This document shows, piece after piece, positions 1 to 64,000 of a stretch of DNA of 64,000 nucleotides. The stretch is taken from positions 30,613-94,612 of IMG/VR virus record IMGVR_UViG_3300036985_002287. One strand, written 5' to 3'. The position numbers and the translations under genes are program-made. Below the pieces are notes generated by a model, which saw only the letters and a list, made by a program, of their open reading frames with translations, did no database searches and had not been told where the DNA came from. The stretch is from a virus. Taxonomy: Duplodnaviria > Heunggongvirae > Uroviricota > Caudoviricetes. Position 1 is the stretch's first letter. Each line of letters starts with the position of its first letter.

Positions 1-109
1 TCTTGGCATTGAAGATAGCTTGTGCAAGTGATTTCTTGCTTGGTGCCTTCGGAGCGGCAACAACAGCTTCAACTTCAGTGGTAACAGCGGTATCTTTAGT
101 CATTTTCAT
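1..109 (-). CDS. hypothetical protein (5' part only; gene runs off left edge)
   Basis: ATG at 109 (or 103) just downstream of AAAGGAA; frame MKMTKDTAVTTEVEAVVAAPKAPSKK... stays open to position 1. Confidence 0.45.
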   Translation of the reverse strand, partial: MKMTKDTAVTTEVEAVVAAPKAPSKKSLAQAIFNAK

Positions 110-204
110 TTCCTTTGTGTGTGTTTAATTGACTCTACTTACTCTACAGTTAACAAACCTCTTTTGCTAACATGTCCTTATTATGCAGGAAGATTACATC
201 CTTG

Positions 205-450
205 TCAAGCCTCCGTCACAACCATTACTTCAAAATCTGCATCTAAATTTACTTTGATCCAGCGTGATGCCTTATGCATATGGCCTTCGCCTTCAGGAGC
301 AATAAATAGCCAAGGACCAAATACGCCAGGTGCAAATAGGATGGTATCGGTCTCTGCCAATACAGTCCATTCATTACCGTGTTCACGCACTCGGTTCTTA
401 CCTTTTTGGGTAATACCCTTTAGCTTGATTTTACTTCCGAGCAAACTCAT
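205..450 (-). CDS. hypothetical protein
   Basis: 81 aa ORF on dominant strand; 4-nt overlap with upstream ORF; opposite-strand ORF 119-475 judged a shadow. Confidence 0.5.
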   Translation of the reverse strand: MSLLGSKIKLKGITQKGKNRVREHGNEWTVLAETDTILFAPGVFGPWLFIAPEGEGHMHKASRWIKVNLDADFEVMVVTEA

Positions 451-644
451 ATTGGGCTCAGACTTTCCGATCTAGGAGATATCTTATTAAGAGTATCTTC
501 GAACGATCCTATCACACTGAAACTATTAGTTTGCAAGTGTATGATACAATTCGACCAATCCGGCGCTATCTCTTCAACCATTGCCACATTTTCAGGTCTG
601 ATGGCAATTTTAGTGCCCATTACAGTTGTAAACGTAAGTAACAT
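447..644 (-). CDS. hypothetical protein
   Basis: 65 aa ORF; junctions overlap both neighbours (644 and 447-450). Confidence 0.5.
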   Translation of the reverse strand: MLLTFTTVMGTKIAIRPENVAMVEEIAPDWSNCIIHLQTNSFSVIGSFEDTLNKISPRSESLSPI

Positions 645-874
645 TATTCGTCCTCCTCATCTTCCAATGCATCTACCAAAGCATCGATGTCGGCATTGTC
701 GGTTTTAATTTTCCTGTTCACATTAACTGTGGCTACAGTGATAGGGCGATAAGCCCATAGTGGACACGACTTGACACTTGTGCAGGCCTCGACCTGTTCC
801 CGCCATGTACCGGGTGTTTTCGGATCGTATATACACATCTTGCACATATCGTTGATAGCTTTGGTGCGACTCAT
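644..874 (-). CDS. small Cys-rich protein
   Basis: 76 aa; CKMC...C...C pattern; AAGGA SD; consensus promoter 899-926 upstream. Confidence 0.55.
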   Translation of the reverse strand: MSRTKAINDMCKMCIYDPKTPGTWREQVEACTSVKSCPLWAYRPITVATVNVNRKIKTDNADIDALVDALEDEEDE

Positions 875-898
875 GTAATTCCTTGTTGCGTTCTATGT

Positions 899-926
899 AT
901 TATAGCAGATGTAGGAAAAATGTCAA
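899..926 (-). promoter_or_regulatory. sigma70-type promoter TTGACA-N16-TATAAT
   Basis: minus strand reads TTGACA (926-921), 16 nt, TATAAT (904-899); 24 nt leader with SD before ATG 874. Confidence 0.7.
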
Positions 927-931
927 TAGGA

Positions 932-1318
932 TTAAGACTTAATCTTATTTAACCGTTTCCACGATGGATAAAAAGTAGGACCCACATCCATAGAAACGTA
1001 ATCTTCTCCCTGCATGTCTTTTTCACCATACTTTATATTTCGTACAGAATTAGCACTGAAGCCAATAATCTGAAGACCTTTCTTAAATTCTTTTATCCAC
1101 AACTTATCTGTACAGATAAGGCCGTGGCCATCCACATTCCGGGAGCCCTGTGTGAACCCGTGTGGCTCGTAGTATGCACGAAGTTCACCAGTGAAAGGAT
1201 CTTCAGGATAGTATTTTAGGCTCGAGTATCCAATTTCGAGTTTGGTAATAAGGACCTCTCGCACTTCTTGCGACCAAAGACCTTTACCATTTGTGAGTGT
1301 GACAATATTAGTTTTCAT
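932..1318 (-). CDS. hypothetical protein
   Basis: 128 aa ORF; 4-nt overlap with upstream ORF. Confidence 0.55.
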   Translation of the reverse strand: MKTNIVTLTNGKGLWSQEVREVLITKLEIGYSSLKYYPEDPFTGELRAYYEPHGFTQGSRNVDGHGLICTDKLWIKEFKKGLQIIGFSANSVRNIKYGEKDMQGEDYVSMDVGPTFYPSWKRLNKIKS

Positions 1319-1656
1319 ATTTGCTTGATAGGCCTCTTCGAAACACGATACCCCATCCTTGCTGCCAAGTCCTTCAGCAAGGCAAGATTGACATCGCCGA
1401 CCTGCTGGTGGCGATTCCAGTGCGTATATGCTACAGGCCTTCCACCATATCCGTCCAATACCGCTAATGTTTGTGTATCAGCATGAACTTGTTCAACAAT
1501 CTGCCCGTATTGAAAGTTTTCAAATCCGTATGATACCGATGATGCCGACTCCCAAATCTTGCGACCTAGTTCGGCGTCTTTTTCCCATACGTGGGCAAGA
1601 TCGTTTGATAATACAACTACAGTTCGAAAGCCCATGTTAGCCAACCTTTCCAACAT
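1315..1656 (-). CDS. hypothetical protein
   Basis: 113 aa ORF; overlaps neighbours at both ends. Confidence 0.55.
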   Translation of the reverse strand: MLERLANMGFRTVVVLSNDLAHVWEKDAELGRKIWESASSVSYGFENFQYGQIVEQVHADTQTLAVLDGYGGRPVAYTHWNRHQQVGDVNLALLKDLAARMGYRVSKRPIKQI

Positions 1657-1843
1657 ATTCCGCTCTCATATACCAGTCCGGAACTGTGGTTGCTGTGTTG
1701 TATTTGGCATTGTATGCACGAGCATATTCTTTTGCTTCGGCCCCATTATCGAAATAGATTGTTTCATCAATCTTGGAACCCCATCCGCGTTCGCTTTCGA
1801 TAATGTCTACACGGAAAGCTGTGTTAAGTTGAACTCTTGCCAT
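1637..1843 (-). CDS. hypothetical protein
   Basis: 68 aa ORF on dominant strand. Confidence 0.5.
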   Translation of the reverse strand: MARVQLNTAFRVDIIESERGWGSKIDETIYFDNGAEAKEYARAYNAKYNTATTVPDWYMRAEYVGKVG

Positions 1844-1853
1844 ATCTTACTCC

Positions 1854-2024
1854 TTATTTTACTATTTCGATTTGGATACACCGTGAACGGGCACCGCTAT
1901 CTTTAGCCATTTCCTGCATACGTTGGCAACTAGCTAGGTCAGCCACAGGCGGGGAATAACTGAGCTGATTACCATTGTGTCCACCCGAAGTGATGAGCAC
2001 CCAGACTAAGAAGATCGATTTCAT
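1854..2024 (-). CDS. small secreted protein (signal-peptide-like N-terminus)
   Basis: Track ORF 1854-2147 trimmed to internal MKSIFLVWVLITSGG... because promoter 2050-2077 and terminator 2092-2120 lie inside the longer version. Confidence 0.45.
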   Translation of the reverse strand: MKSIFLVWVLITSGGHNGNQLSYSPPVADLASCQRMQEMAKDSGARSRCIQIEIVK

Positions 2025-2049
2025 TTTGCTTCCTTGTTGCAATACACTC

Positions 2050-2077
2050 ATTATAGCATAACGCAGCATAAGGTCAA
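2050..2077 (-). promoter_or_regulatory. sigma70-type promoter TTGACC-N16-TATAAT
   Basis: rev-comp of ggtcaa (2072-2077) and attata (2050-2055). Confidence 0.6.
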
Positions 2078-2091
2078 TAGGATATGTACTC

Positions 2092-2120
2092 AAAAGAAAA
2101 GCCCGGGCGATAGGCCCAGG
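2092..2120 (-). terminator. intrinsic terminator of the ncRNA unit
   Basis: minus strand CCTGGGC-CTATC-GCCCGGG (7 bp incl. one G-U) followed by CTTTTCTTTT. Confidence 0.7.
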
Positions 2121-2451
2121 CTTCAATGTCTTTATCACTGACGGCACCAGGAACCCCTAGAACCGCTCTTCGTCACCACCCTCTACGGCGCTGTGTGACT
2201 ACCTATTTTCTAACTTCTCTTTATATTATTGACATTATTATCTCTCCAATGAGCTGATAATAAGCGGCCGGGGTTCTACCCCATCTATATTAGTTTTATC
2301 ATTTTAGTTCTTTGGATATATCTCCTCTGCGAGTGGATAATCGCTCAGTTACCTTTAGCCCTTATTTCATATATCATCTCGACAATTCCTACCACTGGTT
2401 AATAGGCTGTGGAGAGAGGATTTGTGTAGCGTACCGGTGCCATTGCTTCTA

Positions 2452-2577
2452 ACACAATACCATAAAACGAGAAGTCCTTTCTTAGTCTCAGCTACTCCAT
2501 AAATTTAAGCGAGTTAAAAAGTTCCCAACGCTTCTACAAGTCTTACAGTTTCGTCCTTCCGGACTCATCAGTTGTGT
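2452..2577 (-). ncRNA. hammerhead self-cleaving ribozyme (type I topology, long stem III insertion)
   Basis: CUGAUGA-GUCC-GGAA-GGAC-GAAA at 2571-2549; stem III ACUGUAAGAC/GUUUUAUGGU; GUA cleavage triplet (cut 2458|2457); stem I ACACAA/UUGUGU. Confidence 0.75.
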
Positions 2578-3103
2578 AATACTATTTATATCAACTACCC
2601 TTGCTCCGGTCTTGAACCGGACACCGAATGGTCACTAAGGCATGCTTGCAGGACCCGATGACAAAACTCATTCAATGCATCCCCATTTCAAGAGTGTATC
2701 AAAAATTCCTAAGGGGACTCGAAACCCCAAACTGATATATTAAAAGAATACCAGCGCGGCCGTTTAAGACGTAGGATGCAGGCCCACTGTCTCATACAGG
2801 AACTTATAGAAACAAGCTAAAAGGTGAAATAACACTACGGTGCCCTAAGTCAGCGAACCAACATTAGAACCAAACCGGGCCAGGGGACACCTCTCTAGCT
2901 GCAACAAGACTTGACAGAATCCACTTGCAGGTGGTAATCTTTCTCGTCAGCTTGCTTCTATAAATTCCCTACAATAACTAAAGTGAAACACATTATGACC
3001 GGGCTGTTATACTCTCTACTAATACCACCAGGGTATTCGGGTCGTTAGTCCGACTTAGTTACCTATCAACTAATGTATCTCACTTTAGCTATCGTATGTG
3101 TTT

Positions 3104-3132
3104 ATTATAATGCCGTTTACTTACACTGTCAA
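3104..3132 (-). promoter_or_regulatory. perfect consensus promoter TTGACA-N17-TATAAT
   Basis: tgtcaa 3127-3132 and attata 3104-3109 on plus strand; overlaps stop of HD gene; drives the ORF-free unit. Confidence 0.75.
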
Positions 3133-3723
3133 CGGTTGTTCCTTACAATACCGTTCTATGTTTGCCCTTGCCTGTTGCTCCCACCTTTCCCGAGCAAAGT
3201 CGGTATGGTAGATGAATTCACGACAGGTTAGAAACTGCTTTAGGAAGGTAGCACTTTTCGATTGATCTGCTGGATAAGAACCGCCATTCTCTTCAATAAT
3301 GTTTATTTGGTTCTGGATAAAGTCTTCATATGGAAGACAGAGTGAAAAGAGATCAGCATCGAGCAAGGTTCCCAGATCACCTCCTAGATCATCTACCATT
3401 CGCTTATTACTTAGATGAATTTCTATACAAGTATATAGAATCAGTTGTGCAGCCTTATCCACCGCTACCATATTATCGGGCGTCATATCACGCCCTGTCA
3501 GTAGAAGTGCAGCAGCAGAGCATCGTTCGTTAGCATCGGATCCAGCACCCGGAATATAGATAGCATCGTGCCAGTATGCTGCCAGTATCAGTTCAGGTGA
3601 TGCTTTCTCATCGATGATCTGAACACCTTTTACAACATTGAGAGCGTGGCCCCAATTATGATAATGACGACTCTTCCAATTGATATCATACCAATACTGT
3701 GCAGAAGTAGCAATGTCTTTCAT
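3121..3723 (-). CDS. HD-superfamily metal-dependent phosphohydrolase
   Basis: RHYHNWGHALNV...AAYWHDAIY (H..HD pattern); start moved to MKDIATS (ATGA overlap with upstream stop). Confidence 0.65.
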   Translation of the reverse strand: MKDIATSAQYWYDINWKSRHYHNWGHALNVVKGVQIIDEKASPELILAAYWHDAIYIPGAGSDANERCSAAALLLTGRDMTPDNMVAVDKAAQLILYTCIEIHLSNKRMVDDLGGDLGTLLDADLFSLCLPYEDFIQNQINIIEENGGSYPADQSKSATFLKQFLTCREFIYHTDFARERWEQQARANIERYCKEQPLTV

Positions 3724-3938
3724 TTTATTTTCCTTGCTGCCTGTGTTTTCCATCCCTCCAACCAGGCACACCATCTTGCTTGAGTCATTACATCTACAAA
3801 ATTTCTCAACAACTTCGGACCACCGTCTGGGCGTGGATCAACTATTAGTCTATCAGGAAACATAGAGCAATACTCGTTAAATGCCTTGCGGCATACCCTG
3901 AGTTCCTTTAATGATAAATCTGGAACATCTTCTTTCAT
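3720..3938 (-). CDS. hypothetical protein
   Basis: 72 aa ORF; ATGA-type overlaps on both sides. Confidence 0.5.
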   Translation of the reverse strand: MKEDVPDLSLKELRVCRKAFNEYCSMFPDRLIVDPRPDGGPKLLRNFVDVMTQARWCAWLEGWKTQAARKIK

Positions 3939-5332
3939 TCTTCAATCTCCACTTTTTCCGGCTTGATAGCAGCAGCGAACTGAGCTTCAACTTCTGCGAA
4001 ACTATCGGCAACCGTTTTGTCATCGCGGACCTCAATCAATCGTGGTAGGAACAGCGAGTGCTTCTTACCGGCCTTAGTGGAATACATAATACCATTAGAA
4101 CGAATGACAGCAATCTTGTTCATGTATTCGGCGCGGTTGTTATGTATTTCGTTCCGCAAATCATCTGGAATACCCGAAGCATTGACCAAAAGCAGGCCGC
4201 AGCTACTCTCACAGATAAGCGAACCAAATAAGTGAGCAAACTTATTTTTACCTGGTGTAAATCCTTTAATTTCAAGGTCGACGTCAACAACTTCCTTCTG
4301 CTTAACTTGATCTTTGCTTGTACCATCCTTCCAGATTGCGTGACGACTCTTACATACTGTGCCTTCCAACTTACGCCGACGAGCATCACGATAATGTGCA
4401 AGTGCTTCATCGGGAGAATAAACAATCTTTGTTTCAATCAGCTGGATCTGAATAACATCTGTACCTTGTAAGACAGGCTTCATTACCTGTTTTTCAAGCG
4501 AAATAAACCGTTCATGATAAGGAATATTATATTTGCCCTTAGAAACAAATTCTTCTAGCGGAATCTGATCCCAACAATCAAAAACGACCACCTCACCTTC
4601 GCCGAGCGACCCACCTTTGGAAACAGAATTCAAAATCCCATTTCCAATTTGGCGTTCCAACATCACACCGTTACGATACACAGTAAGTTCGCCATGTGTG
4701 CTCGTTCCGTGTGTAAATGTTTTCGCAGCATAATCTTCAATGCCGAGCGCATCCTGAGGCATTACTGTACCACCACGTGAGGTGATTTGAACAAATCCAT
4801 CCTTGCCGACATTCACATAAGCAAACATTCCGTCTGCTTTGATTTGTGAATACACACCTTCGGAATAGTCCCACTCTTCCATATTAGAAGATTCGGGCAA
4901 AGAGCAGCGCATATAAGGAGTGACAGGAATTTCGTAATCCTTGTTTACACCTTTGACAGCTTTGTTTACTGTGGATTCACTAAATCCAGAACCCAAGTCT
5001 TTGATAAGAATCTTGCGATACCAACCATTCCATTGATCATTAGTTGATCGCAGCATGGACATATTGATCGCATCCAGCGCCGCGTGACCTGTTAATACCC
5101 GTTTAGTCAAGCCAACAGCCAGCAGCTTAAACATGTCGAATGGCAATCCTGCTCCATCTGCACCGCTGCGGATAGGAACCTTCTTCACACCAAATGTATC
5201 GATGTTATCCAGCGCATAGCGCAAGCCGGCAAAGAATTCGGTATTGCCTGCCTTAGCTTCACGAGCAATAACACCCTGTTTGAAGAGTTTGCCATTGTCG
5301 GATGCGATTTCTGTAAGTAGTTGGTGTGTCAT
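3935..5332 (-). CDS. ATP-dependent DNA ligase
   Basis: Adenylation motif I KADG (SQIKADGMFAY), EGTVCK (motif IV-like), later K-rich motif; 465 aa. Confidence 0.8.
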   Translation of the reverse strand: MTHQLLTEIASDNGKLFKQGVIAREAKAGNTEFFAGLRYALDNIDTFGVKKVPIRSGADGAGLPFDMFKLLAVGLTKRVLTGHAALDAINMSMLRSTNDQWNGWYRKILIKDLGSGFSESTVNKAVKGVNKDYEIPVTPYMRCSLPESSNMEEWDYSEGVYSQIKADGMFAYVNVGKDGFVQITSRGGTVMPQDALGIEDYAAKTFTHGTSTHGELTVYRNGVMLERQIGNGILNSVSKGGSLGEGEVVVFDCWDQIPLEEFVSKGKYNIPYHERFISLEKQVMKPVLQGTDVIQIQLIETKIVYSPDEALAHYRDARRRKLEGTVCKSRHAIWKDGTSKDQVKQKEVVDVDLEIKGFTPGKNKFAHLFGSLICESSCGLLLVNASGIPDDLRNEIHNNRAEYMNKIAVIRSNGIMYSTKAGKKHSLFLPRLIEVRDDKTVADSFAEVEAQFAAAIKPEKVEIEE

Positions 5333-5333
5333 A

Positions 5334-5768
5334 TTAAACCTTTAGGTATGCGATTTGTTCTTTGATTGCGTGTTTTTGGTCAGGCGTCAGCTTATCCCAT
5401 ACCATATTCGCAACAATGCGGCGATCATTGTATTCGTCTTGTGCTTTCTTAAGCTCGTTTAGCTTTCGTTCAAGTGATTCGAGTTCCCATTCTTCTGTAT
5501 TGTATGTAATGATATCATCAATATAGATTTTATTGGTATGATCTTCACACTCAAATCTAACAGAAGGTCCTGTCTCAGTCAAAGATACATGCGTAGATAC
5601 ACCGAGGTGGCATGCCATTGCTTGAGCATCCATCAACCGTTTAGGAATGGTTGCTTTATACATTGCGATATGCTCGGCCTCATTTAATTCGTATTGTCTA
5701 CGAGTCTCAGCTTCTTCAGCTAAACGCTTTGCTCTGCGGCCGGAAGGGTCGATTACTTTTGTTGCCAT
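5334..5768 (-). CDS. hypothetical protein (probably leaderless mRNA)
   Basis: 144 aa ORF; ATG 6 nt downstream of TATAAT. Confidence 0.6.
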   Translation of the reverse strand: MATKVIDPSGRRAKRLAEEAETRRQYELNEAEHIAMYKATIPKRLMDAQAMACHLGVSTHVSLTETGPSVRFECEDHTNKIYIDDIITYNTEEWELESLERKLNELKKAQDEYNDRRIVANMVWDKLTPDQKHAIKEQIAYLKV

Positions 5769-5774
5769 GTGTAT

Positions 5775-5803
5775 ATTATAGTTGATTCGCTATAAAGAGT
5801 CAA
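5775..5803 (-). promoter_or_regulatory. promoter TTGACT-N17-TATAAT, 6 nt from ATG
   Basis: agtcaa 5798-5803, attata 5775-5780; ATG at 5768. Confidence 0.7.
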
Positions 5804-5808
5804 CAGGA

Positions 5809-6015
5809 TTATTTTAATAATTCCAATCCAAGCCGTCTAATTTCAGCAATGTCTTCGTCACTGTATTTGTCTTCGTCAAACCAACCATAGAAACCCTGAT
5901 GTGTTACTTCATTATCCATCCAGCGTTCTATCTGACCATTTAAGAACACCCTGAAACAACCTTCGTCTGTATCGATATACGCAATCTTTTCTACAAACTT
6001 ACTAATAATTTTCAT
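5809..6015 (-). CDS. hypothetical protein
   Basis: 68 aa ORF; 4-nt overlap upstream. Confidence 0.5.
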   Translation of the reverse strand: MKIISKFVEKIAYIDTDEGCFRVFLNGQIERWMDNEVTHQGFYGWFDEDKYSDEDIAEIRRLGLELLK

Positions 6016-6218
6016 TTTACTTTCCTCGGTTTCGGGAAATATCCTTCGGCAAGGTCGTCAGTGATAGAATTCATAAAGCGTGTCATACTTTCGACATCGC
6101 CGTGTGCCTGGAAAAATTTCTTCTTGGCACCGTCGGCAAACCGTGTAACAGTGATATGAAGATACTTATCGATGTCTTCAGTAACTTCAAAATCAAACAG
6201 TGTCATTAATTTCTGCAT
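6012..6218 (-). CDS. hypothetical protein
   Basis: 68 aa ORF. Confidence 0.5.
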   Translation of the reverse strand: MQKLMTLFDFEVTEDIDKYLHITVTRFADGAKKKFFQAHGDVESMTRFMNSITDDLAEGYFPKPRKVK

Positions 6219-6651
6219 CTTCGGCCTTTAGTTTTCTAAGTCTCAGAACTTCTTTTGTTTCGCCCTTGCTCTTCTTACCATTGCAGGGAGAGCACATAAT
6301 TTGCGTATTGGTAAGATCGTCTGCACCACCCAATGCCCTTGCTTTGATATGATCATGAGTGAATAGAATCTCCTCACCATCACGTACACCATATAGGTTG
6401 AGGTGCCAGGAATCTTGTCCAGGAGATTGCTCCACAGCGAAGAATGTAGCTTCCAAATCGCAGCATACGCACTTCATACCTTTAGCACTCAATCCAGCAC
6501 GAGCAAATGTTCTCATACGGCGAGAGGATACACCTACCCAAATGCCGGATGATCGTTGGATACGGACTCGCTTTTCTTTCCAATGTGTTTTCACATAAGG
6601 AATAATTTCAGAAATGGGTATTACTTCGGATCGAAGGTATCTTTGTGTCAT
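6193..6651 (-). CDS. HNH endonuclease
   Basis: FTHDHIKARALGGADDLTNTQIMCSPCNGKKS = HNH motif; Cys pairs upstream. Confidence 0.8.
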   Translation of the reverse strand: MTQRYLRSEVIPISEIIPYVKTHWKEKRVRIQRSSGIWVGVSSRRMRTFARAGLSAKGMKCVCCDLEATFFAVEQSPGQDSWHLNLYGVRDGEEILFTHDHIKARALGGADDLTNTQIMCSPCNGKKSKGETKEVLRLRKLKAEDAEINDTV

Positions 6652-6657
6652 GCTACT

Positions 6658-6685
6658 ATTATAACATAAGATATAGAAAAGACAA
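6658..6685 (-). promoter_or_regulatory. promoter TTGTCT-N16-TATAAT, 6 nt from ATG
   Basis: attata 6658-6663; weaker -35; ATG at 6651. Confidence 0.5.
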
Positions 6686-6692
6686 ATAGGTA

Positions 6693-6730
6693 GCAGTCGC
6701 GAATGAAAAATTGTTAATCATTCCACTGCC
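6693..6730. repeat. GGCAGTGG...TTCGCGACTGC hairpin element, copy 1
   Basis: gcagtcgcgaa...ccactgcc; related copies at 12314-12362 and 12156-12177. Confidence 0.45.
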
Positions 6731-6809
6731 TGTGCTTTGGTTCTTATGGGTTTAGGATGCTATTTTATAGCAGACGCCCGTAATCCTTTCGGATACCTGC
6801 CCTCACACC

Positions 6810-7697
6810 TTAAATTATATTCTTTGCAACAGAGTCCACGATTACTTTCATATGCTTCGGACCTATATCTACACTCTCCGAAAAATCAATTACGAAGTCT
6901 TTTCTTGTTAGTGGATCTTCGAGATATTCTTTAACTAATTTGTTCCAAAATACTAAATTTTCTTGTCGAGCATCTTTAGGAAGCACAATACAATACCCAT
7001 CTGCATCTTGCCATAGTGGATAAACTTTATTTAGAATAGGAACGAATTCCGAATCGTGTAAAGGTTTTCTATTGCTCAAAGCAAGTAATCGTAACTTTCC
7101 TGCATCTATCATCGGCTTTGCAAGTATCAACGGAAGTATAGCAACGTCGACATGACCACCCATTACATCTGTCATTAACGGTGCACCACCTTTATATGCG
7201 ACCAATGTGGGTGGCCGCCTTCCATTTTTAAGATCTGTAAACTTGAATAGTTCTTCCATTAGAATCTTTTGTGCTGGTGCTCCATAGCCAAATGATTTTT
7301 TGGTGTCTACTTTGCTCAACTCGTTTTGAACTTCTGACAACGATTGTAGGCTATTAGCAGACCCAGTTACAAGTGCAAAGATCGACGTTCTTATCATAGA
7401 TACATATTCAAATTGATAATTAGGGTTCTTATTTTGATAGACTGCTACAGTAGCCACAGTACCAAAACCGATTGTGCTGTCGTCGGCAGAAGCAACTTCT
7501 CCCATCCCTATTAAGCCGTCTGCACCACTTTTATAATTTGCAATAATATTGATTCCTCGTGAATCGGCATATTTTTGAAAATGTCGAAAGGCAATATCGG
7601 CGCCGCCGCCTGGCGGAAATGGTATAATGGCTTTATATGGGTCGGCGTGAGCAATGGCGCATATTAAAATTAACGCTGCGATTATAATTTTTCTCAT
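6810..7697 (-). CDS. TctC/Bug-family periplasmic solute-binding protein (tripartite tricarboxylate transporter receptor)
   Basis: Signal peptide MRKIIIAALILICAIAHA; PFPPGGGADI..., YKGGAPLMTDVMGGHVDV, AGKLRLLAL family signatures. Confidence 0.8.
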   Translation of the reverse strand: MRKIIIAALILICAIAHADPYKAIIPFPPGGGADIAFRHFQKYADSRGINIIANYKSGADGLIGMGEVASADDSTIGFGTVATVAVYQNKNPNYQFEYVSMIRTSIFALVTGSANSLQSLSEVQNELSKVDTKKSFGYGAPAQKILMEELFKFTDLKNGRRPPTLVAYKGGAPLMTDVMGGHVDVAILPLILAKPMIDAGKLRLLALSNRKPLHDSEFVPILNKVYPLWQDADGYCIVLPKDARQENLVFWNKLVKEYLEDPLTRKDFVIDFSESVDIGPKHMKVIVDSVAKNII

Positions 7698-8866
7698 GGT
7701 GTCTTATCGAACTGTCCTATGTTATAAAATCGAGAAAATATCGATTTTGTTGCAATTTTGTTACCTAGCGGATCTAAATCACAATACATGGCATCAATAT
7801 CATCCATCTCGGATGAATAATTATGGCGCCACGCTGCGATCGAATCTTTCAATTCTGGATGAGAATATAACCAGTAGTCCTTATCTTCTCTAAATACACT
7901 CTTAGGCTTCTCAGCCTGAAAGCGACTAAAATCCCAATCTTTATATATTATAGTACGAATAGCATGTTGCGCCAATTCTGCGGCAGCATGGGCTTGATCT
8001 TTTGTTTCTGTATCCCATTTTCTTTGAATGAGAGGTCTCATAGCAGGATTATTATTAAAATATTGGAATACTTGATAGGCCTGCTCGTACACTAATTCGG
8101 GCATATTGGGTGCCCAATAAAATAATTCTAATCCCTCTGTATTCTCGTGATAAGGTGTACTGACTGCAATTATACCATCATTAAATACCATACCAACATC
8201 ACCTTCGTCGTCGGCTACTACAATCGGTTTATCGACCCCCCATATCTCTGCAACCCGCTTACCTGCAGATAACCACTTTTTCTCGTTTTCGGAGAATGTC
8301 TGCATACGCATAAGATTTGCTGCCGAGTGCAGATGCTGTTGTGTTTCAAATAGTGAATCCTTAAAGTATTCAGGACTACATTTATCGACCCATTCGGCAA
8401 CTTCGATTTTTATTTCTGGATGATTTTGTGCAAGCCATTCCAGATCTTTTTTAATCACAAGATCCCATTCACTCATGAAATTGTAGGCGCTCTTGTCATC
8501 TGATCTGACCCGGTGTAGTGGTTGCGCCTTCATGGGCCAGCGAACAAATATACAATCCAGTTTTATATTATTTTTTAAGAAAGTATTCAGAACAGTCCAG
8601 CTATCGCTACCTCCACTGTAATATAACACGAGGTAATCATATGAATCCCTTATCTGTTGAGCTCTTTCTTTATATAATGTTTCTAACGGAGTTTTTCCTA
8701 ATATAGATTTATCGAAATTTAACCATGTATTAAAGAAATAGGAATAGTGTACCCGAGTTTTACTTTTCGATGCCTGCACTAATGCTTCGATCTTATTATA
8801 GTATTTTACATACTTCCCGGCATCATTCTGTGCCCACCATTCTCCATTCTTGTATAAATGTTTCAT
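7694..8866 (-). CDS. PP-loop (SGGxDS) ATP pyrophosphatase-family protein
   Basis: LVLYYSGGSDSWTVL PP-loop motif about 85 aa from N-terminus; 390 aa; ATGA overlap with downstream TctC gene. Confidence 0.55.
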   Translation of the reverse strand: MKHLYKNGEWWAQNDAGKYVKYYNKIEALVQASKSKTRVHYSYFFNTWLNFDKSILGKTPLETLYKERAQQIRDSYDYLVLYYSGGSDSWTVLNTFLKNNIKLDCIFVRWPMKAQPLHRVRSDDKSAYNFMSEWDLVIKKDLEWLAQNHPEIKIEVAEWVDKCSPEYFKDSLFETQQHLHSAANLMRMQTFSENEKKWLSAGKRVAEIWGVDKPIVVADDEGDVGMVFNDGIIAVSTPYHENTEGLELFYWAPNMPELVYEQAYQVFQYFNNNPAMRPLIQRKWDTETKDQAHAAAELAQHAIRTIIYKDWDFSRFQAEKPKSVFREDKDYWLYSHPELKDSIAAWRHNYSSEMDDIDAMYCDLDPLGNKIATKSIFSRFYNIGQFDKTP

Positions 8867-10050
8867 TACGGTATAATCTCCACAAAATCGTATATTGATG
8901 CAGTAGTTACTAATTGTTTATCTTCTACCGATAATTTACTGAACCATTTTACTGGATCACCTTCTGCCATCCGTCTGCCTAAATATTTAACTAATTCGCA
9001 AACGGGCTCGACTACTTCTGTACGATAGCTATCATTCTTAAGGACATAAGCTATATGCAAATTCTTCATGCAGTTACCACGACACCATTCCACGGCTTCA
9101 CATCTATGGCATGGCATATCTGGATGCATCTGCAAAGGGCTATGTGTTAAAGTATTATCGGTAATGGAACCATGCTGCATATCGGGCACCCATGTCATAT
9201 CTGTACACGCAAATATTTTTCCATCAGGGCTTATATTAACTGCATTAGTTGAAGACCGACACTGTGCTTTACCCGAACATTGTGCAGCAGCCGCACCAGG
9301 CACCGCCATGTTACGCGCAATGCCCATTAATGGTACAATAGGGTAGACACCGTCATAGGAATAGAATCTATCTACCAATTGGTCGATCACTCGTTTTTTT
9401 GCTTCCATATGTTCGGGGTAATATACACCTTTTTGTTGAGCAAATTGAAAATGCACCCAATCAAATGTTTCTAATAATTTATCGAAAGCTTCAGAAGGTA
9501 AGTCTGGATCACACCAAGTAACTCTTGCAGTCAGTGTACCTGTTACCCTGGACTGTATTGCTCCTACATTTTTCATAATGTTAGCAAATACATTCTTACC
9601 ACGATACTTATTCGTTATTTGTTCGGTACCATCTATCGATATAAGGAAATTTGTAAAGCGTGATAGCACATCGTCATCTATTTTATTCAATAGTGTGCCA
9701 TTTGTTATAATTTGATATTCCGCAAAAGGAAACCGATCCATAACTTCTGTTATGAACGGCCTGTTCATTAACGGCTCGCCGCCAAAGAATGTGAAATAGA
9801 TATCCTTATCAGACAAGTGAGTATCAACAAATGTCTCTAATTCGTCTAAAGAATATGTAGGTTTTCCTTGAGATGAGAGAATATCTCCTTCGCCTAACAC
9901 ACAGTAAGAACAACTAAGATTGCACTTCAGTGTAGTAGATATCTGGATTTCAACTCTGTTACCACTAATTGCTGGCAGAATTACTGTATCCATGCTCTTT
10001 CTATTATCGATCAACTTCTGTTTTAATAAAATTTGCAAGTTTTGCAGCAT
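8866..10050 (-). CDS. radical SAM enzyme with C-terminal SPASM-like Cys cluster
   Basis: CNLSCSYC (CxxxCxxC), FGGEPLMN, ITNGTLL, C-terminal CxxC...C...C (CHRCEAVEWCRGNC); start may be ATG 9993 (MDTVIL). Confidence 0.8.
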   Translation of the reverse strand: MLQNLQILLKQKLIDNRKSMDTVILPAISGNRVEIQISTTLKCNLSCSYCVLGEGDILSSQGKPTYSLDELETFVDTHLSDKDIYFTFFGGEPLMNRPFITEVMDRFPFAEYQIITNGTLLNKIDDDVLSRFTNFLISIDGTEQITNKYRGKNVFANIMKNVGAIQSRVTGTLTARVTWCDPDLPSEAFDKLLETFDWVHFQFAQQKGVYYPEHMEAKKRVIDQLVDRFYSYDGVYPIVPLMGIARNMAVPGAAAAQCSGKAQCRSSTNAVNISPDGKIFACTDMTWVPDMQHGSITDNTLTHSPLQMHPDMPCHRCEAVEWCRGNCMKNLHIAYVLKNDSYRTEVVEPVCELVKYLGRRMAEGDPVKWFSKLSVEDKQLVTTASIYDFVEIIP

Positions 10051-10216
10051 CCTCGGGAGATAGAATAAGTTCGGTCATCACCCGTTCATTAGTTGGATCT
10101 AATGCTGTATCGAATGTAGATAGGAATCGTAGTTGATATTCATTTGATCGAGGATTAGCATCACGCATCTCTACATAGACTGAATACGATCCGTTTGTAC
10201 TAAGAAGTTGTTTCAT
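10004..10216 (-). CDS. hypothetical protein
   Basis: 70 aa ORF immediately upstream of radical SAM gene. Confidence 0.45.
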   Translation of the reverse strand: MKQLLSTNGSYSVYVEMRDANPRSNEYQLRFLSTFDTALDPTNERVMTELILSPEDAAKLANFIKTEVDR

Positions 10217-10413
10217 CGATCGCCTTCGAATGCGGCCTCCGCCGCCATTACTAAATTGTCATAACCGATGTCATACAATTCGGCAGGATCTAATTCATTC
10301 AGCTCTTCTTCTGTCATATCAAGTCCGTCGTCCCAGCAACCTTCTGTAGCATAGAAGCCATCATCCATGTCGCCTTCGACTACAACGCTATTCCAATCAA
10401 CTTCTTTACTCAT
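10213..10413 (-). CDS. small highly acidic protein
   Basis: 66 aa, D/E-rich (EGDMDDGFYATEGCWDDGLDMTEEELNELD); AGGAG SD. Confidence 0.5.
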   Translation of the reverse strand: MSKEVDWNSVVVEGDMDDGFYATEGCWDDGLDMTEEELNELDPAELYDIGYDNLVMAAEAAFEGDR

Positions 10414-10757
10414 GTTTTACTCCTGTGTATTATATTGAAATACACTGGCAATACTGAGGAGCCAGTTCCGCAGGCAAATACGAGTTCTCGTAGATGAATG
10501 CACCTGGAGCCATTTTCATACCAATATACTTCAATATGATCACAAATAAAAGTGTTCTGGCGACTCCACCACAAAGTCCCAGAACCGGGCTATTAATCCA
10601 TTCATCTAATATCTGTCACGTTTGGCCAAATTAGAACTGACCTACGATTTTTCCAGGCTCCCCTACAAGGGGACTATGAGGCTGATCGTATGCGTACCCG
10701 GCAACTATGGTCTCTTGCCTAACCCACTTCACATAACGGAAAAGTGTACTCCGGGTC

Positions 10758-10961
10758 CTATTTTGAAGAACTTGTATCTTGTTCTAATAATCGTTCTTCA
10801 TATTCTTCTTCGGTCAACGAGTGACTACCATTACAATAACCTGTGGTACTACGACCACATCCGCATGGTTGTTTGTGGTCTGTGCCAAAAATCATATCCC
10901 ATCTCTGCGAGTATTCCTCGTTAGAAACACTCCGGGGTCTTTGCTTACTTCCCTTACTCAT
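10758..10961 (-). CDS. hypothetical protein
   Basis: 67 aa; CGCG...GYCNGSH Cys/His cluster. Confidence 0.5.
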   Translation of the reverse strand: MSKGSKQRPRSVSNEEYSQRWDMIFGTDHKQPCGCGRSTTGYCNGSHSLTEEEYEERLLEQDTSSSK

Positions 10962-11053
10962 TATTATCTTATCCTTTTAAAATTGCGATACTGTGCTTCA
11001 TCCTGATCAGGGCCTATACACAGTGGTGCTCCCGTCTTTCAACATCGCAAACT

Positions 11054-11138
11054 TGGTGCGGCTGGCCGGACTCGAACCGGCACACCTTTCGGCGAGAGAT
11101 TTTAAGTCTCTTGTGTCTACCAATTTCACCACAGCCGC
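11054..11138 (-). tRNA. tRNA-Leu (anticodon TAA), CCA encoded
   Basis: GCGGCTGTGGTGAAATTGGTAGACACAAGAGACTTAAAATCTCT-long variable arm-GCCGGTTCGAGTCCGGCCAGCCGCACCA; class II cloverleaf. Confidence 0.9.
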
Positions 11139-11168
11139 AGTATTCACTAATAAGTATTTATTATATAC

Positions 11169-11501
11169 TTATTCATAGTATATGTCAATATAGGCCAAGG
11201 CATCCATTTCTTCTTGCAGTGCAGTGGCAACGGATTCCTTCACACGCAGCGGATCATTAATCACAACTTCGCGAACCTTATTTGCGATCGAGTCGCGACC
11301 ATTTAGGTACGCAATTAGTCGACCGGATGCAATCGCTCGGCCAACCTTCTTATTGAATACATCAGTTGTATTACACCGAGCAATGGAAACAAGAACCTTA
11401 TTGTTATCGGCTGGCAGAATTGCAATTGTGGCGCCACCACGCGAACTCATTTCCATGTCCATGTTGAAGTACCGATAATGCATAAATTCTAGCTTATTCA
11501 T
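11169..11501 (-). CDS. hypothetical protein
   Basis: 110 aa ORF; AAGGAA SD. Confidence 0.55.
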   Translation of the reverse strand: MNKLEFMHYRYFNMDMEMSSRGGATIAILPADNNKVLVSIARCNTTDVFNKKVGRAIASGRLIAYLNGRDSIANKVREVVINDPLRVKESVATALQEEMDALAYIDIYYE

Positions 11502-11538
11502 TGTGTTCCTTTGTGTGTTAAAGCGTTTATAAGTTTAT

Positions 11539-11567
11539 ATTTTACAGTAAGGCAAGCTGCCTGTCAA
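11539..11567 (-). promoter_or_regulatory. promoter TTGACA-N17-TAAAAT
   Basis: tgtcaa 11562-11567; atttta 11539-11544. Confidence 0.55.
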
Positions 11568-11574
11568 CTATCTT

Positions 11575-12102
11575 TTACTTTGGCCTGTAAAATTTGTGAT
11601 TGTCGATTATTGCCATCACCTCAAATTGTTTTGACCAGATAGGATATTTGTAACCTTTAGCTTTCATCACTTTGTCAGCAAGGTAAAATGTTGCGCCACC
11701 GGTCGGATCGGGTACTGTTCGGTGTGCCACTTTATGTGCTACCTGCATGGCCATTTGCCAACTTTGCTTGTCGATTTCGTTCTTTTGATTCGGTATTTTG
11801 TTTGGGCTAACTGCTATATTTCTAAGTGTAGCGTTATTATTAAATACGCTATACTGCTTAGGCTGTAATACGACCTGGCATAACGTCTTTTTAACCGCCC
11901 TATTTAATGCTGTGTATGCCACAGCTACCTGACCACGCTCCGGCTCGCTACGAGCTTCGCCGTATATAGCAGTAGCCAAACACTTGATCTGCTTCATATC
12001 AACCTTAACTACTTTCGGAGTATGATGCGGTTTAAAACACATTGTCGGCTGACCCAGACCTAATGTGGTAGGCACTAATGCTAGTAAGAGTAATTGCTTC
12101 AT
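11575..12102 (-). CDS. SleB-like cell-wall hydrolase, secreted
   Basis: Signal peptide; AIYGEARSEP...VAYTALNR...PKQYSVFN signature of SleB/Hydrolase_2 family. Confidence 0.7.
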   Translation of the reverse strand: MKQLLLLALVPTTLGLGQPTMCFKPHHTPKVVKVDMKQIKCLATAIYGEARSEPERGQVAVAYTALNRAVKKTLCQVVLQPKQYSVFNNNATLRNIAVSPNKIPNQKNEIDKQSWQMAMQVAHKVAHRTVPDPTGGATFYLADKVMKAKGYKYPIWSKQFEVMAIIDNHKFYRPK

Positions 12103-12109
12103 ACTTCCT

Positions 12110-12138
12110 ATTATATCTTAAATAGGAGTATGAGTCAA
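12110..12138 (-). promoter_or_regulatory. promoter TTGACT-N17-TATAAT, 7 nt from ATG
   Basis: agtcaa 12133-12138; attata 12110-12115; ATG 12102. Confidence 0.65.
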
Positions 12139-12155
12139 TAGGAATTAGAATAAGC

Positions 12156-12177
12156 GGCAGTCACGAAAAGTAGTGCC
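12156..12177. repeat. GGCAGT...hairpin element, short copy
   Basis: ggcagtcacgaaaagtagtgcc; shares TTCGYGACTGCC half with the other copies. Confidence 0.3.
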
Positions 12178-12313
12178 GAACCAGAACCCAATCCGGTCGA
12201 GATGCTTTTCTACTGTCTGTTCCGACATGTATTAGGAACCTTTATAAGAAGTTTACAGCCCTTTCGGGATTGGCTCCACTTATGCCGTGGTGAGCATTCT
12301 TATATTAAAAATT

Positions 12314-12362
12314 GGCAGTCGCGAAAGTAACGATCTTTAACTATCTTGATACTACCACTGCC
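12314..12362. repeat. GGCAGTGG...TTCGCGACTGCC hairpin element, copy 2
   Basis: ggcagtcgcgaaag...ccactgcc, immediately downstream (minus sense) of tRNA 12401-12477. Confidence 0.45.
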
Positions 12363-12400
12363 GGTAATGTTTCTTGACTATCCACATCACCTTTTAAAAA

Positions 12401-12477
12401 TGGTAGGCCGGGTGGGAGTCTAACCCACGATCAACGGTTTATGAGACCGCTGCTTTAGGACACTAAGCTACCAGCCT
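12401..12477 (-). tRNA. tRNA with CAT anticodon (Met or lysidine-dependent Ile2), CCA encoded
   Basis: AGGCTGGTAGCTTAGT...GCGGTCTCATAAACCGT...GTGGGTTAGACTCCCACCCGGCCTACCA; A1-U72 and acceptor resemble E. coli ileX as I recall it. Confidence 0.85.
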
Positions 12478-12482
12478 AAATT

Positions 12483-12674
12483 TTATTTCTTGGTTTTTCT
12501 TGGGTCATCATCCATTAACCCTTGCGCCAATAAGGCATCGCATACACCATTCATGATGATCCACAATTTCCAGTCGGTAGCGCCGCCTTGCTTAACCATT
12601 TCTCTCAATTGTGTATTTGTTTCCTGCAATTCTTGCAGAATTGCATCTAATACTTCTTCTTTACTCTTAGCCAT
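12483..12674 (-). CDS. hypothetical protein
   Basis: 63 aa ORF. Confidence 0.5.
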   Translation of the reverse strand: MAKSKEEVLDAILQELQETNTQLREMVKQGGATDWKLWIIMNGVCDALLAQGLMDDDPRKTKK

Positions 12675-12698
12675 TATATCGCCTTTGTTTGTTATTTA

Positions 12699-12971
12699 CT
12701 ATTTCTTAAACCAAATCTTTGCAATCGCGGTAGCAACTATTAGTGATAAATGGTTGCTACAGAGAACATTTTCGCGTCGTGCAATCTTCGAAACTTCGTG
12801 GCTAAGATAATACCTAACCCAGCTCAACAGACCTTTCGCCTTAGCAAAACTGTCGTGTACATCTTTTCTGCTGTTAAATTCCGCATCACATATTTCGAAT
12901 AATGTATCAACTGCCCCTATCTCAGAGTTCATACAATGATACAATTCGATATGATTTCTTGGAGACAGCAT
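12699..12971 (-). CDS. hypothetical protein
   Basis: 90 aa ORF; 1-nt overlap upstream. Confidence 0.5.
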   Translation of the reverse strand: MLSPRNHIELYHCMNSEIGAVDTLFEICDAEFNSRKDVHDSFAKAKGLLSWVRYYLSHEVSKIARRENVLCSNHLSLIVATAIAKIWFKK

Positions 12972-13273
12972 TATTTGGCCAAACTAATGAAATGTCGTGG
13001 TGTTTTGAACTCTGCATCACCTTTTGCTCGCCATTGCGCCGGTGTCTGAGCTACCTTGGCAATCTTTGCGGCTGGCTTAACCATTTCGCGATTGATATAC
13101 CATGTAAGCATTTTGGCCTTAACTTGGTCTGCTACACTGCCATATTCGGGATCGTGGCTAAATCTAATCGGCGAATCCGCCCATGCATTGCGCGTCATGA
13201 AGGATGCCACTGCCTTCCTGTGCAATTTATTATTCGCATCAAATGCAACTGTGTTCATTTTATGAAGAATCAT
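12971..13273 (-). CDS. hypothetical protein
   Basis: 100 aa ORF; AAGGAAAC SD. Confidence 0.55.
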   Translation of the reverse strand: MILHKMNTVAFDANNKLHRKAVASFMTRNAWADSPIRFSHDPEYGSVADQVKAKMLTWYINREMVKPAAKIAKVAQTPAQWRAKGDAEFKTPRHFISLAK

Positions 13274-13291
13274 TTTGTTTCCTTAGTGTGT

Positions 13292-13366
13292 TGGTCCGGC
13301 GTACAGGAATCGAACCTGTATTAATAGCTTAGAAGGCTACTGTTCTTTCCATTGAACTAACGCCAG
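13292..13366 (-). tRNA. tRNA-Arg (anticodon TCT), CCA encoded
   Basis: CTGGCGTTAGTTCAATGGAAAGAACAGTAGCCTTCTAAGCTATTAATACAGGTTCGATTCCTGTACGCCGGACCA folds as cloverleaf. Confidence 0.9.
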
Positions 13367-13370
13367 AATG

Positions 13371-13484
13371 TTAAAGCTTTGACAAAACTGGTATTACGGT
13401 GAGAGCAACAAACTGCCAATTGACTACAATGTTTTCTGTAATAAATTCCACTATAAATTCCAAAATAGATTCTATCGTCTTCAT
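13371..13484 (-). CDS. possible 37-aa hydrophobic peptide
   Basis: MKTIESILEFIVEFITENIVVNWQFVALTVIPVLSKL; AAGGA SD and promoter 13509-13537 upstream; below ORF-track cutoff. Confidence 0.3.
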   Translation of the reverse strand: MKTIESILEFIVEFITENIVVNWQFVALTVIPVLSKL

Positions 13485-13508
13485 ATAGTCCTTTGTTGCT
13501 ATGTATTT

Positions 13509-13537
13509 ATTATATATAGATTAAGGCTCTCTGTCAA
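13509..13537 (-). promoter_or_regulatory. promoter TTGACA-N17-TATAAT
   Basis: tgtcaa 13532-13537; attata 13509-13514; upstream of small ORF and tRNA-Arg. Confidence 0.7.
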
Positions 13538-13763
13538 TGTCTTTCCAAATATGCAATTCACACATACCATGCTCGGTCCAGCCCGAGTATGCTCGGCCTT
13601 CCAGCCCGATGCATATGAATCCTTTTGGTACACTACATACACAGCCTTTATGATTTTCACTACCTACTGTAGTACAATGAAGATAATCTGTAAGACGAAA
13701 CTCACAATTACAGCAACATCGTCCTGCCGAACTCTCGGGCCAGCCTTGAAAACATTTATTCAT
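13521..13763 (-). CDS. Cys-rich small protein
   Basis: 80 aa with 11 Cys (CCCNC, HCT, CVC, CIG, CELH). Confidence 0.5.
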   Translation of the reverse strand: MNKCFQGWPESSAGRCCCNCEFRLTDYLHCTTVGSENHKGCVCSVPKGFICIGLEGRAYSGWTEHGMCELHIWKDIDREP

Positions 13764-13773
13764 TTCGGATATT

Positions 13774-13798
13774 AAAAAAGGGCCCAGGGACCCTTTTT
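13774..13798 (-). terminator. intrinsic terminator
   Basis: AAAAAGGG...CCCTTTTT GC hairpin with flanking T run after stop of 13814-14014. Confidence 0.65.
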
Positions 13799-13813
13799 AC
13801 TGTTTAGCTGATA

Positions 13814-14014
13814 TTACTTAGCAGCTGAAGCAGGAGCGGCCTTCTTTGCAGCAACTTTCTTTGCTGGCTTCTTAGCAACCACAGTCTTCGTAGCTGCTGC
13901 TGGTGCTGCCGCTGCTGGTGCTGCCGCTGCTGCTGGTGCTGCCGCTGCTGCTGGTGTGGCAGCGAAGGCGCTGAATGCAAATGCCGTAACGATAAGGGCG
14001 ATAACATGTTTCAT
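13814..14014 (-). CDS. secreted Ala/Pro/Lys-rich low-complexity protein
   Basis: Signal peptide MKHVIALIVTAFAFSAFA then (AAAAP)n and KK-rich tail; own promoter and terminator. Confidence 0.55.
   Translation of the reverse strand: MKHVIALIVTAFAFSAFAATPAAAAAPAAAAAPAAAAPAAATKTVVAKKPAKKVAAKKAAPASAAK
13893..13956. repeat. imperfect tandem repeat (about 18-nt unit) inside coding sequence
   Basis: gctgctggtgctgccgct reiterated about 3.5 times; encodes the AAAPAA repeats. Confidence 0.7.
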
Positions 14015-14096
14015 AATTTTTCCTTTTAAAAACGTGAATTACTATTTACAATCTTTATCCGGCAACCTAGCCGAAGATTGGGTGATTTAAGCTACT

Positions 14097-14125
14097 ATTG
14101 TATTATCTTTAACAATTTTTGTCAA
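14097..14125 (-). promoter_or_regulatory. promoter TTGACA-N17-TACAAT
   Basis: tgtcaa 14120-14125; attgta 14097-14102. Confidence 0.65.
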
Positions 14126-14137
14126 CTAATCCTTTTA

Positions 14138-14491
14138 TTAATGCAAAATATGTGGTTCGGAAGCATTGTCTTTTTCTATTATATGATTAATTGCTACATT
14201 CATCATATCACGCATCTTACGCTCATTACGAATGATCATTCGGACAATATTTCTGCAATGTTCGACTGAGATATCCTGTACTTGAAGCATTTCACCTGCC
14301 TCAGTGAACCAAATTTCTTCAGGGAATACTTCACCATCTTGTGCCGTGTAGGTTTTATGTTCTTGCCACTGTACCTTGTACCCCGCACCGTTAGGTAGTT
14401 CCTGAATGTCGATTGCGTATTTGCCTTCGAGCATTAACGGTGCTATAAATTTCTCGAGTTCTTCGGGAGTTTTAATTTCTTTATTCATCAT
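14138..14491 (-). CDS. hypothetical protein
   Basis: 117 aa ORF directly abutting upstream gene. Confidence 0.55.
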   Translation of the reverse strand: MMNKEIKTPEELEKFIAPLMLEGKYAIDIQELPNGAGYKVQWQEHKTYTAQDGEVFPEEIWFTEAGEMLQVQDISVEHCRNIVRMIIRNERKMRDMMNVAINHIIEKDNASEPHILH

Positions 14492-14731
14492 TTATGCTCG
14501 TGTATTCCATTTTTCAATTGCTTCCTCTTTAGAGTCAGCGGACATTTCACACCCGCAGCCACCGGCGGTTGTGGGACAATTAAAACTCCAGCACCACTGC
14601 TCTTTAGGTACTTCTCTAAATGAGTGATACGATCTGCCAAACTCATTATCCTTCCAGCCAGTACCGCTTGGATATAGTGTGTCTCCATCGTCGAGATCAA
14701 CTTCGTGACCGCAAAACGGGCAGGGTTTCAT
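14492..14731 (-). CDS. Lar-family restriction-alleviation-like protein
   Basis: MKPCPFCG...CP...CGC...EEAIEKWNTRA matches the Lar family pattern; start at internal ATG (ATGA overlap). Confidence 0.55.
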   Translation of the reverse strand: MKPCPFCGHEVDLDDGDTLYPSGTGWKDNEFGRSYHSFREVPKEQWCWSFNCPTTAGGCGCEMSADSKEEAIEKWNTRA

Positions 14732-14955
14732 TTTACTACTTTCATAATTTGCCAACAATTACTTGTACCTTCCACACCGTCGTCATATCGTACACAAACA
14801 TTCCCCCAGAAAGATTCGGATCCGTCGTGATGCAGCACTTGTTCGATTATAGTAGCTTCCATCTTTAGTGGTGTAACATATACACGATCACCTTTTTTCC
14901 ACAGTGGCCTTCGGCCCTCGCTGTCAACTCTTTTCATCTTGACGTTCTTTAGCAT
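14728..14955 (-). CDS. hypothetical protein
   Basis: 75 aa ORF. Confidence 0.5.
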   Translation of the reverse strand: MLKNVKMKRVDSEGRRPLWKKGDRVYVTPLKMEATIIEQVLHHDGSESFWGNVCVRYDDGVEGTSNCWQIMKVVK

Positions 14956-15064
14956 CTCTCTTCTGAGCTTGCCGTTCAGACTTCCAGAAAATGCGTTTCC
15001 AGTCTCTTAAATGCTTCCACCATTGCGGCGCAGGCGTGAGCTGCCCTTGTCTTTTTTGTGCCAT
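14924..15064 (-). CDS. possible 46-aa basic Trp-rich peptide (leaderless)
   Basis: MAQKRQGQLTPAPQWWKHLRDWKRIFWKSERQ...; ATG 5 nt after TATAAT of promoter 15070-15098; below track cutoff. Confidence 0.3.
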   Translation of the reverse strand: MAQKRQGQLTPAPQWWKHLRDWKRIFWKSERQAQKRDAKERQDEKS

Positions 15065-15069
15065 AGTAT

Positions 15070-15098
15070 ATTATAGTTGTAATTAAGTTTAATGTCAA
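15070..15098 (-). promoter_or_regulatory. perfect promoter TTGACA-N17-TATAAT
   Basis: tgtcaa 15093-15098; attata 15070-15075. Confidence 0.7.
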
Positions 15099-15304
15099 TG
15101 TCTGAATTGAGGTTTATCGAATTTAGCTAAACTTGCCGCCACAATATCTTTTGCATCACTCTCTGACAAACTGTTTGTTTCTTCCCATTGTTCATTATCT
15201 TCGTTCCAAATAAGAATGCCACCTAGGTTATTGATTTTGTAGAAACCCGAAATAGTATGAACCAATACATATTGAAGAATGATTGCTTTGTGTGCTTGCA
15301 TCAT
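15095..15304 (-). CDS. hypothetical protein
   Basis: 69 aa ORF; ATGA overlap with GGDEF gene. Confidence 0.5.
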   Translation of the reverse strand: MMQAHKAIILQYVLVHTISGFYKINNLGGILIWNEDNEQWEETNSLSESDAKDIVAASLAKFDKPQFRH

Positions 15305-15978
15305 CTATTTATTACTTCTGGAGGTATTCCATGATATAGGTCGATACCGGACTTCTTAGCATAATACATGGCGCAATCAGCGTGATACATCAATGAAGTA
15401 TAATCTTCACCGTGAATTGGGTAAGTAGTCACTCCTACACTGAGACCAACACTAAGATTAGTTCCAGAAATCTCCATTGGCAATTCGACACTCTTTATTA
15501 GATTAATATATTCCACATCAGATAATTCGCCCTTGACTAATATAACAAATTCGTCGCCGCCCAGCCTAGCTGAAATATCACCTTTTCTTAAAGAATCCTG
15601 CATTCTTTCAGCTATGATCTTTAATACGTCGTCGCCCACACGATGCCCGTAGGTATCGTTTATGTATTTGAATTTACATAAATCTATCAATACTAGTTGA
15701 AATTTATCTCCTCGCTTAATAAATTTCTTAAATTCCTTATTAAAGGAACTTCGATTGAATAACCCTGTGAGTGCATCATATTTTGCAAGAGTGACCATTT
15801 CGGACCAGGAAGAATATTGTATAACCATAGGGATAAGTAATAAACATGATACCACAGCATCTACTAAATAATGTAGAACATGTGGCAACACGATTAGTTC
15901 ATGCATAAGATGGATGATAGATATACACCCGGAGAATGCTAGGCATAATACCGTAGCATGAATGATATTTGCTTTCAT
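15301..15978 (-). CDS. membrane-anchored GGDEF-domain diguanylate cyclase
   Basis: Two N-terminal hydrophobic helices; YDALTGLFNR, HRVGDDVL, RLGGDEFVIL (GGDEF) motifs. Confidence 0.8.
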   Translation of the reverse strand: MKANIIHATVLCLAFSGCISIIHLMHELIVLPHVLHYLVDAVVSCLLLIPMVIQYSSWSEMVTLAKYDALTGLFNRSSFNKEFKKFIKRGDKFQLVLIDLCKFKYINDTYGHRVGDDVLKIIAERMQDSLRKGDISARLGGDEFVILVKGELSDVEYINLIKSVELPMEISGTNLSVGLSVGVTTYPIHGEDYTSLMYHADCAMYYAKKSGIDLYHGIPPEVINR

Positions 15979-15989
15979 CTAATATTTAT

Positions 15990-16193
15990 TTAAGATCCAA
16001 TAATTTTAACACGAGATAGGTATGATCGAGCACCCACTAATTCAATCTCTAACTGATCAAGTGCCTTTACAAAGTGCCCACGCATATGCTTTTCGTGAGT
16101 TATCTTTCTAACTTGATTTCCTAACGACCTGACAGAGTCGAATGCCTCTTGTGTTAATCGAAATGCTTCCTCTGCCTTTTCGAGTTCAGTCAT
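15990..16193 (-). CDS. hypothetical protein
   Basis: Track ORF trimmed to MTELEKAEE (8-nt overlap with upstream stop). Confidence 0.45.
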   Translation of the reverse strand: MTELEKAEEAFRLTQEAFDSVRSLGNQVRKITHEKHMRGHFVKALDQLEIELVGARSYLSRVKIIGS

Positions 16194-16371
16194 TTTGAAA
16201 TTCTCTATCTCTTGTTTGATCAGCAAGCCATTCTCCGTATGCAGCCCACCGTTCTGGGATTGGATTACCGCCTATGTCGTAACGTCCGCTGGCAGAAATA
16301 TTCCCTCTTGCATCATAATATTCGTCGTCATATTCATCATCAAGCTCTAGAGCTTCAATCTGTTTTCTCAT
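16186..16371 (-). CDS. hypothetical protein
   Basis: 61 aa acidic ORF. Confidence 0.45.
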   Translation of the reverse strand: MRKQIEALELDDEYDDEYYDARGNISASGRYDIGGNPIPERWAAYGEWLADQTRDREFQND

Positions 16372-16433
16372 ATTGACTCCTGTAAAGTTTATTCTTCAGC
16401 TAACTTAGGAACTCCAGTAGGTACCGGGTCGAC

Positions 16434-16907
16434 CTACGGCTCAGACTCTTCGTGTCTTTCGCGATGATGCCTTTCGCATAATGTCTTAGTCCAACCGTCG
16501 CTGCGTGGCTCACCCGGTGCACCGCACATTTCGCATACGCGGAAAGACATAGATTCGGCAAAATCTATATAATTATGCACTTCATCTGATGCACCATTGA
16601 CATAAAATCGCAAGCCACCAAATTTTTCCTTGACTTGCATAATAGTAGGGAGATCCTCTAATGCATCTGCTACTTCCTTTTCGAGTTTAGGAATGTATTC
16701 GGGATCACCCGAAGGAGTTGGGCACTCTAGTGCAAATTTTAGTCGTCTCTTAGCACTTTCTACCCTGTGTGATATTAAACTGCATAAGGTATCAATTATG
16801 CCGGTCCATCCTATCTCTACGCCGAAATAATCGACATTAGCTTTTTCGTATAGGTCGGGCCAGCGTTTAGCTAAATCTTCAAAATGTTGGTCAATATCTG
16901 GAGTCAT
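16434..16907 (-). CDS. hypothetical protein (leaderless)
   Basis: 157 aa; KEKFGGLRFY and CEMCG motifs; ATG 6 nt after TAAAAT. Confidence 0.55.
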   Translation of the reverse strand: MTPDIDQHFEDLAKRWPDLYEKANVDYFGVEIGWTGIIDTLCSLISHRVESAKRRLKFALECPTPSGDPEYIPKLEKEVADALEDLPTIMQVKEKFGGLRFYVNGASDEVHNYIDFAESMSFRVCEMCGAPGEPRSDGWTKTLCERHHRERHEESEP

Positions 16908-16913
16908 GCTATT

Positions 16914-16942
16914 ATTTTAATACCTTATTATGTAACTGTCTA
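16914..16942 (-). promoter_or_regulatory. promoter TAGACA-N17-TAAAAT, 6 nt from ATG
   Basis: tgtcta 16937-16942; atttta 16914-16919. Confidence 0.5.
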
Positions 16943-16997
16943 TACCTTCATACGCTTATATGCGCGAATTTTGTACGCGATTTTGGTGCAGGATTTC

Positions 16998-17032
16998 TAT
17001 TTTAAAATCCAAATCCCAAATTTAAATCTGAG
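16998..17032. promoter_or_regulatory. 35-nt conserved intergenic element, copy A
   Basis: tattttaaaatccaaatcccaaatttaaatctgag; 31/35 identical to 43391-43425. Confidence 0.6.
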
Positions 17033-17034
17033 AT

Positions 17035-17283
17035 TCAAATCTCGGATTCGTAATTAGGATCGTTGGTCTTACCTTCTTTACAATGTAGCCGACTAATTCT
17101 CTCTGCTGTTGCTGCTAGGCGAACAAAGAGTAATTCATACTTAGATAAGGATACAATATACCCTAATTTATTCTCTCGATCACTTTTCACAACCGATTCT
17201 ATCTTCATGTTCGCTCTACTAAGAAAGCTATGTAATTCTTTTTCCTGATCTTGTGTGATGTCTATTCTATATTTATTTCTCAT
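17035..17283 (-). CDS. hypothetical protein
   Basis: 82 aa ORF. Confidence 0.5.
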   Translation of the reverse strand: MRNKYRIDITQDQEKELHSFLSRANMKIESVVKSDRENKLGYIVSLSKYELLFVRLAATAERISRLHCKEGKTNDPNYESEI

Positions 17284-17633
17284 CGTAACTGGATTCCTTT
17301 TAGTTTTTCAGCCAGCACGTTAGGGTCCGATAAGTCTTCACTACCAGTATGTACTGTAATCTTAATCGTATGCTGATCATTTATTCGTTTTTCTTCTGCT
17401 AACTCTTCTTCAGTGCGTTCACGCCGAATCTTTACCGTCTTCATACCTAACCGGAATGTCAGTGCAGATTCCGCATCCATATCTATAATAGTCTGCCTAT
17501 TTGATGTCCGTAAATTTTCAGTGTCGACTGGATGAATTTCTTCTACCACACTGTATTCGTCGTCATCCAATCTTCCTAAGATTCTACGGAATTTAGTTTC
17601 TTCTTCTGCATCTATTGTAAATGTATATTTCAT
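17280..17633 (-). CDS. hypothetical protein
   Basis: 117 aa ORF; ATGA overlaps. Confidence 0.5.
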   Translation of the reverse strand: MKYTFTIDAEEETKFRRILGRLDDDEYSVVEEIHPVDTENLRTSNRQTIIDMDAESALTFRLGMKTVKIRRERTEEELAEEKRINDQHTIKITVHTGSEDLSDPNVLAEKLKGIQLR

Positions 17634-17869
17634 GTTATTTCCTGTTCGTTATTAACTATGCCCATTATAGGACAAGACAATTTTAGTGCAACCAAGTCAT
17701 TCCTGGTTGCTTTTATCGAATACATTGCTGTCAGCATTCCTGATCCGGAGCCTTCATGCCCTGGTATAAGATCGTAAGATATTGCCTTATGAATTATATC
17801 ATTAGCAGTCAAATATTCCTCTAGCACTGTCGAGTCTTCAAATTTTATTCTAACAAATGATCCACTCAT
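17630..17869 (-). CDS. hypothetical protein
   Basis: 79 aa ORF. Confidence 0.5.
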   Translation of the reverse strand: MSGSFVRIKFEDSTVLEEYLTANDIIHKAISYDLIPGHEGSGSGMLTAMYSIKATRNDLVALKLSCPIMGIVNNEQEIT

Positions 17870-18084
17870 ACCATGTGATCCCTGAAGGTTCCTGCGGGGT
17901 ATTTTAATTTAAGAACTATTTCTAATTCCTCATCGTCAACACAGAATACAAATTGTGTAAGCGGTCCTACTCCTCTAGGATCTATCTCTATTTTTCTAAA
18001 TATAGGCACTCCTACCTCTTCTTTTAACCATTTTTCCTTCATCTGCGCTATTGACGAGATGCATGTATAAGACATAATTCGCAT
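17866..18084 (-). CDS. hypothetical protein
   Basis: 72 aa ORF. Confidence 0.5.
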   Translation of the reverse strand: MRIMSYTCISSIAQMKEKWLKEEVGVPIFRKIEIDPRGVGPLTQFVFCVDDEELEIVLKLKYPAGTFRDHMV

Positions 18085-18845
18085 TATACGCCCTTTATTA
18101 GTTGTAGCATATCGGGAATTCTAGTATGTGAATTCTTACTCCCTAACAATATATACATTCGTTTCCCTACATCAGAATTTAATATCATTACAAGACACCC
18201 TCCTGCTGGATTAGTAAATCCAGTTTTAGATAATTGTATATCAAACTGCGATGTTAGTGGATTCGTATTATGTAATTTAATCAATCTCTTATTTGTCCGT
18301 ATTTCGGCATTAGGCTGACCCGATATTTCACTAATTGTATTATTTAATGTAGCCACCATTAACAATTTCAATAAATCATGTGCTGTGCTAACATTGCCTT
18401 TATCTAATCCGGTGGGTTCTTGATATCGGGTGCTTGTCATTCCTAACTCTGCTGCCTTATCATTCATTTTCTCTACACAAGATGGCAAGTTGATACATAA
18501 TATTTGTGCTGCGAAATTATCCGATCTAACAAGTGCTAGTGTCAATAATTCACGTCTAGATAGATTATGTGTTGTCCTCGGTATGCTACTTTGTACTTGA
18601 CGCTTATTGGGTATAGATAAAGCTTCGGTCAAGTCTTGTTCGGACGAAAGAAGCGCAACCATTAATTTACTGATACTTGCTATAGGGCGTATTGTATCGC
18701 CGTCTTGTTCTTTCAGTATTGTGCCATCCTCTGTAGCCACAATATAACTTTTCGAACTAAAGGGTATTACTCGATGATTGCCTTTGGCCGCAGCATTACT
18801 TATGAGAAGAGCAGATGCACATATAGCTAGAATAAGAGTCTTCAT
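18084..18845 (-). CDS. secreted D-alanyl-D-alanine carboxy/endopeptidase (S11, PBP5/7-like)
   Basis: Signal peptide; SISK (SxxK), SDN, KTG active-site triad motifs in correct order. Confidence 0.75.
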   Translation of the reverse strand: MKTLILAICASALLISNAAAKGNHRVIPFSSKSYIVATEDGTILKEQDGDTIRPIASISKLMVALLSSEQDLTEALSIPNKRQVQSSIPRTTHNLSRRELLTLALVRSDNFAAQILCINLPSCVEKMNDKAAELGMTSTRYQEPTGLDKGNVSTAHDLLKLLMVATLNNTISEISGQPNAEIRTNKRLIKLHNTNPLTSQFDIQLSKTGFTNPAGGCLVMILNSDVGKRMYILLGSKNSHTRIPDMLQLIKGV

Positions 18846-18851
18846 CTCTTT

Positions 18852-18880
18852 ATTATACTACATATATTATTTAATGTCAA
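18852..18880 (-). promoter_or_regulatory. perfect promoter TTGACA-N17-TATAAT, 6 nt from ATG
   Basis: tgtcaa 18875-18880; attata 18852-18857; ATG 18845. Confidence 0.7.
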
Positions 18881-19260
18881 CCTGTGTTCAGGCCTACTGC
18901 CGGTGCCGTCCATAATGGACCTACAGAGGTTGGGCCGTATGTTACGACAGGGAAAGATATTGTACTACCATCATTTATTTGGAAACTAATGCGGCCACCG
19001 CGATCAGTAATATCTAAAAGGTTATCTGTTACCTTAACCATACAGGTGCCTATCGTATCATCTACAGGAATGAATTGTCGAGTTTCGAATATTACGCTTG
19101 CTCGATTTTCGGGATACCAATTAAAGGAGATAATGTTACTTAGTTCCGATCCTACGACCTTAAAGTAACTGGGAACTCCACTTGTTATAACTATCGCTAC
19201 TAGGCCGGAACCTGCAAATGGGCTGGTCGGTAATGCTTGAACTTCGTCTATGGTTGTCAT
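18877..19260 (-). CDS. hypothetical protein
   Basis: 127 aa ORF. Confidence 0.5.
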   Translation of the reverse strand: MTTIDEVQALPTSPFAGSGLVAIVITSGVPSYFKVVGSELSNIISFNWYPENRASVIFETRQFIPVDDTIGTCMVKVTDNLLDITDRGGRISFQINDGSTISFPVVTYGPTSVGPLWTAPAVGLNTG

Positions 19261-19272
19261 CCACTATTTATC

Positions 19273-19530
19273 TTATCGCCGATACTTATTTTTAAGGTCG
19301 TCAGAAATATAGGATATTCGCATATGCTCTGCAAAATATGAATCGCGTAATTTTATAACAGATGCATATGAAGAATTGATTTTACCCCACACTGTGGCCT
19401 GCCCGCTTTCTACATCAGTAAAAAGATGTACAATTTCAAACTCATCCTTATCTAATGCATGAACTTTTTCTAGTAAAATAGACCCGCCGTCTACATCAGA
19501 CAAGAATTCTACCAATATCAGTTCGTTCAT
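19273..19530 (-). CDS. hypothetical protein
   Basis: 85 aa ORF. Confidence 0.5.
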   Translation of the reverse strand: MNELILVEFLSDVDGGSILLEKVHALDKDEFEIVHLFTDVESGQATVWGKINSSYASVIKLRDSYFAEHMRISYISDDLKNKYRR

Positions 19531-19829
19531 ACGCTAATTGATTTTTTAAATATAATACGAAGCAGAGATGGTTTTAATTTAGTGCATAGTGGTTTATACA
19601 CTTCGCCTTCTATCACAAATTCTTGAACATCTAGTTCTTTTATAGCATTGATACAGGATAGTTCTTTATTAAGATGAACGTCAAGATATATTGTATCGTC
19701 AGTTGTCTTTATGACTATTTCGTCTATCGATTGCCTGTTGGTTTCGATTATGGAACGTTCGTTAACAAGCCCATTTACTGATAGAATAGACAGCACTAGA
19801 ATAATTACAATTAAATATTTCACCGACAT
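19527..19829 (-). CDS. hypothetical secreted/membrane protein
   Basis: 100 aa; N-terminal hydrophobic segment YLIVIILVLSILSV. Confidence 0.5.
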   Translation of the reverse strand: MSVKYLIVIILVLSILSVNGLVNERSIIETNRQSIDEIVIKTTDDTIYLDVHLNKELSCINAIKELDVQEFVIEGEVYKPLCTKLKPSLLRIIFKKSISV

Positions 19830-19832
19830 TCC

Positions 19833-19861
19833 TTGATATTGAACATATTATAGTATATAAT
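19833..19861 (+). promoter_or_regulatory. plus-strand promoter TTGATA-N17-TATAAT
   Basis: ttgata 19833-19838, tataat 19856-19861; interdigitated with divergent minus-strand promoter. Confidence 0.55.
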
Positions 19862-19875
19862 ATTATTTTAATCAA
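19847..19875 (-). promoter_or_regulatory. promoter TTGATT-N17-TATAAT
   Basis: aatcaa 19870-19875; attata 19847-19852; AAGGA SD before ATG 19829. Confidence 0.55.
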
Positions 19876-19915
19876 CAGAAGTAAGATAAATAAGTACATA
19901 CTTAACGGAATTCAG

Positions 19916-21055
19916 ATGAGACAGAATGTTTATATAATTTACGATAAGCAGACAGAATATGTTTGTGACAAGATTTGCAAGAAGTTAGATGTAGATGGAA
20001 AATTCATGTCTGAAAATTCCGAATTAACAACCGAAATTTTAGTATCGATAGCAAAGAATTGTAGCAGTAGATACTTCTATATTATTAAAACAGATAAAGA
20101 AATTATATTCGATAAATTTGATTTTTCATATATACCTAAGGTCGTAAAATGGGACAGAAATTATATTCATGTATGGAATAATGATACATCTGTGAGATTA
20201 TATGACTCTGTCGAAGTATTAGACGAACCCGAAATATTTAACGACACTGCACTAAAGAATGGTACAATTAAGATTAAAAATATTGCCGATAAGATATACA
20301 CATATCCGTATTTTGATATAATATTTTTAAGCTACGACGAAGAATATAGCGATGCAAACTATAAGAAATTATTAGATAGATTTCCTAAGGCAAAAAGATT
20401 ACACGGAGTAAAAGGTATCTTGAAGGCTCATAAGATGGCGGCCCGTCTGGCAGAGACCGATATGTTTTATATTATTGATGCCGATGCTGAAATCGTATCT
20501 ACATTTGATTTTTCATACCAACCACAGTCACTCGAAAGGCAATCTGTTCATGTCTGGTACTCGCATAATCCAGTTAATGATTTGGAATATGGGTATGGTG
20601 GCGTAAAATTATTTCCCACACTTGGATTAATAAGATATATAGGTTCTCCCGTAGACTTTACTACCACCGTATCTAAGAGTCTTGTTGTAAAAGAGGAAGT
20701 TAGCAATATCACCCGATTTAACACAGATCCTTTTTCAGCCTGGAGAAGTGGTTTTAGAGAGTGTGTGAAATTAGCATCTAAGATAATACCTAATCATAAT
20801 AATGAAGAAACGGAATACAGATTAAATGAGTGGTGTACTAAGGGAGCAGATAGAGAATTTGGAGAATTTACTATTAAGGGTGCAGTCGAAGGTGCTGTAT
20901 ATGGTAAAATGTTTAGCACTCGCCCTGAACGGCTCTCGATGATAAATGATTTTGCATGGTTAGAAGATAGATTTAGTAGAAATATTAAAATTGTTAAATG
21001 GGATTGGTCCCGTAAAACAAACAAAACATTGACAAAAGACTGTTCCGATTCTTAA
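19916..21055 (+). CDS. hypothetical protein, AT-rich plus-strand gene (possible DxD glycosyltransferase-like)
   Basis: 379 aa; IIDADAE motif; K/I/N/Y/F/D-rich composition; one of only three plus-strand genes. Confidence 0.55.
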   Translation: MRQNVYIIYDKQTEYVCDKICKKLDVDGKFMSENSELTTEILVSIAKNCSSRYFYIIKTDKEIIFDKFDFSYIPKVVKWDRNYIHVWNNDTSVRLYDSVEVLDEPEIFNDTALKNGTIKIKNIADKIYTYPYFDIIFLSYDEEYSDANYKKLLDRFPKAKRLHGVKGILKAHKMAARLAETDMFYIIDADAEIVSTFDFSYQPQSLERQSVHVWYSHNPVNDLEYGYGGVKLFPTLGLIRYIGSPVDFTTTVSKSLVVKEEVSNITRFNTDPFSAWRSGFRECVKLASKIIPNHNNEETEYRLNEWCTKGADREFGEFTIKGAVEGAVYGKMFSTRPERLSMINDFAWLEDRFSRNIKIVKWDWSRKTNKTLTKDCSDS

Positions 21056-21387
21056 CAGTAACTACCTAAGTATCTTTCTACTGTATTATTGATATCGTCT
21101 TCTAACTTATCAGCCTTTATAAAGATTTCTATATCTTTCATTTGTTTAAAGGGATGATCTAGCATATTACATAATGCAGATTTATCTATTAGGACAGGAT
21201 TAAGTAAGTCATCACCTGTCAATTCTACTATATTACCATCTGTATAGAGTACAAGAATCTGATCTATATATTCTAATGGAATTTCTTTAGCATCTATCTC
21301 CCTGACTATACGATCGAATACAGATGGTTTACTTGTTCTACTAATAGCCTTATTAATACTAAAGCTTGTCACTGTTTTCTTTGCCAT
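21052..21387 (-). CDS. hypothetical protein
   Basis: 111 aa; 3' end overlaps convergent plus-strand gene by 4 nt. Confidence 0.5.
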   Translation of the reverse strand: MAKKTVTSFSINKAISRTSKPSVFDRIVREIDAKEIPLEYIDQILVLYTDGNIVELTGDDLLNPVLIDKSALCNMLDHPFKQMKDIEIFIKADKLEDDINNTVERYLGSYC

Positions 21388-21413
21388 ATTATCTCCCGTA
21401 TAGTATATTTATA

Positions 21414-21440
21414 CAAAAATAGGTCGAATGATCGACCTAT
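21414..21440 (-). terminator. intrinsic terminator
   Basis: 9-bp stem ATAGGTCGA/TCGACCTAT, 4-nt loop, followed by TTTTG on minus strand. Confidence 0.6.
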
Positions 21441-21460
21441 TACTCGATGGGATAATATTA

Positions 21461-22186
21461 TTATCTAGCAGCATCTCTCTTTAATTTTGCCGCAACTTTG
21501 GTGCTAATTGCAGAATCCACCTTATCTACTTTGGCCGCTGCTGCTTTAGCTCTGTCACGTTCTCTACGCTTAACCTTTTGTTCTTCTAGCTTTACGGCCT
21601 TTACATCCACCGGTAAAGCTGGTCTTCCTTTACCTGGTCTTGAGCTGGGATCTAATGCGTAAGCCTCCTCGCGCTTTGCTGCTGCATCTTTCTCTAGTAA
21701 CTCTGCTTGAAGAAGTAATCCTTTAGCAATTGCCGATGTATCTATACCTGGAACTGCCGGTATTGTAGGAAGTACAACTGGCTCAACTACTTGCTGACCT
21801 GCTTGTTTAGCCTTATATTCGTCAACCTTCTTATCGATAGTTGCATTAATAAGTGCTAAAGGGACCATGTGTCCTGGTAAAGGAATCATTGTGATATTAG
21901 ATACAGGCTCCTTCCTTAAGAATCCACGTTGATGCAATGCAGTTAAACAATTCTGCCCGTCTGGGAATGTTCTTCGATTCAGAACTTCATAGAATTCATT
22001 TGTTTCGGCTGCTTCTTTGCTGTTAGCACATTGTATCATGTAATCATGATAACTATCCGGGATACGCTCTGTTTCAACAATTAAGCAATTTGTTTCGTCG
22101 TTTGGTAGTTTTCTAAATACAACTGCAACTCGTACACCTGTATTATTTAATGTTCCTACATGCTTTTTTAAATTTTCGATAGCCAT
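21461..22186 (-). CDS. hypothetical protein with Lys/Ala-rich C-terminal tail
   Basis: 241 aa ORF; C-terminal KRRERDRAKAAAAKVDK... basic tail. Confidence 0.55.
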   Translation of the reverse strand: MAIENLKKHVGTLNNTGVRVAVVFRKLPNDETNCLIVETERIPDSYHDYMIQCANSKEAAETNEFYEVLNRRTFPDGQNCLTALHQRGFLRKEPVSNITMIPLPGHMVPLALINATIDKKVDEYKAKQAGQQVVEPVVLPTIPAVPGIDTSAIAKGLLLQAELLEKDAAAKREEAYALDPSSRPGKGRPALPVDVKAVKLEEQKVKRRERDRAKAAAAKVDKVDSAISTKVAAKLKRDAAR

Positions 22187-22195
22187 ATTATCTCC

Positions 22196-22471
22196 TTATT
22201 GAGCCTTCGGCTCTTTTTTCTTTTCTTCGTTCTCTACCCAGGCAAGAAAGCCTGTGAGCTTGTTAAATGCTGTACCTACATCAGCCAACTCAACCGCCTG
22301 AAATGCTCCCCTTCGAGATGCCAAATCAATAATTCGGGCAAGTAGTTGAAGGTCGTTTACTGTTAGCTGCACCGGCTGCGGCTCTTTTTCGGGTAATTGT
22401 AATGAATCATCGGGTAATCCCGACAGTGTTTTTTGTGATAATTTATCAGCATTTACCATTATTGTCTCCAT
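22196..22471 (-). CDS. hypothetical protein
   Basis: 91 aa ORF. Confidence 0.5.
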   Translation of the reverse strand: METIMVNADKLSQKTLSGLPDDSLQLPEKEPQPVQLTVNDLQLLARIIDLASRRGAFQAVELADVGTAFNKLTGFLAWVENEEKKKEPKAQ

Positions 22472-22554
22472 AAAATTAAATACATACTATTCTATATGTA
22501 TTTTATTTATCTCTTCGTGGAGGAAAATGGTATTTTATTGGACGAAAAGTCAAT

Positions 22555-22579
22555 AAAAAGGACCCGAAGGTCCCTTTTT
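22555..22579 (-). terminator. intrinsic terminator
   Basis: AAAGGGACC-TTCG-GGTCCTTTTT on minus strand directly after stop of HNH gene. Confidence 0.65.
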
Positions 22580-23165
22580 AAGTGGCATGCCCAGTTGGCT
22601 GTGGCAGAACAGTTACTAAGTGATCCGGCCAATCCACATAAAACTTCCATTCTTCATCTCTAATATGCAAGGGCAAAGTTTTGCGCTTTGCAAGAATTTC
22701 GTAGTATGTGGGTTTAACAGGCTTCTTTTTTGGCACAATAGTATGATCATCACCCTTATCGCTATTACACGCCTTGCAGGATGTACATACATTGTTCCAA
22801 ACAGTCTTACCACCATGCGAACGCGGAATAACATGGTCGAGTGTTAAGTCGACAAACTTTACCTTACCTGCACGATCCCTGCACCTGCTTGTTGTCTGTA
22901 ACTGGCAGGTAAAATCGTCTCGCAGATACACATTGGCGCGGCTGTACTTCAATGTCTTAGCCCACTTAACCTGTTCTGTCATGATAATGATAGAAGGGAT
23001 AGCCATATCTAAATATTGCGATCTGGCAGTCCAGCTATCGTATGACTTCAATACCTTCACTTTATCAGTGAAAACTAATCTCATAGCGACTTGCCAGCTC
23101 ACAACAGAGAGCGGGATAAGCGATAAGGGCATGCCATTGGCATTTAAAAGTAAGGTATCCGACAT
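22578..23165 (-). CDS. HNH endonuclease
   Basis: LTLDHVIPRSHGGKTVWNNVCTSCKACNSDKG. Confidence 0.8.
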   Translation of the reverse strand: MSDTLLLNANGMPLSLIPLSVVSWQVAMRLVFTDKVKVLKSYDSWTARSQYLDMAIPSIIIMTEQVKWAKTLKYSRANVYLRDDFTCQLQTTSRCRDRAGKVKFVDLTLDHVIPRSHGGKTVWNNVCTSCKACNSDKGDDHTIVPKKKPVKPTYYEILAKRKTLPLHIRDEEWKFYVDWPDHLVTVLPQPTGHAT

Positions 23166-23205
23166 ATTATTCTTAATTTAAAGGATCATTGTGATCCAAT
23201 AGTAC

Positions 23206-23234
23206 ATTATACCGCAGTATAACGTAATTGTCAA
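23206..23234 (-). promoter_or_regulatory. perfect promoter TTGACA-N17-TATAAT
   Basis: tgtcaa 23229-23234; attata 23206-23211; leader contains inverted repeat GGATCA-CAA-TGATCC. Confidence 0.7.
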
Positions 23235-23240
23235 CTCGTC

Positions 23241-23501
23241 TTAAGCAACAAATTCGACATAGTGTTGTAGTTCGGATGGGACACCTTTTAATCTAAGTGC
23301 TACAGCATCTTCTCTTCTATCAAAATCCACTATATATGTTTCTTCGACAATGCGCGGAGTCACAGTTGTTCTTTCGAGTCTGTAACTAACTTCATTATTA
23401 CAAGAATCGTCTATCCAAGCTTTAAAGAAAATATCTAAAAGAGGATGTTTATTTAAAGATTCAGGATTTTTAAGCTTGAATAATAATGAGGTCGAGGACA
23501 T
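23241..23501 (-). CDS. hypothetical protein
   Basis: 86 aa ORF. Confidence 0.5.
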   Translation of the reverse strand: MSSTSLLFKLKNPESLNKHPLLDIFFKAWIDDSCNNEVSYRLERTTVTPRIVEETYIVDFDRREDAVALRLKGVPSELQHYVEFVA

Positions 23502-23544
23502 TAAAAGTATTTATCTATACTTTTAATGTTTGATGAAATTACTG

Positions 23545-23793
23545 TTACAGTACGGGTGTTTTCAGAGGAGTTTTTGTTCCGACGGGACAAAACGTCTCAT
23601 CAACCAATACAAAGATAGGCACAATGATTGTTTCTGAAAATACAATTGCCAAGAATGTATTCCATACACTTAGTTTATAAACAAGTTCTGGATTCTTATC
23701 ATCGGCAATACCAACACAGTGACCAAACTGAGTGGTAGATGTGCAGCCAGAAAGCATAGCGGCTGCTAAGATAATAGCAATAAGTTTTTTCAT
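23545..23793 (-). CDS. small lipoprotein
   Basis: MKKLIAIILAAAMLSGC lipobox; start trimmed to this ATG, 1 nt after VWA gene stop. Confidence 0.6.
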   Translation of the reverse strand: MKKLIAIILAAAMLSGCTSTTQFGHCVGIADDKNPELVYKLSVWNTFLAIVFSETIIVPIFVLVDETFCPVGTKTPLKTPVL

Positions 23794-23794
23794 T

Positions 23795-24997
23795 TCATTT
23801 TTTCCTGTTTTGCGGTGAATGGCTATCTGCCTCATACCAAGCTGTCATACCGAACGGCGCAACCAATTTGCGACCGGGGTCTCCGTGAATAAGAAAGAGT
23901 GTATCACAGTAATCCGGGTCTCCCCAGGATCCGCATGGATATCCATCGGTCATCATAATGAATCTTTCAGGACAAATACCTTTCTCCTTCATGAATTTCC
24001 AATTACACATGAAGTCAGTCCCGCCTCCGCCCTTTATATCATACTGGTCGATATCGTCGAGCGTATCTGGCGTAAACTTTTGATAGTTATAAACCTTTGT
24101 ATCAAAAGTCCAAACTTCTAACTCAAAGTCCATGAACTGTTGCATAATACCTTTTGTTTCGGTTAGTAAATCACGCAGCATATCGTCACTCATAGAGCCG
24201 GAAGCGTCTACGCCTACAGCCGCTTTAACTTTGAAATCGTTCTTTGTAGCAGGCAGATATATGCCGCTTGCTTGCATCTTACGCGAGCAACGATCCCAGG
24301 TAAAATCTGCCTTTACCATAGACTGCAATTTCATATTAAGCACCTCTCTCCAATCCATCTGTGGCTCAACAAGATCCTTCAACAGGCGCCGAACACCTGC
24401 CGGTGTATGTCCGGCGCCTGCAGCCTTAGCCGCTTGCATAACAGCATTGCGAATTTCATCTGACAGAACACGTTGTTCTTCTTCTGTCATCGGCTCACCT
24501 TTGCCATCACCTGGTTCCAAGTGAATATCGAACTCGGGCCAATTGGAGTTAGGATCCTTAAGAAGCAGTTCATACACTTCTTCTGTACACATTCCTTTGT
24601 ACTTTTTATCGAAACATGCAGTTACCCCGGATGTTTTTGGATTAGGTAAAACACCGATGTGATGTTCGTCCAACTCGCAATTAATGACATAGTCAGCAGC
24701 AGCATTCCACATCTTTGGTTTGCGGCTACCTCGTCTGTCCATGTGGTCATATACGCAGTGTTCTACTTCGTGTCCTACCAGGAAGATGCACTCGGGTCGA
24801 TCGAGCTTGCTAATGAAGTCTCTGTTGTAATAGAAGTATCTACCGTCCGTCGCCGCGGTTTTACACCAAGGATCGTCTGTAGCATCCCTCAGAATCAGTC
24901 GTGTTGCAAGTGTTCCCCAAAATGGTTGTTGGAGAAGTAATGAGATTCGAGCCCTTGTCAATTGCTCCAATACTGCTTCGGCACTATTGTTAATCAT
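23795..24997 (-). CDS. VWA-domain protein with N-terminal HExxH metallopeptidase-like domain
   Basis: GHEVEHC (HExxH); MIDAS-like DASGSMSD; standard partner of MoxR ATPases. Confidence 0.7.
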   Translation of the reverse strand: MINNSAEAVLEQLTRARISLLLQQPFWGTLATRLILRDATDDPWCKTAATDGRYFYYNRDFISKLDRPECIFLVGHEVEHCVYDHMDRRGSRKPKMWNAAADYVINCELDEHHIGVLPNPKTSGVTACFDKKYKGMCTEEVYELLLKDPNSNWPEFDIHLEPGDGKGEPMTEEEQRVLSDEIRNAVMQAAKAAGAGHTPAGVRRLLKDLVEPQMDWREVLNMKLQSMVKADFTWDRCSRKMQASGIYLPATKNDFKVKAAVGVDASGSMSDDMLRDLLTETKGIMQQFMDFELEVWTFDTKVYNYQKFTPDTLDDIDQYDIKGGGGTDFMCNWKFMKEKGICPERFIMMTDGYPCGSWGDPDYCDTLFLIHGDPGRKLVAPFGMTAWYEADSHSPQNRKK

Positions 24998-25017
24998 TTA
25001 ATTCCTTTGTTGTATGT

Positions 25018-25046
25018 ATTATACATTTATACAGTTAAACAGTCAA
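25018..25046 (-). promoter_or_regulatory. promoter TTGACT-N17-TATAAT
   Basis: agtcaa 25041-25046; attata 25018-25023. Confidence 0.65.
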
Positions 25047-25050
25047 GTGG

Positions 25051-25072
25051 AAAAGGCCCTTGCGGGCCTTTT
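25051..25072 (-). terminator. intrinsic terminator (weak T tract)
   Basis: AAAAGGCCC-GCAA-GGGCCTTTT hairpin abutting MoxR stop. Confidence 0.5.
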
Positions 25073-26167
25073 TTAATCTTCCAGGATGTATTTACCGTAT
25101 TTTTCTTGGAATGTCTTGAACGTCTTCAGTTGCCGGTGACGAATAGGCAGGTTGTAATCACGTAGTGCAGTCTTAGCACCGAGCACAATCATTTCTGTCT
25201 GGAAATTGCTCATCATGTATGCAAAGAAGTGATCGATGCACTCATGCCATGTGTCCATATTGAACCCGTCTTCTTTTGCATTAGCCTTCGCAACCCATTC
25301 GTTCAGTGTGTAACACATAGAAATAGTCAGCGAATACATTGCGCTCAAGTCCTTAACATTAAGGGACTTTTCCTTACCCATCAGCACATCTTCCGACTTA
25401 GGCATGCGAGCCGAAATCTTTCTATGAGCACTAAACTCTGTTGCCAAGCCATCACCGACAGTGCCAGCAACCAGCGCCGTATTCATCGACTCAGGAATAT
25501 CATCGCTAATCAGTTGCGAAACGAATACCCAAGTACGCGGGGTAGCGAATGCCTTGTCCGGGCTCTTGCTGTCGAAGTTAAACAATTTTTGTTTGTGATG
25601 CGACAAGAAACCTACCACGTCTGGATGGATGCGGTTAGCGATTGCCCATTTTTGCCAATCTTCAAAGTTGGCCGCCATTTCCATGTGAACCAAACGATTA
25701 GCCAACGGACTTGGCATACGATATGTCACACCCTTGTCGCTATCCCTATTCCCTGCACAGACGATAGATACACCTTTTGGCAAGTGATATTCGCCGACGC
25801 GCCGATTAAGAATAAGCTGATATGCAGCAGCTTGAACGCTGGGCGGTGCAGCATTGATTTCGTCCAAGAAGAGAATGGCATTTGCCATATATGTGTCGGT
25901 AGGCAAGTCAGCAGGCTGTGCCCACTTCATTGTCTTTGACTCGGGATCGAAGTACGGAATACCTTTAATATCGGTAGGTTCCAATAACAGCAGACGCATA
26001 TCAATCACAGGGCGACCAGTTTCTTCACCGATCTCTGCAATCAATTCAGATTTACCAATACCAGGCGGTCCCCAAATCATTGCAGGACGACCTACCTTCA
26101 TACAACGAGTAAGAAGGGTGCGTACATCACGTGGACGTTCGACGCGGGAGGTATCAAGTGTAGCCAT
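25073..26167 (-). CDS. MoxR/AAA_5-family AAA+ ATPase
   Basis: Walker A GPPGIGKS, Walker B LFLDEINAA; 364 aa. Confidence 0.8.
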   Translation of the reverse strand: MATLDTSRVERPRDVRTLLTRCMKVGRPAMIWGPPGIGKSELIAEIGEETGRPVIDMRLLLLEPTDIKGIPYFDPESKTMKWAQPADLPTDTYMANAILFLDEINAAPPSVQAAAYQLILNRRVGEYHLPKGVSIVCAGNRDSDKGVTYRMPSPLANRLVHMEMAANFEDWQKWAIANRIHPDVVGFLSHHKQKLFNFDSKSPDKAFATPRTWVFVSQLISDDIPESMNTALVAGTVGDGLATEFSAHRKISARMPKSEDVLMGKEKSLNVKDLSAMYSLTISMCYTLNEWVAKANAKEDGFNMDTWHECIDHFFAYMMSNFQTEMIVLGAKTALRDYNLPIRHRQLKTFKTFQEKYGKYILED

Positions 26168-26207
26168 TTAAATTATTCTCCAAGGGTTAAAAAGTTGCTA
26201 TCTGTAT

Positions 26208-26236
26208 ATTATACGTTTATTGGCAGTATGTGTCAA
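26208..26236 (-). promoter_or_regulatory. perfect promoter TTGACA-N17-TATAAT
   Basis: tgtcaa 26231-26236; attata 26208-26213. Confidence 0.7.
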
Positions 26237-26240
26237 TTGG

Positions 26241-26570
26241 CTACTTTACGTGGCCTGCTAACAATTCCATAATCAATTTGCCTTCCATGTCTTCTTTGAA
26301 GGTTGGCCAAATTTGGTAGAGTCTATCTTCAGTGATAGGCACATAGCCTTTCTTGCGTTTGGAATTAACGAGCTTGTCCAACTCATACCCGGTGACGTCG
26401 GCCTTAAACTGCATAGCTTTGCCACGCGCTGCCCAAAATTTAGCACAATTCCAGCCGACACGCTTGGTCGCCCACTTGCGGGCATTGGGCGTCGGACGGT
26501 ACAAATATCCCCAGATTTTGTCATGATTATCTTCATTGCACCAGCCAATCCAGCCAAATTCAGCAGCCAT
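26241..26570 (-). CDS. hypothetical protein, possibly WGR-domain-like
   Basis: HDKIWGY...AKFWAARGKAMQFK...KLVNSKRKKGY loosely resembles the WGR pattern. Confidence 0.5.
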   Translation of the reverse strand: MAAEFGWIGWCNEDNHDKIWGYLYRPTPNARKWATKRVGWNCAKFWAARGKAMQFKADVTGYELDKLVNSKRKKGYVPITEDRLYQIWPTFKEDMEGKLIMELLAGHVK

Positions 26571-26598
26571 ATTGCACTCCTATCTATTGTATGCCTTA

Positions 26599-26627
26599 AT
26601 TATAGCACTAATAGTGGAACCTGTCAA
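26599..26627 (-). promoter_or_regulatory. perfect promoter TTGACA-N17-TATAAT
   Basis: tgtcaa 26622-26627; attata 26599-26604; AGGAG SD. Confidence 0.7.
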
Positions 26628-26634
26628 CAGGATA

Positions 26635-27099
26635 TTACACGGGCATTTTGCCGTCAATTAACCAAACATAGGTAGGATATGTTACCGTCTCTTCAATAAT
26701 GGTAGAAATAATATTCCAATTGCCGCCACCTAATCCGGCGCCAATTAAAGGGATATGTAATTCGGACACAACATCTTCTAAGAATGACACAGCATGATTG
26801 ATTTGCTCGAAGCAGGACTGTATTGCATCATAACTACAATTTCTTGTAGGCATGCCAAATCCGTCCTGCGTAATTGCATTCCATATGACAAGCTCGGCGG
26901 TAGGACAGAAAGGGTATGCAAAACCTAAATCGAGTCCTTCCTCTTCGTGGATAGTGACATAGTCGGTATACGCTCCGGGATATTTCCTCTTTACTGCTAA
27001 GGCAACACCGGAACCCATAACACCTTGTGCATTGCATCCGTGAACAATATGACCGGATGTCACATCAAGTAAATTGCCAGTTCTATAAATAAGTTTCAT
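26635..27099 (-). CDS. macro-domain protein (ADP-ribose binding/hydrolase)
   Basis: TGNLLD...HGCNAQGVMGSGVALAVKRKYP...IGAGLGGG; start at MKLIYRTG (1-nt overlap with upstream stop). Confidence 0.75.
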   Translation of the reverse strand: MKLIYRTGNLLDVTSGHIVHGCNAQGVMGSGVALAVKRKYPGAYTDYVTIHEEEGLDLGFAYPFCPTAELVIWNAITQDGFGMPTRNCSYDAIQSCFEQINHAVSFLEDVVSELHIPLIGAGLGGGNWNIISTIIEETVTYPTYVWLIDGKMPV

Positions 27100-27395
27100 T
27101 AAATCTTCCTTGTTGTATTTCGAAAATTGTTGTCCCAAACCGGATCAAGTAAAGGTTTAAATTTGGGATAGTATGCATCATGCAAATCGACGAGCGCATC
27201 TATTGCCAATACCGCATCAAATGGAAAACCTTGCCTATTTGGTCGATCAGAATATGTTAAGCTAGTTAATAACTCTCTGCCTGCCTTGTATCCCCAATGT
27301 AAACGCAATTTATTTTGTATATGCGGAAATTTTTCCAAACGCTCAATCAAATTGATTACTTCCTCGTTTTGATTCTTGTTTTGATCTTTTGTCAT
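27099..27395 (-). CDS. hypothetical protein
   Basis: 98 aa ORF. Confidence 0.5.
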   Translation of the reverse strand: MTKDQNKNQNEEVINLIERLEKFPHIQNKLRLHWGYKAGRELLTSLTYSDRPNRQGFPFDAVLAIDALVDLHDAYYPKFKPLLDPVWDNNFRNTTRKI

Positions 27396-27406
27396 ATATC
27401 ATATAT

Positions 27407-27658
27407 TTATTTCTGCTTCAATAATTTACTTATATCACGCAGTTGAACTATCTCATGTGCTGCCTCTTCCAATAGGTCTGCTATGCGATCCGGTTTGTTT
27501 TCCTGAACACTCTTTCTACCCGGAATCTGCCGGCGTATGCGGGCTCGCTCCTTCAGGCGATATACGATGTCCTGTTCCGGCGCCAGCTGTTGTTTGTCAT
27601 AGATTGACACCAGCCGTTCATTGTCGTATACTGATTCTGGGTTAATTTTCTTATTCAT
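27407..27658 (-). CDS. hypothetical protein
   Basis: 83 aa ORF. Confidence 0.5.
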   Translation of the reverse strand: MNKKINPESVYDNERLVSIYDKQQLAPEQDIVYRLKERARIRRQIPGRKSVQENKPDRIADLLEEAAHEIVQLRDISKLLKQK

Positions 27659-27848
27659 CTTCTTGTATACTTTTCAGTATGCTAATTAGTTGTGGGATTG
27701 CTTTGCGGTCCATGTGAAACACACTATTAAATGGCATTCCTTTAACCTGCATCTTCAACACAGTATCGGACGCCCACACATCAGCATACCAAGACGGTTC
27801 AAACTTTCCCTGATGTGTAGTGTCATACTGAGTGATTGTGTGTTTCAT
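27651..27848 (-). CDS. hypothetical protein
   Basis: 65 aa ORF. Confidence 0.5.
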   Translation of the reverse strand: MKHTITQYDTTHQGKFEPSWYADVWASDTVLKMQVKGMPFNSVFHMDRKAIPQLISILKSIQEDE

Positions 27849-28627
27849 TTTATATTACAAGTATTGTTTAAATTTTGCATATCGGCGCATGTATATGCTT
27901 GATAAGAATCTTTTAAAATATCCGGCATATCGATGTACTCGACTCTTGCATTATACTCCTTTGCAATTGTACGAGCAACCAACTCAAAAGATGATGCCTG
28001 CCCTGTTCCCAGATTCCATAATCCACTTTTATTAATATTCAAAAAATCCAGATGAGTTTTTATTACTTTCTGGACTTGAATAAAATCTCTCATAAAATTT
28101 TCACTATTTTTAAATAACTTAATTACACCAGTTTCCTTAGCCTGCTTTGTAAATTTAAAATGTGGGCTTGCTTGATCGCCTTTATGTTCTTCACCTTCGG
28201 GCCCATAGACATTAAAATATCTAAATCCTTGAATAATATTGCCACCGGGATGATCACGCACATATCGTTCAAATAAGTATTTACTCCATGCATACGGAGT
28301 GCGAGGATCCAATCGGGCATCTTCCTTGAATGTGCTGTTTAGTCCGTAAACGCTTGCACTACTCGAATATTGAAAATTAACTCCGTATGTTTTACAAGCA
28401 TTATACAATTGACGACTAAAATCAAAATTTTGTCTCATTACCTTTTCTATATCTCTATCAGTTGTGCTACTGATTGCACCAATATGTATAACCCAATCTT
28501 GTTCCATAACACTAGGGAGATTACTCTCGCCCCATTCATAAGTTGACACAGAATGTCCTGCAGATTCTAGTGCGGTCAACATATGACCGCCTATAAATCC
28601 TTTATAACCAGTTAATATAATATTCAC
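27845..28627 (-). CDS. NAD-dependent sugar epimerase, HldD (ADP-glyceromanno-heptose 6-epimerase)-like, short form
   Basis: ILTGYKGFIGGH Rossmann; GAISSTT...FQYSSSASVYG resembles the HldD pattern GACSSTTE...YASSAATYG. Confidence 0.6.
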   Translation of the reverse strand: MNIILTGYKGFIGGHMLTALESAGHSVSTYEWGESNLPSVMEQDWVIHIGAISSTTDRDIEKVMRQNFDFSRQLYNACKTYGVNFQYSSSASVYGLNSTFKEDARLDPRTPYAWSKYLFERYVRDHPGGNIIQGFRYFNVYGPEGEEHKGDQASPHFKFTKQAKETGVIKLFKNSENFMRDFIQVQKVIKTHLDFLNINKSGLWNLGTGQASSFELVARTIAKEYNARVEYIDMPDILKDSYQAYTCADMQNLNNTCNIK

Positions 28628-28980
28628 TTCTGGCTATCTCCCGGCATAACACGATAATTATCTTCTACACTATCCGGTGTACTAACTTCCAGAATAGTGC
28701 CTGCTTCAAGACAGATAACTTGATGCGGAGATAGTGGTGGATTATGGTGTATCATCCCTGCTTCTAAAGTACATTCAAATATCTGTGCATTACTTGTCTG
28801 AATATATCTGACTAAGAACTTGCCACTCATGATACGCCATGTTTCTTCTTTAACTGAATGAAAGTGCATACTGAATCTAGAATCTTTATCGAAATGCATT
28901 AGTTTACTACAATATTTGTCATTAGATATCCAAATTTCTTCCGATCCCCAACCTTTTTTTACTCGGCCATTTAATCTCAT
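28624..28980 (-). CDS. cupin-fold protein (sugar isomerase/epimerase-like)
   Basis: WGSEEIW...MHFHSVKEETW...G pattern of small cupins; ATGA-coupled to the epimerase. Confidence 0.5.
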   Translation of the reverse strand: MRLNGRVKKGWGSEEIWISNDKYCSKLMHFDKDSRFSMHFHSVKEETWRIMSGKFLVRYIQTSNAQIFECTLEAGMIHHNPPLSPHQVICLEAGTILEVSTPDSVEDNYRVMPGDSQK

Positions 28981-29186
28981 ATATTACCTCTTCCTATTCT
29001 GCTGTAACCTAACTCACTCATTGTGTCACGCCGACCTTCTCGCTTGTCGTTTTCGTATTGTTGAATGACAAGCATGGCAAACTTTTCCAATTCTGATTCA
29101 CTAAAATTCCAGGGCTGTTTATGGTACTTTTCATAATCTCTTTGCCCGCCGGCCTTAAGAGTAAGTTGTCGAATTCGTTCATTCAT
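28977..29186 (-). CDS. MNE-paralog family member (divergent)
   Basis: MNERIRQLTLKAGG...KFAMLVIQQ; ATGAATGA junction with upstream paralog. Confidence 0.5.
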   Translation of the reverse strand: MNERIRQLTLKAGGQRDYEKYHKQPWNFSESELEKFAMLVIQQYENDKREGRRDTMSELGYSRIGRGNI

Positions 29187-29397
29187 CACTAACTCCAAAA
29201 TGTTCTAAAATAGAAGGCCGGACTAATCTTGCCTCACCGTGTGTCGCTGCATGATTACCAATGTCAGCACACTCCTGCACGATAAGTTCGGCAAACTTAC
29301 CAAGTTGGATCATGGCGAACTGATTGTCACCTTCTTGTGTGTGCTTGTCTGCATACGCATAGGCTTGCTTTTGCAGGGCTAAAAGTCGTTCATTCAT
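29179..29397 (-). CDS. MNE / FAELIVRE / HFGV paralog
   Basis: MNERLLALQKQ...FAELIVQECA...EHFGVSDE. Confidence 0.55.
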   Translation of the reverse strand: MNERLLALQKQAYAYADKHTQEGDNQFAMIQLGKFAELIVQECADIGNHAATHGEARLVRPSILEHFGVSDE

Positions 29398-29600
29398 TCT
29401 TCAACTCCGAAATGTTTAAACATCGCAACTACCCCTTCATGATCGTGCCCGCAAAACTCACCACATTCCCGAACAATCAACTCGGCGAACTTTTTCATCA
29501 CAGTAGAGTCCAGAGTATCTTTTGGATCGTACATATACACAGCATCACCCCACACGGCAATACCAGCCTGTTCAGCAAGTAGTCGAATTCGTTCGTTCAT
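29394..29600 (-). CDS. MNE / FAELIVRE / HFGVEE paralog
   Basis: MNERIRLLAEQAGI...FAELIVRECG...KHFGVEE. Confidence 0.55.
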   Translation of the reverse strand: MNERIRLLAEQAGIAVWGDAVYMYDPKDTLDSTVMKKFAELIVRECGEFCGHDHEGVVAMFKHFGVEE

Positions 29601-29770
29601 TCTTCTACTCCAAAGTGTTGTTTAATCACCAACTTATATTCAAGCGCCCGTGGATCAATTGGCGGCTCTACTTTTTCATGAACTAGTTGGTGTCTACCTT
29701 CAGTGTTTGTTACACCAAGTAATACACCATTATGATATACTTCCCATTCGTATCTATTTTCGTCAATCAT
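29597..29770 (-). CDS. 57-aa protein sharing only the HFGVEE tail
   Basis: MIDENRYEWEVYHNG...KQHFGVEE; ATGA overlaps at both ends; below track cutoff. Confidence 0.45.
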   Translation of the reverse strand: MIDENRYEWEVYHNGVLLGVTNTEGRHQLVHEKVEPPIDPRALEYKLVIKQHFGVEE

Positions 29771-29982
29771 TCTTCTACTCCAAAGTGTTCTCTTATAATC
29801 TCTGCACCAGAAATACCGTAATCATTAACACGCAGGTTTTTAACTTGTTCGGCACATTCCCGAACAATAAGTTCGGCAAACTTTTCTTGTTGTTCTACCC
29901 ACGCTTCACAATATTCTCTGCCGTGAAAATCTAAAAACTTAATATCAGCCTGCGTGGCAAGTTCTTTAATTAGTTCATTCAT
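29767..29982 (-). CDS. MNE / FAELIVRE / HFGVEE paralog
   Basis: MNELIKELATQADI...FAELIVRECA...EHFGVEE. Confidence 0.55.
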   Translation of the reverse strand: MNELIKELATQADIKFLDFHGREYCEAWVEQQEKFAELIVRECAEQVKNLRVNDYGISGAEIIREHFGVEE

Positions 29983-30193
29983 GCTTCGGCTCCAGACTAC
30001 CGCGTTCTAACCAAAGCGCAATGGCATTGTTGGATGTGTGGGATACATGTTCAATCCCTTTACTATCCACAAAAATAATGTCTTTACCGTCAAACTTTAG
30101 GTGACCATTCTCTGGTCCGATGATCATGTCATACGAATCATTGTGTGTCAGAAAACCTAACACAACGGGCCGCAGGATTGTATATTCATTCAT
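29975..30193 (-). CDS. small protein with EPKHE tail
   Basis: MNEYTIL...SLEPKHE; ATGAATGA junctions. Confidence 0.5.
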   Translation of the reverse strand: MNEYTILRPVVLGFLTHNDSYDMIIGPENGHLKFDGKDIIFVDSKGIEHVSHTSNNAIALWLERGSLEPKHE

Positions 30194-30425
30194 GCTTCGG
30201 CTCCCGAGGGTCTTTGAAATACAATTTTTGATAATCAGGTGTAGATTTACCCAATGGTTGGATCATTGGTAATGTTCCGCCCAATTCAATTACTTGCCTA
30301 CGCAACTCTGTTATTTCTTCTAAAGAAGCCAGGTATAATGTGTCCCATGGCTTACCGTAGTTCAACGCATTTTCCAATACAGGCACAATGTCCTGGTCTC
30401 TGATTTGTTTTACTTGTTCATTCAT
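30186..30425 (-). CDS. small protein with EPKHE tail
   Basis: MNEQVKQIRDQ...PREPKHE; start trimmed to the MNE ATG. Confidence 0.5.
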   Translation of the reverse strand: MNEQVKQIRDQDIVPVLENALNYGKPWDTLYLASLEEITELRRQVIELGGTLPMIQPLGKSTPDYQKLYFKDPREPKHE

Positions 30426-30624
30426 GCTTCGGCTCCACACCCTCTGGGTTTAACAGTTGAAAACAAAAATACTCCTCGCAATCGCTGCCAGGATCTCTCT
30501 TTTCTTTATGCAGGCGACACCAACCATCGCCGGTGTAGCAACCTTCAGCATCACCGTTGAAGTTATAGTAAGCACAGTGGTCACAGCAAGTGAACCCTGG
30601 AGCGCAATCAGGACATAGTTTCAT
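30418..30624 (-). CDS. Cys-rich small protein with EPKHE tail
   Basis: MKLCPDCAPGFTCCDHCAYY...GVEPKHE; N-terminal extension of track ORF displaced by 30626-30802. Confidence 0.5.
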   Translation of the reverse strand: MKLCPDCAPGFTCCDHCAYYNFNGDAEGCYTGDGWCRLHKEKRDPGSDCEEYFCFQLLNPEGVEPKHE

Positions 30625-30625
30625 T

Positions 30626-30802
30626 TCATTTCCACATTGTGGCTCCGCACTTGGTGCAATCATACGCAGTATCATTATGTCCATGACCAGCAAAACGCCA
30701 ATAGTGTTCACAGGTTCGTTGTTTCTCTTTTAAATCTACTGCTGCTTTAATCTTGGCACGATGATCCAGCACTAGTTGCTTTTCTTCTTCAGTTAGTTTC
30801 AT
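30626..30802 (-). CDS. 58-aa zinc-ribbon-like protein
   Basis: MKLTEEEKQLV...CEHYW...HGH...DCTKCGATMWK; ATGA overlap with upstream stop; below track cutoff. Confidence 0.45.
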   Translation of the reverse strand: MKLTEEEKQLVLDHRAKIKAAVDLKEKQRTCEHYWRFAGHGHNDTAYDCTKCGATMWK

Positions 30803-31275
30803 GTGTTGCCGCCAGCTTCTACAAAATTAATTTTAACACAGAATTTTTCCTTCCAGCTCCTGTAGGCGTGTTTCACAAAACCGTCCGGTCTATTTCGATA
30901 TTCGGTGCTTCTCTTGCGTTCGATATACCATTTAAACAGAAATGTCATCCCGAAGGTCGCAACAACCAGAAGAGTGATAATCATGGTTACTTCCGCCCAA
31001 GAAGAGAAGAACCAAGTACCGAGCATGAAACTGAACCAAACACCGATCAGGACGTGTGCCAGAAGAAAACCGACCAAACCTATTAAGGCAGCGGCTATTG
31101 CCAATAGCAATGCACCGCCCATAACATGCTTGGAGTATGTGCAGATATCTGCACTATCTCCGTATGTATAAAACTCACCGTCGCTATATTCGCAGACGCT
31201 GGGCACCCTGTAGTTGGCTACTTTTGTAGCAAGCAAAAAGTGCCAGCTGTTTACATTAAATGTAAGTGTTTTCAT
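30799..31275 (-). CDS. integral membrane protein
   Basis: Start at MKTLTF (AGGAAA SD; longer track start would include the promoter); three hydrophobic helices. Confidence 0.55.
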   Translation of the reverse strand: MKTLTFNVNSWHFLLATKVANYRVPSVCEYSDGEFYTYGDSADICTYSKHVMGGALLLAIAAALIGLVGFLLAHVLIGVWFSFMLGTWFFSSWAEVTMIITLLVVATFGMTFLFKWYIERKRSTEYRNRPDGFVKHAYRSWKEKFCVKINFVEAGGNT

Positions 31276-31306
31276 TTTGTTTCCTAAAAATAAAGGGGTT
31301 ACACAC

Positions 31307-31335
31307 ATTATAGCGTATAACCCCTAATATTGCAA
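31307..31335 (-). promoter_or_regulatory. promoter TTGCAA-N17-TATAAT
   Basis: ttgcaa 31330-31335; attata 31307-31312. Confidence 0.6.
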
Positions 31336-31357
31336 TAGGTGTTGCCACCTATGTTTC

Positions 31358-32581
31358 TTACTTAGAAGTCTTGCCCTTAGTGACAGACATATCAATACCA
31401 AGTTCTCGCGCAGTCTTAGCAGTGAGCATTTCAACAAGAGCAGCAGCACCGTTTCCGCCTTGGGCACTATTACCCATCACTACACTCGGAACCCAAGCGC
31501 CTTGATATTCACCCATTGCAGTTGCATAAGCCTTTGATACAGTTACATACGCTTCCAGCTTTGCATCCAAAGCACCGTCCGCGTTCATTCGCAGAGACTT
31601 TGCTTGTGCATCACCTTCACCACGAAGAATTTGTTCCTTCTTGTATTGTTCAGCAGCCTTTGCACCTAGCGTTGCCACAGCCACAGCCTTTTCAGCGAAA
31701 GCAATTTCCTTGGCATTCAGTGTTTCTTGTTCCCACTTTGCCTTAGCCGCAGTTGCCTTACCTTGTTGCTCAGTTGTGATCGCATCTTGTTCAGCTTTCT
31801 TTGCGTTGGCGATAGAGATTTGAACACCAGTTGTTGACTGTTGACGTTGCTTGATCTGGTCTTCAACGATCTGGTCGTACTTGATTTCGTTGATTGAGAC
31901 CGGCTGTAAAATGATGCCATACTTCGTAATCTGGGATTCAGATTCACGCATCGGCTGACCCTTGTCATTCATTGCAATCTGCACCACAGCCACTTGCTTA
32001 TCAGCACCAGTGATCGGATCCTTCTGCGTGACTGTGACAGTCTTTGTCAGATACGGACCGTGAATCAACTGATCGTCAATGTACTTCGGAATCTCAGGAC
32101 GCTTTTCAGCCGATGATTCAGTTGAACTCATTGTGGGTCCGACGTTGTAAATAACTTTCTGCATCGCCGGGCGAATCAATTGCTGCTCAATGGCGCCGAC
32201 TGATCCAAAGTCCTTGTGAAGCGCCACGATCTGTTCGTGCTTCAACGGCATCTGCCAGTTCACTGTTCCGGAGATGTTACCGTGACCACCGTCATTGAAG
32301 CGAGTGGAGATTGATTCATCAGTCGTTTTTCCCTGATCTTTCACGGAACTAAACGAGAACTGATCACGCCGTTGATACGTTGTAACTTTGCCGAACGCCT
32401 GGGCTTTCCAACCGGGTTCAGTAAAAGTATTCAGATCGCCGCCAAGTGCCTGAATCACCATGAGGTTCTTCGCATCAAGATTTTCCACCAGCATTGGCAG
32501 ACATATCAGAAGTGCGAAAAATGCAAGCCCTGATAGAGCGCCGACTAGAATTCGGCGCGGGGTAATTGTGGGGGTGTTCAT
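31358..32581 (-). CDS. SPFH/band-7 (prohibitin/flotillin-like) membrane protein
   Basis: N-terminal TM helix, SPFH-like core, C-terminal Ala/Lys/Glu/Gln coiled coil; start at MNTPT (AAGGA SD), alternative ATG 32602. Confidence 0.55.
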   Translation of the reverse strand: MNTPTITPRRILVGALSGLAFFALLICLPMLVENLDAKNLMVIQALGGDLNTFTEPGWKAQAFGKVTTYQRRDQFSFSSVKDQGKTTDESISTRFNDGGHGNISGTVNWQMPLKHEQIVALHKDFGSVGAIEQQLIRPAMQKVIYNVGPTMSSTESSAEKRPEIPKYIDDQLIHGPYLTKTVTVTQKDPITGADKQVAVVQIAMNDKGQPMRESESQITKYGIILQPVSINEIKYDQIVEDQIKQRQQSTTGVQISIANAKKAEQDAITTEQQGKATAAKAKWEQETLNAKEIAFAEKAVAVATLGAKAAEQYKKEQILRGEGDAQAKSLRMNADGALDAKLEAYVTVSKAYATAMGEYQGAWVPSVVMGNSAQGGNGAAALVEMLTAKTARELGIDMSVTKGKTSK

Positions 32582-32604
32582 GTAGTTTTTCCTTGGTAAC
32601 ATGA

Positions 32605-32874
32605 TTAAGATTTGACTATCGATGCTTCGACAATCTTCTGCTCAAGGGCAGCTTGCTCTTGATTTAAATCGAACAGTCGCTTTTGAAGGCGATACAGTTC
32701 GGTCTTTTCTTCCAGTTCGTGTTCAGCTTCCTCAACTGCAACAAGCAGAGGAGTAACCTTACGGAACATAGGAAAGAAAGGGGTGCTGAACAAGAAGGGC
32801 ATCACTATTTGAGTCAGAAACCCAATGAATAGCACCAGTGCCACAAACCCGCCAACCAATTCTAAAAAGATCAT
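32605..32874 (-). CDS. small membrane / coiled-coil protein
   Basis: 89 aa; TM helix then heptad-like acidic helix. Confidence 0.5.
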   Translation of the reverse strand: MIFLELVGGFVALVLFIGFLTQIVMPFLFSTPFFPMFRKVTPLLVAVEEAEHELEEKTELYRLQKRLFDLNQEQAALEQKIVEASIVKS

Positions 32875-32897
32875 ATAAACTCCTTTGTGTGTAGTGT

Positions 32898-32926
32898 ATT
32901 ATATGTAATTGATTATTAATTGTCTA
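32898..32926 (-). promoter_or_regulatory. promoter TAGACA-N17-TATAAT
   Basis: tgtcta 32921-32926; attata 32898-32903. Confidence 0.55.
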
Positions 32927-33152
32927 GTGGATTAAGGTTACTTTTGAAATGGTTGTTTACTACAGAAGCAAAATATTCTCGACGATATCGGTCTTTGGTC
33001 ATAATAACATCGGAGCATTCTTTAACAATTAATCTAGCAAATTCTTCTAATGCTTCTTCAGGGCAAATTACATAAGCAGGTGCTGACCCAGATACTACTC
33101 GAACGAACGGTATACCGGCCTGTTCGGCAAGTTGTTTCAGTTGTTCATTCAT
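32916..33152 (-). CDS. MNE-paralog family member
   Basis: MNEQLKQLAEQAGIPF...FARLIVKECS. Confidence 0.5.
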   Translation of the reverse strand: MNEQLKQLAEQAGIPFVRVVSGSAPAYVICPEEALEEFARLIVKECSDVIMTKDRYRREYFASVVNNHFKSNLNPLDN

Positions 33153-33346
33153 TACCAACCTTCTACGCCGGATACTTCAATCTTAAATTCGCCCTCTTCA
33201 CCCTCGATTGTGGTCCGTATTGTCATAGAAGTGGTTGAACCTATGCCGCTCGAATTATCCTGTTCAATTAAGAAGGTTTCGATATTAGGAAATTTATCCA
33301 TAATCTCTACCATCTTCTTTAAATCATCTCTGTGTATGTACATCAT
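33152..33346 (-). CDS. hypothetical protein
   Basis: 64 aa ORF. Confidence 0.45.
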   Translation of the reverse strand: MMYIHRDDLKKMVEIMDKFPNIETFLIEQDNSSGIGSTTSMTIRTTIEGEEGEFKIEVSGVEGW

Positions 33347-33363
33347 TTAACTCCGAATATTAA

Positions 33364-33807
33364 TTAGATCGAATACTCGTAATTAACGGTATCCGTGTTT
33401 TCCCTAAAAATCGCAGCACCATTCTTTAAATGGAATCGGCGAGCCATAGGCGTTTTAGGACTTAGTGTGACAAATCGTGTTACTGTTGGATATTGTATGC
33501 GAATGCTATCGACAGCCTTTAGTAACAGTTCGGCGCCTGCACCTGGTTTGTAACTCCATATTGTATAAAACACCGCCATAGTTGGATTATCGGTATTAGT
33601 TGATAGTTCGGCAACGTTCTCGGGAATCTCAGAATGGAAGCTGACACATACCATAGCATCAGGCGTACTATTCGATAAATCGTTGGATAGTGCAATAACT
33701 ATACGGCCGTCACTTACTCGGAACTCAGTTGGAATTTCCGGGCGGACAGGATCGTCTTTGATAAAGGATAGAAAGGAATTTAGGGTGTCTTTTATGTAAT
33801 GTATCAT
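33364..33807 (-). CDS. possible GNAT-fold acetyltransferase
   Basis: KPGAGAELLLKAV and ARRFHLKNGA resemble the GNAT acetyl-CoA-binding segment; weak. Confidence 0.45.
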   Translation of the reverse strand: MIHYIKDTLNSFLSFIKDDPVRPEIPTEFRVSDGRIVIALSNDLSNSTPDAMVCVSFHSEIPENVAELSTNTDNPTMAVFYTIWSYKPGAGAELLLKAVDSIRIQYPTVTRFVTLSPKTPMARRFHLKNGAAIFRENTDTVNYEYSI

Positions 33808-33864
33808 GATAATGATATTTATTATCTGCCGCTAAAAAATGAAATATTAGCACGTTATTTGACT

Positions 33865-34062
33865 TCAGTGTATTTTCTTTCTGAATATCTTAGCTTCCAA
33901 AAGTACATAAAAAGCCATAACCAAATTAATCATAGGCACCAAAGAGACGACCGCGCCGATGCAAATATCAACAATAGTGATAGAGCCTCGCTGCTTTCGA
34001 GTGCCGTAGAAAATACACACAAACGAAAGTAATACTGTTAATAAATAAATAGTTCCCATCAT
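33865..34062 (-). CDS. small membrane protein
   Basis: 65 aa, two hydrophobic helices. Confidence 0.5.
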   Translation of the reverse strand: MMGTIYLLTVLLSFVCIFYGTRKQRGSITIVDICIGAVVSLVPMINLVMAFYVLLEAKIFRKKIH

Positions 34063-34200
34063 TTCTTTCCCATCTCATAACGCCACGAATTATACGCATC
34101 GATACCCCAGCGGCGTTTCAACGATTCTTTTCCCATACATTCAATAAGAAGCTGATAATAACAAACTCGGAAATTACTATACTTGCCCAATATAAAATAG

Positions 34201-34452
34201 TCATTCTTCAACTCCAAAATGTCCTTCGAGTGTTCTTATCGCAACGAGTAACCCATCGTCGAATGCTCGATCATACACTTGACCAGCGGTGCCAACTTTG
34301 ATCGCTCTTACTTCTTCAATTTGATTAATACTTTCACGAATGATTAATTCTGCGAATTTTCTGTAGTCAAAATCACGTAACCCCTCGTGATCGCTTCCAT
34401 AAGGGGCAATCAATCCAGCTTTTCTTGCTAGGTCTCTCGTAATATCAATCAT
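34201..34452 (-). CDS. MNE / FAELIIRE / HFGVEE paralog
   Basis: MIDITRDLARKAGL...FAELIIRES...GHFGVEE; start trimmed. Confidence 0.5.
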   Translation of the reverse strand: MIDITRDLARKAGLIAPYGSDHEGLRDFDYRKFAELIIRESINQIEEVRAIKVGTAGQVYDRAFDDGLLVAIRTLEGHFGVEE

Positions 34453-34723
34453 ATACCTTCCAACAGTTGTTGTCATAGTCCCAGTGTCGGGTGTCGTAAA
34501 TCTGCACTTCCACACCGTATCCGAATAAGCATAACTCCAACGACGGTCCGGCGTGGTCGCACCGCACTGACCAATTAAAACTTATCTTGAGTAAGTCATA
34601 CGAATAGCGACAAATTTCAAATTCCCACGCTTTGTGCTCGGTAATCTTACAGGAACGGCAAAACAAGTTTTGGAAGTTTTCCGTGTACCACGGATTGGTA
34701 ATACTAAGTTGTAGATTTATCAT
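34445..34723 (-). CDS. hypothetical protein
   Basis: Start uncertain (ATGs at 34723-34753); track start 34843 would overlap the upstream gene extensively. Confidence 0.4.
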   Translation of the reverse strand: MINLQLSITNPWYTENFQNLFCRSCKITEHKAWEFEICRYSYDLLKISFNWSVRCDHAGPSLELCLFGYGVEVQIYDTRHWDYDNNCWKVYD

Positions 34724-34928
34724 GAAGTTTATTCGCTTCATTTTCATCGCCATCCATAATTTCGAGCGTGCCGTCGAAATTGTAGCCAATGCCTTTGAGC
34801 CAATCCTGAATATGATTAAGCAAGTCCGGCCAAGTCTGTTCACCTGTGATAGTATGCTTTATTTCACGACCTGGGCCAAAGGATGTAACTTCGTCATCCT
34901 CATATATAAGAGTATATTTGCTCGTCAT
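34704..34928 (-). CDS. hypothetical protein
   Basis: 74 aa ORF. Confidence 0.5.
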   Translation of the reverse strand: MTSKYTLIYEDDEVTSFGPGREIKHTITGEQTWPDLLNHIQDWLKGIGYNFDGTLEIMDGDENEANKLHDKSTT

Positions 34929-34929
34929 A

Positions 34930-35478
34930 TTATTTCTCGATTGAAAATTTTGCTATTGCTTCTCTGAGGATATGTTCAACATAGTGGTTGAGAGTCATAT
35001 CAGCTTCGTGAGCTTGCGTCATCAATAACAATTTGGTTTCATCATCCAAATTTAATGTTATCGTTATGCGTGTATCATATTCTTTACCAGCAGCAATGGC
35101 AGTAGCCTTTTTCAAGATATCTTCTTCGACATCTAAATCGATGAACTTACTATCGTCCAGCGATGCTTCAAAATCTACGCCGCGGCAATCTGCCTCTGCC
35201 TTGTGTGCTTCCAGATAGTCCGGATGAATCCAGCGATATTCGCGATGGTTAGCATAGTCCCACGCTTGCATTTCATATACAACTTGAGTCTTTGTATCAA
35301 AGATGACACTTATCGAGCAGCCTGTGTCGTCATGTTTCTGGTTCCAGAAATCCATGTTATAGGCATCCGGACCATAACATGCCCAACCGTAGGTACTACC
35401 TTCAGTAATTTTATACTGAGTGCATTCCATAAAATCTTTAAGAGTAATAATAGTCATTTCGGGTCCTTTATATACCAA
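34930..35478 (-). CDS. hypothetical protein (C-terminal ribbon-helix-helix-like tail?)
   Basis: 182 aa; tail ...MTLNHYVEHILREAIAKF weakly RHH-like. Confidence 0.5.
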   Translation of the reverse strand: MVYKGPEMTIITLKDFMECTQYKITEGSTYGWACYGPDAYNMDFWNQKHDDTGCSISVIFDTKTQVVYEMQAWDYANHREYRWIHPDYLEAHKAEADCRGVDFEASLDDSKFIDLDVEEDILKKATAIAAGKEYDTRITITLNLDDETKLLLMTQAHEADMTLNHYVEHILREAIAKFSIEK

Positions 35479-35642
35479 CCAGTCTTCAACTCTGAGTTCA
35501 ACTTACCTTTTTTCTCATAATGTGTCTTTGTAAATTCAGACATAGTATGAAATTCTGTAATTTTCCGCAAGATTTCTTCAATATTTTTTCCTGCAACTTG
35601 TGTGCTGTATTCTTTGCCCATTTTAATTTCAGCAGTAATCAT
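35454..35642 (-). CDS. hypothetical protein
   Basis: 62 aa ORF. Confidence 0.45.
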   Translation of the reverse strand: MITAEIKMGKEYSTQVAGKNIEEILRKITEFHTMSEFTKTHYEKKGKLNSELKTGWYIKDPK

Positions 35643-36106
35643 TTCGGTTCCTTGGTTAATTTACAAATTAGCATAAATTCTTCATACGCATTTCTCACTG
35701 CCTGGTTATTTAACAGTTTATCAGCTTCTTCCTGCATCGCTTTTACGGCGGCATCGGTTGCTTCTTGTGCAGATGGCCACTGAAGTGCATGTGTTTCTTC
35801 ACCAAACGATGCTGCCAATGCAGCCCATGCAATCCGTTGTTCCTCAGTCAATAGAGTACTTCCTCTAGCTGCTCTTAAATCTGACTCACGCATTATAACA
35901 CGTGAGATAGCATCTTTGCAATATCTACCAGCTGCAATCATCGGTGCAAATGCAGGATCAATGTCGTAATTCCGTTGCTCGCCGTTCTTATATTTCATCA
36001 CTAAGTGATTACCATACGGCATAGCATTATAGAACTTGGTCCTATCGTCATATTCCCTAACAGGAATATATTTACGACCTTCTTTTTTATAGAATATTGT
36101 TTTCAT
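35639..36106 (-). CDS. hypothetical protein
   Basis: 155 aa ORF. Confidence 0.5.
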   Translation of the reverse strand: MKTIFYKKEGRKYIPVREYDDRTKFYNAMPYGNHLVMKYKNGEQRNYDIDPAFAPMIAAGRYCKDAISRVIMRESDLRAARGSTLLTEEQRIAWAALAASFGEETHALQWPSAQEATDAAVKAMQEEADKLLNNQAVRNAYEEFMLICKLTKEPK

Positions 36107-36470
36107 TACCCGTGTATGTTAATGTTATATCTTCAACTTCGGGATTAGCATTCATGGCTAACCAGCGACCCCATACATACATAGCATCGCCATTGTATCC
36201 CGGGTCGCCCGATAATAGATAAACTCGACCGCTACCTGTTACACCTTTGCGTGATTTGACATCAAAGGTTTGGACAGCAGAACAAACACGACCTTCATAG
36301 CCGGCATATCCTACAAAATGGATAGTATCTCCTGTTCCGTGAAAATCCCCCTTAACACGATAGATTCTCCATTGTGTCAGAGTTGTATTTGGTTCCTGTG
36401 TCACATCAGCAGGTTTCCATATGCTAATGCTTTCTAAATGGTCCATAAGTTTTTCAAAATTTGTTGTCAT
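36087..36470 (-). CDS. hypothetical protein
   Basis: 127 aa ORF; AAGGA SD; promoter upstream. Confidence 0.55.
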   Translation of the reverse strand: MTTNFEKLMDHLESISIWKPADVTQEPNTTLTQWRIYRVKGDFHGTGDTIHFVGYAGYEGRVCSAVQTFDVKSRKGVTGSGRVYLLSGDPGYNGDAMYVWGRWLAMNANPEVEDITLTYTGNENNIL

Positions 36471-36487
36471 ATCCGATCCTTTGTCCT

Positions 36488-36516
36488 ATTATAGTACAGA
36501 GTTTAAAACTAGTCAA
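36488..36516 (-). promoter_or_regulatory. promoter TTGACT-N17-TATAAT
   Basis: agtcaa 36511-36516; attata 36488-36493. Confidence 0.65.
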
Positions 36517-37439
36517 TCTTTTAGATCTACCTTGTTCACAACAAAAGGCTCTATTTCCTTAAACTCGGTTTCAGTGGCCTGGTAGAATTTCCATTCATTT
36601 AATTCGACACAAGTTAATCCAGCCCATTTCTTCGGCGCCACACCATGCTGCGAATATCCGCCTGTATTCGACCAGCGACATTGCCATGCGCCGGTATCGA
36701 TACAAGTCTGCCCTACTATAGTAATTGGTTGATGTAATGTTGTATGGCCACAGATGATGTGTGATAGCTCATCATTAAACATACCAGTCATGTCGTTATA
36801 TTTAATTACTCTGACTATCTTATCTCTATTACTTAAATCGCGTTCATACATCTCGTAGAATATACATCTATGCCATGTAAGTGAATCACCTTCATAACAT
36901 GGAACAGTTGCTATTTTTCTTACGTCATCCGGGTCAGATAAAATTTCATCCGAAAGAGGTACCCGTACCTCCGGGAATTCTGCGTGAATGATATGAAACT
37001 TTTTACCATTCTTTACATCTACTGTAATAAGGTAAGGCAATTCCTCTACAAGTGGCAGTAGATCAAACAGGGCAACACTATGATCGGAAGGTATCAGTGC
37101 CGGATTCTTTTTATCGTTTATTGCTTCTATTCCCCATTGTCCACCATTATTAAACCACATACTATCAGTCCCGTGCGGCCAGTGGAATTTTTCAAGCATC
37201 ATCTGTTCATGATTACCTAACACAGCATGAAACCAAGGCTCTCTAATTAGTTCCAAACATTTGAGATGGTCGGGACCTCGGTCGACCAAGTCACCAACGG
37301 AAATCATACGGTCGATGGTAGTATCGAAATTAATATTCTTTAGCAAATTCTGAAGCACATCGTAGCATCCGTGGAGGTCTCCGATCACGAAATCGCGACC
37401 TAATAAATTCGTCTCTAATGTCTTTAATGCATCCTTCAT
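36513..37439 (-). CDS. Ser/Thr protein phosphatase-family metallophosphoesterase (lambda PP / ApaH-like)
   Basis: GDLHGCYD, GDLVDRGP, GNHE motifs in order. Confidence 0.8.
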   Translation of the reverse strand: MKDALKTLETNLLGRDFVIGDLHGCYDVLQNLLKNINFDTTIDRMISVGDLVDRGPDHLKCLELIREPWFHAVLGNHEQMMLEKFHWPHGTDSMWFNNGGQWGIEAINDKKNPALIPSDHSVALFDLLPLVEELPYLITVDVKNGKKFHIIHAEFPEVRVPLSDEILSDPDDVRKIATVPCYEGDSLTWHRCIFYEMYERDLSNRDKIVRVIKYNDMTGMFNDELSHIICGHTTLHQPITIVGQTCIDTGAWQCRWSNTGGYSQHGVAPKKWAGLTCVELNEWKFYQATETEFKEIEPFVVNKVDLKD

Positions 37440-37705
37440 TCTTTAATTCCCCATACTTTCTTTGTAGCTTCTAATGTAAATGCACCACTCGTTGTAATGC
37501 GAGTTAAAAAATCTTCCTCTTCCTGTGTTAGTACGGGAATCGGTCTAATCTCATACCAAAATTCGTAAGAATCGTTTTTACCGAAATCTTCCTCTTGTCT
37601 TGCACACTTATCGCAAAATGGATGATCGCCCGCAAACTGAGTTGAACGAATCCATACAGTGGGAGCATTGCATATTATACAAAATTCCTCTTTTATTTTT
37701 GTCAT
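37436..37705 (-). CDS. small zinc-ribbon-like protein
   Basis: 89 aa; CIIC...CDKC. Confidence 0.5.
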   Translation of the reverse strand: MTKIKEEFCIICNAPTVWIRSTQFAGDHPFCDKCARQEEDFGKNDSYEFWYEIRPIPVLTQEEEDFLTRITTSGAFTLEATKKVWGIKE

Positions 37706-37980
37706 TCTTCAACTCCGAAGTGTTCACTAATGCTATCTCTGATTGTTTGGGCAGTATCATCATTATCCCAATTAAACTCCAATGCGTTCTTATGTTCTTG
37801 GTGGACAATACCCAAACATTCCCGAACAATAAGTTCGGCGAACTTTTCCGGGCTAAACTTAGTTTCGGTAGTAGTTACATAACGATAAGGCGGCCGATCA
37901 TTATCCCATGCACCCGAAATTTCCCGAGTTTCGATTGTGATAATAGATTGTTTTTCAAGTTCTTGCAGTCGTTTATTCAT
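37702..37980 (-). CDS. MNE / FAELIVRE / HFGVEE paralog
   Basis: MNKRLQELEKQ...FAELIVRECL...EHFGVEE; start trimmed (ATGA overlap). Confidence 0.5.
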   Translation of the reverse strand: MNKRLQELEKQSIITIETREISGAWDNDRPPYRYVTTTETKFSPEKFAELIVRECLGIVHQEHKNALEFNWDNDDTAQTIRDSISEHFGVEE

Positions 37981-38303
37981 TTTATTCCTGCTAATACATT
38001 TAACACGTTTTCCTGATCTGCCCATGCTTTTTCCTGATCAACCCTAATCTTCAGATACTCGCGTATGTGTCTGCGATTGCTCCAAATAAACTTTTCGTAT
38101 TTTAACAAACTTTTAGCACACCCTTCGCATCCATAAACAAATAACATACCGGCGAGTTCGATATAACCAAAAGAATCATCGCTATCCTCCGGAAAGCTAT
38201 GATCCTTACCGCAGCCACAATGCACCCACGGGCCACCACCACCCAGGCCAGCATCCCACATCATATCACTGGCTCTATCGGTGGGTTCTGTATAATTTGG
38301 CAT
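37977..38303 (-). CDS. hypothetical Cys-rich protein
   Basis: 108 aa; HCGCG...CEGC. Confidence 0.5.
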   Translation of the reverse strand: MPNYTEPTDRASDMMWDAGLGGGGPWVHCGCGKDHSFPEDSDDSFGYIELAGMLFVYGCEGCAKSLLKYEKFIWSNRRHIREYLKIRVDQEKAWADQENVLNVLAGIK

Positions 38304-38497
38304 TAATCGTCCCCGTATAAAGCATCGCCCAAACTTTGCTCGAGCTCGCTGATTTTATCTTCCAGTCGCTCAACTACTTTATCCTTTTCGTCCTCGAGGC
38401 TAGATAGTTGTTCCTGCAGATATGTTATCTGTCCACGCAGACGAATATTTTCCTGTTGTAGTTCAAATATTCGTTCGTCCTTCAAGTCATCCATCAT
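38303..38497 (-). CDS. small coiled-coil protein
   Basis: 64 aa, heptad-like acidic helix. Confidence 0.45.
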   Translation of the reverse strand: MMDDLKDERIFELQQENIRLRGQITYLQEQLSSLEDEKDKVVERLEDKISELEQSLGDALYGDD

Positions 38498-38973
38498 TTT
38501 ATAAGTCCTTTGCGCTTTCTGCGTTCAATTTCTTTCTTATATTCTTTCGGAGACCATTGCTGCCCGTTGATCCAATATTCTTTTGGATGTCCTGTAGCAT
38601 CAACTGCCGGCCCATCCAGACGATGCAATTTTCCATCTACAAACCAAAACCTACTCTGCTTATGTCTATATGCGGGGCCGTCTTCACGATGAAGTTCACC
38701 GTCTTTATACCAACCTTCGAAATCATACTTTCTACTAATATGTGATGGACCAAAGAGTCTATGAAGTACCTTCTTTTCTGCGAAGGCCGATTCGGGTTGT
38801 GGACTACTCGATTTACGATATATAACATCCATGGCACCTGTGCCAGATCCCCACCAGTCTTCCCACAGCTTACCACGCACATAATAATGCGGTCTAACAG
38901 GGTTCATAAATTCTTTATCGATGGTAAGAGCTTCAATTAGCCGATCACCTTCTCTATCGTCGTGCTTAGTCAT
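38494..38973 (-). CDS. MORN-repeat-like protein
   Basis: Repeats GELHREDGPA / GKLHRLDGPA / WINGQ; start uncertain (38973, 39033 or GTG 39039). Confidence 0.5.
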   Translation of the reverse strand: MTKHDDREGDRLIEALTIDKEFMNPVRPHYYVRGKLWEDWWGSGTGAMDVIYRKSSSPQPESAFAEKKVLHRLFGPSHISRKYDFEGWYKDGELHREDGPAYRHKQSRFWFVDGKLHRLDGPAVDATGHPKEYWINGQQWSPKEYKKEIERRKRKGLIK

Positions 38974-38989
38974 ATTATTGTATTTTACA

Positions 38990-39334
38990 CTATCTGTCAA
39001 AGGTAGAGTATGTCTCCAAGAACCGTTCGACATCGCCACATAATTTTATCGTAATAGCATCACTCTCTGAAAATAATATCAATCTCTTTTTTGTAACAAA
39101 ATAAGGATAATCTATCTTCGACATCGCCCGTTGATGTCTGGATTTAATTGTATCTGGCAATTCGAATGAATAAACAGTAAAGATAGACTTAACAATAATA
39201 AAGCCGGTCAGTGACAATCTCACACCATCAGGATGATGAAATAAGAGTTTATTGAGTTGGTTATCGTCTAACGATGCTGCCGTCTCATGCTTACTCCTGA
39301 CCTCGGTAAATATAGCCGCTTTAAGTGGTAACAT
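38990..39334 (-). CDS. hypothetical protein
   Basis: 114 aa ORF. Confidence 0.5.
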   Translation of the reverse strand: MLPLKAAIFTEVRSKHETAASLDDNQLNKLLFHHPDGVRLSLTGFIIVKSIFTVYSFELPDTIKSRHQRAMSKIDYPYFVTKKRLILFSESDAITIKLCGDVERFLETYSTFDR

Positions 39335-39341
39335 AAACTAT

Positions 39342-39566
39342 TTATAATAACCAACGAACAATACCTACAAGATTTATAACAACAAAGAAATAACTTTGAT
39401 ATATTATAGATTTAGAAGCATCCGAATCTTTTAATAAATAAATTGTTGCTATGTTAGATAAAAGAAATAACAGGAATGCCCAGCCTGACACAGAAATTTT
39501 CAGTGCCATGAGCATCGAGCCTGCGACCGCTCCCCAGAATGATGTGTGATCTAAAAATGATTTCAT
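39342..39566 (-). CDS. small membrane protein (leaderless)
   Basis: 74 aa, three hydrophobic helices; ATG 5 nt after TATAAT. Confidence 0.5.
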   Translation of the reverse strand: MKSFLDHTSFWGAVAGSMLMALKISVSGWAFLLFLLSNIATIYLLKDSDASKSIIYQSYFFVVINLVGIVRWLL

Positions 39567-39571
39567 ATTAC

Positions 39572-39600
39572 ATTATAACACATGATAAGATAAATAGCAA
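39572..39600 (-). promoter_or_regulatory. promoter TTGCTA-N17-TATAAT, 5 nt from ATG
   Basis: tagcaa 39595-39600; attata 39572-39577. Confidence 0.55.
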
Positions 39601-39601
39601 T

Positions 39602-39979
39602 ATGAAGATTAAAGAAGCTATATTAGAACCTGCAATATCTCACTTAATTCAGCTTTGTAAAGAGGAATTAGGTATAACTGAATTGCCACACATCCATCTT
39701 ATAAGTAATCAATCCTTTATTGAATCCGGAGATAAGAAATCTTTCGGTGAGTTCAATGGAAACCACGTTAAGGTAATTACAAAAGGTAGACACCCATTGG
39801 ATGTCATGCGAACACTTGCCCATGAACTAACACATTGGAAACAACAGTTAGAAGGTGACGTGATGGATGGCGAAGACGGCAGTGATGTAGAAAATGAAGC
39901 TAATAGCACTGCCGGGGTAATTATGCGTAAATTCGCAGAAAAATATCCCGACTCTTTCTTAAGTTCTATACCAGATTAA
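39602..39979 (+). CDS. HExxH motif protein (putative small metallopeptidase)
   Basis: LAHELTHWKQQ; start at MKIKEAIL; plus strand. Confidence 0.45.
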   Translation: MKIKEAILEPAISHLIQLCKEELGITELPHIHLISNQSFIESGDKKSFGEFNGNHVKVITKGRHPLDVMRTLAHELTHWKQQLEGDVMDGEDGSDVENEANSTAGVIMRKFAEKYPDSFLSSIPD

Positions 39980-40269
39980 TCATCTGCCTCGGTACACTGT
40001 ACTCCAGTAACTAATTTAAATACAGAAAAATCACTTGTCTTGAACATCTTGTTTAATCTCTCTGCTAGATTAAAAGCATGGCCAGAGTTAGAAAAGGATA
40101 CCTTCTTATACTTAGGACCAGGATAAGAAATTAAGTGGCTTAGTGTACGAAGATTTATAGGCTTTTCTTGATAAAATACAGCATAGATAGCATCAGCATT
40201 CAACACTTGTTCTGCCTTGTATTGTTTGTTAACATTCTCTAAAAGTATGGTGGGTTTTGGTCTCGCCAT
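39976..40269 (-). CDS. hypothetical protein
   Basis: Start trimmed to MARPKPT; 4-nt tail overlap with convergent gene. Confidence 0.45.
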   Translation of the reverse strand: MARPKPTILLENVNKQYKAEQVLNADAIYAVFYQEKPINLRTLSHLISYPGPKYKKVSFSNSGHAFNLAERLNKMFKTSDFSVFKLVTGVQCTEADD

Positions 40270-40353
40270 GTAAGTATTCTCCAATAATATGTATATATTT
40301 ATCAAAAAATACACTTTTAATGAGTTTCTAAAATATCAGATAAATAATAGATT

Positions 40354-40596
40354 ATGAAATTACAAGAATTAATCCGAGAAAACAGATTAGAGCAGGCCCG
40401 ATATAATGCCGAATTCGACAAGGCTAACGGTCAGTGGGAACCTAGCCGTCCCAAAATGATACCTACTTATTCAGTCTTTATAAATGGTAAACACTGGAGA
40501 GATTTTGAATCGGAAGATGCAGCTATGAAATCTGCAAATACAGTGTATAACAAGAAACCCCGTTGCAGGGTAGATGTTATGCCGTATAAAAGGTAA
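40354..40596 (+). CDS. hypothetical protein
   Basis: 80 aa plus-strand ORF ending in the convergent hairpin. Confidence 0.45.
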   Translation: MKLQELIRENRLEQARYNAEFDKANGQWEPSRPKMIPTYSVFINGKHWRDFESEDAAMKSANTVYNKKPRCRVDVMPYKR

Positions 40597-40612
40597 GACC
40601 CGAAGGTCTTAC
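40593..40612. terminator. hairpin between convergent genes
   Basis: GTAAGACC-CGAA-GGTCTTAC (8 bp) overlapping both stop codons; T tract only in minus sense. Confidence 0.5.
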
Positions 40613-40809
40613 TATAGATGCCCGCCGTCTATTATTCGAGTTGTTTCGGCGGGTGCATTGATAACCACTTCGAGTGGTTTTTCTTTTTGTATTAGAAGAC
40701 CCTCAATCTCTTTCAACAATTGCTTCGCTTGTGTCATGGACATCCTGTATTCCACAACATCTTTTTTAACGTTCTGTAAACGTAATTTGAATTTATTTAT
40801 TTCCTGCAT
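40612..40809 (-). CDS. hypothetical protein
   Basis: 65 aa ORF. Confidence 0.45.
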   Translation of the reverse strand: MQEINKFKLRLQNVKKDVVEYRMSMTQAKQLLKEIEGLLIQKEKPLEVVINAPAETTRIIDGGHL

Positions 40810-41299
40810 TGTCTGAATTCTTTTGTTTGCGATTTTTTGTCAAGGCACTTCTCATCTCTAATTCTGTCTTAAATGGGCCTGCATATTCGTATGTTTCTAA
40901 GGTAGAAAATTTAGGACAAAATGCGGGCATCCAATTCTTAGGAAAATGCAAGCAATAATAACCTGCACTATAGTACACATTGCTAGTCGCTTTTTTACTA
41001 AAAAGAGGTAACTTATTGCCTTTTATTAATACCTCGGTAGGACTATCGAAATCTACTGGGTAGCCGTTTATGAAATAATTAGTTACACTTTCTTTCTCTG
41101 TCTTATCAACTACATTTTCAAACACATCTTCATTAAAGAATTTGTTAACTTCTTTTCTATCAACGAATTGTTGTTTTACTCCCTTAACCATTAATACATA
41201 TTGGTTACGGATTTCAGTTAATAATCCTACACGACTATCTTCTGTATCACTAATCACCAGCCAGCTGGTTTCCGTGATCGGTTTTAATTTTACGGACAT
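40793..41299 (-). CDS. hypothetical protein
   Basis: 168 aa ORF. Confidence 0.55.
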   Translation of the reverse strand: MSVKLKPITETSWLVISDTEDSRVGLLTEIRNQYVLMVKGVKQQFVDRKEVNKFFNEDVFENVVDKTEKESVTNYFINGYPVDFDSPTEVLIKGNKLPLFSKKATSNVYYSAGYYCLHFPKNWMPAFCPKFSTLETYEYAGPFKTELEMRSALTKNRKQKNSDNAGNK

Positions 41300-41310
41300 T
41301 CTTTTTCCTT

Positions 41311-42348
41311 TTAAGAAATGTATTTAGCACGAAGCATAGGCATAAAATCTACAGAGTTATCGCCTATCTTCTTTAATCCCCATCTACCACAAAATTTCAT
41401 GAAATGGTGTCCGATCTCAATTGCTGGAACTGCTTTTCTTCCAGTCTCCTCTGCAATGATTTGTAGACATTCTATCTTGATATCGTCCGGTATCTGTGTT
41501 AAGTCTATCAGCATACGATTAAATTCATAACGCTCTCTAACGATTTGTTCTTGTTGGTTATGGTCTACCCATTTCTGCAACATAAAATTATGCCAGCTAA
41601 ATCCTTTGGCTGTCTGATCGCCGAATGCTTCGCGGATACCCACACTCGACTTTGTGCCTTTTTCCCGAACACCGGGGTAGGCACTAAAAATATTGTCTGT
41701 CTTATCCCCGCGGACGCATTTTAAGAACAAAGCATATTCATACCACTTATCTTCACACACAAAGGTAGGATTTCGTTTTCCGGGCTTAATCTTAGCATCG
41801 GATGACAAGATGAATTCGAGTCTCTTCCCGTTATCGTCATAAACTCCATCTTGTTTTATCTGGATGTCCTTGACAGGATCATACAACATAACACCGGGGT
41901 ACCGTAATAACTGAAAGAAATCTGAGTCTGAGCTGATTACTATGTGTTTATCGTCTGGGTGTGCCTCGATAAACATAGCAATCATGTCATCTGCTTCTGC
42001 ATGTTTGTTCTGCAATACAGTTACATTAGTCTTGGTGTCTAAATACTCTACAAGATCATCGAATGCTTCTGTAAGAATGGCATGATCTTCTTGTTCTTTT
42101 TGTGTCAGCAATGCTCTGGCCGCTGTACGATTACCCTTGTAATCGGGGTAGACGTGTTTTCTCCACGAGTGACCTTCTATAAAGAATACAGTATGAGTAC
42201 CATTAAATTTATTGTACTCTTTTTTCATACTGCTAAGAATAAGGTGCAATGCCATCCCTATCATACTATCGATGCCCAATGCAGGATTGGTCATTTTAAT
42301 TTGGCGGTGAAATAGATTTGCGCCGTCTGTATGGATAAATGTGTGCAT
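41311..42348 (-). CDS. 5'-3' exonuclease / flap endonuclease (T4 RNase H / PolA-N family)
   Basis: DGANLFHR, HAEADDMIA, SSDSDFFQL acidic-cluster motifs; leaderless start. Confidence 0.75.
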   Translation of the reverse strand: MHTFIHTDGANLFHRQIKMTNPALGIDSMIGMALHLILSSMKKEYNKFNGTHTVFFIEGHSWRKHVYPDYKGNRTAARALLTQKEQEDHAILTEAFDDLVEYLDTKTNVTVLQNKHAEADDMIAMFIEAHPDDKHIVISSDSDFFQLLRYPGVMLYDPVKDIQIKQDGVYDDNGKRLEFILSSDAKIKPGKRNPTFVCEDKWYEYALFLKCVRGDKTDNIFSAYPGVREKGTKSSVGIREAFGDQTAKGFSWHNFMLQKWVDHNQQEQIVRERYEFNRMLIDLTQIPDDIKIECLQIIAEETGRKAVPAIEIGHHFMKFCGRWGLKKIGDNSVDFMPMLRAKYIS

Positions 42349-42353
42349 GTCTG

Positions 42354-42382
42354 ATTATACTATATTTAAGGGTGACTGTCTA
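42354..42382 (-). promoter_or_regulatory. promoter TAGACA-N17-TATAAT, 5 nt from ATG
   Basis: tgtcta 42377-42382; attata 42354-42359; ATG 42348. Confidence 0.55.
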
Positions 42383-42399
42383 CTGGCTAGATTGTAAAC

Positions 42400-42672
42400 T
42401 TACAACGAGTCGCTTACACTAGGTCGACGCTTAACAACATTGACCTGTTCAAGAAGCGCCTGGTATTCTGCTGGGTGTGAACGCCAATATACTACGCAGG
42501 ATTTCTGGGGGCGTTCGACGTAATGATTGAATAGGATTTCTTGGCGTTTCGGATGGATTTCATGCTGAAGGCACCCGGGGACTGGATAATATTTCCAGCA
42601 GAGTTTCTGATGTTTTGTCATTTTCTCGCCACCTAATCTGGCCTTCATAGCATAGTAGGTCCTTAAGTGCAT
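42400..42672 (-). CDS. hypothetical protein
   Basis: 90 aa ORF. Confidence 0.5.
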   Translation of the reverse strand: MHLRTYYAMKARLGGEKMTKHQKLCWKYYPVPGCLQHEIHPKRQEILFNHYVERPQKSCVVYWRSHPAEYQALLEQVNVVKRRPSVSDSL

Positions 42673-43322
42673 TATTTGTATCCACGTCTACCTTCACCAA
42701 ACGCCTTAGGGGTCGAATTATCGTTTGCATTCCAGCGTCTCATTGCTTCCATGTTGGCATCCGAATCTGCAGTGAAATCACCCGTACCATCGAATTCTTC
42801 TAACGCTACATTTCTGCATACTTCCATAAACCACTGATTAACAATGCTATCTGGAGTCAGCCCTTCATAACCTTCTTTCTTAAGATTCTCTACAAACAAC
42901 TCATTCCAATCTAATTCGAAGCTACCTTCTAATGATTTCTTTCCACCAAAGTCCATGCTTAATACAGTTACCCATGGCTCACCTTTTAATGTAGCAGTTT
43001 GTTTGCCGTGTTCGAGTTCGGTAATCTTTCCTTGTTCCTTTTTAAGGTTCAACAATGCTTGTTTTCTTTCACCGTCGTCTTTAATGAGTGTTAGAAGTAA
43101 GTGATCATATTCGTCCTTGTCTATTACACCTCTTCTTAATTCCAGATCATTAAATCGTTTAAAATAAGTATCCTCGTCGAGCTCGTCTTTGGATAACTCG
43201 AGTAATTTCCGCTCTAATTCGAACCCTGATAATTCATACTCAGCTCTGGCTCGCTCTCTTGTTTTTCCGGCCATCCCCCATGTAAATGGCAATAATGAAA
43301 AGGGTATTAATTTTTTTGACAT
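42672..43322 (-). CDS. hypothetical protein
   Basis: 216 aa ORF downstream of palindrome-rich control region. Confidence 0.55.
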   Translation of the reverse strand: MSKKLIPFSLLPFTWGMAGKTRERARAEYELSGFELERKLLELSKDELDEDTYFKRFNDLELRRGVIDKDEYDHLLLTLIKDDGERKQALLNLKKEQGKITELEHGKQTATLKGEPWVTVLSMDFGGKKSLEGSFELDWNELFVENLKKEGYEGLTPDSIVNQWFMEVCRNVALEEFDGTGDFTADSDANMEAMRRWNANDNSTPKAFGEGRRGYK

Positions 43323-43341
43323 CGTTATTCCTGTGTATAGG

Positions 43342-43365
43342 TAGAAAATTTACGTAAATTTTCTA
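43342..43365. promoter_or_regulatory. 24-nt perfect palindrome (operator-like)
   Basis: TAGAAAATTTACGTAAATTTTCTA equals its own reverse complement. Confidence 0.7.
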
Positions 43366-43368
43366 GGT

Positions 43369-43384
43369 TCAGATTTTAATCTGA
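43369..43384. promoter_or_regulatory. 7-2-7 inverted repeat
   Basis: TCAGATT-TT-AATCTGA. Confidence 0.6.
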
Positions 43385-43390
43385 GAATGA

Positions 43391-43425
43391 TATTTTAAAA
43401 TCCAAATCTGAAATGTAAATCTGAC
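43391..43425. promoter_or_regulatory. 35-nt conserved intergenic element, copy B
   Basis: tattttaaaatccaaatctgaaatgtaaatctgac; 31/35 identical to 16998-17032; carries AATCTGA repeats. Confidence 0.6.
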
Positions 43426-43437
43426 TTTGATATTCCA

Positions 43438-44340
43438 TTATGCCATGCTTACATATAAATGCTGTTGTAGGTTCAGCTTGAATCCATGATCAAGACAGTA
43501 TTTACCTGTGTATTCGTGATTACGTTGATTTTCTACTAAGTTTAATAATCCAGGTTCCCAGAAAGAAATTACCTCATCTACTGTAGATCGTTCTGCCATT
43601 GTGATCTCACCTTTCTCTGCTCGAAGTAATTTAATCTTCTGCGGAAAGTCATTATATACATTCATAGGGGAACAATAGATTTCTTTCTCCGGATTAAGTC
43701 TTTTCCATTCGTGTGCCCATTCCGGGACTGTGCTATATGGACTTACCGGGTCCGCACTCATTACAAACTTAAGGCAGTCGGCCCGCTTAAGAATCATATC
43801 AGTCGGTGCTAAATACTTTGTTGCTACACCGTTCTTTTCCGAACACTTGGGAGAACATACAACAGTGACGTGACTGGCTATATATGGATTGCTTATTGTG
43901 CCATTAGTTTCGATTTGAATTGCCTTAAATACCGGTTCAACACTATCCATAAAACCTAATAAATTAGATTGCAACATCGGCTCGCCACCCGTGATAACTA
44001 AGACAATGTTCGGCCAATGGAAGCTTGGCTGTGGCCGAGGGAAACGAGTCATTGCCCACTCCGGCGGCACTTCTGGCGGTGTCCGTGTAGCCCAATAATT
44101 ACGAATAGTATCAAATGCCTTATGCTGAATTTCATCATATGTCATCCATGTACCGTCATCAAAGAAAGTATCGCAGAAAGAACATGCTAGGTTACACTTT
44201 GCTAATCTGATGAATAGTGCAGGTAGACCAGCATAGGGTCCTTCTCCTTGCAACGTAAAGAACATACTTGTAACATACAAGCTGCCTTTAGGTGCTTTAT
44301 CAAAAAATTTCTTGCCAATTATTGTATTAGTTCCGAACAT
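43438..44340 (-). CDS. queE: 7-carboxy-7-deazaguanine synthase (QueE-like radical SAM)
   Basis: LQGEGPYAGLPALFIRLAKCNLACSFCDT is the QueE N-terminal signature. Confidence 0.7.
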   Translation of the reverse strand: MFGTNTIIGKKFFDKAPKGSLYVTSMFFTLQGEGPYAGLPALFIRLAKCNLACSFCDTFFDDGTWMTYDEIQHKAFDTIRNYWATRTPPEVPPEWAMTRFPRPQPSFHWPNIVLVITGGEPMLQSNLLGFMDSVEPVFKAIQIETNGTISNPYIASHVTVVCSPKCSEKNGVATKYLAPTDMILKRADCLKFVMSADPVSPYSTVPEWAHEWKRLNPEKEIYCSPMNVYNDFPQKIKLLRAEKGEITMAERSTVDEVISFWEPGLLNLVENQRNHEYTGKYCLDHGFKLNLQQHLYVSMA

Positions 44341-44516
44341 TATTCTTTATCCTCGAATTTAACAAGTTTAACTCTGACGCCTTCAAATTCATTATCGAAC
44401 GCAACAGTGACAACTTCCAAAACTTCTTCACAGCCTGTTACGCCACGATCATTTATGTCATTCCAGAACTCATCATCGCCTTCTTCTATAACAAATTCGA
44501 ATATGTATCTTTTCAT
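44340..44516 (-). CDS. 58-aa acidic protein
   Basis: MKRYIFEFVIEEGDDEFWNDINDRG...; AAGGA SD, own promoter, TAATG junction with queE; below track cutoff. Confidence 0.5.
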   Translation of the reverse strand: MKRYIFEFVIEEGDDEFWNDINDRGVTGCEEVLEVVTVAFDNEFEGVRVKLVKFEDKE

Positions 44517-44534
44517 ATATAGTCCTTATCTGTT

Positions 44535-44563
44535 ATTATAGCGATTTTCGATATGTAAGTCAA
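44535..44563 (-). promoter_or_regulatory. promoter TTGACT-N17-TATAAT
   Basis: agtcaa 44558-44563; attata 44535-44540. Confidence 0.65.
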
Positions 44564-44576
44564 GTCACCTATCGAA

Positions 44577-44900
44577 TTATACACCAGATGAGTCGCCCCA
44601 TGTATGCATATATTTAGATAGTCTTATCATCTTATTAACACGGGCTTTTTCTATACCAGAAGCGGTAACACCGAGATTCGCGTTAGTAACCATATCTACC
44701 AACGCCAATACATCTCCTAATTCCATTTCTAAATTTTCAAGATTAGTTGTTGTAGAAGCAGGGTTCTTACCCACTACACCAAATCGTTTAATTTTAGATG
44801 CTGCCTGAATTACTTCGGCACATTCTTCCTGAAGAATATTAAGACATTCTTCCTGATGATCATTTACTTGTTTCAAATTTTTTCTCCCAATTCCATGCAT
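44577..44900 (-). CDS. MazG-like nucleotide pyrophosphohydrolase
   Basis: CLNILQEECAEVIQAASKIKRFG...ELGDVLALV: EExxE/D helices of the small all-alpha MazG family. Confidence 0.6.
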   Translation of the reverse strand: MHGIGRKNLKQVNDHQEECLNILQEECAEVIQAASKIKRFGVVGKNPASTTTNLENLEMELGDVLALVDMVTNANLGVTASGIEKARVNKMIRLSKYMHTWGDSSGV

Positions 44901-45828
44901 GTGATATAATATCTTTTATATTATATTGAGGTTCCCAATGTAATATATTCTTAGCCTTATCTATACATGCCGTCAATATTGCAGGATCTCCTTTGCGAGG
45001 TGCAACATATTCATATATAGGCTCTTTACCAACTACTTCACCTGCATATTTAACTAGCTCTGTTAAACTTATGCCACCGGTACCACCACCTAAGTTAAAT
45101 ATTTCATTACTGAAACCGGCATTAAGGAATTCTATCGCCTGTACGTGACCTTCTGCTAAGTCAGACACATGAATATAGTCCCTAACACAAGTTCCGTCTT
45201 TTGTAGCATAGTTGTTACCGAATATTTGAAATACTTCATTATTCATTATTTTATTACATATAATAGGAATAACATGAGTAGCAGGGCGCTGTGTATATCC
45301 GAATCGACATTCTGGATCAGCACCTGCGGCATTAAAATATCTAAATGTGATATACTTGATACCATATGCTCTTGCATAATCCCTGATCATTAATTCTCCT
45401 GCTGTCTTTGACGATGCATAGGAATTTTCTGGATCATAATACATATCTTCTTTTAGATATAGAGCTCTGCCTTGCCTACCATATAAATTTCCGGTAGAAC
45501 TAAAGACGATATTTTTTATGCCTATAGCGACCATATGATCGAGCATAACCTGCATTTTTACCACATTATTCGTGTAATATTTAGCCGGCTCTGACAGGCT
45601 TTGCGGCACAATATGCTCCGCTGCCAGATGCACTATTGTATCAAATTTAGTTGTATTTGTTTTAATGAAGTCACAATAATCTGATTCAATAACTTCGCCT
45701 GGACCATTCCAGTTCTGTGTATTCTTATCCACAATAGTAATTTTGTGACCTTCTTCGTGTAATTTATATACTACTTGCGTACCTATAAATCCACAGCCTC
45801 CGGTAACTAGAATATTATGTCTTCTCAT
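44860..45828 (-). CDS. NAD-dependent sugar-nucleotide epimerase/dehydratase (GalE-like SDR)
   Basis: VTGGCGFIGTQV Rossmann, YASSKTAGE (YxxxK). Confidence 0.8.
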   Translation of the reverse strand: MRRHNILVTGGCGFIGTQVVYKLHEEGHKITIVDKNTQNWNGPGEVIESDYCDFIKTNTTKFDTIVHLAAEHIVPQSLSEPAKYYTNNVVKMQVMLDHMVAIGIKNIVFSSTGNLYGRQGRALYLKEDMYYDPENSYASSKTAGELMIRDYARAYGIKYITFRYFNAAGADPECRFGYTQRPATHVIPIICNKIMNNEVFQIFGNNYATKDGTCVRDYIHVSDLAEGHVQAIEFLNAGFSNEIFNLGGGTGGISLTELVKYAGEVVGKEPIYEYVAPRKGDPAILTACIDKAKNILHWEPQYNIKDIISHAWNWEKKFETSK

Positions 45829-46202
45829 TAGTTGGGAAAATATTCTAATATTCCACCATTAATATTATCTTCGTAAATCTCTACCTTAATGTATCTACCT
45901 TCATACCTGTATCGAATTTTATCGATAAGCTGTTCTGCTAACATCTCACAGCTCATATAGTCCATTTTTAGTTCTTCCACATATAAGGATTCCAGCCATC
46001 GTCTAAACTGAATGAATTCTATATCACGATTGTTCTGGAATACTTCCACAGTTACAACAAAGTAAAAATAGTGGAAGTGTTCGTGTCCTAAGAAAGATAC
46101 ATCATCCCACTTACCCGTCTTTAAGGTAGGATCTGTTAATGCTTCCGGATACCTATGTGTACCTTCTTTAGTAAATTTTACGTTTATATATCGCTTAATC
46201 AT
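45828..46202 (-). CDS. queD: 6-carboxytetrahydropterin synthase (QueD / PTPS-like)
   Basis: FTKEGTHRYP...LGHEHFHYFYFVVTVE...SCEMLAEQL aligns by eye with E. coli QueD FEAAHRLP...LHGHSFMVRLEI...TSEVLAKW. Confidence 0.65.
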   Translation of the reverse strand: MIKRYINVKFTKEGTHRYPEALTDPTLKTGKWDDVSFLGHEHFHYFYFVVTVEVFQNNRDIEFIQFRRWLESLYVEELKMDYMSCEMLAEQLIDKIRYRYEGRYIKVEIYEDNINGGILEYFPN

Positions 46203-46357
46203 ACAATCTCTTCGATAATACCTAATATCTCTGCAACTACAATCATTGTACCTGCAAAAAACAGATTTCCTGCAGCAAGACTACATCCTGCCACAATGCG
46301 TAATGCGCTCTTAACGAAACTAATTCGTTGATGTAATTTAGGATCTGGCTGTCTCAT
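46199..46357 (-). CDS. 52-aa hydrophobic peptide
   Basis: MRQPDPKLHQRISFVKSALRIVAGCSLAAGNLFFAGTMIVVAEILGIIEEIV; ATGA overlaps on both sides; below track cutoff. Confidence 0.45.
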   Translation of the reverse strand: MRQPDPKLHQRISFVKSALRIVAGCSLAAGNLFFAGTMIVVAEILGIIEEIV

Positions 46358-47142
46358 TTCTTAGCCTTTACTGTTTTCGGTTCTTTCGCAGATAGCGGGT
46401 CTTTCGTAGTACCAGCCGTATATGCTTCAACTGCATCATTAGTAGTCTGAATAGTACTCGTTTTGATGGTCTGGATTTGCGTTTCTTCATCTTCCGGTTT
46501 CAGTTGTGATTTAGCGTCTGGATCAAGTCCTAACTCTGCTTGATTCTTTACATCGCTCAATGGCTTATTTAGCGCCTGTTTGGGCTGCTCTGTTGTAATA
46601 ATAACATCATCTACATATTCACTCCAACTTGTGAAGCGATTGCTATCCGTTACTTCATGATGATTCATACACCATACACCGGGATTTGTTGCACCAAAAT
46701 TAATATCATCAATCTTAATTGTTAAATTAATGTTGGATGTATTTACGTGTGGAATTGCAACACTGAGCACCGGTACAAAGTTTCTGGATTGCCATACATC
46801 CTGATTCAAAATATTAAGTACCATAGCATGTTTATGTGCTGGATAATCTAAAGATACCATAAATCCTGCATTAAGCAAGAACAAGATTTGTTTATCCCAA
46901 TCAGAAGCCAGTGTGTTACCGACCATATACTTTCCGTTTACCATGTCGACAGAATCAAAAGATCTGTTAGCACTCAAGAAGATGTGCTTGACTCCATACT
47001 TTTTAGCATGATCCAAGATAGTTTGTGTATCTTGTAGTCCTACCACAAATAATGTCTTCTTGTTAAATGCAGGTGTCTGCTCAATTTCGGGGCCTACAAA
47101 AAATGTTACGCCTTCATGACCTTTTCTTACAAATTCGCTCAT
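46354..47142 (-). CDS. hypothetical protein in modification cluster
   Basis: 262 aa; no motif recognised; Pro/Lys-rich C-terminal tail. Confidence 0.55.
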   Translation of the reverse strand: MSEFVRKGHEGVTFFVGPEIEQTPAFNKKTLFVVGLQDTQTILDHAKKYGVKHIFLSANRSFDSVDMVNGKYMVGNTLASDWDKQILFLLNAGFMVSLDYPAHKHAMVLNILNQDVWQSRNFVPVLSVAIPHVNTSNINLTIKIDDINFGATNPGVWCMNHHEVTDSNRFTSWSEYVDDVIITTEQPKQALNKPLSDVKNQAELGLDPDAKSQLKPEDEETQIQTIKTSTIQTTNDAVEAYTAGTTKDPLSAKEPKTVKAKK

Positions 47143-47143
47143 A

Positions 47144-48232
47144 TTATTTCCTTAATAATTGGTTTATTAAACCGTATGCTGTGAAGTATTCCTTCAGTAA
47201 ATGCGGGGCCAACCTGCCCTTAGTATCCTTACTAATAATATCATATTGACCCATAGTATTCTTTATCAAAGTTATAATATCGGTCTTATGTTTATAATAG
47301 TTTTCCATGCTACTTGTCCACTCATCTGGATATAAGTATCTTACGTCATACATCTCACTATAACTCAATCTATCAGGTAATAAAGGTATGACACCTAGTA
47401 ATGCACCTTCGAACGGACTTATACCTAATGTTTCTTGTAAATTAGCCGACCACATAATCTTCGACTTAGCTAATAATTTATGATATTCTTGCTTTGTTAG
47501 CTTATTATCCTGGCACACAACAAATTTATACTCGGGTAGTGATTCTGCCAGATCTCTAAATATCTCTACCTGCTTTTCGGGTGCAAGACGATGCGGGAAA
47601 ATAATGATATCTTCTTTTTCGCTAGTATCATATTCCTTAAACAGGTCGGGCATATATTCCATAGGCCATCCGGTGCCTATAATTTTCTTCGACTGAATAT
47701 CATCCAGCATATTGGTACCTAACAGATTCAACATAAACATCTCTATGTGAAAATCCGTAGCAAAATAATTATGATCGAATGAATGGTAGAAGCTACGCTC
47801 TGCATTTCTTACCCACGCAGCAGGTCCTATCAATCTGCCCAGGAAATCGTATGCATCATAACTTCCTGCATGCCACATTCCGTGCAGTGTCCAATTATGC
47901 CCCAACAAGTCATTCATATATCTTAGTTGAACAACAGTGGGATTCCACGCATCTGTAAATAAAAAATGATCGTCGGGTGTTACCTTACCGCTATTATAGA
48001 ATTCTATCCAGTTACACAACTGCGAACTTTTCCAATAATTAGTATCCGAGAAGTTTAAGAACGCACCCGGAGTGACTTGTGTATTTTTTTGAATTCCATC
48101 CACTTGAACAATGTTGAATTTATGTCCGCATTGTTTTTCTAACATAGCAGGAACACGACTGTGCCATTGTCCCGTATATCGCGTCTCTATGGGCTCTATA
48201 CTAAAAATCCAGATTGTCGGTTTTACTTCCAT
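47144..48232 (-). CDS. GT-B-type glycosyltransferase
   Basis: C-terminal QETLGISPFEGALLGVIPLL (E-x7-E-like) and overall two-Rossmann layout. Confidence 0.55.
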   Translation of the reverse strand: MEVKPTIWIFSIEPIETRYTGQWHSRVPAMLEKQCGHKFNIVQVDGIQKNTQVTPGAFLNFSDTNYWKSSQLCNWIEFYNSGKVTPDDHFLFTDAWNPTVVQLRYMNDLLGHNWTLHGMWHAGSYDAYDFLGRLIGPAAWVRNAERSFYHSFDHNYFATDFHIEMFMLNLLGTNMLDDIQSKKIIGTGWPMEYMPDLFKEYDTSEKEDIIIFPHRLAPEKQVEIFRDLAESLPEYKFVVCQDNKLTKQEYHKLLAKSKIMWSANLQETLGISPFEGALLGVIPLLPDRLSYSEMYDVRYLYPDEWTSSMENYYKHKTDIITLIKNTMGQYDIISKDTKGRLAPHLLKEYFTAYGLINQLLRK

Positions 48233-49125
48233 TCAATATATCCTCTAGAATAATTTTGCGGCCTATTAAGCCCCTCATCAAATGCTAGTTTAACTTCTGT
48301 CTCCCTATCATATGACTTTGTCCATAACCCGCTTACATCCAAATCGCCATATCTTAGCAGTTCTTCTGCTAATACCATTGCACTGTAGAATGATTCGTTT
48401 CTCGGACTTGGAAACTTCACATCCACTGCGTTCCAGAGGAACTGTGAGAACGATGTTACTGCTGGCGGATGCTTTTCTGCAGCAAGTACAATTGTAGCAC
48501 GTTCCTTATAAACATTCAAGTTTAGATACTCTGGTTTATCAGATAAGTCTATGATATATTCGAAGCCTTTATTCTGGACATCTTTTAATTGTTTTACTTC
48601 TGCATTATTCTGTTTTGACCAGAAATCTTTGTTGGCTTCGCCGACTACAACTACTTTATTTTCCCAATATCTATCGAGTATTGTATAAACAACTGTTGCT
48701 AAAAATCCTGTACCTAACAATAAAATATCTGCATTTGTAGTCGGCACTATACTCTTTGCAATGTTAATGCCGCAAGCGATAGGTTCTAAAATAAATCTAG
48801 GATTACAATCAGGCACCTTAACAAACATCTTATCCGGGCAGTTATAATAATCAGCAAATGCTGGTTCTCCGCGAGTACCAACATAGTCGCCTTCCTTAAC
48901 AGTTGATATATCTTTACCTACCTTAGTAACTACACCCAGACTTTCGTGTCCTTGTATAGTCTTGGGTAGCATCTGAAATGTACCACAATACATATCGATG
49001 TCAGAACGACAAACACCTGTATAGATAGACTTTACTTCGATCTCATTTGATTTGGGTTCAGGTTTATTCCATTCTTCCTCTATGATGTCTTTGTTGCCTG
49101 TAGTATAGAAAAGTCTTGTCTTCAT
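48223..49125 (-). CDS. zinc-dependent medium-chain dehydrogenase/reductase
   Basis: GVCRSDIDMY (catalytic Cys) and GHESLG motifs. Confidence 0.7.
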   Translation of the reverse strand: MKTRLFYTTGNKDIIEEEWNKPEPKSNEIEVKSIYTGVCRSDIDMYCGTFQMLPKTIQGHESLGVVTKVGKDISTVKEGDYVGTRGEPAFADYYNCPDKMFVKVPDCNPRFILEPIACGINIAKSIVPTTNADILLLGTGFLATVVYTILDRYWENKVVVVGEANKDFWSKQNNAEVKQLKDVQNKGFEYIIDLSDKPEYLNLNVYKERATIVLAAEKHPPAVTSFSQFLWNAVDVKFPSPRNESFYSAMVLAEELLRYGDLDVSGLWTKSYDRETEVKLAFDEGLNRPQNYSRGYIEWK

Positions 49126-49985
49126 TAAAATCTCTCCAAAAATCTATGAATTTCTAAATCCAATGAATAGCTATCGGATGTATTTGTTAACATTTTACCG
49201 TATGCTTCTGCGGGACATAATCCAAACACCCATTCATATGTTGTGCCGTCTTTAAAATACAAAGTGATAGATTGTTTATCATACCCTTCTTTCCATGCGG
49301 CATATAATTTTACAGAAATTCCGTCTATTGTTGCAATTGCAAATGCTGTATCATCTACGTCATATACACCGTTAGGATAAACTGTTCCATAATCTGTAGA
49401 AGAGATTGACGAGAGATCCCATCTCTGATAACTAGATTGTTTAAATACCGATTTCTTTACAGTATCTTCACCAAATAATTTTACAGCAAAACAATACAGG
49501 TGTGGCATTAAATCTCGGGAGATACCTCCAAAGGAAGAATCCTTATCTGTAAACCAACTACCGGGATTAGGAATACGATTATCATTTATCCAATTAATGT
49601 CGACGCCTATTACTTTTTTGCTTCGCATTAATTCCAATACATCGCCATAACTATCTCTGTACAAGTTATTTTTTACTAAATGGAATGTTGTGTTGGTATA
49701 CTTATATTTAAGTCGACTCCATGCCCATGAATCTACAAGGCCCGGCTTCTCTACGAAGATTTGTTTTGTACCTGTCTCTGCCAATCTTTCTGCGATAGGT
49801 CCGTGCGTAAAATTGGGTGTACAAATTACTGCTATATCGTATGCTTTGTTGATTTCCGATGCATCTTTATATATCGCATTATCTGTTCTTGCATCTAATA
49901 CATCTATATCATAACCTAACTTTTGTAATTCGGGCCAATAGACGTTAGCGCCTATTCCACCGAACCCTGCCAATAATGCCTTCAT
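49125..49985 (-). CDS. Gfo/Idh/MocA-family oxidoreductase
   Basis: N-terminal MKALLAGFGGIGANVY Rossmann, ICTPNFTH, FVEKP. Confidence 0.6.
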   Translation of the reverse strand: MKALLAGFGGIGANVYWPELQKLGYDIDVLDARTDNAIYKDASEINKAYDIAVICTPNFTHGPIAERLAETGTKQIFVEKPGLVDSWAWSRLKYKYTNTTFHLVKNNLYRDSYGDVLELMRSKKVIGVDINWINDNRIPNPGSWFTDKDSSFGGISRDLMPHLYCFAVKLFGEDTVKKSVFKQSSYQRWDLSSISSTDYGTVYPNGVYDVDDTAFAIATIDGISVKLYAAWKEGYDKQSITLYFKDGTTYEWVFGLCPAEAYGKMLTNTSDSYSLDLEIHRFLERF

Positions 49986-50231
49986 TTAATCTCCTGAATG
50001 TTTTAATAGATACACTATCATATCTGATTCTTGTAATAGTATTGCTTGTTTTGGATATATAAGATAAGATTTTTTTCCATACGATGATATAGATATAACC
50101 CGTATTAGTTTAGGAGTTACTTTAATTACTGCACCCAATACTAGATTATTGTTTCTACAAAAGGCAACGTGATTTCCTACTGAAATCGCATTGTCTAATA
50201 AATCAGTATGGACTATGCTTTTTGCCGCCAT
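49986..50231 (-). CDS. hypothetical protein
   Basis: 81 aa ORF. Confidence 0.45.
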   Translation of the reverse strand: MAAKSIVHTDLLDNAISVGNHVAFCRNNNLVLGAVIKVTPKLIRVISISSYGKKSYLIYPKQAILLQESDMIVYLLKHSGD

Positions 50232-50499
50232 ACATTGTCTGCAACTCTTTTATTATTTCGTTATCTATTTCTTTGGTTATCTCTGCTGACATAACAGCCA
50301 AGATCTCATCTTCTAAACGCTCGTCGAGTGTTTTATAAGGTTGGCTTAGACGGCGAACAATCTCGTCTGCCCGCTCGTCTTCAGTCATATCTTTGACGTT
50401 CTTAAAATACTCCCGAGGACGGATATCCTGGATGTAATTAATCGATATACTTTCGGATATACCGACAGGCTTTATCTTATCTGTCATAGTCGATAACAC
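50203..50499 (-). CDS. hypothetical protein
   Basis: 98 aa ORF. Confidence 0.45.
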   Translation of the reverse strand: MLSTMTDKIKPVGISESISINYIQDIRPREYFKNVKDMTEDERADEIVRRLSQPYKTLDERLEDEILAVMSAEITKEIDNEIIKELQTMYGGKKHSPY

Positions 50500-50773
50500 G
50501 AATCAACTTATCACCCATCCAATGAGAACAATTTTCATTATCATCTTTTGCTAAGTCTTTGAGCATATTGTCGAATTCTTTCTTAGTGATTTCTCTTCCA
50601 TCAATGATAGTTTCGCCCAAGTGGCGCTGTGTTACTTCTGCGAACATATCAGCTTCACTGCCGGAACTAACCATTGTTACTTCGTCATAAGCATGTTCGA
50701 GCTCATCTGCTTCAATAACATAACGGCATCTAAATGTAGAAATTGTATCTACGATGTATAGTTTCTTTTTCAT
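50477..50773 (-). CDS. hypothetical protein
   Basis: 98 aa ORF. Confidence 0.45.
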   Translation of the reverse strand: MKKKLYIVDTISTFRCRYVIEADELEHAYDEVTMVSSGSEADMFAEVTQRHLGETIIDGREITKKEFDNMLKDLAKDDNENCSHWMGDKLIRVIDYDR

Positions 50774-51000
50774 ATTATTCTCTTATTACTTTTATGCCGT
50801 ATTTTGGCATGTTTTTTTCTTATAGGTCTTATATAAAAATCTGGATCATGCGAATCCGCGAATATTGAGTGGGCACATATAAGCCCGTTCAACATTCCGT
50901 GCATATATTGTACACTAGGGTCGCCGGCAATTACACAATCCGTTTGTATACCGATCATGTTCTCTAGAGTACTAAGATCCTTTTGTAATCTCTCATTCAT
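50770..51000 (-). CDS. hypothetical protein (MNE start)
   Basis: 76 aa; ATGAATGA junction with the DpdA-like gene. Confidence 0.45.
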   Translation of the reverse strand: MNERLQKDLSTLENMIGIQTDCVIAGDPSVQYMHGMLNGLICAHSIFADSHDPDFYIRPIRKKHAKIRHKSNKRII

Positions 51001-52561
51001 CTTCTTCAGCTAAATGTACATCGTCCATATCAGCCATATCTTGCACTGTTGGTAATTCATCAACTGGTTCTGTAGTAGGTTGTCCCCACATATCGACATT
51101 TTCTATAGTAGTAACAGTTTTCTTATCACCAAAACTAATACTTTCCAAGAAGTCCTTATAAGTTTCTAACATTTTATATGGGTCCTTATTATTTGGATCA
51201 AATAATTCCTCAACAAACTTATTAAAATAAATTATATCATTCGGAACAAAATCGCTCTTATTAGAAACCTTACCTTTCTTCCCTCTATACTGATACCAAT
51301 CTCTAAAATCTACACTTGGCAGCGTAGCATGAGCTATGTCTGCCAACCGATTGATTTCTTGAACTGCATGTATATGATTATACACATTGTGGGCCATAAC
51401 AAGAGCATAGCTAGTTGTATCCCAGCTTGTTTTACCTATCTTTTTATTCTTATTTGTATCAGTTGGACCCATAACACAAATGTCACCACTTGTTAATCTG
51501 TCATTAATGGGACTTTGATAAGGCATGGCATATCTTGTATTTTTCAATCCCTTATCATCCAAGCCCTTACCCATAGAATAAGTCAGTCTATCTGACGAGA
51601 AGTGAGTGTAGTCGTAAGATAAAGCATATCCACCTGCTGCAACAAACGGTGATGCAGCATCAAAGCTAATGCTAATGTTAGGATTGTGATACTTCTTAAT
51701 TTGTCTTTCGATGGATGTTAAGTAACAAGCCCAATCGAGTCTGCCAATACCCAAGAAGTGAATCCAGTCTTTACCTTCCAGTAAACCATCATCACGTAAG
51801 TTCAGTAATCGTTCGAGTGTTACTCTCATACGGCGCATATTACAACCTGCAAATGCCCAGCCTTCTAATGTCCTATCACGCGAATAACCCAATGCTTCTA
51901 CTATATCTGGTTGGCTAAACACTTTTACAGATTCGTACCACACTTTGGAATTTTCATTATCGCTACCCGATAATACATTAAGAAATTTTGTAGCACCGGG
52001 AATACGATTCTTCATGAAGTAATGAAGATTACATTCAGTAACATCCAGACATTCTTGAAAACTTGTTAAACCAGTCTTTGCACTAAATGGAGGTTTAGCG
52101 GCAAATGCAGGTACATCTAATGTCATAGACCAATCCGAAGTGTGTTCTAAGTATCGTAGAATTTCTTCTCTTAGCTTATCGCCCTCGGGACCTTTAACAG
52201 TTTTCCAATCTAACTTAATAACACCGGTCGCTACCTGAAACCCGCCCGAATCGCCAACAATAATTGTTTTCTCGCGATTACGCTTATGGATCATCGGCTC
52301 TTTAATATCACATCTATCCAGACGTCTTTCGGCGTGCCCTGCTGAAAATAATCCGTAGCCATAATGATAGTAAGAATTATCAGGTTCTAAAAAGTCCAAA
52401 CCTTGTATACCATGTTCGAATTTTTCCGGCACACGTTCTTTAGGAATAAATGTCGGATCAGAAAGATCCTTTCCTAAGTGAGTAGTATAGAACCCGCTGA
52501 TTGCAGGTAGATACTTAGCCCACTTACCGTCGTCGTGACGCTTTGTTAGATTAATACCCAT
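50993..52561 (-). CDS. tRNA-guanine-transglycosylase-fold protein, DpdA-like DNA transglycosylase candidate
   Basis: IIVGDSGGFQV (TGT catalytic DSGGFQ), WAFAGCNM and IHFLGIGRLD resembling TGT YAIGGL / LMGVG segments; acidic tail. Confidence 0.6.
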   Translation of the reverse strand: MGINLTKRHDDGKWAKYLPAISGFYTTHLGKDLSDPTFIPKERVPEKFEHGIQGLDFLEPDNSYYHYGYGLFSAGHAERRLDRCDIKEPMIHKRNREKTIIVGDSGGFQVATGVIKLDWKTVKGPEGDKLREEILRYLEHTSDWSMTLDVPAFAAKPPFSAKTGLTSFQECLDVTECNLHYFMKNRIPGATKFLNVLSGSDNENSKVWYESVKVFSQPDIVEALGYSRDRTLEGWAFAGCNMRRMRVTLERLLNLRDDGLLEGKDWIHFLGIGRLDWACYLTSIERQIKKYHNPNISISFDAASPFVAAGGYALSYDYTHFSSDRLTYSMGKGLDDKGLKNTRYAMPYQSPINDRLTSGDICVMGPTDTNKNKKIGKTSWDTTSYALVMAHNVYNHIHAVQEINRLADIAHATLPSVDFRDWYQYRGKKGKVSNKSDFVPNDIIYFNKFVEELFDPNNKDPYKMLETYKDFLESISFGDKKTVTTIENVDMWGQPTTEPVDELPTVQDMADMDDVHLAEEDE

Positions 52562-52569
52562 CTTAGATC

Positions 52570-53313
52570 TTACGCCTTGCCAGCTGGCAGAAGATAGGTA
52601 TACTTTCCTATACCACTGTCAATATCAATCTTCAATACGCCCATGTCGGAGAAGCTCATAGTAGCTGTAGCTGTCTCTGTCAATTTCAAGATACTGAGAA
52701 CTTGTGACAAAGGCCACGACCACTGATGCTTCAATGTACCTGTTACATTTTCTGCAAAAGAAATATCCATCTTATCTGCAGGACCCGATCCCACAGCAAA
52801 TACCAATGTACCTTTAGTATTCACACTAACAGTAAATCTCTTTTCTAAAGAACCTAATGCGCCTTGCATATAAGACAGTTCGGTAATTCTCTTCTTCTCT
52901 GGTGTAATAACTACATTCCATGTTGCACCCTTAAATGGTGGAACTTTAATTTGTTCATTAACCATTGACTCGCCCATAAAGCGATAATTTGCAGAAGATT
53001 CGCCGCTGTCAAACTTAACTCCAGTTGGAACAGTAACACCCGCACGAGATTCTGTAACTACTTCCGTAGTTGCCTTTGATCCAGAATATGGTGGAAAGTC
53101 AATAAAGCTCTTTAACACTGGAATGCGAGATAATCCCACAACAGAATCAATACCTGCGATAGGCTGATACATAGTTCCAAAAATAACAACAGTCTTATCT
53201 GCATCTAGTGCTTCAATCTTTGCATCTGTTGCTGTACCTACAATTTTTACCATATCAATAAAGCCTAACGAATTTGTGTGCTTAATGATATCCTTAAATG
53301 AATCTAATAACAT
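52570..53313 (-). CDS. possible sliding clamp (gp45-like)
   Basis: 247 aa, immediately downstream of DNA polymerase; size and loose resemblance only. Confidence 0.35.
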   Translation of the reverse strand: MLLDSFKDIIKHTNSLGFIDMVKIVGTATDAKIEALDADKTVVIFGTMYQPIAGIDSVVGLSRIPVLKSFIDFPPYSGSKATTEVVTESRAGVTVPTGVKFDSGESSANYRFMGESMVNEQIKVPPFKGATWNVVITPEKKRITELSYMQGALGSLEKRFTVSVNTKGTLVFAVGSGPADKMDISFAENVTGTLKHQWSWPLSQVLSILKLTETATATMSFSDMGVLKIDIDSGIGKYTYLLPAGKA

Positions 53314-53333
53314 GTGAGATCTCCCTTTTGTTT

Positions 53334-53362
53334 AGTGTATAATATTTCGTGACTGTTGTCAA
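53334..53362 (-). promoter_or_regulatory. promoter TTGACA-N17-TACACT
   Basis: tgtcaa 53357-53362; agtgta 53334-53339; AGGGAG SD. Confidence 0.45.
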
Positions 53363-53367
53363 ACGTT

Positions 53368-56316
53368 TCAGCAGTTGCTGAAGTCAAACAACGTTTCCAG
53401 GTGTGCATGTTCTTTGTTGGTTCTGCTAAGATCCCATTTAAGCACACCTAATAAATTTTCGACCTTCTTATCGACAATGCCTGCCATCATATCGTCACTG
53501 TCGAATGGCAAACTTAAGAACCATTCCGGTAAATGTGTTTCGTCTACAGGATATGCAATACTAGACAATCTATTTTCGGTTGTTTCTTTTAACTTACAAA
53601 CAATAATCTTTTGGCCGTCGACGATACGCATTGCATGTTGGTCTTGATTAATTTCCTTTAACTTGTTCCATGCAAGACTAGCAGATACATGACCCGGTAC
53701 ATGCAAGTTTCCGGATTCTATACCCTTCAACTTTTTAACACCGGCATCTTCTATCTTTTCTCTATAATGCGTTAATCTATTAACTGCGCGAGGAGTGCCT
53801 TGCTGCCATGGTTTCATGCTTTCGAATGTTTCCTTGAATAGCTTAATCTTTTCTATGACAGCATTCTCGCCCTTACCAGTCAATGTATCCATCAATATTT
53901 CTGATAAGAATTTTTGAACAAACTTAGGTGTATCAGCTCTCTTCAGATCCAGTCCCATTGCCTTTACCTTACCTACTTTGCCACTAGCATCAAGTCGAAT
54001 TCCGTCCTTATCATACATAAGACAAGCATAACGTTTCTTAACAATCCATAATCCTGTTTCGGACACTGTTTCACGAGAACTAGCAATTACACCAGTGGAT
54101 CGCTTAATGGGCACATTTAGTCGTCCTAATAAGAACTCCGGGAATGTTGCAGATACTGCTTTGGCTAAGGAATTGTACAAATCTACAATGCTTTCCTTTG
54201 TCCACTCTATCTCACCCCTGTCAATCTCTTCTTTAAGAATAGGATATGCGGAGAAATAACACGAGTCAGTATCGCCATATACGATGCACTTACCATAATG
54301 ATCATATTCATTTGTTATCATCTCATTAGTCTTAGCAGCCATATGTTTAGTAATTGTTCTGCCAGTTAATGTAGTAGATTGTCCGAGGCGTTGATCAAAG
54401 AATCTGCTTCCAGCATTTAACAAAGCGCCGTATGCGGAGTTCAGGTTAATTTTCTTAACTAACTGCCTCTTGTCCCAGAAACCAATGATAGATTTCAGTG
54501 ACTTCTGGTCACGATGAATTGCTTTACCATCTTTTACCATTAAGTTATGTTGGTTCATATATTGAACAACACGCTTCTTATGACCTTCGGAAATAATTTC
54601 TTTCAGTTTCTTTGGTCTATATGCTTCGGAATCCAGGAAAGGATCTGCCTTTGATTCTACATCACTTATGTCATCGTTCGTAAACAAATCTGCAGAAACC
54701 TTTACGCCGTCGATCTTAGCATTATCTTCTATATCCTGATAATTTACCATGAGACCCTGAAGTATCTTACGCTCGTTATACCAACGAGTTAATAGACTAG
54801 GAATAACACCGTCTGTATCAGTTTTGAATATTGTGCCATTTGCGCTAATGCACCAAGGCTGTCCACTCTCAAATATTAAGTCATGAAGTTCTTTACCTGT
54901 CACTTCAAATTCGGAACCATCTTCCATATCTAATATCATAGATGTGCCGATATCTTGATTATAGAAATCTTCCATCTCTAACACATTAAATCTGTCGTTC
55001 CACCAAGATGCAAATGTATATTTTGCGCCTTTCTTTTCCCAGTCAGCAATTGCCTGATTAGTACGATCCAATCTAATCTGCCCGATAATCATTTCAGGGC
55101 TCATATTAAGAGTTCTAATAACAGATGGATACAGAGACTTCATGTCGGTAGAAGCGATCCATCTATGCAAACCCTTCTTAGGTGTTGCTACCCACCCGCC
55201 TGCTGCTCTAGTTTCTCTATCTTCGCCATGCTTCTTATCCGGGCACACCATATTACGGTTGTGCGCTTCTATAAGAATGTTTTGATCAGTAACTGCCACA
55301 ACACCCATAATTGTCTGAATTAACACACAACTCGAATGTGCAATAGAATTAGCCAAATCAATAAACTGTAATTTTCTATCAAGCTGATCCAGCAGTCGTG
55401 TATCTTGTATGTTATACTCTAAAAACTTCTTAAAATCGTCATTGTATAATTCATCTAGAGTACCTTCATATTGTACTTTAGTTTCGCCTAGTTCAATTTC
55501 TGCAATTGCATTAAGCGCATAACTATGCCGTTCTTCATAGTTGAACTTCTTATAAATTTGCATATAGTCGATAGATATTCTGCCGATCAGATCGTATGTA
55601 AATGCTTCTTTTCCGCCTCTGTCGTATTTTCTTTCTTTAGGCATTTGTTCCCAGAGACATAGCTTTCGGGCCGCTTGTTTTCCTAATACTTTCTTTATAC
55701 GATTAACTACATACGGAATATCATATACTTCCGAATTCCATCCAGATAATACATCGGCATCTTCTACAATGTCCATGAAGGCATTTAACATCTCGCCTTC
55801 ATCTTTGAATAATACAGTATTACCTACCTGATTAGCAATTTCATTTGCTTCTTCCCAGGTATGTGTATCTGGTGGAATAGCCAAACAAATAATTTCATCC
55901 TGCCACTGTAAGTGTACTGATATAGCTGTTATGTAATTATCTGCATCGGCTGGATCAGACCAACCACGTTCTTTATCGAAACTAGTTTCTATATCGAAAA
56001 ATGCTACATTTAATTTAGGTGCTTCGCCACTGTGATAATTATGTTCGAGACATCGAAAGACAGGATCTACGTCAGATTCCCAACTCTTGACATTACTGGA
56101 TAATGTTTTAACAAGTTTTTGTTTTTCGCCAAATGAGCGCGGCGTTACTTTTTTGACTGCGTCGCCAAAAATACTTTTGTGTGAACCACGCGGATCAGTG
56201 ACAAAGAAATGGAAATCAGGTTGGTACTCTTTATAAACACGAGCCCCGTTTATTCTTTCTACTATCCTGATTGTTTCTTCTTCGCCCGATCTCTTGAAGG
56301 AGGCATCAATATACAC
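53368..56316 (-). CDS. family-B DNA polymerase with 3'-5' exonuclease domain
   Basis: FDIETS (ExoI), DMKSLYPS (motif A), KINLNSAYG (motif B), YGDTDS (motif C). Confidence 0.95.
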   Translation of the reverse strand: MYIDASFKRSGEEETIRIVERINGARVYKEYQPDFHFFVTDPRGSHKSIFGDAVKKVTPRSFGEKQKLVKTLSSNVKSWESDVDPVFRCLEHNYHSGEAPKLNVAFFDIETSFDKERGWSDPADADNYITAISVHLQWQDEIICLAIPPDTHTWEEANEIANQVGNTVLFKDEGEMLNAFMDIVEDADVLSGWNSEVYDIPYVVNRIKKVLGKQAARKLCLWEQMPKERKYDRGGKEAFTYDLIGRISIDYMQIYKKFNYEERHSYALNAIAEIELGETKVQYEGTLDELYNDDFKKFLEYNIQDTRLLDQLDRKLQFIDLANSIAHSSCVLIQTIMGVVAVTDQNILIEAHNRNMVCPDKKHGEDRETRAAGGWVATPKKGLHRWIASTDMKSLYPSVIRTLNMSPEMIIGQIRLDRTNQAIADWEKKGAKYTFASWWNDRFNVLEMEDFYNQDIGTSMILDMEDGSEFEVTGKELHDLIFESGQPWCISANGTIFKTDTDGVIPSLLTRWYNERKILQGLMVNYQDIEDNAKIDGVKVSADLFTNDDISDVESKADPFLDSEAYRPKKLKEIISEGHKKRVVQYMNQHNLMVKDGKAIHRDQKSLKSIIGFWDKRQLVKKINLNSAYGALLNAGSRFFDQRLGQSTTLTGRTITKHMAAKTNEMITNEYDHYGKCIVYGDTDSCYFSAYPILKEEIDRGEIEWTKESIVDLYNSLAKAVSATFPEFLLGRLNVPIKRSTGVIASSRETVSETGLWIVKKRYACLMYDKDGIRLDASGKVGKVKAMGLDLKRADTPKFVQKFLSEILMDTLTGKGENAVIEKIKLFKETFESMKPWQQGTPRAVNRLTHYREKIEDAGVKKLKGIESGNLHVPGHVSASLAWNKLKEINQDQHAMRIVDGQKIIVCKLKETTENRLSSIAYPVDETHLPEWFLSLPFDSDDMMAGIVDKKVENLLGVLKWDLSRTNKEHAHLETLFDFSNC

Positions 56317-56568
56317 TTAACCTAAGCCTCCGGCTTTATACAGTTCTTCTAGCTCGTCGAATGCTTCGCGCTGATCATTCATAGTGCCTTTTTGTACAGC
56401 CTTTATCAACTTGTTTAGTTGTGCAGGTTTTACTTCTAACTCTTCTGCTATTGCTTTAACAGTGTCGCTTAAACCTTCCTTCAAGTCCTCACATTCTTGT
56501 AATACTTGAACTCCGTCTGCAACCAATTGTTTCAATCGTGCAATATTTTCTGGTGATAGTTTCGCCAT
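56317..56568 (-). CDS. hypothetical protein
   Basis: 83 aa ORF abutting the polymerase start. Confidence 0.5.
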   Translation of the reverse strand: MAKLSPENIARLKQLVADGVQVLQECEDLKEGLSDTVKAIAEELEVKPAQLNKLIKAVQKGTMNDQREAFDELEELYKAGGLG

Positions 56569-56645
56569 GTTACTCCTTGAATCTTAGTGTTTTACTTAGC
56601 ATTTAAGCTAGTGTAACACCGATCTTTACGAAAGTATAGAGTTTC

Positions 56646-57054
56646 TTAGTTGCAGGCGCATCGGGCAACTTCCTTGCCACGATAATCAGCAATTGCTGCC
56701 TTCACTGCATCCTCTGCAAGAATTGAGCAATGTATCTTAACCGGAGGTAGTGCCAATTCTTCTGCAATTTGCGAATTCTTAATAGTTGCTGCTTCGTCTA
56801 GTGTCTTACCTTTTACCCATTCGGTAACTAAAGAACTCGACGCAATAGCTGACCCGCAACCATATGTCTTAAATTTTGCATCTTCGATGATGCCTGTAGC
56901 GGGATTTACTTTTATTTGGAGTTTCATTACATCTCCGTTAACCGCACGCTGGGGCGCCGACAATGCCGGTTCCAACGTGCGTATTCTCCTTATCTAAATT
57001 CCCGACATTACGGGGGTTTTCATAGTGGTCAATCACTTGTTTACTATAGGACAT
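56646..57054 (-). pseudogene. iscU: IscU Fe-S scaffold gene interrupted by a 7-nt insertion (in-frame TAA after Cys of GAPACG)
   Basis: ATG 57054: MSYSKQVIDHYENPRNVG...GAPACG-stop; removing TAACGGA restores ...ACGDVMKLQIKV...TYGCGSAIASSSLVTEWVKGK...PPVKIHCSILAEDA. Confidence 0.7.
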
Positions 57055-57628
57055 TTTTAGTTCTCCTTCTCTCATGAGCAAGTTTCATGGATATAGATCT
57101 CTTGAGACGTGTTTCTTCGGAGACCTCCTTACCTCTGTTTCCTGCTTGAATCTTTAATTTAGTTTCCGCGGAATGTTGTTTACCTAACATGGGGCCGGGT
57201 TTACCATATCCGTGATGTTTTTCTCCAGAAAACTGTTTTAATTTTGTTTTTTGTTCTTCAGACATAATCCTGCCAAAACAAACATTCTTCTCCCCGAGCA
57301 TAGATTCGCTTTTCTTACGTTTTTCTTCTTCTGTCCAGGCTCTTCCACCCTTAGAATGGCCTATCTTACCCACATTACCTTCGCCGCCATCGGATTTATT
57401 CTGTAATATGCCTGTATTAATATCTTTTCTTCCCCACCACGCAATCATCCTGCGTTCTATCGCCCAGGCACCTATCTCGGATAATTTAGATTCAAGAATC
57501 ACAATTTTCGACTTATCGTTAGGTCTGTTTATGTTTGTGTGCTTTTCCCAGGCTCTCCTGTTTTTACCTTTCCCTATGTAGTAAGGTTTACCGGAGTTAC
57601 CTATATATGCATATACATAGAACATCAT
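57044..57628 (-). mobile_element. GIY-YIG homing-endonuclease gene (Seg-like, NUMOD3-type repeats)
   Basis: YVYAYIGNSGKPYYIGKG (GIY-YIG); repeated G..HSxETKxK motifs; free-standing between sigma-like gene and iscU, overlapping both. Confidence 0.75.
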
Positions 57629-58761
57629 ACACGTCCAAATGCGTTGCCGGTAAGTGCTTCATTTGAGCCTTTATATTGGTGTGGATCGTATCCATGTATA
57701 GGAGAAAAGAGTCCTTTGCGTTCGTTTTCGTCTGCCCTCGGTTGGCCAAAACGATGCATCTGATCCGGCATTACTCTATCTAACCAAGAGACCACGAATG
57801 GACGGATATCTCGATTAGGCTCGGTGTCCTCTAGTGTTCTTATTTGATCATTCAACTCGTCATCATCTATAATTTCTATTAGGTAGATAGATGCTACTGC
57901 TGCTGGAATAGGATTTTCCATTATTCGCTTAACTACTTCGAAATCATCGTCTGTCAACGGTAACTTGTTCACTGATTCATTGACTCTACCTACTGGTCTG
58001 AAATCGTATTTGTCTGGATTTTTATCTTCTCTGCCTAAGAATACGGCGGTGTTACTGGCCTTCCCTGGCGTTTTATATATGTGGCCGGGAACCCTTTTGT
58101 TCGTAGATTTATCGTATATTTCGTAATATTTAACATCTCCGGCAGTAGCATTGTTAGTAATATTAGGTGTAGGAATCTTAGATAACTCCTTAGCCCGGTC
58201 GATATAAGCTGCCTTCATGATTCCCCGTAATCCACTTGCTTCGAGTTGTCTGATTCTTTCTCTGGTGACACCCATTTGTTCCGCAATTTCCTGGTATGTC
58301 ATTTCACCAAATACTCTCATCTTAATTACTTCGGCAATTCTGTCGGGTAGCATTGACATATACTTTTTAATAACCTGATCTCGGGTCATTGGGCTAAGTT
58401 CTTCTTCATATCCGTCGTCAGGTACTGAACTTAGTGGTTCAGCATTATCTGCCGGGTCAGGTCTTAAAGTGGGCATCTGCTCTCCACGATAGGTAGCGCC
58501 ATCCGGATTATATAGACTCATCTGTTGTTTAGGATTTGCTTCAGTTATAGCAATTTCTTTTATTGCTGCTTTGAATTCATCATAGTCTGTCTTCAAATGT
58601 GCTTTTAAGAATTCTTTTCCAGACTTAGATGTTTTAGGATCACATATCTTATCTACATATCCGGTCATGCGCTTTTGCAAGGCATCGATCTTTTTGATTT
58701 TTTGAGGCGATAGACTCTTGTCGGAAGTGCCTTTAGGTAATAGGATTTCTAAAATTCTCAT
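57625..58761 (-). CDS. sigma-70 region-4-like HTH protein (atypical sigma factor or transcription regulator)
   Basis: RIAEVIKMRVFGEMTYQEIAEQMGVTRERIRQLEASGLRGI = region 4.2 signature in mid-protein; no region 2 recognised. Confidence 0.5.
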   Translation of the reverse strand: MRILEILLPKGTSDKSLSPQKIKKIDALQKRMTGYVDKICDPKTSKSGKEFLKAHLKTDYDEFKAAIKEIAITEANPKQQMSLYNPDGATYRGEQMPTLRPDPADNAEPLSSVPDDGYEEELSPMTRDQVIKKYMSMLPDRIAEVIKMRVFGEMTYQEIAEQMGVTRERIRQLEASGLRGIMKAAYIDRAKELSKIPTPNITNNATAGDVKYYEIYDKSTNKRVPGHIYKTPGKASNTAVFLGREDKNPDKYDFRPVGRVNESVNKLPLTDDDFEVVKRIMENPIPAAVASIYLIEIIDDDELNDQIRTLEDTEPNRDIRPFVVSWLDRVMPDQMHRFGQPRADENERKGLFSPIHGYDPHQYKGSNEALTGNAFGRV

Positions 58762-58790
58762 ATTGTATTTATCTTATTTATTGCGTAGTC

Positions 58791-58817
58791 AAAAGAAAAG
58801 GGGCACGAGCCCCTTTT
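58791..58817 (-). terminator. intrinsic terminator
   Basis: GGGGC-TCGT-GCCCC followed by TTTTCTTTT on minus strand. Confidence 0.7.
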
Positions 58818-58832
58818 CAGACATTATCAATA

Positions 58833-59198
58833 TTAGATATTGAATTCTGTAGCAATAGACTTAGGAACTAAGTCGATACTATATTCCTTAGCTTTTCCAA
58901 TGATTGTAGGAAGAGCGAAAATAGCACCTGGCACGGCCACAAGTGCTGCGAATGAAGTTGCCTTCATTAATTCTTTAGCATTTGTATTGGCAGCAGCAAG
59001 TTCTTTTGGAGTTGCATCACCCAACATAGCTTTCTGATAGACACGTGTCATCTCTTGAGCATTGGTAACTTCTGTAGTAATAACAGATTGTACTTTTTCA
59101 AATACAACTTTTGCTGCCTGAGGTGTCTTAGGGATAGATTCAAACATGTCTGTCATAGACTTGATGAAGGCTTGTGGGGTTTTGATAGATGTGAACAT
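58833..59198 (-). CDS. hypothetical protein
   Basis: 121 aa ORF with own terminator. Confidence 0.55.
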   Translation of the reverse strand: MFTSIKTPQAFIKSMTDMFESIPKTPQAAKVVFEKVQSVITTEVTNAQEMTRVYQKAMLGDATPKELAAANTNAKELMKATSFAALVAVPGAIFALPTIIGKAKEYSIDLVPKSIATEFNI

Positions 59199-59321
59199 TT
59201 TTAATTTCCTTATAAAGTGCCATAATTGGCCACTATTGCAATTTACTGCCTCACCATGAGCACAGTTCTTGTAGTGTAACAGTATTTATGTGCGGTCGCA
59301 ACAATTCTGTATAATATCGGT

Positions 59322-59555
59322 TTATAATGTCGGTTTTGGCTCTGTTGATTCTTTAATCTTAACACCAGCACTGCCCGCGCCTAAGAGTGATCCGTATGCT
59401 AGGCCGAAATTTACCATATCAAAAGCACCGCTCTTGTATATTTGGAATCCTGAAAATCCTAAGAAACAAACTACACCAACGATCCATAACCATCTTGCCG
59501 GATCATGCGTCTCGCCGTCCGGGCCTGTGAGTAAATCTTTAATCATTCTATTCAT
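59322..59555 (-). CDS. small membrane protein
   Basis: 77 aa; hydrophobic helices WLWIVGVVCFLGFSGF and GLAYGSLLGAGSAG. Confidence 0.5.
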   Translation of the reverse strand: MNRMIKDLLTGPDGETHDPARWLWIVGVVCFLGFSGFQIYKSGAFDMVNFGLAYGSLLGAGSAGVKIKESTEPKPTL

Positions 59556-59567
59556 TTTTACCTCCTA

Positions 59568-60533
59568 TTATTGCGGAACCTGATAAGAGTATATAATATG
59601 GCACAAACCGCTGCCCGAAGATCCTGCAACAGTTGCTATAACTTGCTCGGAGGCCCCTATTGTGAAGAATATATCGGCCTCATATATACCTGCAGTTTGT
59701 AAATCATTCTCCGTTGTTAACATAAATGCATCTATACCATCTGTAACAGATCCTACGCAAAGTGTAGCTGTAGTGTCGGGTACATCTACTAATACCTTGA
59801 CTGATAGAAGTGTCGAATTCGTAGGAATAAAGGTTCCTATCACAGTTGTGCCATCGACATTTAATGGTACTTCTGTCTGTAAAGATTTCACGGCCCCTGC
59901 TGCTGCGCCTGTTGTTATCGCATTATCTACATAAAATTTATTTGTTAAATCGTTTTCTGCAAGGCCTGTTGCATAGTCAACTGCTGTAGGCCCTATAATA
60001 GACAATTTATTAGTAATTCCTGCCGGCAATGATAGATATAGTGAGCCGAGTATAGAGGTTAATGTTAGTGTAGTATTACCCACTACTTCTAAGGATTCCG
60101 CAGCAGCCGATTCTAATATACCGCCGCCAGTTGTGCCTATTATAACCGACCCATTTCCATTCGGTATGAGTGTTATACTATAATTAGGTGCAATAGATGA
60201 TAGTGTTACACCTAGAGTATCTGTTGCAAGCCTGGCGCCATTTAGCCCGCCTATGAATAATGTACCATTTAGTCCATCCGGTATAAATGCTAATGCAGGA
60301 TCGGTTTGTAAAGGTAGCGTACCTTTGCCAAAAAGAATTTGGTTAGGTTCGAAATAATCGTTTCCAGTACCTCCCGACGGTACATCAAGTATAGTCGTAT
60401 TGCTATTTTGTTCGGCATTAATAAATGCCTTTCTTACCGAATCATATACAAGTGTTTGTCCTTGTTGTATATTCTTTATGAAGAATGTCGGTACATACTG
60501 ATTTAGTAAGGTGTTTTGTCCTACAATTGACAT
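59568..60533 (-). CDS. putative virion / fibre-like protein
   Basis: 321 aa, Gly/Thr/Asn/Ser/Leu-rich beta-type composition; no motif. Confidence 0.4.
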   Translation of the reverse strand: MSIVGQNTLLNQYVPTFFIKNIQQGQTLVYDSVRKAFINAEQNSNTTILDVPSGGTGNDYFEPNQILFGKGTLPLQTDPALAFIPDGLNGTLFIGGLNGARLATDTLGVTLSSIAPNYSITLIPNGNGSVIIGTTGGGILESAAAESLEVVGNTTLTLTSILGSLYLSLPAGITNKLSIIGPTAVDYATGLAENDLTNKFYVDNAITTGAAAGAVKSLQTEVPLNVDGTTVIGTFIPTNSTLLSVKVLVDVPDTTATLCVGSVTDGIDAFMLTTENDLQTAGIYEADIFFTIGASEQVIATVAGSSGSGLCHIIYSYQVPQ

Positions 60534-60545
60534 CGATATTATCCT

Positions 60546-60983
60546 TTATAAACTCAACAGAACACAATCAATTTGTCCATATTGCCATGTACTCCATTGT
60601 GGATTGACAACTACAGGTTGTAAATAATCGCGAGTTAATACTGCTCTCAGAAATACAAAATTTCCAATAAATGTGACTGCCATAGACCCGGTATCTCCAC
60701 CATTATTTCCTGTAGGTGCATAAGGGTCGAGTGGATATGGAATGAAGGGGGTATTAACGTCACCGTTTGGATTTAACTTAATCCAAAACCAATCTTCAGG
60801 TTGCGGATTTATGGCAAGAGTTCCTTGTATGCCAAATCCACCTACAAGATTTTGATATATTACTTGAACTGTGCATACTCCGTTGTCGTACCCGTAATAG
60901 GCATTTCCGCGAATAGGTTCCCCGATAACATTCCAATTTGTGCCTGTATTAGATAGCATCATTATACTTTTTCTGATAGCCAT
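60546..60983 (-). CDS. hypothetical protein
   Basis: Start trimmed to MAIRKS (GAAGGAA SD). Confidence 0.5.
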   Translation of the reverse strand: MAIRKSIMMLSNTGTNWNVIGEPIRGNAYYGYDNGVCTVQVIYQNLVGGFGIQGTLAINPQPEDWFWIKLNPNGDVNTPFIPYPLDPYAPTGNNGGDTGSMAVTFIGNFVFLRAVLTRDYLQPVVVNPQWSTWQYGQIDCVLLSL

Positions 60984-61040
60984 TCTTGTTCCTTCTTGTT
61001 CTCTATTATTTATCATAAGTAGACAAGAATTATAACCCAT

Positions 61041-61066
61041 AAAAAAGCCGCCTACTGGCGGCTTTC
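61041..61066 (-). terminator. intrinsic terminator
   Basis: AAGCCGCC-AGTA-GGCGGCTT followed by TTTTTT on minus strand after ClpA-like gene. Confidence 0.75.
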
Positions 61067-61079
61067 TATATTAGCTTAT

Positions 61080-63296
61080 TTAATTTAATATTTCTTCTAA
61101 GATAGGAGATATAACGTCAATACTCAATGCATCTCCTACAATGTCATAATCGACGTTTGCTCTACCGCCATTTCTTAATTTTCCGAATAAGATTTCTTTA
61201 GACAGTGGCTTTTTAACTTTCTCTTCAAACAACCGTTCAAATGGTCGCGCACCCATCTTAGGATCATATCCATTCTTAGCTAACCAGTCACGTGCTTGTT
61301 GAGTAACATTTATGCTAATATTCTTAGGAGAAAGCATTACGTCAAGCTTCTCTACCTCGGCGTTAACAATTAAGTTCATGCCAGACATAGTTAATTTATT
61401 AAATGTCACTATACCATCTAATCTATTTCTAAATTCCGGAGTAAAGAAGCGTTTAACTTCTGCTTCTACTGCATTACTATTGTCCTGATTGCCAAATCCG
61501 ATTTTTAATTTTTCAGTTTCGGCGGCACCCAGATTAGCCGACATAATAATTATCACATTTGAAAAATCAATTGTCTTACCTTTAGACGAAGTAAGCCGGC
61601 CGGCATCCATAACTTGTAATAATACACTAAGAACGTCCGGATTAGCCTTCTCAATTTCATCTAACAGTAATACACAGTTAGGATGTGTATCAATCGTCTG
61701 GATTAGTTGTCCCTCACCCATCTTACCTTCGCCGTGTCCTACATACCCGGGAGGCGCACCAATAAATTTAGATACAGTATGCTTTTCCATATACTCGGAC
61801 ATATCAAATCTAGCAAAATGTACACCCAATGTTTCGGCAAGTTTACTAGCCGTATAAGTCTTACCAGTTCCTGTAGGGCCAGTAAACAAGAAACTACCGA
61901 TGGGCTTAGATGGATTTCGTAATCCTGCCTTAGACATAAAAATAGCTTCGACTAATTTATCAATTGCTTCATCTTGTTCATATACCTTGTCCTTCATACG
62001 CGGAGCAAGATTCTCGAGTGAAGTATTCTCTTTCATATCAATCATATCAACAGGCATATGTGCAATCTTTGCCGCCTGCTGCACAATAGTATCGATAGTA
62101 ACGACTGTCTGATCCATCAGTTTAGTTATCGCGCCAGCTGAATCCATAATATCGATTGCTTTGTCAGGGAAGAACTTCGACTTCAGATATCGGTCAGCTA
62201 AATCCACGCACATATCTGTGGCACCTTCCTCGAAAGTAACACCATGGAATTTTTCGTATTGATAAGCAATACCTTTAAGAATTAATTTAGTCTCTATTGC
62301 GGACGGTTGTTCAATATCATATTTTTGGAAGCGACGAAGCAATGCTTTGTCCTTCTCGAAGTGTTGATGGAACTCGTCGTATGTGGTCGCACCTACACAA
62401 GTTAATTGTCCTTTGGCAAGCATAGGTTTCAACAAATTGCCTGCATCCATTTGACCACCACCTGCGGCGCCCGCACCTAAGATCATATGAATTTCATCAA
62501 TGAACATAATGCAGTTGCCCATTTTCTTAACTTGCTCTAAAACACCTTTAAGACGTTCTTCAAAGTCTCCACGGAATTTTGTGCCAGCAATCAGTGCGCC
62601 AACATCTAAACTATATACTACTTTGTTCTGTAATGCTTTAGGCACTTCTTTATTAACAATTTTTAATGCAAGTCCTTCAGCAAGTGCTGTCTTTCCAACA
62701 CCGGGTTCGCCCACGTAAACTACGTTATTCTTTCTGCGTCTAGCAAGAATTTCGATAGTATCCATAACTTCTTTTTCTCTACCGATTACAGGATCGATAG
62801 ATCCGTCAGTAGCTTCCTTATTCAGATTACGTGCATATTGATCTAAGAAAGTCTCATTAGGTCCTTGCTTTTCTTCCGACTTACGCAGTTGTCCCATAAT
62901 CTTTTCTCTGGTAACACCGTGTTTACCTAAGTAATAGAATGCATGACTAGTTTCTTCACTAAGGATACTCAGTAGAATACCTTCGTTAGTCAATTCTCTG
63001 CGACCCGAAAATATTACTTGAGTTAATGCACGTTGAAACGTGCGATTTAATACTGATGTACGCTTTGCCGGCACATCTTTGAGTGCATCAGGTTTCTTTA
63101 GTGCAGGATCACCCAAAAATTGGACAGTTTCGACCTTAATCTTAGCCGGTTGTCCGCCTACTGCAAGTATAAGTTCGTTAACTTCTTTCTCATGCAACAG
63201 AGATAATAGCATATGTTCTAAGGTTACATATTCGTGATTATTGTCATTAGCGAGAGTCACTGCTCTCTCGATCATCTTTTCTACTTTTTTAGTCAT
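61080..63296 (-). CDS. ClpA/ClpB-family double-AAA+ chaperone (ClpA-like length)
   Basis: Clp_N repeat; [15 protein letters not shown] and [15 protein letters not shown]alker A motifs; 738 aa, no long M-domain. Confidence 0.85.
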
Positions 63297-63303
63297 GTTT
63301 ACC

Positions 63304-64000
63304 TTAAATATTTATAGATTCTCTGTGATTCAAAGACTTCATAATGTCCTTCTCTGCGTCACTTAAATTTTTAGGAATACTGATATTGATCCTAACCAAG
63401 ATATCGCCCTGCCTATCTATCTCGGGATTGTTCATACCTTTCCCACCTAATTTAACTATTTGCCCGGGCTGAATACCTGCCGGTATTGTAAACTGTAGTT
63501 TAGCACCGTCTATATGATCGAGTATAGCCTCCACGCCCAGAGCAGCTTCAGCGGAATTAATATTTACATCGACTAATAAGTCGTCGTTCGCCCTCTTAAA
63601 TTTATAATGAGGTTGAACATCTATACGGTATAATTTATTATCAGCGAAGAATCGTGTACCCGACCGTACTCCTCTAGGAATAGTCAAAGTAACTGACGAA
63701 TCGACCCTAATTACCTTACCCGAATAAGCATCTGCTAATGAAATATTTATAACAGTTATTTGTTGGCGGCGCTGAGTGCCACTATAGGGGTCGAATGATG
63801 CATTAGTTCCAAAGAATGATTTAAGCATATCTTCGACATCTCGTTGGTTAGTCGTACCATGTGCCCATTGCTGTGCATTTCCACCAGATAGACCTTCGTG
63901 ACCGTGTATATCGTACTGTCGACGCTTCTCGACATCGGCAAGAATTTCGTATGCCTCTTTAACTTCCTTGAAGTTAGCTTCGGCGGTCAGTTTTTCGGGC
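63304..64000 (-). CDS. DnaJ/CbpA-like J-domain co-chaperone (5' end beyond window)
   Basis: Frame stays open upstream of track ATG: ...FKEVKEAYEILADVEKRRQYDIHG (end of J domain), then DnaJ C-terminal beta-domains; no Zn-finger CxxCxGxG. Confidence 0.75.
   Translation of the reverse strand, partial: PEKLTAEANFKEVKEAYEILADVEKRRQYDIHGHEGLSGGNAQQWAHGTTNQRDVEDMLKSFFGTNASFDPYSGTQRRQQITVINISLADAYSGKVIRVDSSVTLTIPRGVRSGTRFFADNKLYRIDVQPHYKFKRANDDLLVDVNINSAEAALGVEAILDHIDGAKLQFTIPAGIQPGQIVKLGGKGMNNPEIDRQGDILVRINISIPKNLSDAEKDIMKSLNHRESINI

What the first reader, a model, noticed from the sequence alone, without database searches (positions are those of the whole stretch)
2092..3132. About 1 kb promoter-to-terminator unit with no ORF: candidate large structured phage RNA
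No ORF of 60 aa or more exists in any frame for about 970 bp between the HD-hydrolase gene (stop at 3121) and the next gene (ATG 2024). Elsewhere in this genome genes abut or overlap. Read on the minus strand, the stretch starts with a perfect TTGACA-N17-TATAAT promoter (3104-3132). It ends with the hairpin CCTGGGC-CTATC-GCCCGGG followed by CTTTTCTTTT (2092-2120). It is visibly more GC-rich than the flanking coding DNA. It also contains many short GC hairpins, for example GTCG-GACTAA-CGAC, AATACC-CTGGT-GGTATT, CCAC-CTGCAA-GTGG and GGGG-TAGAA-CCCC. It lies in the part of the genome that also carries tRNAs. Large ornate RNAs such as GOLLD and ROOL are known to sit in phages next to tRNAs, but I cannot assign a family by eye.
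Basis: partly seen in the sequence, partly recalled or inferred. Interest (0 to 1): 0.8.

Follow-up and report, generated by a model that had tools for sequence, protein, structure and literature searches.

The report
Structured phage RNA with hammerhead ribozyme
A 1-kb protein-free stretch of a giant phage genome encodes a chain of conserved folded RNAs, including two tRNA-shaped modules and a predicted self-cutting hammerhead ribozyme, and only the ribozyme resembles anything in the current RNA family catalogue.

Summary
Window 2148-3120 is the longest stretch of the 64-kb window with no ORF of 60 aa or more. It lies between a perfect sigma-70 promoter (3132-3104, minus strand) and an intrinsic terminator (2124-2092). 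It is not GC-rich.

It is non-coding structured RNA, conserved in 13 other distinct uncultivated phage contigs (up to 369 kb). It is absent from 50,697 deposited phage genomes at blastn sensitivity. No Rfam 15 family reaches its threshold, including GOLLD, ROOL, tRNA and tmRNA.

Covariation supports four elements:
- a 22-bp long-range helix closing a ~170-nt domain;
- two tRNA-shaped modules (M3, M4) with T-arm-like hairpins;
- a hammerhead with a complete catalytic core, type-I topology and a conserved 71-nt insertion in stem III. Predicted cleavage is between 2458 and 2457.

Modules are gained, lost and separated by small ORFs, a homing endonuclease or their own promoters in relatives. The ~1-kb transcript is therefore best read as a fused operon of at least two RNAs, not one ornate fold. 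The hammerhead would release the 3' RNA.

Biological role is unknown. One M3 loop equals the tRNA-Lys(UUU) anticodon loop, which suggests tRNA mimicry. All evidence is computational; no transcript or cleavage data exist.

The parts
3104..3132 (-). Sigma-70-type promoter: -35 TTGACA at 3132-3127, -10 TATAAT at 3109-3104. The inferred start is near A3097. It overlaps the stop codon of the upstream gene.
   Evidence: 12 of 12 matches. The hexamers are conserved in L001-L003, and comparable promoters sit in front of the unit in L012, L025, L026, L027 and L028.
2970..3096 (-). Domain A, a 5' hairpin domain. The 26-bp stem pairs 3096-3071 with 2995-2970. The apical part carries the hairpins GUCG-GACUAA-CGAC (3054-3041) and AAUACC-CUGGU-GGUAUU (3037-3021). 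The domain is optional in the family.
   Evidence: Inverted repeat. By direct reading, the four non-Watson-Crick positions are all G-U or U-G wobbles on the minus-strand RNA. MFE z = -6.4 on the sense strand against -2.1 on the antisense strand. The domain is present in L001 and L018, replaced by a tRNA-like module in L002, and absent in L003, L004, L007 and L012.
2798..2969 (-). Domain I. The long-range helix P0 (2969-2948 with 2819-2798, 22 bp) closes three arms: CCAC-CUGCAA-GUGG (2934-2921), UCUUG-UUGCAG-CUAGA (2909-2894), and a variable hairpin M2 (about 2893-2822) on an AGAG/CUUU base.
   Evidence: 96% of cells paired against 41-49% when slid, and 10 of 22 pairs changed on both sides across 9 variants. 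Arms. z = -4.1.
2705..2803 (-). M3, a tRNA-shaped module. P1 is GUUCCUG/UAGGAAU. Arm a has a CUGCAUC loop. The junction is AACGGCCGCG. Arm b has the loop CUUUUAA. Arm c is GGGG-UUUCGAGU-CCCC, which is T-arm-like.
   Evidence: Model R2 finds one copy per locus at 43-123 bits; 85.9% paired against 35-52% when slid, with 14 of 24 pairs changed on both sides. ARAGORN calls it only at an 80% threshold and not at the default or 90% thresholds.
2597..2695 (-). M4, a tRNA/tmRNA-TLD-shaped module. P1 is ACUCUUG/CAAGGGU. The junction AAAUGGGGAUG is invariant. A long arm P2-P3-P4 ends in the invariant 11-nt loop CCUGCAAGCAU. The T-arm is UCCGG-UUCAAGA-CCGGA (2621-2605).
   Evidence: 89.5% paired against 31-49% when slid, with 16 of 30 pairs changed on both sides and 0 of 500 shuffles reaching the observed value. 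Model R1 finds one copy per locus at 51-125 bits and gives weak cross-hits to a true tRNA.
2452..2577 (-). Hammerhead ribozyme with type-I topology. Stem I is 2577-2572 with 2457-2452. The core CUGAUGA is at 2571-2565. Stem II with a GGAA loop is at 2564-2553. GAA is at 2552-2550. Stem III is 2549-2540 with 2468-2459 and encloses a conserved 71-nt insertion (2539-2469). H17 is A2458. Cleavage is predicted between 2458 and 2457.
   Evidence: Rfam Hammerhead_3 gives a partial hit of 28 bits, E=0.0019. The core pattern is unique in the window, with 0.03 matches expected by chance. Covariation in all three stems: 91-96% paired against 34-48% when slid, and 10-12 of 20 pairs changed on both sides.
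2422..2457 (-). Alternative (post-cleavage) hairpin. UUGUGUUAG (2457-2449) pairs with CUACACAA (2429-2422). This pairing excludes hammerhead stem I.
   Evidence: Direct reading. When UUGUGU becomes UUGUAC in L012, both partners change (GUACAA upstream, GUGCAA downstream). L003 has UUGUGUU/AACAUAA and L004 has UUGUGU/GCACAA. The pairing is weaker or unclear in L027 and L029.
2125..2457 (-). M6, the 3' RNA released by the hammerhead. It has conserved blocks: GGAGAUAUAUCCAAAG, GGGG-UAGAA-CCCC (2282-2270), and GGCCGC followed by the covarying hairpin UUAUUAUC/GAUAAUAA and then UGUCAAUAAUAUA.
   Evidence: Alignments. The same blocks follow the hammerhead in L012, L027 and L029. Thermodynamic z is only -1.0, and no formal pair count was made for this domain.
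2092..2124 (-). Intrinsic terminator GAAGCCUGGGC-CUAUC-GCCCGGGCUUU followed by UCUUUU.
   Evidence: Conserved in L001, L002 and L018, with a compensatory change in L001 (GCCCGGGC to GCCCAGGC is tolerated as G-U).

Best explanation
The stretch is a non-coding RNA operon of an uncultivated jumbo phage.

Inferred from the sequence signals: host RNA polymerase starts at a consensus sigma-70 promoter (about 3097) and stops at the terminator (about 2092). This gives a primary transcript of about 1 kb.

Shown by covariation: the transcript is a string of separately folding, separately conserved domains.
- a 26-bp hairpin domain (A);
- a ~170-nt domain closed by a 22-bp helix (Domain I);
- two tRNA-shaped modules (M3, M4). 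Each has a 7-bp closing stem next to a T-arm-like hairpin and a shared AAUGG junction motif;
- a hammerhead ribozyme;
- a ~330-nt 3' domain (M6).

Inferred from a complete catalytic core and three covarying stems: the hammerhead cuts in cis after A2458. That would separate a ~640-nt 5' RNA ending in a 2',3'-cyclic phosphate from a ~365-nt 3' RNA starting with a 5'-OH. The first nine bases of the 3' RNA can then refold with a downstream ACACAA into a hairpin. This would release and cap the product, much as an engineered RiboJ insulator does.

In distant relatives the hammerhead plus M6 and the M3/M4 pair are separate transcription units. The window therefore carries a fusion of at least two RNA genes, with the ribozyme as the separator.

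Inference only: the tRNA-shaped modules are handled or bound by host tRNA-recognising factors such as RNase P, CCA-adding enzyme, modification enzymes or tRNA-targeting nucleases. My preferred role is tRNA mimicry. I hold this with much lower confidence, about 0.25. The confidence of 0.7 given for this explanation applies to the architecture and the self-cleavage, not to the biological role.
For: - Promoter and terminator.
- No coding capacity, and 1-nt indels between close relatives inside M4.
- Homologous units in 13 other distinct contigs.
- The M3-M4 block is 97.8% identical to L003 while the flanking gene is 79% identical.
- Covariation: P0, M3, M4, hammerhead.
- The hammerhead core is unique in the window, with 0.03 matches expected by chance.
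- Strand specificity from G-U pairs and MFE asymmetry.
- Modularity:
  - M3 is deleted in L004.
  - M5 is present in some relatives and absent in others.
  - ORFs sit between M3, M4 and M5 in L007 and L029.
  - M5 has its own promoter in L025.
  - Hammerhead plus M6 sit behind their own promoter-like sites in L027 and L029.
  - A homing endonuclease lies inside the hammerhead in L018 and L009.

- The M4 model cross-hits a genuine tRNA.
- The M3 arm-b loop CUUUUAA equals the E. coli tRNA-Lys anticodon loop.
Against: - There are no transcript, cleavage or processing data.
- Only 7-12 distinct and related sequences support each element.
- Several pair counts used hand-trimmed sequences. The 3' strand of P0 was located by maximising complementarity, which inflates the percentage paired.
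- M4, the hammerhead and M6 are not thermodynamically unusual (z -0.1, +0.9, -1.0).
- The hammerhead scores below Rfam's gathering threshold (28 against 48.5 bits), and no stem I/loop II tertiary contact was identified.
- In the window itself no internal promoter or ORF separates the domains, so they could act together.
- The last 5 bp of P0 compete with P1 of M3.
- The alternative hairpin is unclear in L027 and L029.
- No RNA ligase, CCA-adding enzyme or other obvious RNA partner is encoded in the window.
Confidence: 0.7

Rival explanations
1. One large ornate RNA. The whole ~1-kb transcript, or at least the ~640-nt 5' part, folds into a single higher-order architecture and acts as a unit, as GOLLD and ROOL do. 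The hammerhead would be a regulated or structural part. The conserved UGCA-containing loops would make intra- or intermolecular kissing contacts, possibly giving multimers.
For: Domain order is fixed wherever the domains co-occur. Domain I, M3 and M4 are contiguous, and P0 abuts P1 of M3. Four invariant hairpin loops carry the palindrome UGCA. GOLLD, ROOL and OLE form homo-oligomers (PMC12286853).
Against: There is no Rfam hit to any large RNA. Modules occur alone, in subsets, with ORFs between them or under separate promoters. TGCA is not enriched (5 per kb, the window background). No covariation links different domains, although the loops are invariant and so cannot inform on this. The hammerhead is predicted to split the RNA.
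Confidence: 0.15
2. A punctuation cassette. The tRNA-shaped modules and the hammerhead are processing signals (RNase P/Z sites plus a ribozyme) that cut polycistronic early transcripts into separate small-ORF mRNAs. This would resemble mitochondrial tRNA punctuation or multi-hammerhead phage operons. The window copy would have lost its ORFs.
For: In L007 and L029, ORFs lie exactly between M3, M4 and M5. In L002 and L012 an ORF lies between M4 or M5 and the hammerhead. In L012 the stop codon lies inside the hammerhead core. Hammerheads that flank genes in phage-derived polycistronic RNAs are known (PMC3088659).
Against: The window, L001, L003 and L004 carry the full set of modules with no ORF at all. 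The loops and junctions of M3 and M4 are invariant over wide divergence, which a mere cleavage signal does not need. The inserted ORFs are unrelated to one another, as expected for secondary insertions.
Confidence: 0.12
3. A tRNA-Lys decoy (a functional sub-hypothesis). M3 presents a tRNA-Lys(UUU)-like anticodon loop on a tRNA-shaped scaffold. It would titrate or block host anticodon nucleases and tRNA-targeting defences such as PrrC-like enzymes or PARIS AriB. M4 would add a second tRNA elbow.
For: The arm-b loop CUUUUAA is identical to the E. coli tRNA-Lys anticodon loop. It recurs in the window, L001, L003, L018 and L029, with CUUUUAU in L009 and L028. The phage encodes Leu, Met and Arg tRNAs but no Lys tRNA. 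The unit has a strong early-type promoter. tRNA-Lys is a known defence target, and phage T5 counters PARIS with a variant tRNA-Lys (PMC11464382).
Against: The host is unknown. Loop identity could be chance: by my rough estimate about 0.04, given the number of loops and anticodon loops. L012, L007 and L027 have different arm-b loops. The stem is 7-8 bp rather than 5. Nothing shows that a nuclease would bind it. A decoy role would not explain Domain I, M4, M5 or M6.
Confidence: 0.2
4. Non-functional DNA: a decayed protein gene or a spacer whose hairpins are chance.
For: None beyond the absence of an ORF. The thermodynamic z-scores of some segments are ordinary.
Against: The unit has its own consensus promoter and terminator. 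Conservation exceeds that of the neighbouring gene. There are dozens of compensatory changes, and the catalytic core is intact and conserved in 7 variants.
Confidence: 0.01

Closest known systems
Hammerhead ribozymes in phage and prophage polycistronic RNAs (Rfam clan CL00010; Perreault et al. 2011, PMC3088659)
   Same: It has the full conserved core (CUGAUGA...GAAA), G10.1-C11.1, A15.1-U16.1 and a non-G at position 17, with three covarying stems. It lies in a phage intergenic setting and is predicted to cut a multi-gene transcript.
   Different: The topology is type I, with stem I only 6 bp and open. Stem III carries a conserved insertion of roughly 65-125 nt in different relatives (71 nt in the window), so no Rfam hammerhead model reaches threshold. 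A covarying competitor hairpin lies just after the cleavage site. It separates non-coding RNAs rather than mRNAs. In two relatives it is invaded by a homing endonuclease gene.
GOLLD and ROOL large ornate RNAs (PMC5737381, PMC12286853)
   Same: It is a large, protein-free, highly structured RNA locus in phage DNA, in genomes that also carry tRNAs, and its function is unknown.
   Different: There is no sequence or structure match (Rfam, E<=10). The locus is modular, and its parts occur separately. It contains a self-cleaving ribozyme and tRNA-shaped modules. It is known so far only from uncultivated phage contigs, mostly large ones.
tRNA-like RNAs: the tmRNA tRNA-like domain, bacterial YrlA (Y RNA) tRNA mimics, and the small stable RNAs of phage tRNA clusters such as T4 species 1 and 2 RNAs (these comparisons are from my own knowledge)
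   Same: M3 and M4 have a 7-bp end-closing stem next to a hairpin with a UUCRAGA or UUCGA T-loop-like sequence and a G53-C61-type closing pair. M4 lacks a D stem and instead has a G-rich single strand (AAAUGGGGAUG), as the tmRNA TLD does. The phage locus attracts homing endonucleases, as the T4 tRNA region does.
   Different: The tRNA and tmRNA models and ARAGORN do not detect them. One extra nucleotide lies between the T-arm and the closing stem. The arms have non-tRNA lengths (an 18-bp composite arm with an 11-nt loop in M4). There is no CCA end, no tag ORF and no Ro-binding stem.
Ribozyme-assisted maturation of phage RNAs: theta (HDV-like) ribozymes next to phage tRNAs (PMC10879173), and the engineered RiboJ insulator (RiboJ from my own knowledge)
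   Same: A small self-cleaving ribozyme defines the end of a neighbouring structured RNA in a phage. As in RiboJ, a hairpin follows the cleavage site at the new 5'-OH end.
   Different: The ribozyme class is hammerhead, not HDV-like. It defines the 5' end of a ~365-nt RNA of unknown function rather than trimming a tRNA 3' trailer.

Membership tests
Hammerhead ribozyme | Conserved catalytic core C3-U4-G5-A6-N7-G8-A9 ... G12-A13-A14 | tested here: met
   CUGAUGAG...CGAAAC at 2571-2548. It is the only such site in 64 kb, with 0.03 expected by chance. The core columns are invariant in 7 distinct variants; N7 is U, C or A.
Hammerhead ribozyme | Three helices (I, II, III) radiating from the core, kept by compensatory changes | tested here: met
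   Stems I and II are 100% paired. Overall 91-96% of cells are paired against 34-48% when slid, and 10-12 of 20 pairs changed on both sides.
Hammerhead ribozyme | A15.1-U16.1 pair and a non-G nucleotide at cleavage position 17 | tested here: met
   A2549-U2459 and A2458. The columns A35-U62 and A63 are invariant.
Hammerhead ribozyme | Score at or above the Rfam gathering threshold of a hammerhead model | tested here: not met
   The best hit is Hammerhead_3 at 28 bits against a threshold of 48.5, E=0.0019. Its alignment lacks stem I. The cause is the 71-nt insertion in stem III and the type-I connectivity. Trimmed sequences could not be scored against Rfam models with these tools.
Hammerhead ribozyme | Self-cleavage by internal transesterification, and a tertiary contact between stem I and loop II | not testable with these tools
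   This needs in vitro transcription and cleavage assays. Loop II is a GNRA tetraloop in most variants (GGAA, GCAA, GUAA), but no receptor was identified.
GOLLD / ROOL | Match to the family covariance model | tested here: not met
   No hit at the gathering threshold over the window, at E<=10 over 1900-3300, or at E<=1 over seven related loci.
GOLLD / ROOL | Location in phage or prophage DNA close to tRNA genes | tested here: inconclusive
   The context is phage (DNA polymerase B, ligase and other phage genes). The nearest tRNA is 7.9 kb away in the window and about 1.7 kb upstream in L007.
tRNA | Canonical cloverleaf detectable by ARAGORN or the Rfam tRNA model | tested here: not met
   ARAGORN at the default and 90% thresholds finds nothing in six units. 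It gives poor, inconsistent calls for M3 only at the 80% threshold. The Rfam tRNA model gives no hit at E<=10.
tRNA | A 7-bp acceptor-like stem stacked on a 5-bp T stem with a UUCRANN loop and a G53-C61-type closing pair | tested here: met
   M4: ACUCUUG/CAAGGGU plus UCCGG-UUCAAGA-CCGGA, T stem 100% paired, 4 of 5 pairs with changes on both sides. A 1-nt spacer separates the two stems. M3 arm c has an 8-nt loop in the window and a 7-nt UUCGAAU or UUCGAGU loop in L028 and L027. Model R1 cross-hits a true tRNA at 17 bits.
tmRNA | A tRNA-like domain plus an internal tag-peptide ORF and pseudoknots, detected by ARAGORN or Rfam | tested here: not met
   ARAGORN's tmRNA search finds none. There is no Rfam tmRNA hit. 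The M4 arm interior is only about 38 nt, which leaves no room for a tag ORF.
Group I / group II introns, RNase P RNA | Match to the Rfam models | tested here: not met
   There is no intron hit at E<=10. The only 'RNase_P' row is a 16.7-bit partial match to the Plasmodium model on the opposite strand, E=7.6, which is chance level.

The most novel reading that the evidence does not exclude
This is a new class of jumbo-phage non-coding RNA system. An abundant early transcript delivers two tRNA-elbow mimics, one of which displays a tRNA-Lys(UUU) anticodon loop, together with a ribozyme-released partner RNA. The system would act on the host's tRNA world, for example as a decoy or inhibitor of tRNA-targeting defence nucleases or of tRNA-processing and modification enzymes. 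Alternatively, it would assemble through its invariant UGCA loops into a higher-order RNA particle.
Probability: 0.3. Interest if true: 0.85.

Novelty: new variant of a known kind. Interest (0 to 1): 0.7.

Why it matters
Large structured non-coding RNAs in bacteria and phages are rare, and each class has opened new biology: ribozymes, riboswitches, and recently RNA-only cages.

This locus offers the following:
- At least three covariation-supported RNA folds with no Rfam family: Domain I, M3 and M4. Two more candidates are M5 and M6.
- A hammerhead with an unusual architecture: type-I connectivity, a large conserved stem III domain and a covarying competitor helix. This gives a natural example of ribozyme-mediated separation of two non-coding RNAs.
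- tRNA-shaped RNAs in phages at a time when tRNA cleavage is emerging as a major antiphage strategy. This makes a decoy or anti-defence hypothesis directly testable.
- A case of a homing endonuclease gene invading a ribozyme.

The units are short and have E. coli-type promoters and terminators. Cleavage, processing and binding assays are therefore feasible without culturing the phage.

Tried and rejected
- GOLLD, ROOL, HEARO, OLE, tmRNA, RNase P, introns and all other Rfam 15 families. Nothing reached the gathering threshold or E<=10 except the sub-threshold hammerhead hit and chance-level terminator look-alikes.
- Canonical tRNA or tmRNA genes: rejected.
- Coding capacity. No sense ORF exceeds 28 aa, none has a Shine-Dalgarno site, and there are frame-breaking 1-nt indels between close relatives.
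- Tandem or direct repeats, or a CRISPR-like array: none found.
- A second hammerhead at CUGACGAG in Domain I (2950-2943). It is not conserved in relatives and has no GAAA or stems.
- Enrichment of the palindrome UGCA: none.
- Similarity to cultured phages. blastn 'distant' found no match in 50,697 records. Genome contigs gave only a chance hit, L024 in Roseibium. L015, L030 and L031 were also chance pattern hits.
- Elevated GC content: rejected.
- A nearby protein partner such as an RNA ligase, CCA-adding enzyme or RtcB: none found in the window.
- Literature searches for a prior description found none. The searches were limited.
- The first attempt at shuffle z-scores timed out and was repeated on smaller segments.
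Full report
**1. Checking the observation**

I read the region on the minus strand and listed its ORFs. Between the stop of the upstream 217-aa gene (3121) and the ORF holding the next gene's ATG (2024), no ORF of 60 aa or more exists in any frame.

- A six-frame scan of the whole window shows that 2148-3120 (973 nt) is by far the longest such gap. The only other gap of 250 nt or more is 380 nt and contains tRNA-Met.
- On the sense strand the longest ORF is 28 aa, and none has a ribosome-binding site.
- The promoter scan finds TTGACA-N17-TATAAT (12/12) at 3132-3104 on the minus strand. It also finds an 11-pair terminator hairpin at 2124-2098 followed by UCUUUU. A separate promoter for the next gene lies at 2077-2050.
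- The claim of higher GC content is wrong: GC is 0.40-0.44 inside and 0.41-0.45 outside.
- The tRNAs (Leu-UAA, Met-CAU, Arg-UCU) lie 8-10 kb away.
- The upstream protein has no Pfam or PDB match. It hits PHROG 19425 'phosphohydrolase'.

**2. Known RNA families**

cmscan of the whole window at gathering thresholds returns only the three tRNAs. A permissive scan of 1900-3300 (E<=10) returns one interesting row: Hammerhead_3, 28 bits (threshold 48.5), E=0.0019 at 2587-2543. It has a perfect CUGAUGAG-UCC-GGAA-GGA-CGAAAC but no stem I in that alignment. The remaining rows are terminator look-alikes and chance matches. GOLLD, ROOL, tmRNA, RNase P and the introns do not appear. Seven related loci were also blank apart from ordinary tRNAs elsewhere.

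**3. Relatives**

- The unit has no blastn match in 50,697 deposited phage genomes. The neighbouring DNA ligase is only about 42% identical to that of Pseudomonas phages, so this phage is distant from cultured ones.
- The upstream protein led to three IMG/VR contigs with the same unit.
- Exact-pattern scans with invariant pieces of the most conserved block found more in viral contigs and metagenomes. A scan of 185,579 species genomes found only a chance hit.
- After removing duplicates and chance hits there are 13 distinct relatives: L001, L002, L003, L004, L007, L009, L012, L018, L025, L026, L027, L028 and L029. Some sit on contigs of 210, 212 and 369 kb.
- In L003 a 227-nt block (window 2821-2596) is 97.8% identical to the window, while the adjacent protein gene is 79% identical. 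This indicates either strong constraint or recent exchange.
- Close relatives differ by 1-nt indels inside this block, which is incompatible with coding.

**4. The hammerhead**

Aligning relatives showed that the Rfam type-III reading is wrong and that the connectivity is type I.

- Stem I is ACACAA (2577-2572) with UUGUGU (2457-2452).
- The core CUGAUGA is at 2571-2565.
- Stem II is GUCC-GGAA-GGAC (2564-2553).
- GAA is at 2552-2550.
- Stem III is ACUGUAAGAC (2549-2540) with GUUUUAUGGU (2468-2459), enclosing 71 nt.
- A2458 is position 17, and cleavage is predicted between 2458 and 2457.

All three stems covary. Stem I becomes GUACAA/UUGUAC in L012 and GCACAA/UUGUGC in L027 and L029. Stem II becomes GUCG/CGAC, GUCG/CGGC, GUUC/GGAC, GUUC/GAAC and GUUG/CAAC. 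Stem III becomes ACUUUUGAAAC/GUUUCAAAGGU, ACGUCUGAAGC/GCUUCGGACGU, AUGGU/ACCAU and AUGGG/CCCAU.

I made two trimmed alignments, with the stem III interior replaced by GAAA and long loop II sequences shortened. On these, 91-96% of cells pair against 34-48% when the partner is slid. Ten to twelve of 20 pairs change on both sides, and every core column is invariant. The core pattern occurs once in the window, with 0.03 matches expected by chance. The stem III insertion itself contains conserved blocks (CUUGUAGRA, GUUYGGGA, UGAGACU), so it is a functional sub-domain of unknown role.

**5. A competing helix**

The stem I 3' strand can instead pair with a downstream ACACAA: UUGUGUUAG (2457-2449) with CUACACAA (2429-2422). 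In L012 the shared strand is UUGUAC, and both the upstream partner (GUACAA) and the downstream partner (GUGCAA) have changed. L003 (UUGUGUU/AACAUAA) and L004 (UUGUGU/GCACAA) fit as well.

This three-way covariation argues for mutually exclusive helices. My reading, which is inference, is that after cleavage the new 5'-OH end folds into this hairpin. That would release the product and protect its end. A regulatory switch is also possible. In L027 and L029 the equivalent hairpin is weak or unclear.

**6. The tRNA-shaped modules**

M4 (2695-2597) is closed by ACUCUUG/CAAGGGU. This becomes GCCUUUG/CAAAGGC, GCUCACG/CGUGAGU, GUCUCUG/CAGAGAC, CCCUUG/CAAGGG and ACUCUC/GAGAGU in relatives. Inside it are:
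- an invariant single strand AAAUGGGGAUG;
- a long arm (P2 9 bp, P3 5 bp, P4 4 bp) ending in the invariant loop CCUGCAAGCAU;
- a T-arm-like hairpin UCCGG-UUCAAGA-CCGGA, followed by one purine and the closing strand.

Pair counts on a plain MAFFT alignment give 89.5% paired against 31-49% when slid, 16 of 30 pairs with changes on both sides, and 0 of 500 shuffles as high. A covariance model finds exactly one copy per locus at 51-125 bits. Its only other hits are weak matches to genuine tRNAs.

M3 (2803-2705) is a four-way junction:
- P1 is GUUCCUG/UAGGAAU (AUUUCUG/UAGAAAU, GUUUCU/AGAAAC and AAUUCUC/GAGAAUU in relatives).
- Arm a has a CUGCAUC loop.
- The junction is AAYGGCYGCG.
- Arm b ends in CUUUUAA.
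- Arm c is GGGG-UUUCGAGU-CCCC (GGAG/CUCC and CCGG/CCGG in relatives, with canonical 7-nt UUCGAAU or UUCGAGU loops in L028 and L027).

Counts on the model-based alignment give 85.9% paired against 35-52% when slid, and 14 of 24 pairs with changes on both sides.

Neither module is a canonical tRNA. ARAGORN at the default and 90% thresholds and the Rfam tRNA and tmRNA models find nothing. M3, M4 and the first hairpin loop of M6 share the motif AAUGG. In M4 the G-run could play the part of D-loop G18-G19 against the T-loop; this is inference. The arm-b loop CUUUUAA is identical to the anticodon loop of E. coli tRNA-Lys(UUU), which I verified.

**7. Domain I and domain A**

The 5' end of the conserved part, GGGAAUUUAUAGAAGCAAGCUG (2969-2948), pairs over 22 of 22 positions with UAGCUUGUUUCUAUAAGUUCCU (2819-2798). 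The helix persists with many compensatory changes in nine variants, for example GGGGGCGAUAG/CUGUCGUACCC in L012 and UUGCUGGCGAUUG/CAGUCGUCAGCAA in L026. It is 96% paired against 41-49% when slid, with 10 of 22 pairs changed on both sides. One caveat: I located the 3' strand by maximising complementarity.

The helix encloses two conserved hairpins with UGCAA and UUGCA loops, the second of which clearly covaries, and a variable hairpin. Its last five pairs overlap P1 of M3, so the two helices either alternate or stack.

Domain A (3096-2970) is a 26-bp stem. All four of its non-Watson-Crick positions are wobbles on the minus-strand RNA only. Its MFE z is -6.4, against -2.1 for the antisense strand. 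The stem is long enough to be an RNase III substrate (inference).

Thermodynamic z-scores for M4, the hammerhead and M6 are unremarkable. Their support comes from covariation for M4 and the hammerhead, and only from sequence conservation for M6.

**8. One RNA or several?**

Relatives show free recombination of modules.

| Relative | Arrangement |
|---|---|
| L002 | A different tRNA-like module replaces domain A |
| L003, L004, L007, L012 | No domain A |
| L004 | Lacks M3 |
| L003, L004, L007, L009, L012, L025, L029 | Extra module M5 between M4 and the hammerhead (absent from the window) |
| L007, L029 | Small ORFs with ribosome-binding sites between M3, M4 and M5 |
| L002, L012 | An ORF just before the hammerhead |
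| L025 | M5 behind its own consensus promoter, 1.2 kb away |
| L026 | Only Domain I plus M4 |
| L027, L029 | Hammerhead plus M6 behind their own promoter-like sites, after protein genes |
| L018, L009 | A homing endonuclease gene (PHROG 655, E=4e-36) inside the hammerhead. L018 keeps a remnant 5' half and a new complete 5' half overlapping the gene's end |

Two associations are constant. M3 always lies next to or near M4, and the hammerhead is immediately 5' of an M6-type RNA. The latter shares the blocks GGAGAUAUAUCCAAAG and GGGG...CCCCGGCCAC-hairpin-UGCAAUAUA.

I therefore read the window's 1-kb unit as a fusion of at least two RNA genes. RNA-1 comprises A, Domain I, M3 and M4. RNA-2 is M6. 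The hammerhead separates them and creates the 5' end of RNA-2.

**9. Function**

- Shown: conservation, structure, and an intact ribozyme core.
- Inferred: transcription from the promoter, self-cleavage at 2458/2457, and refolding of the product.
- Speculative: what the RNAs do.

The tRNA shape suggests recognition by tRNA-handling proteins. The Lys-type loop suggests mimicry of tRNA-Lys, which is a frequent target of antiphage nucleases. PARIS AriB cleaves host tRNA-Lys, and T5 escapes with a variant tRNA-Lys (PMC11464382). The window encodes no RNA ligase, CCA-adding enzyme or other obvious partner. Alternatives are a single ornate or multimeric RNA as for GOLLD and ROOL (PMC12286853, PMC5737381), or a punctuation cassette for small-ORF mRNAs like the multi-hammerhead operons of PMC3088659.

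**10. Comparison and novelty**

- The ribozyme is a hammerhead by every sequence criterion I could test. Its architecture, however, escapes the Rfam models.
- Domain I, M3, M4, M5 and M6 match nothing in Rfam 15, and my limited literature searches found no description of them.
- The locus resembles GOLLD and ROOL in being a large phage-borne structured RNA locus in tRNA-carrying genomes.
- It resembles phage tRNA clusters in attracting homing endonucleases and encoding odd stable RNAs.
- It resembles theta ribozymes (PMC10879173) in using a ribozyme to mature a neighbouring structured RNA.
- It is not a member of any of those families.

I rate it a new variant of a known kind: a new family of structured phage RNAs built around a known ribozyme class. 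Interest is 0.7. The structural evidence is strong and the system is experimentally tractable, but its function is open and everything here is computational.

Noticed in passing
L018:4065-4898 (-) and L009:11719-12163 (+): A homing endonuclease gene (277 aa; PHROG 655 E=4e-36, HNH-like) is inserted inside the hammerhead, in the stem II / G12-A14 region. L018 keeps a dead 5' half upstream. It has a complete replacement 5' half (ACGCAA-CUGAUGAG-AAGC...GCUU-CGAAAC) that overlaps the end of the endonuclease ORF.
   Followed up: partly
L002:7249-7476; L012:1923-1735; L007:1914-1768 and 1653-1519; L029:5863-5639; L025:2843-2619: Unrelated small ORFs (44-75 aa, several hydrophobic, with Shine-Dalgarno sites) sit exactly at the junctions between RNA modules in relatives. 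In L012 the stop codon UGA lies within the hammerhead core CUGAC.
   Followed up: partly
L003:6974-7051; L004:3287-3365; L009:11593-11666; L012:2125-~2040; L025:1592-1492; L029:5499-5409: Module M5 is absent from the window. It has a GAAA-capped hairpin, then a covarying hairpin with the invariant loop UCCCACCCAAGAAG, then GCGGGCA...GUGGAAGG, which is a pseudoknot candidate. There is no Rfam match. In L025 it has its own consensus promoter.
   Followed up: partly
L002:6643-6745: A different, non-canonical tRNA-like module occupies the position of the window's 5' hairpin domain. It has the T arm AGCGG-UUCGAAU-CCGCU and the acceptor-like stem GGCGUUG/CAUCGUC.
   Followed up: no
L001:6806-6885 region (insert after domain A): L001 carries about 95 extra nt that form a further long hairpin between domain A and Domain I. 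This is another example of modular gain.
   Followed up: no
window 2929, 2903, 2780, 2650: Four conserved hairpin loops (Domain I arms 1 and 2, M3 arm a, M4 P4) each contain the palindrome UGCA. The M4 loop also holds GCAUGC. These could form kissing-loop contacts, but TGCA is not enriched overall.
   Followed up: partly
window 899-926 (-): A second perfect 12/12 sigma-70 promoter, with a TG extension, lies just downstream of the gene at 932-1318. Several near-consensus promoters punctuate this block of small genes.
   Followed up: no
window 6193-6651 (-), 8866-10050 (-), 57625-58761 (-), 61080-63296 (-): The context genes include a free-standing HNH endonuclease, a radical SAM/SPASM protein, a protein with sigma-70 region 4, and a ClpB-like AAA+ chaperone. 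They accompany DNA polymerase B, a 5'-3' exonuclease and sugar epimerases.
   Followed up: no
L029 (sense strand, reverse complement of the stored locus), about 230-380 nt downstream of the start of M4 and just 3' of M5: Between M5 and the hammerhead promoter, L029 has a further stretch with D-loop-like (AGUGGUUAGGA) and T-arm-like (GGGUUGAGUCCCAU) sequences. ARAGORN does not call it as a tRNA.
   Followed up: no

What the first reader, a model, noticed from the sequence alone, without database searches (positions are those of the whole stretch)
2422..2457. Stem I 3' strand of the hammerhead can pair with a second ACACAA downstream (possible conformational switch)
The UUGUGU that forms stem I with ACACAA (2577-2572) is followed 16 nt downstream by CUACACAA (2429-2422). 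As a result UUGUGU-U-AG...CUACACAA can form an 8-bp hairpin with one bulged U, and this hairpin excludes stem I. Two mutually exclusive partners for the same hexamer is the classic layout for regulated or co-transcriptionally timed ribozyme cleavage. It could also define the folded 5' end of the 3' cleavage product.
Basis: inference. Interest (0 to 1): 0.5.

Follow-up and report, generated by a model that had tools for sequence, protein, structure and literature searches.

The report
Hammerhead strand refolds into downstream hairpin
In a phage non-coding RNA locus, a real self-cleaving hammerhead ribozyme has one stem strand that can also fold into a small hairpin just downstream; this most likely forms the folded 5' end of the released RNA, and there is no evidence that it is a regulatory switch.

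Summary
On the minus strand, UUGUGU-U-AG (2457-2449) can pair with CUACACAA (2429-2422), which excludes hammerhead stem I (ACACAA 2577-2572).

- **The hammerhead is real.** It is type I with a full consensus core. Stems II and III covary completely across eight phage lineages.
- **Stem I does not vary.** It is ACACAA/UUGUGU in every lineage.
- **The downstream partner is retained where the downstream RNA is intact.** All seven such lineages keep it at the same offset. It changes only by transitions that still pair with UUGUGU.
- **The support is modest.** There are no double compensatory changes. The hairpin is weak (-4 to -8 kcal/mol) and no better than shuffled sequence. A G-U-tolerant partner arises by chance about 45% of the time.
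- **One natural lineage argues against a required switch.** In L029/L030 the partner has been replaced by an HNH endonuclease gene, yet the hammerhead is intact.

My reading is that the hairpin is the 5'-terminal stem-loop of the 3' cleavage product, not a regulatory switch. That product is a roughly 365-nt structured RNA inside a self-contained ~1-kb non-coding transcription unit.

The surroundings are more interesting than the finding: two unannotated tRNA-like RNAs lie upstream, and in relatives a homing-endonuclease gene has inserted into the ribozyme and rebuilt it.

The parts
3104..3132 (-). Sigma-70 consensus promoter (TTGACA, 17 nt, TATAAT) that starts the non-coding transcription unit. 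It overlaps the stop codon of the HD phosphohydrolase gene.
   Evidence: 12 of 12 matches. It is conserved in relatives.
2597..2695 (-). tRNA-like RNA, 'module C' (context). It has a 7-bp acceptor-like stem ACUCUUG/CAAGGGU, a long helix, an invariant CCUGCAAGCAUG loop and a canonical T-arm UCCGG-UUCAAGA-CCGGA (2621-2605).
   Evidence: The acceptor-like stem, T-stem and long helix covary across lineages. There is no Rfam hit and no ARAGORN hit.
2572..2577 (-). Hammerhead stem I, 5' strand (ACACAA).
   Evidence: It is invariant in all lineages except ACGCAA in the rebuilt L021 ribozyme.
2565..2571 (-). Hammerhead core, CUGAUGA (C3-A9).
   Evidence: Invariant in all lineages.
2553..2564 (-). Hammerhead stem II, GUCC-GGAA-GGAC.
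   Evidence: Compensatory variants are GUCG-GCAA-CGAC, GUCG-GUAA-CGGC, GCCG-GUAA-CGGC and GACC-UGAAA-GGUC.
2540..2552 (-). Hammerhead core G12 A13 A14 (2552-2550) followed by the stem III 5' strand ACUGUAAGAC (2549-2540).
2469..2539 (-). Insert of 71 nt that closes stem III. It is structured and variable between lineages.
2458..2468 (-). Stem III 3' strand GUUUUAUGGU (2468-2459) and A17 (2458). The predicted cleavage site is between 2458 and 2457.
   Evidence: Fully compensatory variants are L003 ACUUUUGAAAC/GUUUCAAAGGU, L013 ACGUCUGAAGC/GCUUCGGACGU, L036 ACCAUAGGAUC/GAUCCGUGGU and L040 AUCGAUAAGU/ACUUAUCGAU.
2449..2457 (-). UUGUGU-U-AG. This is the stem I 3' strand (2457-2452) and also the 5' arm of the downstream hairpin. 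It forms the first nine nucleotides of the 3' cleavage product.
   Evidence: UUGUGU is invariant in every lineage.
2430..2448 (-). Hairpin loop (19 nt). It contains the conserved CAAUGG and the palindrome ACCGGU (2438-2433).
2422..2429 (-). CUACACAA, the 3' arm of the hairpin and second partner of UUGUGU.
   Evidence: Variants GCACAA, ACAUAA and AUACGA all still pair with UUGUGU.
2225..2457 (-). Conserved structured RNA, 'module D', which begins at the cleavage site. It includes a covarying hairpin with a CUAUCCA loop, GGGG-UAGAA-CCCC, and UUAUUAUC/GAUAAUAA.
2098..2124 (-). Intrinsic terminator that ends the non-coding unit. It is followed by the next promoter at 2077-2050.

Best explanation
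The hairpin is the 5'-terminal stem-loop of the RNA that the hammerhead releases.

A strong promoter (3132-3104) drives a roughly 1-kb non-coding transcript that ends at the terminator at 2124-2098. Within it, a type I hammerhead cuts between A2458 and U2457.

While the ribozyme is folded, UUGUGU forms the weak, A-U/G-U-rich 6-bp stem I with ACACAA 2577-2572. After cleavage, stem I is held together only between two separate molecules, so it falls apart. UUGUGU is now the extreme 5'-hydroxyl end of the product, and it pairs with the local copy CUACACAA 30 nt downstream.

This would give the roughly 365-nt product a base-paired 5' end with no overhang, and a terminator hairpin at its 3' end. It would also remove the substrate strand from the ribozyme, which makes cleavage effectively irreversible. 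Before cleavage, the two pairings have nearly equal energy and probably exchange, so the hairpin may slow cleavage somewhat but does not gate it.

Shown here: the anatomy, the conservation, the hammerhead covariation and the transcription signals. Inferred: self-cleavage itself, the order of folding events, and stabilisation of the product.
For: **The hammerhead is real.**
- The core is full consensus.
- Stems II and III change completely, with compensation, in L003, L013, L029, L036 and L040.

**The hairpin belongs to the product.**
- It starts at product nucleotide +1.
- It is the RNAalifold consensus for the product alone.
- Base-pair probability is 0.66-0.98 for the isolated 50-nt product in W, L001, L003 and L021.
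- It is the minimum-free-energy fold, or within about 1 kcal/mol of it, for the isolated segment in six lineages, including the most divergent one, L036.

**The partner is retained.**
- All seven lineages with an intact downstream RNA keep a partner at +29 to +36: ACACAA, GCACAA, ACAUAA or AUACGA.
- 47 of 47 aligned cells form a pair.
- All four variable hexamer positions change by transitions only. By comparison, only 44% of variable columns in the rest of the RNA are transition-only, and the four nucleotides 5' of the hexamer vary by transversions.

**Stem I is frozen.**
- UUGUGU is invariant although the other two stems are not. That is what a strand serving two partners would show.

**Other support.**
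- The hammerhead and the downstream RNA occur together. L015 lacks both.
- The unit is bounded by a promoter and a terminator.
- Unrelated phage hammerheads with the same core leave an unpaired product 5' end, so this is a family-specific feature.
Against: - There is no double compensatory change, because the shared strand never varies.
- The hairpin is weak, and 7-71% of dinucleotide shuffles do as well.
- Any transition in ACACAA keeps pairing with an all-U/G strand. A G-U-tolerant partner appears by chance 45% of the time within 44 nt.
- In L002 and L013 the model prefers other folds for the product: base-pair probability for the hairpin is 0.35 and 0.03.
- L029/L030 have lost the partner and most of the downstream RNA to an HNH gene insertion but keep the hammerhead. 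So the ribozyme has value without this hairpin.
- Cleavage, RNA ends and RNA stability were not measured.
Confidence: 0.45

Rival explanations
1. Conformational switch or timer. Before cleavage, the downstream ACACAA competes with stem I. Cleavage is then possible only in a short co-transcriptional window, or is tuned by a factor that shifts the equilibrium.
For: - With either pairing enforced, the hairpin ensemble is 0.7-5.4 kcal/mol more favourable than the stem I ensemble in all six lineages.
- Stem I probability is 0.41-0.87 when the transcript ends at +6. It falls to 0.1 or below once 36-50 further nucleotides are added in W, L001, L002 and L003.
- Precedent: viroid hammerheads are transient alternative folds (PMC3376415).
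Against: - The predicted competitor is not consistent between lineages. It is a proximal segment in W and L002, the distal ACACAA in L001, and a register-shifted upstream strand in L003.
- No aptamer-like or protein-site feature is evident.
- The energy model ignores the tertiary stabilisation of the hammerhead core.
- L029/L030 keep the ribozyme without the partner.
- There is no covariation.
Confidence: 0.2
2. No selected function. The second ACACAA is a chance partner, or one conserved for another reason, of a promiscuous G/U-rich hexamer. It sits inside a conserved RNA whose sequence is constrained for other purposes.
For: - Shuffles do as well energetically.
- The chance of a wobble-tolerant partner is 45%.
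- There is no compensatory change.
- The loop next to it (CAAUGG.ACCGGUA) is at least as conserved as the arm.
- The partner is dispensable in L029/L030.
Against: - A perfect Watson-Crick hexamer within 44 nt is expected only about 0.5% of the time.
- The purine/pyrimidine pattern is kept at the same offset in L036 and L040, where the flanks have diverged by transversions.
- Four of four variable positions are transition-only. That gives about 0.04 (0.44^4) against the baseline, if the four changes are treated as independent.
- The hairpin begins exactly at the cleavage site.
Confidence: 0.3
3. Relic of mobility. The direct repeats (U)ACACAA at 2578-2572 and 2428-2422 are a target-site duplication left by a roughly 150-nt hammerhead cassette.
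For: - A 7-nt direct repeat flanks the ribozyme in the window.
- The locus is a hot spot for mobile HNH genes.
Against: - No relative shows an empty site with the downstream RNA but no hammerhead. L015 lacks both.
- The repeat is needed for stem I anyway.
- The substitutions in the repeat are pairing-compatible only.
Confidence: 0.05

Closest known systems
Type I hammerhead ribozymes in phage and prophage intergenic regions (Rfam clan CL00010; Perreault et al. 2011, PMC3088659)
   Same: It has the same consensus core, three stems, an open stem I and a GUA cleavage triplet. It lies between genes of a phage. The identical core plus stem II, CUGAUGAGUCCGGAAGGACGAAAC, occurs in six other IMG/VR phage contigs outside this family.
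   Different: - Stem III carries a 71-nt insert, so no Rfam model reaches its gathering score (28 bits against 48.5).
- It sits inside a non-coding transcription unit rather than just upstream of a ribosome-binding site and start codon.
- Stem I is invariant in sequence.
- The product 5' end has a local partner, which the unrelated examples lack.
Viroid and satellite hammerheads as transient alternative folds (Flores et al. 2012, PMC3376415)
   Same: The ribozyme strands have a competing pairing that takes over outside the catalytic window. The active fold is only one of several conformers.
   Different: In those cases the competing fold is the very stable rod or branched genome structure of a circular replicon. 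Here it is a weak local hairpin of about -5 kcal/mol in a linear phage transcript, with no rolling-circle context.
HDV ribozyme flanking-sequence attenuators (alternative pairings of ribozyme strands with flanks).
   Same: A flanking sequence pairs with a ribozyme strand and can reduce co-transcriptional cleavage.
   Different: It is a different ribozyme class. In HDV the effect was shown experimentally. Here it is only predicted, and the prediction is inconsistent between lineages.
5'-terminal stabilising stem-loops of bacterial RNAs, such as the ompA 5' UTR. This comparison rests on my own knowledge.
   Same: The hairpin begins at the very first nucleotide of the RNA. That is the geometry known to protect against 5'-end-dependent RNases.
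   Different: The end is made by ribozyme cleavage (5'-OH) rather than by transcription initiation. The stem is much weaker. The effect is untested.
Discontinuous hammerhead of mammalian Clec2 genes, and open reading frames housed in peripheral loops of group I introns (the Clec2 case is summarised in PMC6765202)
   Same: In relative L021 the ribozyme tolerates a large insert. An HNH gene sits within it, and the gene's 3' end encodes the new 5' half of the hammerhead.
   Different: In L021 the insertion duplicated and re-coded the ribozyme's 5' half, rather than simply lengthening a loop. No splicing is involved.

Membership tests
Hammerhead ribozyme (type I) | Conserved core: C3 U4 G5 A6 N7 G8 A9, and G12 A13 A14 | tested here: met
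   CUGAUGA is at 2571-2565 and GAA at 2552-2550. Both are invariant in all intact lineages.
Hammerhead ribozyme (type I) | Three helices around the core, with stem I open and stems II and III closed, supported by covariation | tested here: met
   Stems II and III have multiple fully compensatory variants. Stem I pairs in every sequence but never covaries; the only change is A-U to G-U in L021.
Hammerhead ribozyme (type I) | A15.1-U16.1 pair, and a cleavable N-U-H triplet where H is not G | tested here: met
   A2549-U2459 is present and the triplet is GUA (2460-2458). L040 has AUA.
Hammerhead ribozyme (type I) | Score at or above the Rfam gathering threshold | tested here: not met
   The best hit is RF00008 at 28.0 bits against 48.5, E = 8e-4, and it covers only the 5' half. 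There was nothing at gathering thresholds. The 71-nt stem III insert explains the shortfall.
Hammerhead ribozyme (type I) | Tertiary contact between stem I and loop II that gives fast cleavage | tested here: inconclusive
   Loop II is GNRA-like in most lineages (GGAA, GCAA, GUAA, UGAAA). No receptor or pseudoknot partner could be identified.
Hammerhead ribozyme (type I) | Site-specific self-cleavage that gives 2',3'-cyclic phosphate and 5'-OH ends | not testable with these tools
   Needs in vitro transcription or end mapping.
Ribozyme conformational switch (alternative pairing that controls cleavage) | Two mutually exclusive pairings of comparable stability | tested here: met
   The stem I duplex is -4.5 kcal/mol and the hairpin -4 to -8 kcal/mol. 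The restricted ensembles differ by 0.7-5.4 kcal/mol.
Ribozyme conformational switch (alternative pairing that controls cleavage) | Evolutionary support for the alternative helix (covariation, or conservation beyond its surroundings) | tested here: inconclusive
   All aligned cells pair and changes are transitions only. However, there are no double changes, the arm is not more conserved than the loop, and the partner is absent in L029/L030.
Ribozyme conformational switch (alternative pairing that controls cleavage) | An input (ligand, protein, temperature or transcription kinetics) that shifts the balance and changes the cleavage rate | not testable with these tools
   No sensor domain is evident. 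Kinetic assays are required.

The most novel reading that the evidence does not exclude
The hammerhead acts as a maturation device for a new phage non-coding RNA. Cleavage frees the invariant UUGUGU strand. That strand snaps into a 5'-terminal hairpin whose loop carries a self-complementary sequence: ACCGGU, GUACCGGUAC, GCGCGC or ACUUCGAAGU in different lineages. Only the processed RNA could then dimerise through a kissing loop or bind a partner. The whole ~1-kb unit (two tRNA-like RNAs, the ribozyme and this RNA) would be a previously undescribed RNA operon of freshwater jumbo phages.
Probability: 0.12. Interest if true: 0.7.

Novelty: new variant of a known kind. Interest (0 to 1): 0.4.

Why it matters
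The biological roles of bacterial and phage hammerheads are still largely unknown (PMC6765202). Here the ribozyme is not processing an mRNA. It lies inside a dedicated non-coding transcription unit and defines the 5' end of a conserved structured RNA.

If the released stem I strand really becomes the product's 5' hairpin, this would be a simple, protein-free way to make cleavage irreversible and to cap an RNA end. It would also explain why stem I is frozen in sequence while the other stems drift.

The locus is also a natural experiment. Homing-endonuclease genes have invaded the ribozyme twice, and one of them rebuilt it. This shows that the ribozyme itself is under selection.

Tried and rejected
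- **Rfam.** A scan at gathering thresholds over the whole window found only three tRNAs. A permissive scan of 2200-2800 found only a partial hammerhead hit and noise.
- **Known phage genomes.** blastn of the locus against 50,697 phage records gave no match.
- **Bacterial genomes.** The pattern scan gave only chance hits, L045-L047. In the metagenome scan, L018, L027 and L028 were also chance hits.
- **Second ribozyme or circular RNA.** CUGACGAG at about 2950 has no GAAA or stem architecture and lies in a covarying long helix, so I rejected it.
- **tmRNA, permuted tmRNA, or a group I intron in a tRNA** as the identity of the upstream conserved RNA. I rejected these: ARAGORN and Rfam find nothing, both acceptor strands are local, there is no CCA and no G3-U70.
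- **Energy-based significance of the hairpin.** Not significant.
- **Column-wise stem III counts on the MAFFT alignment.** These undercount pairs because L003 and L013 have 11 bp in a shifted register, so I checked those pairs by hand.
- **A compensating new partner in L029** (CUAACCCACAA at about +66). I considered it, but the fold model does not predict it.
- **Literature.** Searches for hammerhead plus HNH or tRNA-like in phages found nothing relevant.
- **Contig look-ups.** Two returned no DNA.

Full report
**1. The observation**

On the minus strand the sequence reads ...GUUUUAUGGUA|UUGUGUUAGAAGCAAUGGCACCGGUACGCUACACAAAUCC.... UUGUGU (2457-2452) is complementary to ACACAA at 2577-2572 and also to ACACAA at 2427-2422. 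With U2451 bulged, A2450-U2428 and G2449-C2429 extend the second pairing to 8 bp around a 19-nt loop. The full pattern is unique in the window and absent from 100 shuffles.

**2. The hammerhead is real**

The anatomy is as follows:
- ACACAA is followed by CUGAUGA (2571-2565).
- Stem II is GUCC-GGAA-GGAC (2564-2553).
- G12 A13 A14 lie at 2552-2550.
- The stem III 5' strand ACUGUAAGAC (2549-2540) is followed by a 71-nt insert and the 3' strand GUUUUAUGGU (2468-2459).
- A17 is at 2458, and stem I then closes with UUGUGU.

This is a type I hammerhead. Rfam reports only a partial type III hit of 28 bits, against a gathering score of 48.5, because of the insert.

I collected relatives in four ways:
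- from IMG/VR through the neighbouring HD phosphohydrolase gene;
- through the exact hammerhead core sequence;
- through an 18-mer of an upstream conserved RNA, in the viral and metagenome collections;
- through contigs encoding homologues of the HD protein at 54-80% identity.

This gave eight distinct hammerhead lineages.
- Stem II appears as GUCG-GCAA-CGAC, GUCG-GUAA-CGGC, GUCG-GUAA-CGAC, GCCG-GUAA-CGGC and GACC-UGAAA-GGUC.
- Stem III appears as ACUUUUGAAAC/GUUUCAAAGGU, ACGUCUGAAGC/GCUUCGGACGU, ACUGUAAGAC/GUUUUACAGU, ACCAUAGGAUC/GAUCCGUGGU and AUCGAUAAGU/ACUUAUCGAU.
- The core never changes.

Self-cleavage itself is inferred, not shown.

**3. Stem I is frozen**

In all these lineages stem I is ACACAA/UUGUGU, even where the HD protein is only 54-59% identical and the other two stems share almost no sequence. 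The single exception is instructive and is described in section 7.

**4. Is the downstream hairpin selected?**

Seven lineages have an intact downstream RNA: W/L021, L001, L002, L013, L003, L040 and L036. All carry a partner hexamer at product positions +29 to +36. The forms are ACACAA, GCACAA (L013, L040), ACAUAA (L003) and AUACGA (L036).

Evidence for selection:
- Every aligned cell forms a standard pair, 47 of 47.
- RNAalifold on the product alone predicts this helix.
- All four variable hexamer positions change by transitions only. Only 44% of variable columns in the rest of the RNA are transition-only, and the four nucleotides just 5' of the hexamer vary by transversions. Treated as independent, that gives about 0.04.

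Caveats:
- UUGUGU never varies, so there is no double compensatory change, and the shuffle control carries no information.
- Any transition in ACACAA keeps a pair with an all-U/G strand.
- A G-U-tolerant partner somewhere within 44 nt arises by chance 45% of the time. A perfect Watson-Crick partner arises 0.5% of the time.
- The hairpin is weak, at -4 to -8 kcal/mol. Its energetic contribution is matched by 7-71% of dinucleotide shuffles.
It is lost in L040 and replaced by other pairs in L003.

**5. Switch or product structure?**

In the nearest-neighbour model, stem I has probability 0.41-0.87 when the transcript ends at +6. It falls to 0.1 or below in W, L001, L002 and L003 once 36-50 further nucleotides are present. 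Ensembles with the hairpin enforced are 0.7-5.4 kcal/mol better than ensembles with stem I enforced. So competition is plausible.

Three points weaken the switch reading:
- The predicted competitor differs by lineage. It is a proximal segment (+11 to +27) in W and L002, the distal hexamer in L001, and a register-shifted upstream strand in L003.
- The model ignores the tertiary energy of the hammerhead core.
- L029/L030 are a natural deletion test. These are two samples with identical sequence in which an HNH_3 endonuclease gene on the opposite strand replaces product nucleotides from +13 to about +690. The distal partner is gone, yet the hammerhead is intact with well-paired stems. No substitute hairpin is predicted.

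The ribozyme is therefore maintained without the partner.

Conversely, the hairpin travels with the downstream RNA. L015 lacks both the ribozyme and that RNA. Unrelated phage hammerheads with the same core leave an unpaired product 5' end, directly upstream of a ribosome-binding site and start codon.

I conclude that the hairpin is best read as the 5'-terminal stem-loop of the product. It forms once cleavage turns stem I into a pairing between two separate molecules. Its likely effects are making cleavage irreversible and protecting the 5' end. Both effects are inference.

**6. What the locus is**

The finding lies in a 973-nt stretch (3120-2148, minus strand) with no open reading frame of 50 aa or more. 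The stretch is bounded by a perfect sigma-70 promoter (3132-3104) and an intrinsic terminator (2124-2098), which is followed by the next promoter. The promoter is conserved in relatives. The locus is therefore a self-contained non-coding transcription unit of about 1 kb.

The host genome is an uncultured freshwater jumbo phage. Its family B DNA polymerase is about 42% identical to those of Agrobacterium phage Atu_ph07 and Sinorhizobium phage Phosso.

Cleavage would split the transcript into a 5' part of about 640 nt and a 3' RNA of about 365 nt. The 3' RNA starts with the hairpin and ends with the terminator. Its first ~230 nt are conserved and show covarying helices.

**7. Seen on the way**

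- **Two tRNA-like RNAs upstream.** One is at 2695-2597 and the other at about 2805-2703. Each has an acceptor-like stem abutting a T-arm, and both features covary. This region is 97.8% identical between the window and L003, whereas the adjacent coding sequence is 77% identical. Neither Rfam nor ARAGORN recognises them.
- **An endonuclease gene inside the ribozyme.** In L021 a 277-aa HNH homing endonuclease gene is inserted after the remnant ACACAACUGAUGAGCUCGG. Its last codons (T Q L M R S T V S E K E stop) encode a new stem I strand ACGCAA, CUGAUGA, and stem II GAAGC...GCUUC. GAAAC and the original 3' half follow. The ribozyme was rebuilt, with a G-U pair in stem I. L017 carries the same gene, but the contig ends inside it.
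- **Loop palindromes.** The hairpin loop holds a palindrome in each sequence type: ACCGGU, GUACCGGUAC, GCGCGC or ACUUCGAAGU. The 10-nt examples are individually rare, occurring in 1-2% of shuffles. In L001 four clustered substitutions swap one palindrome for another. They can equally be read as creating a C(UACG)G tetraloop.

**8. Comparison with what is known**

The ribozyme is a new member of the type I hammerheads found in phage intergenic regions (PMC3088659). It has an unusual long stem III and an unusual non-coding context. Competing folds around hammerheads are well known in viroids (PMC3376415). A weak local hairpin that re-uses the stem I strand as the product's 5' end, in a phage non-coding RNA, is a modest new variant and not a new principle.

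**Verdict**

Interest is moderate.

Noticed in passing
window 2597-2695 (- strand); also L013, L015, L017, L021, L029, L036, L040, L043, L044: An unannotated tRNA-like RNA of about 100 nt. It has a 6-7 bp acceptor-like stem (CUCUUG/CAAGGG, GCCUUUG/CAAAGGC, ACUCUC/GAGAGU or CUCCUG/CAGGAG in different lineages) directly next to a canonical T-arm (UCCGG-UUCAAGA-CCGGA). It also has a 9-10 bp covarying helix and an invariant CCUGCAAGCAUG loop, but no recognisable D-arm or anticodon arm. The layout resembles the tRNA-like domain of tmRNA. Neither Rfam nor ARAGORN finds it. It is 97.8% identical between the window and L003, whereas the neighbouring gene is 77% identical.
   Followed up: partly
window about 2703-2805 (- strand): A second tRNA-like module. 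The stem AAGUUCCUG/UAGGAAUUU abuts a T-arm-like hairpin GGGG-UUUCGAGU-CCCC. Both covary in L015 and L017 (UUUC/GAAA, GGAG/CUCC). The module is absent from L013 and L036.
   Followed up: partly
L021, reverse complement, about 900-1860; L017 about 11600-12163: An HNH homing-endonuclease gene (277 aa) is inserted inside the hammerhead. A remnant ACACAACUGAUGAGCUCGG lies upstream of it. The gene's last 12 codons encode a replacement stem I strand (ACGCAA), the CUGAUGA core and a new stem II, so a complete ribozyme is restored.
   Followed up: partly
L029/L030 5010-5570 (opposite strand to the RNA unit): A different endonuclease gene (HNH_3, 186 aa) has replaced the first ~180 nt of the downstream RNA, starting 12 nt after the cleavage site. 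Its stop codon overlaps UUA of UUGUGUUAGG. The hammerhead is intact. This serves as a natural deletion of the hairpin partner.
   Followed up: yes
window 2433-2438 (- strand) and the equivalent loop in L001, L002, L003, L036, L040: The loop of the downstream hairpin contains a palindrome in every sequence type: ACCGGU, GUACCGGUAC, UACCGGUA, GCGCGC or ACUUCGAAGU. In L001, four substitutions clustered within 7 nt convert one palindrome into another, against 3 differences in 138 nt elsewhere. This may be a kissing-loop or dimerisation site, or a small apical hairpin.
   Followed up: partly
window 3104-3132 and 2050-2124 (- strand): A perfect consensus sigma-70 promoter overlaps the stop codon of the HD gene. 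A strong intrinsic terminator is followed immediately by an 11-of-12 extended -10 promoter. The mechanically listed ORF at 1854-2147 therefore runs through a terminator and a promoter, and probably starts further downstream.
   Followed up: partly
window 2975-3095 (- strand); L002 about 5640-5740: A roughly 120-nt near-perfect long hairpin (CGAUAGCUAAAGUGAGAUACAUUAG.../...CAUAAUGUGUUUCACUUUAGUUAUUG) opens the transcript in W, L001, L021 and L029. L002 has a tRNA-like sequence (GCGGUUCGAAUCCGC) in the same place, and L003 has neither.
   Followed up: no
window 2806-2968 (- strand): A long covarying helix (UUUAUAGAAGCAAGCUG/CAGCUUGUUUCUAUAAG; ...GCACAC/GUGUGU... in L003) encloses a branched domain. 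It contains a CUGACGAG that resembles a hammerhead core but is not one.
   Followed up: partly
L003, L013, L015, L017, L040, between the tRNA-like RNA and the hammerhead: A further conserved module (GUCUAUACCGAAAGGUGUAUAG...CCCACCCAAGAAGCACAG...GGAAGGCU) is present in these lineages and absent from the window. In L015 small ORFs are inserted within the RNA modules.
   Followed up: no
L038 916-2100: A more distant relative (HD protein 62% identical) has a different array downstream of the HD gene. Many short segments are separated by a repeated UUUAAAAUGAU-like motif, and there is at least one tRNA-like T-arm.
   Followed up: no
L029-L036, downstream of the RNA unit: These phages encode a ribosomal protein L7/L12 homologue, and a more distant relative (L035) encodes S21, a few genes downstream of the RNA unit.
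   Followed up: no
L004-L009: The identical hammerhead core plus stem II (CUGAUGAGUCCGGAAGGACGAAAC) occurs in unrelated phage contigs. Each copy sits immediately upstream of a ribosome-binding site and start codon. Some have long stem III hairpins.
   Followed up: partly
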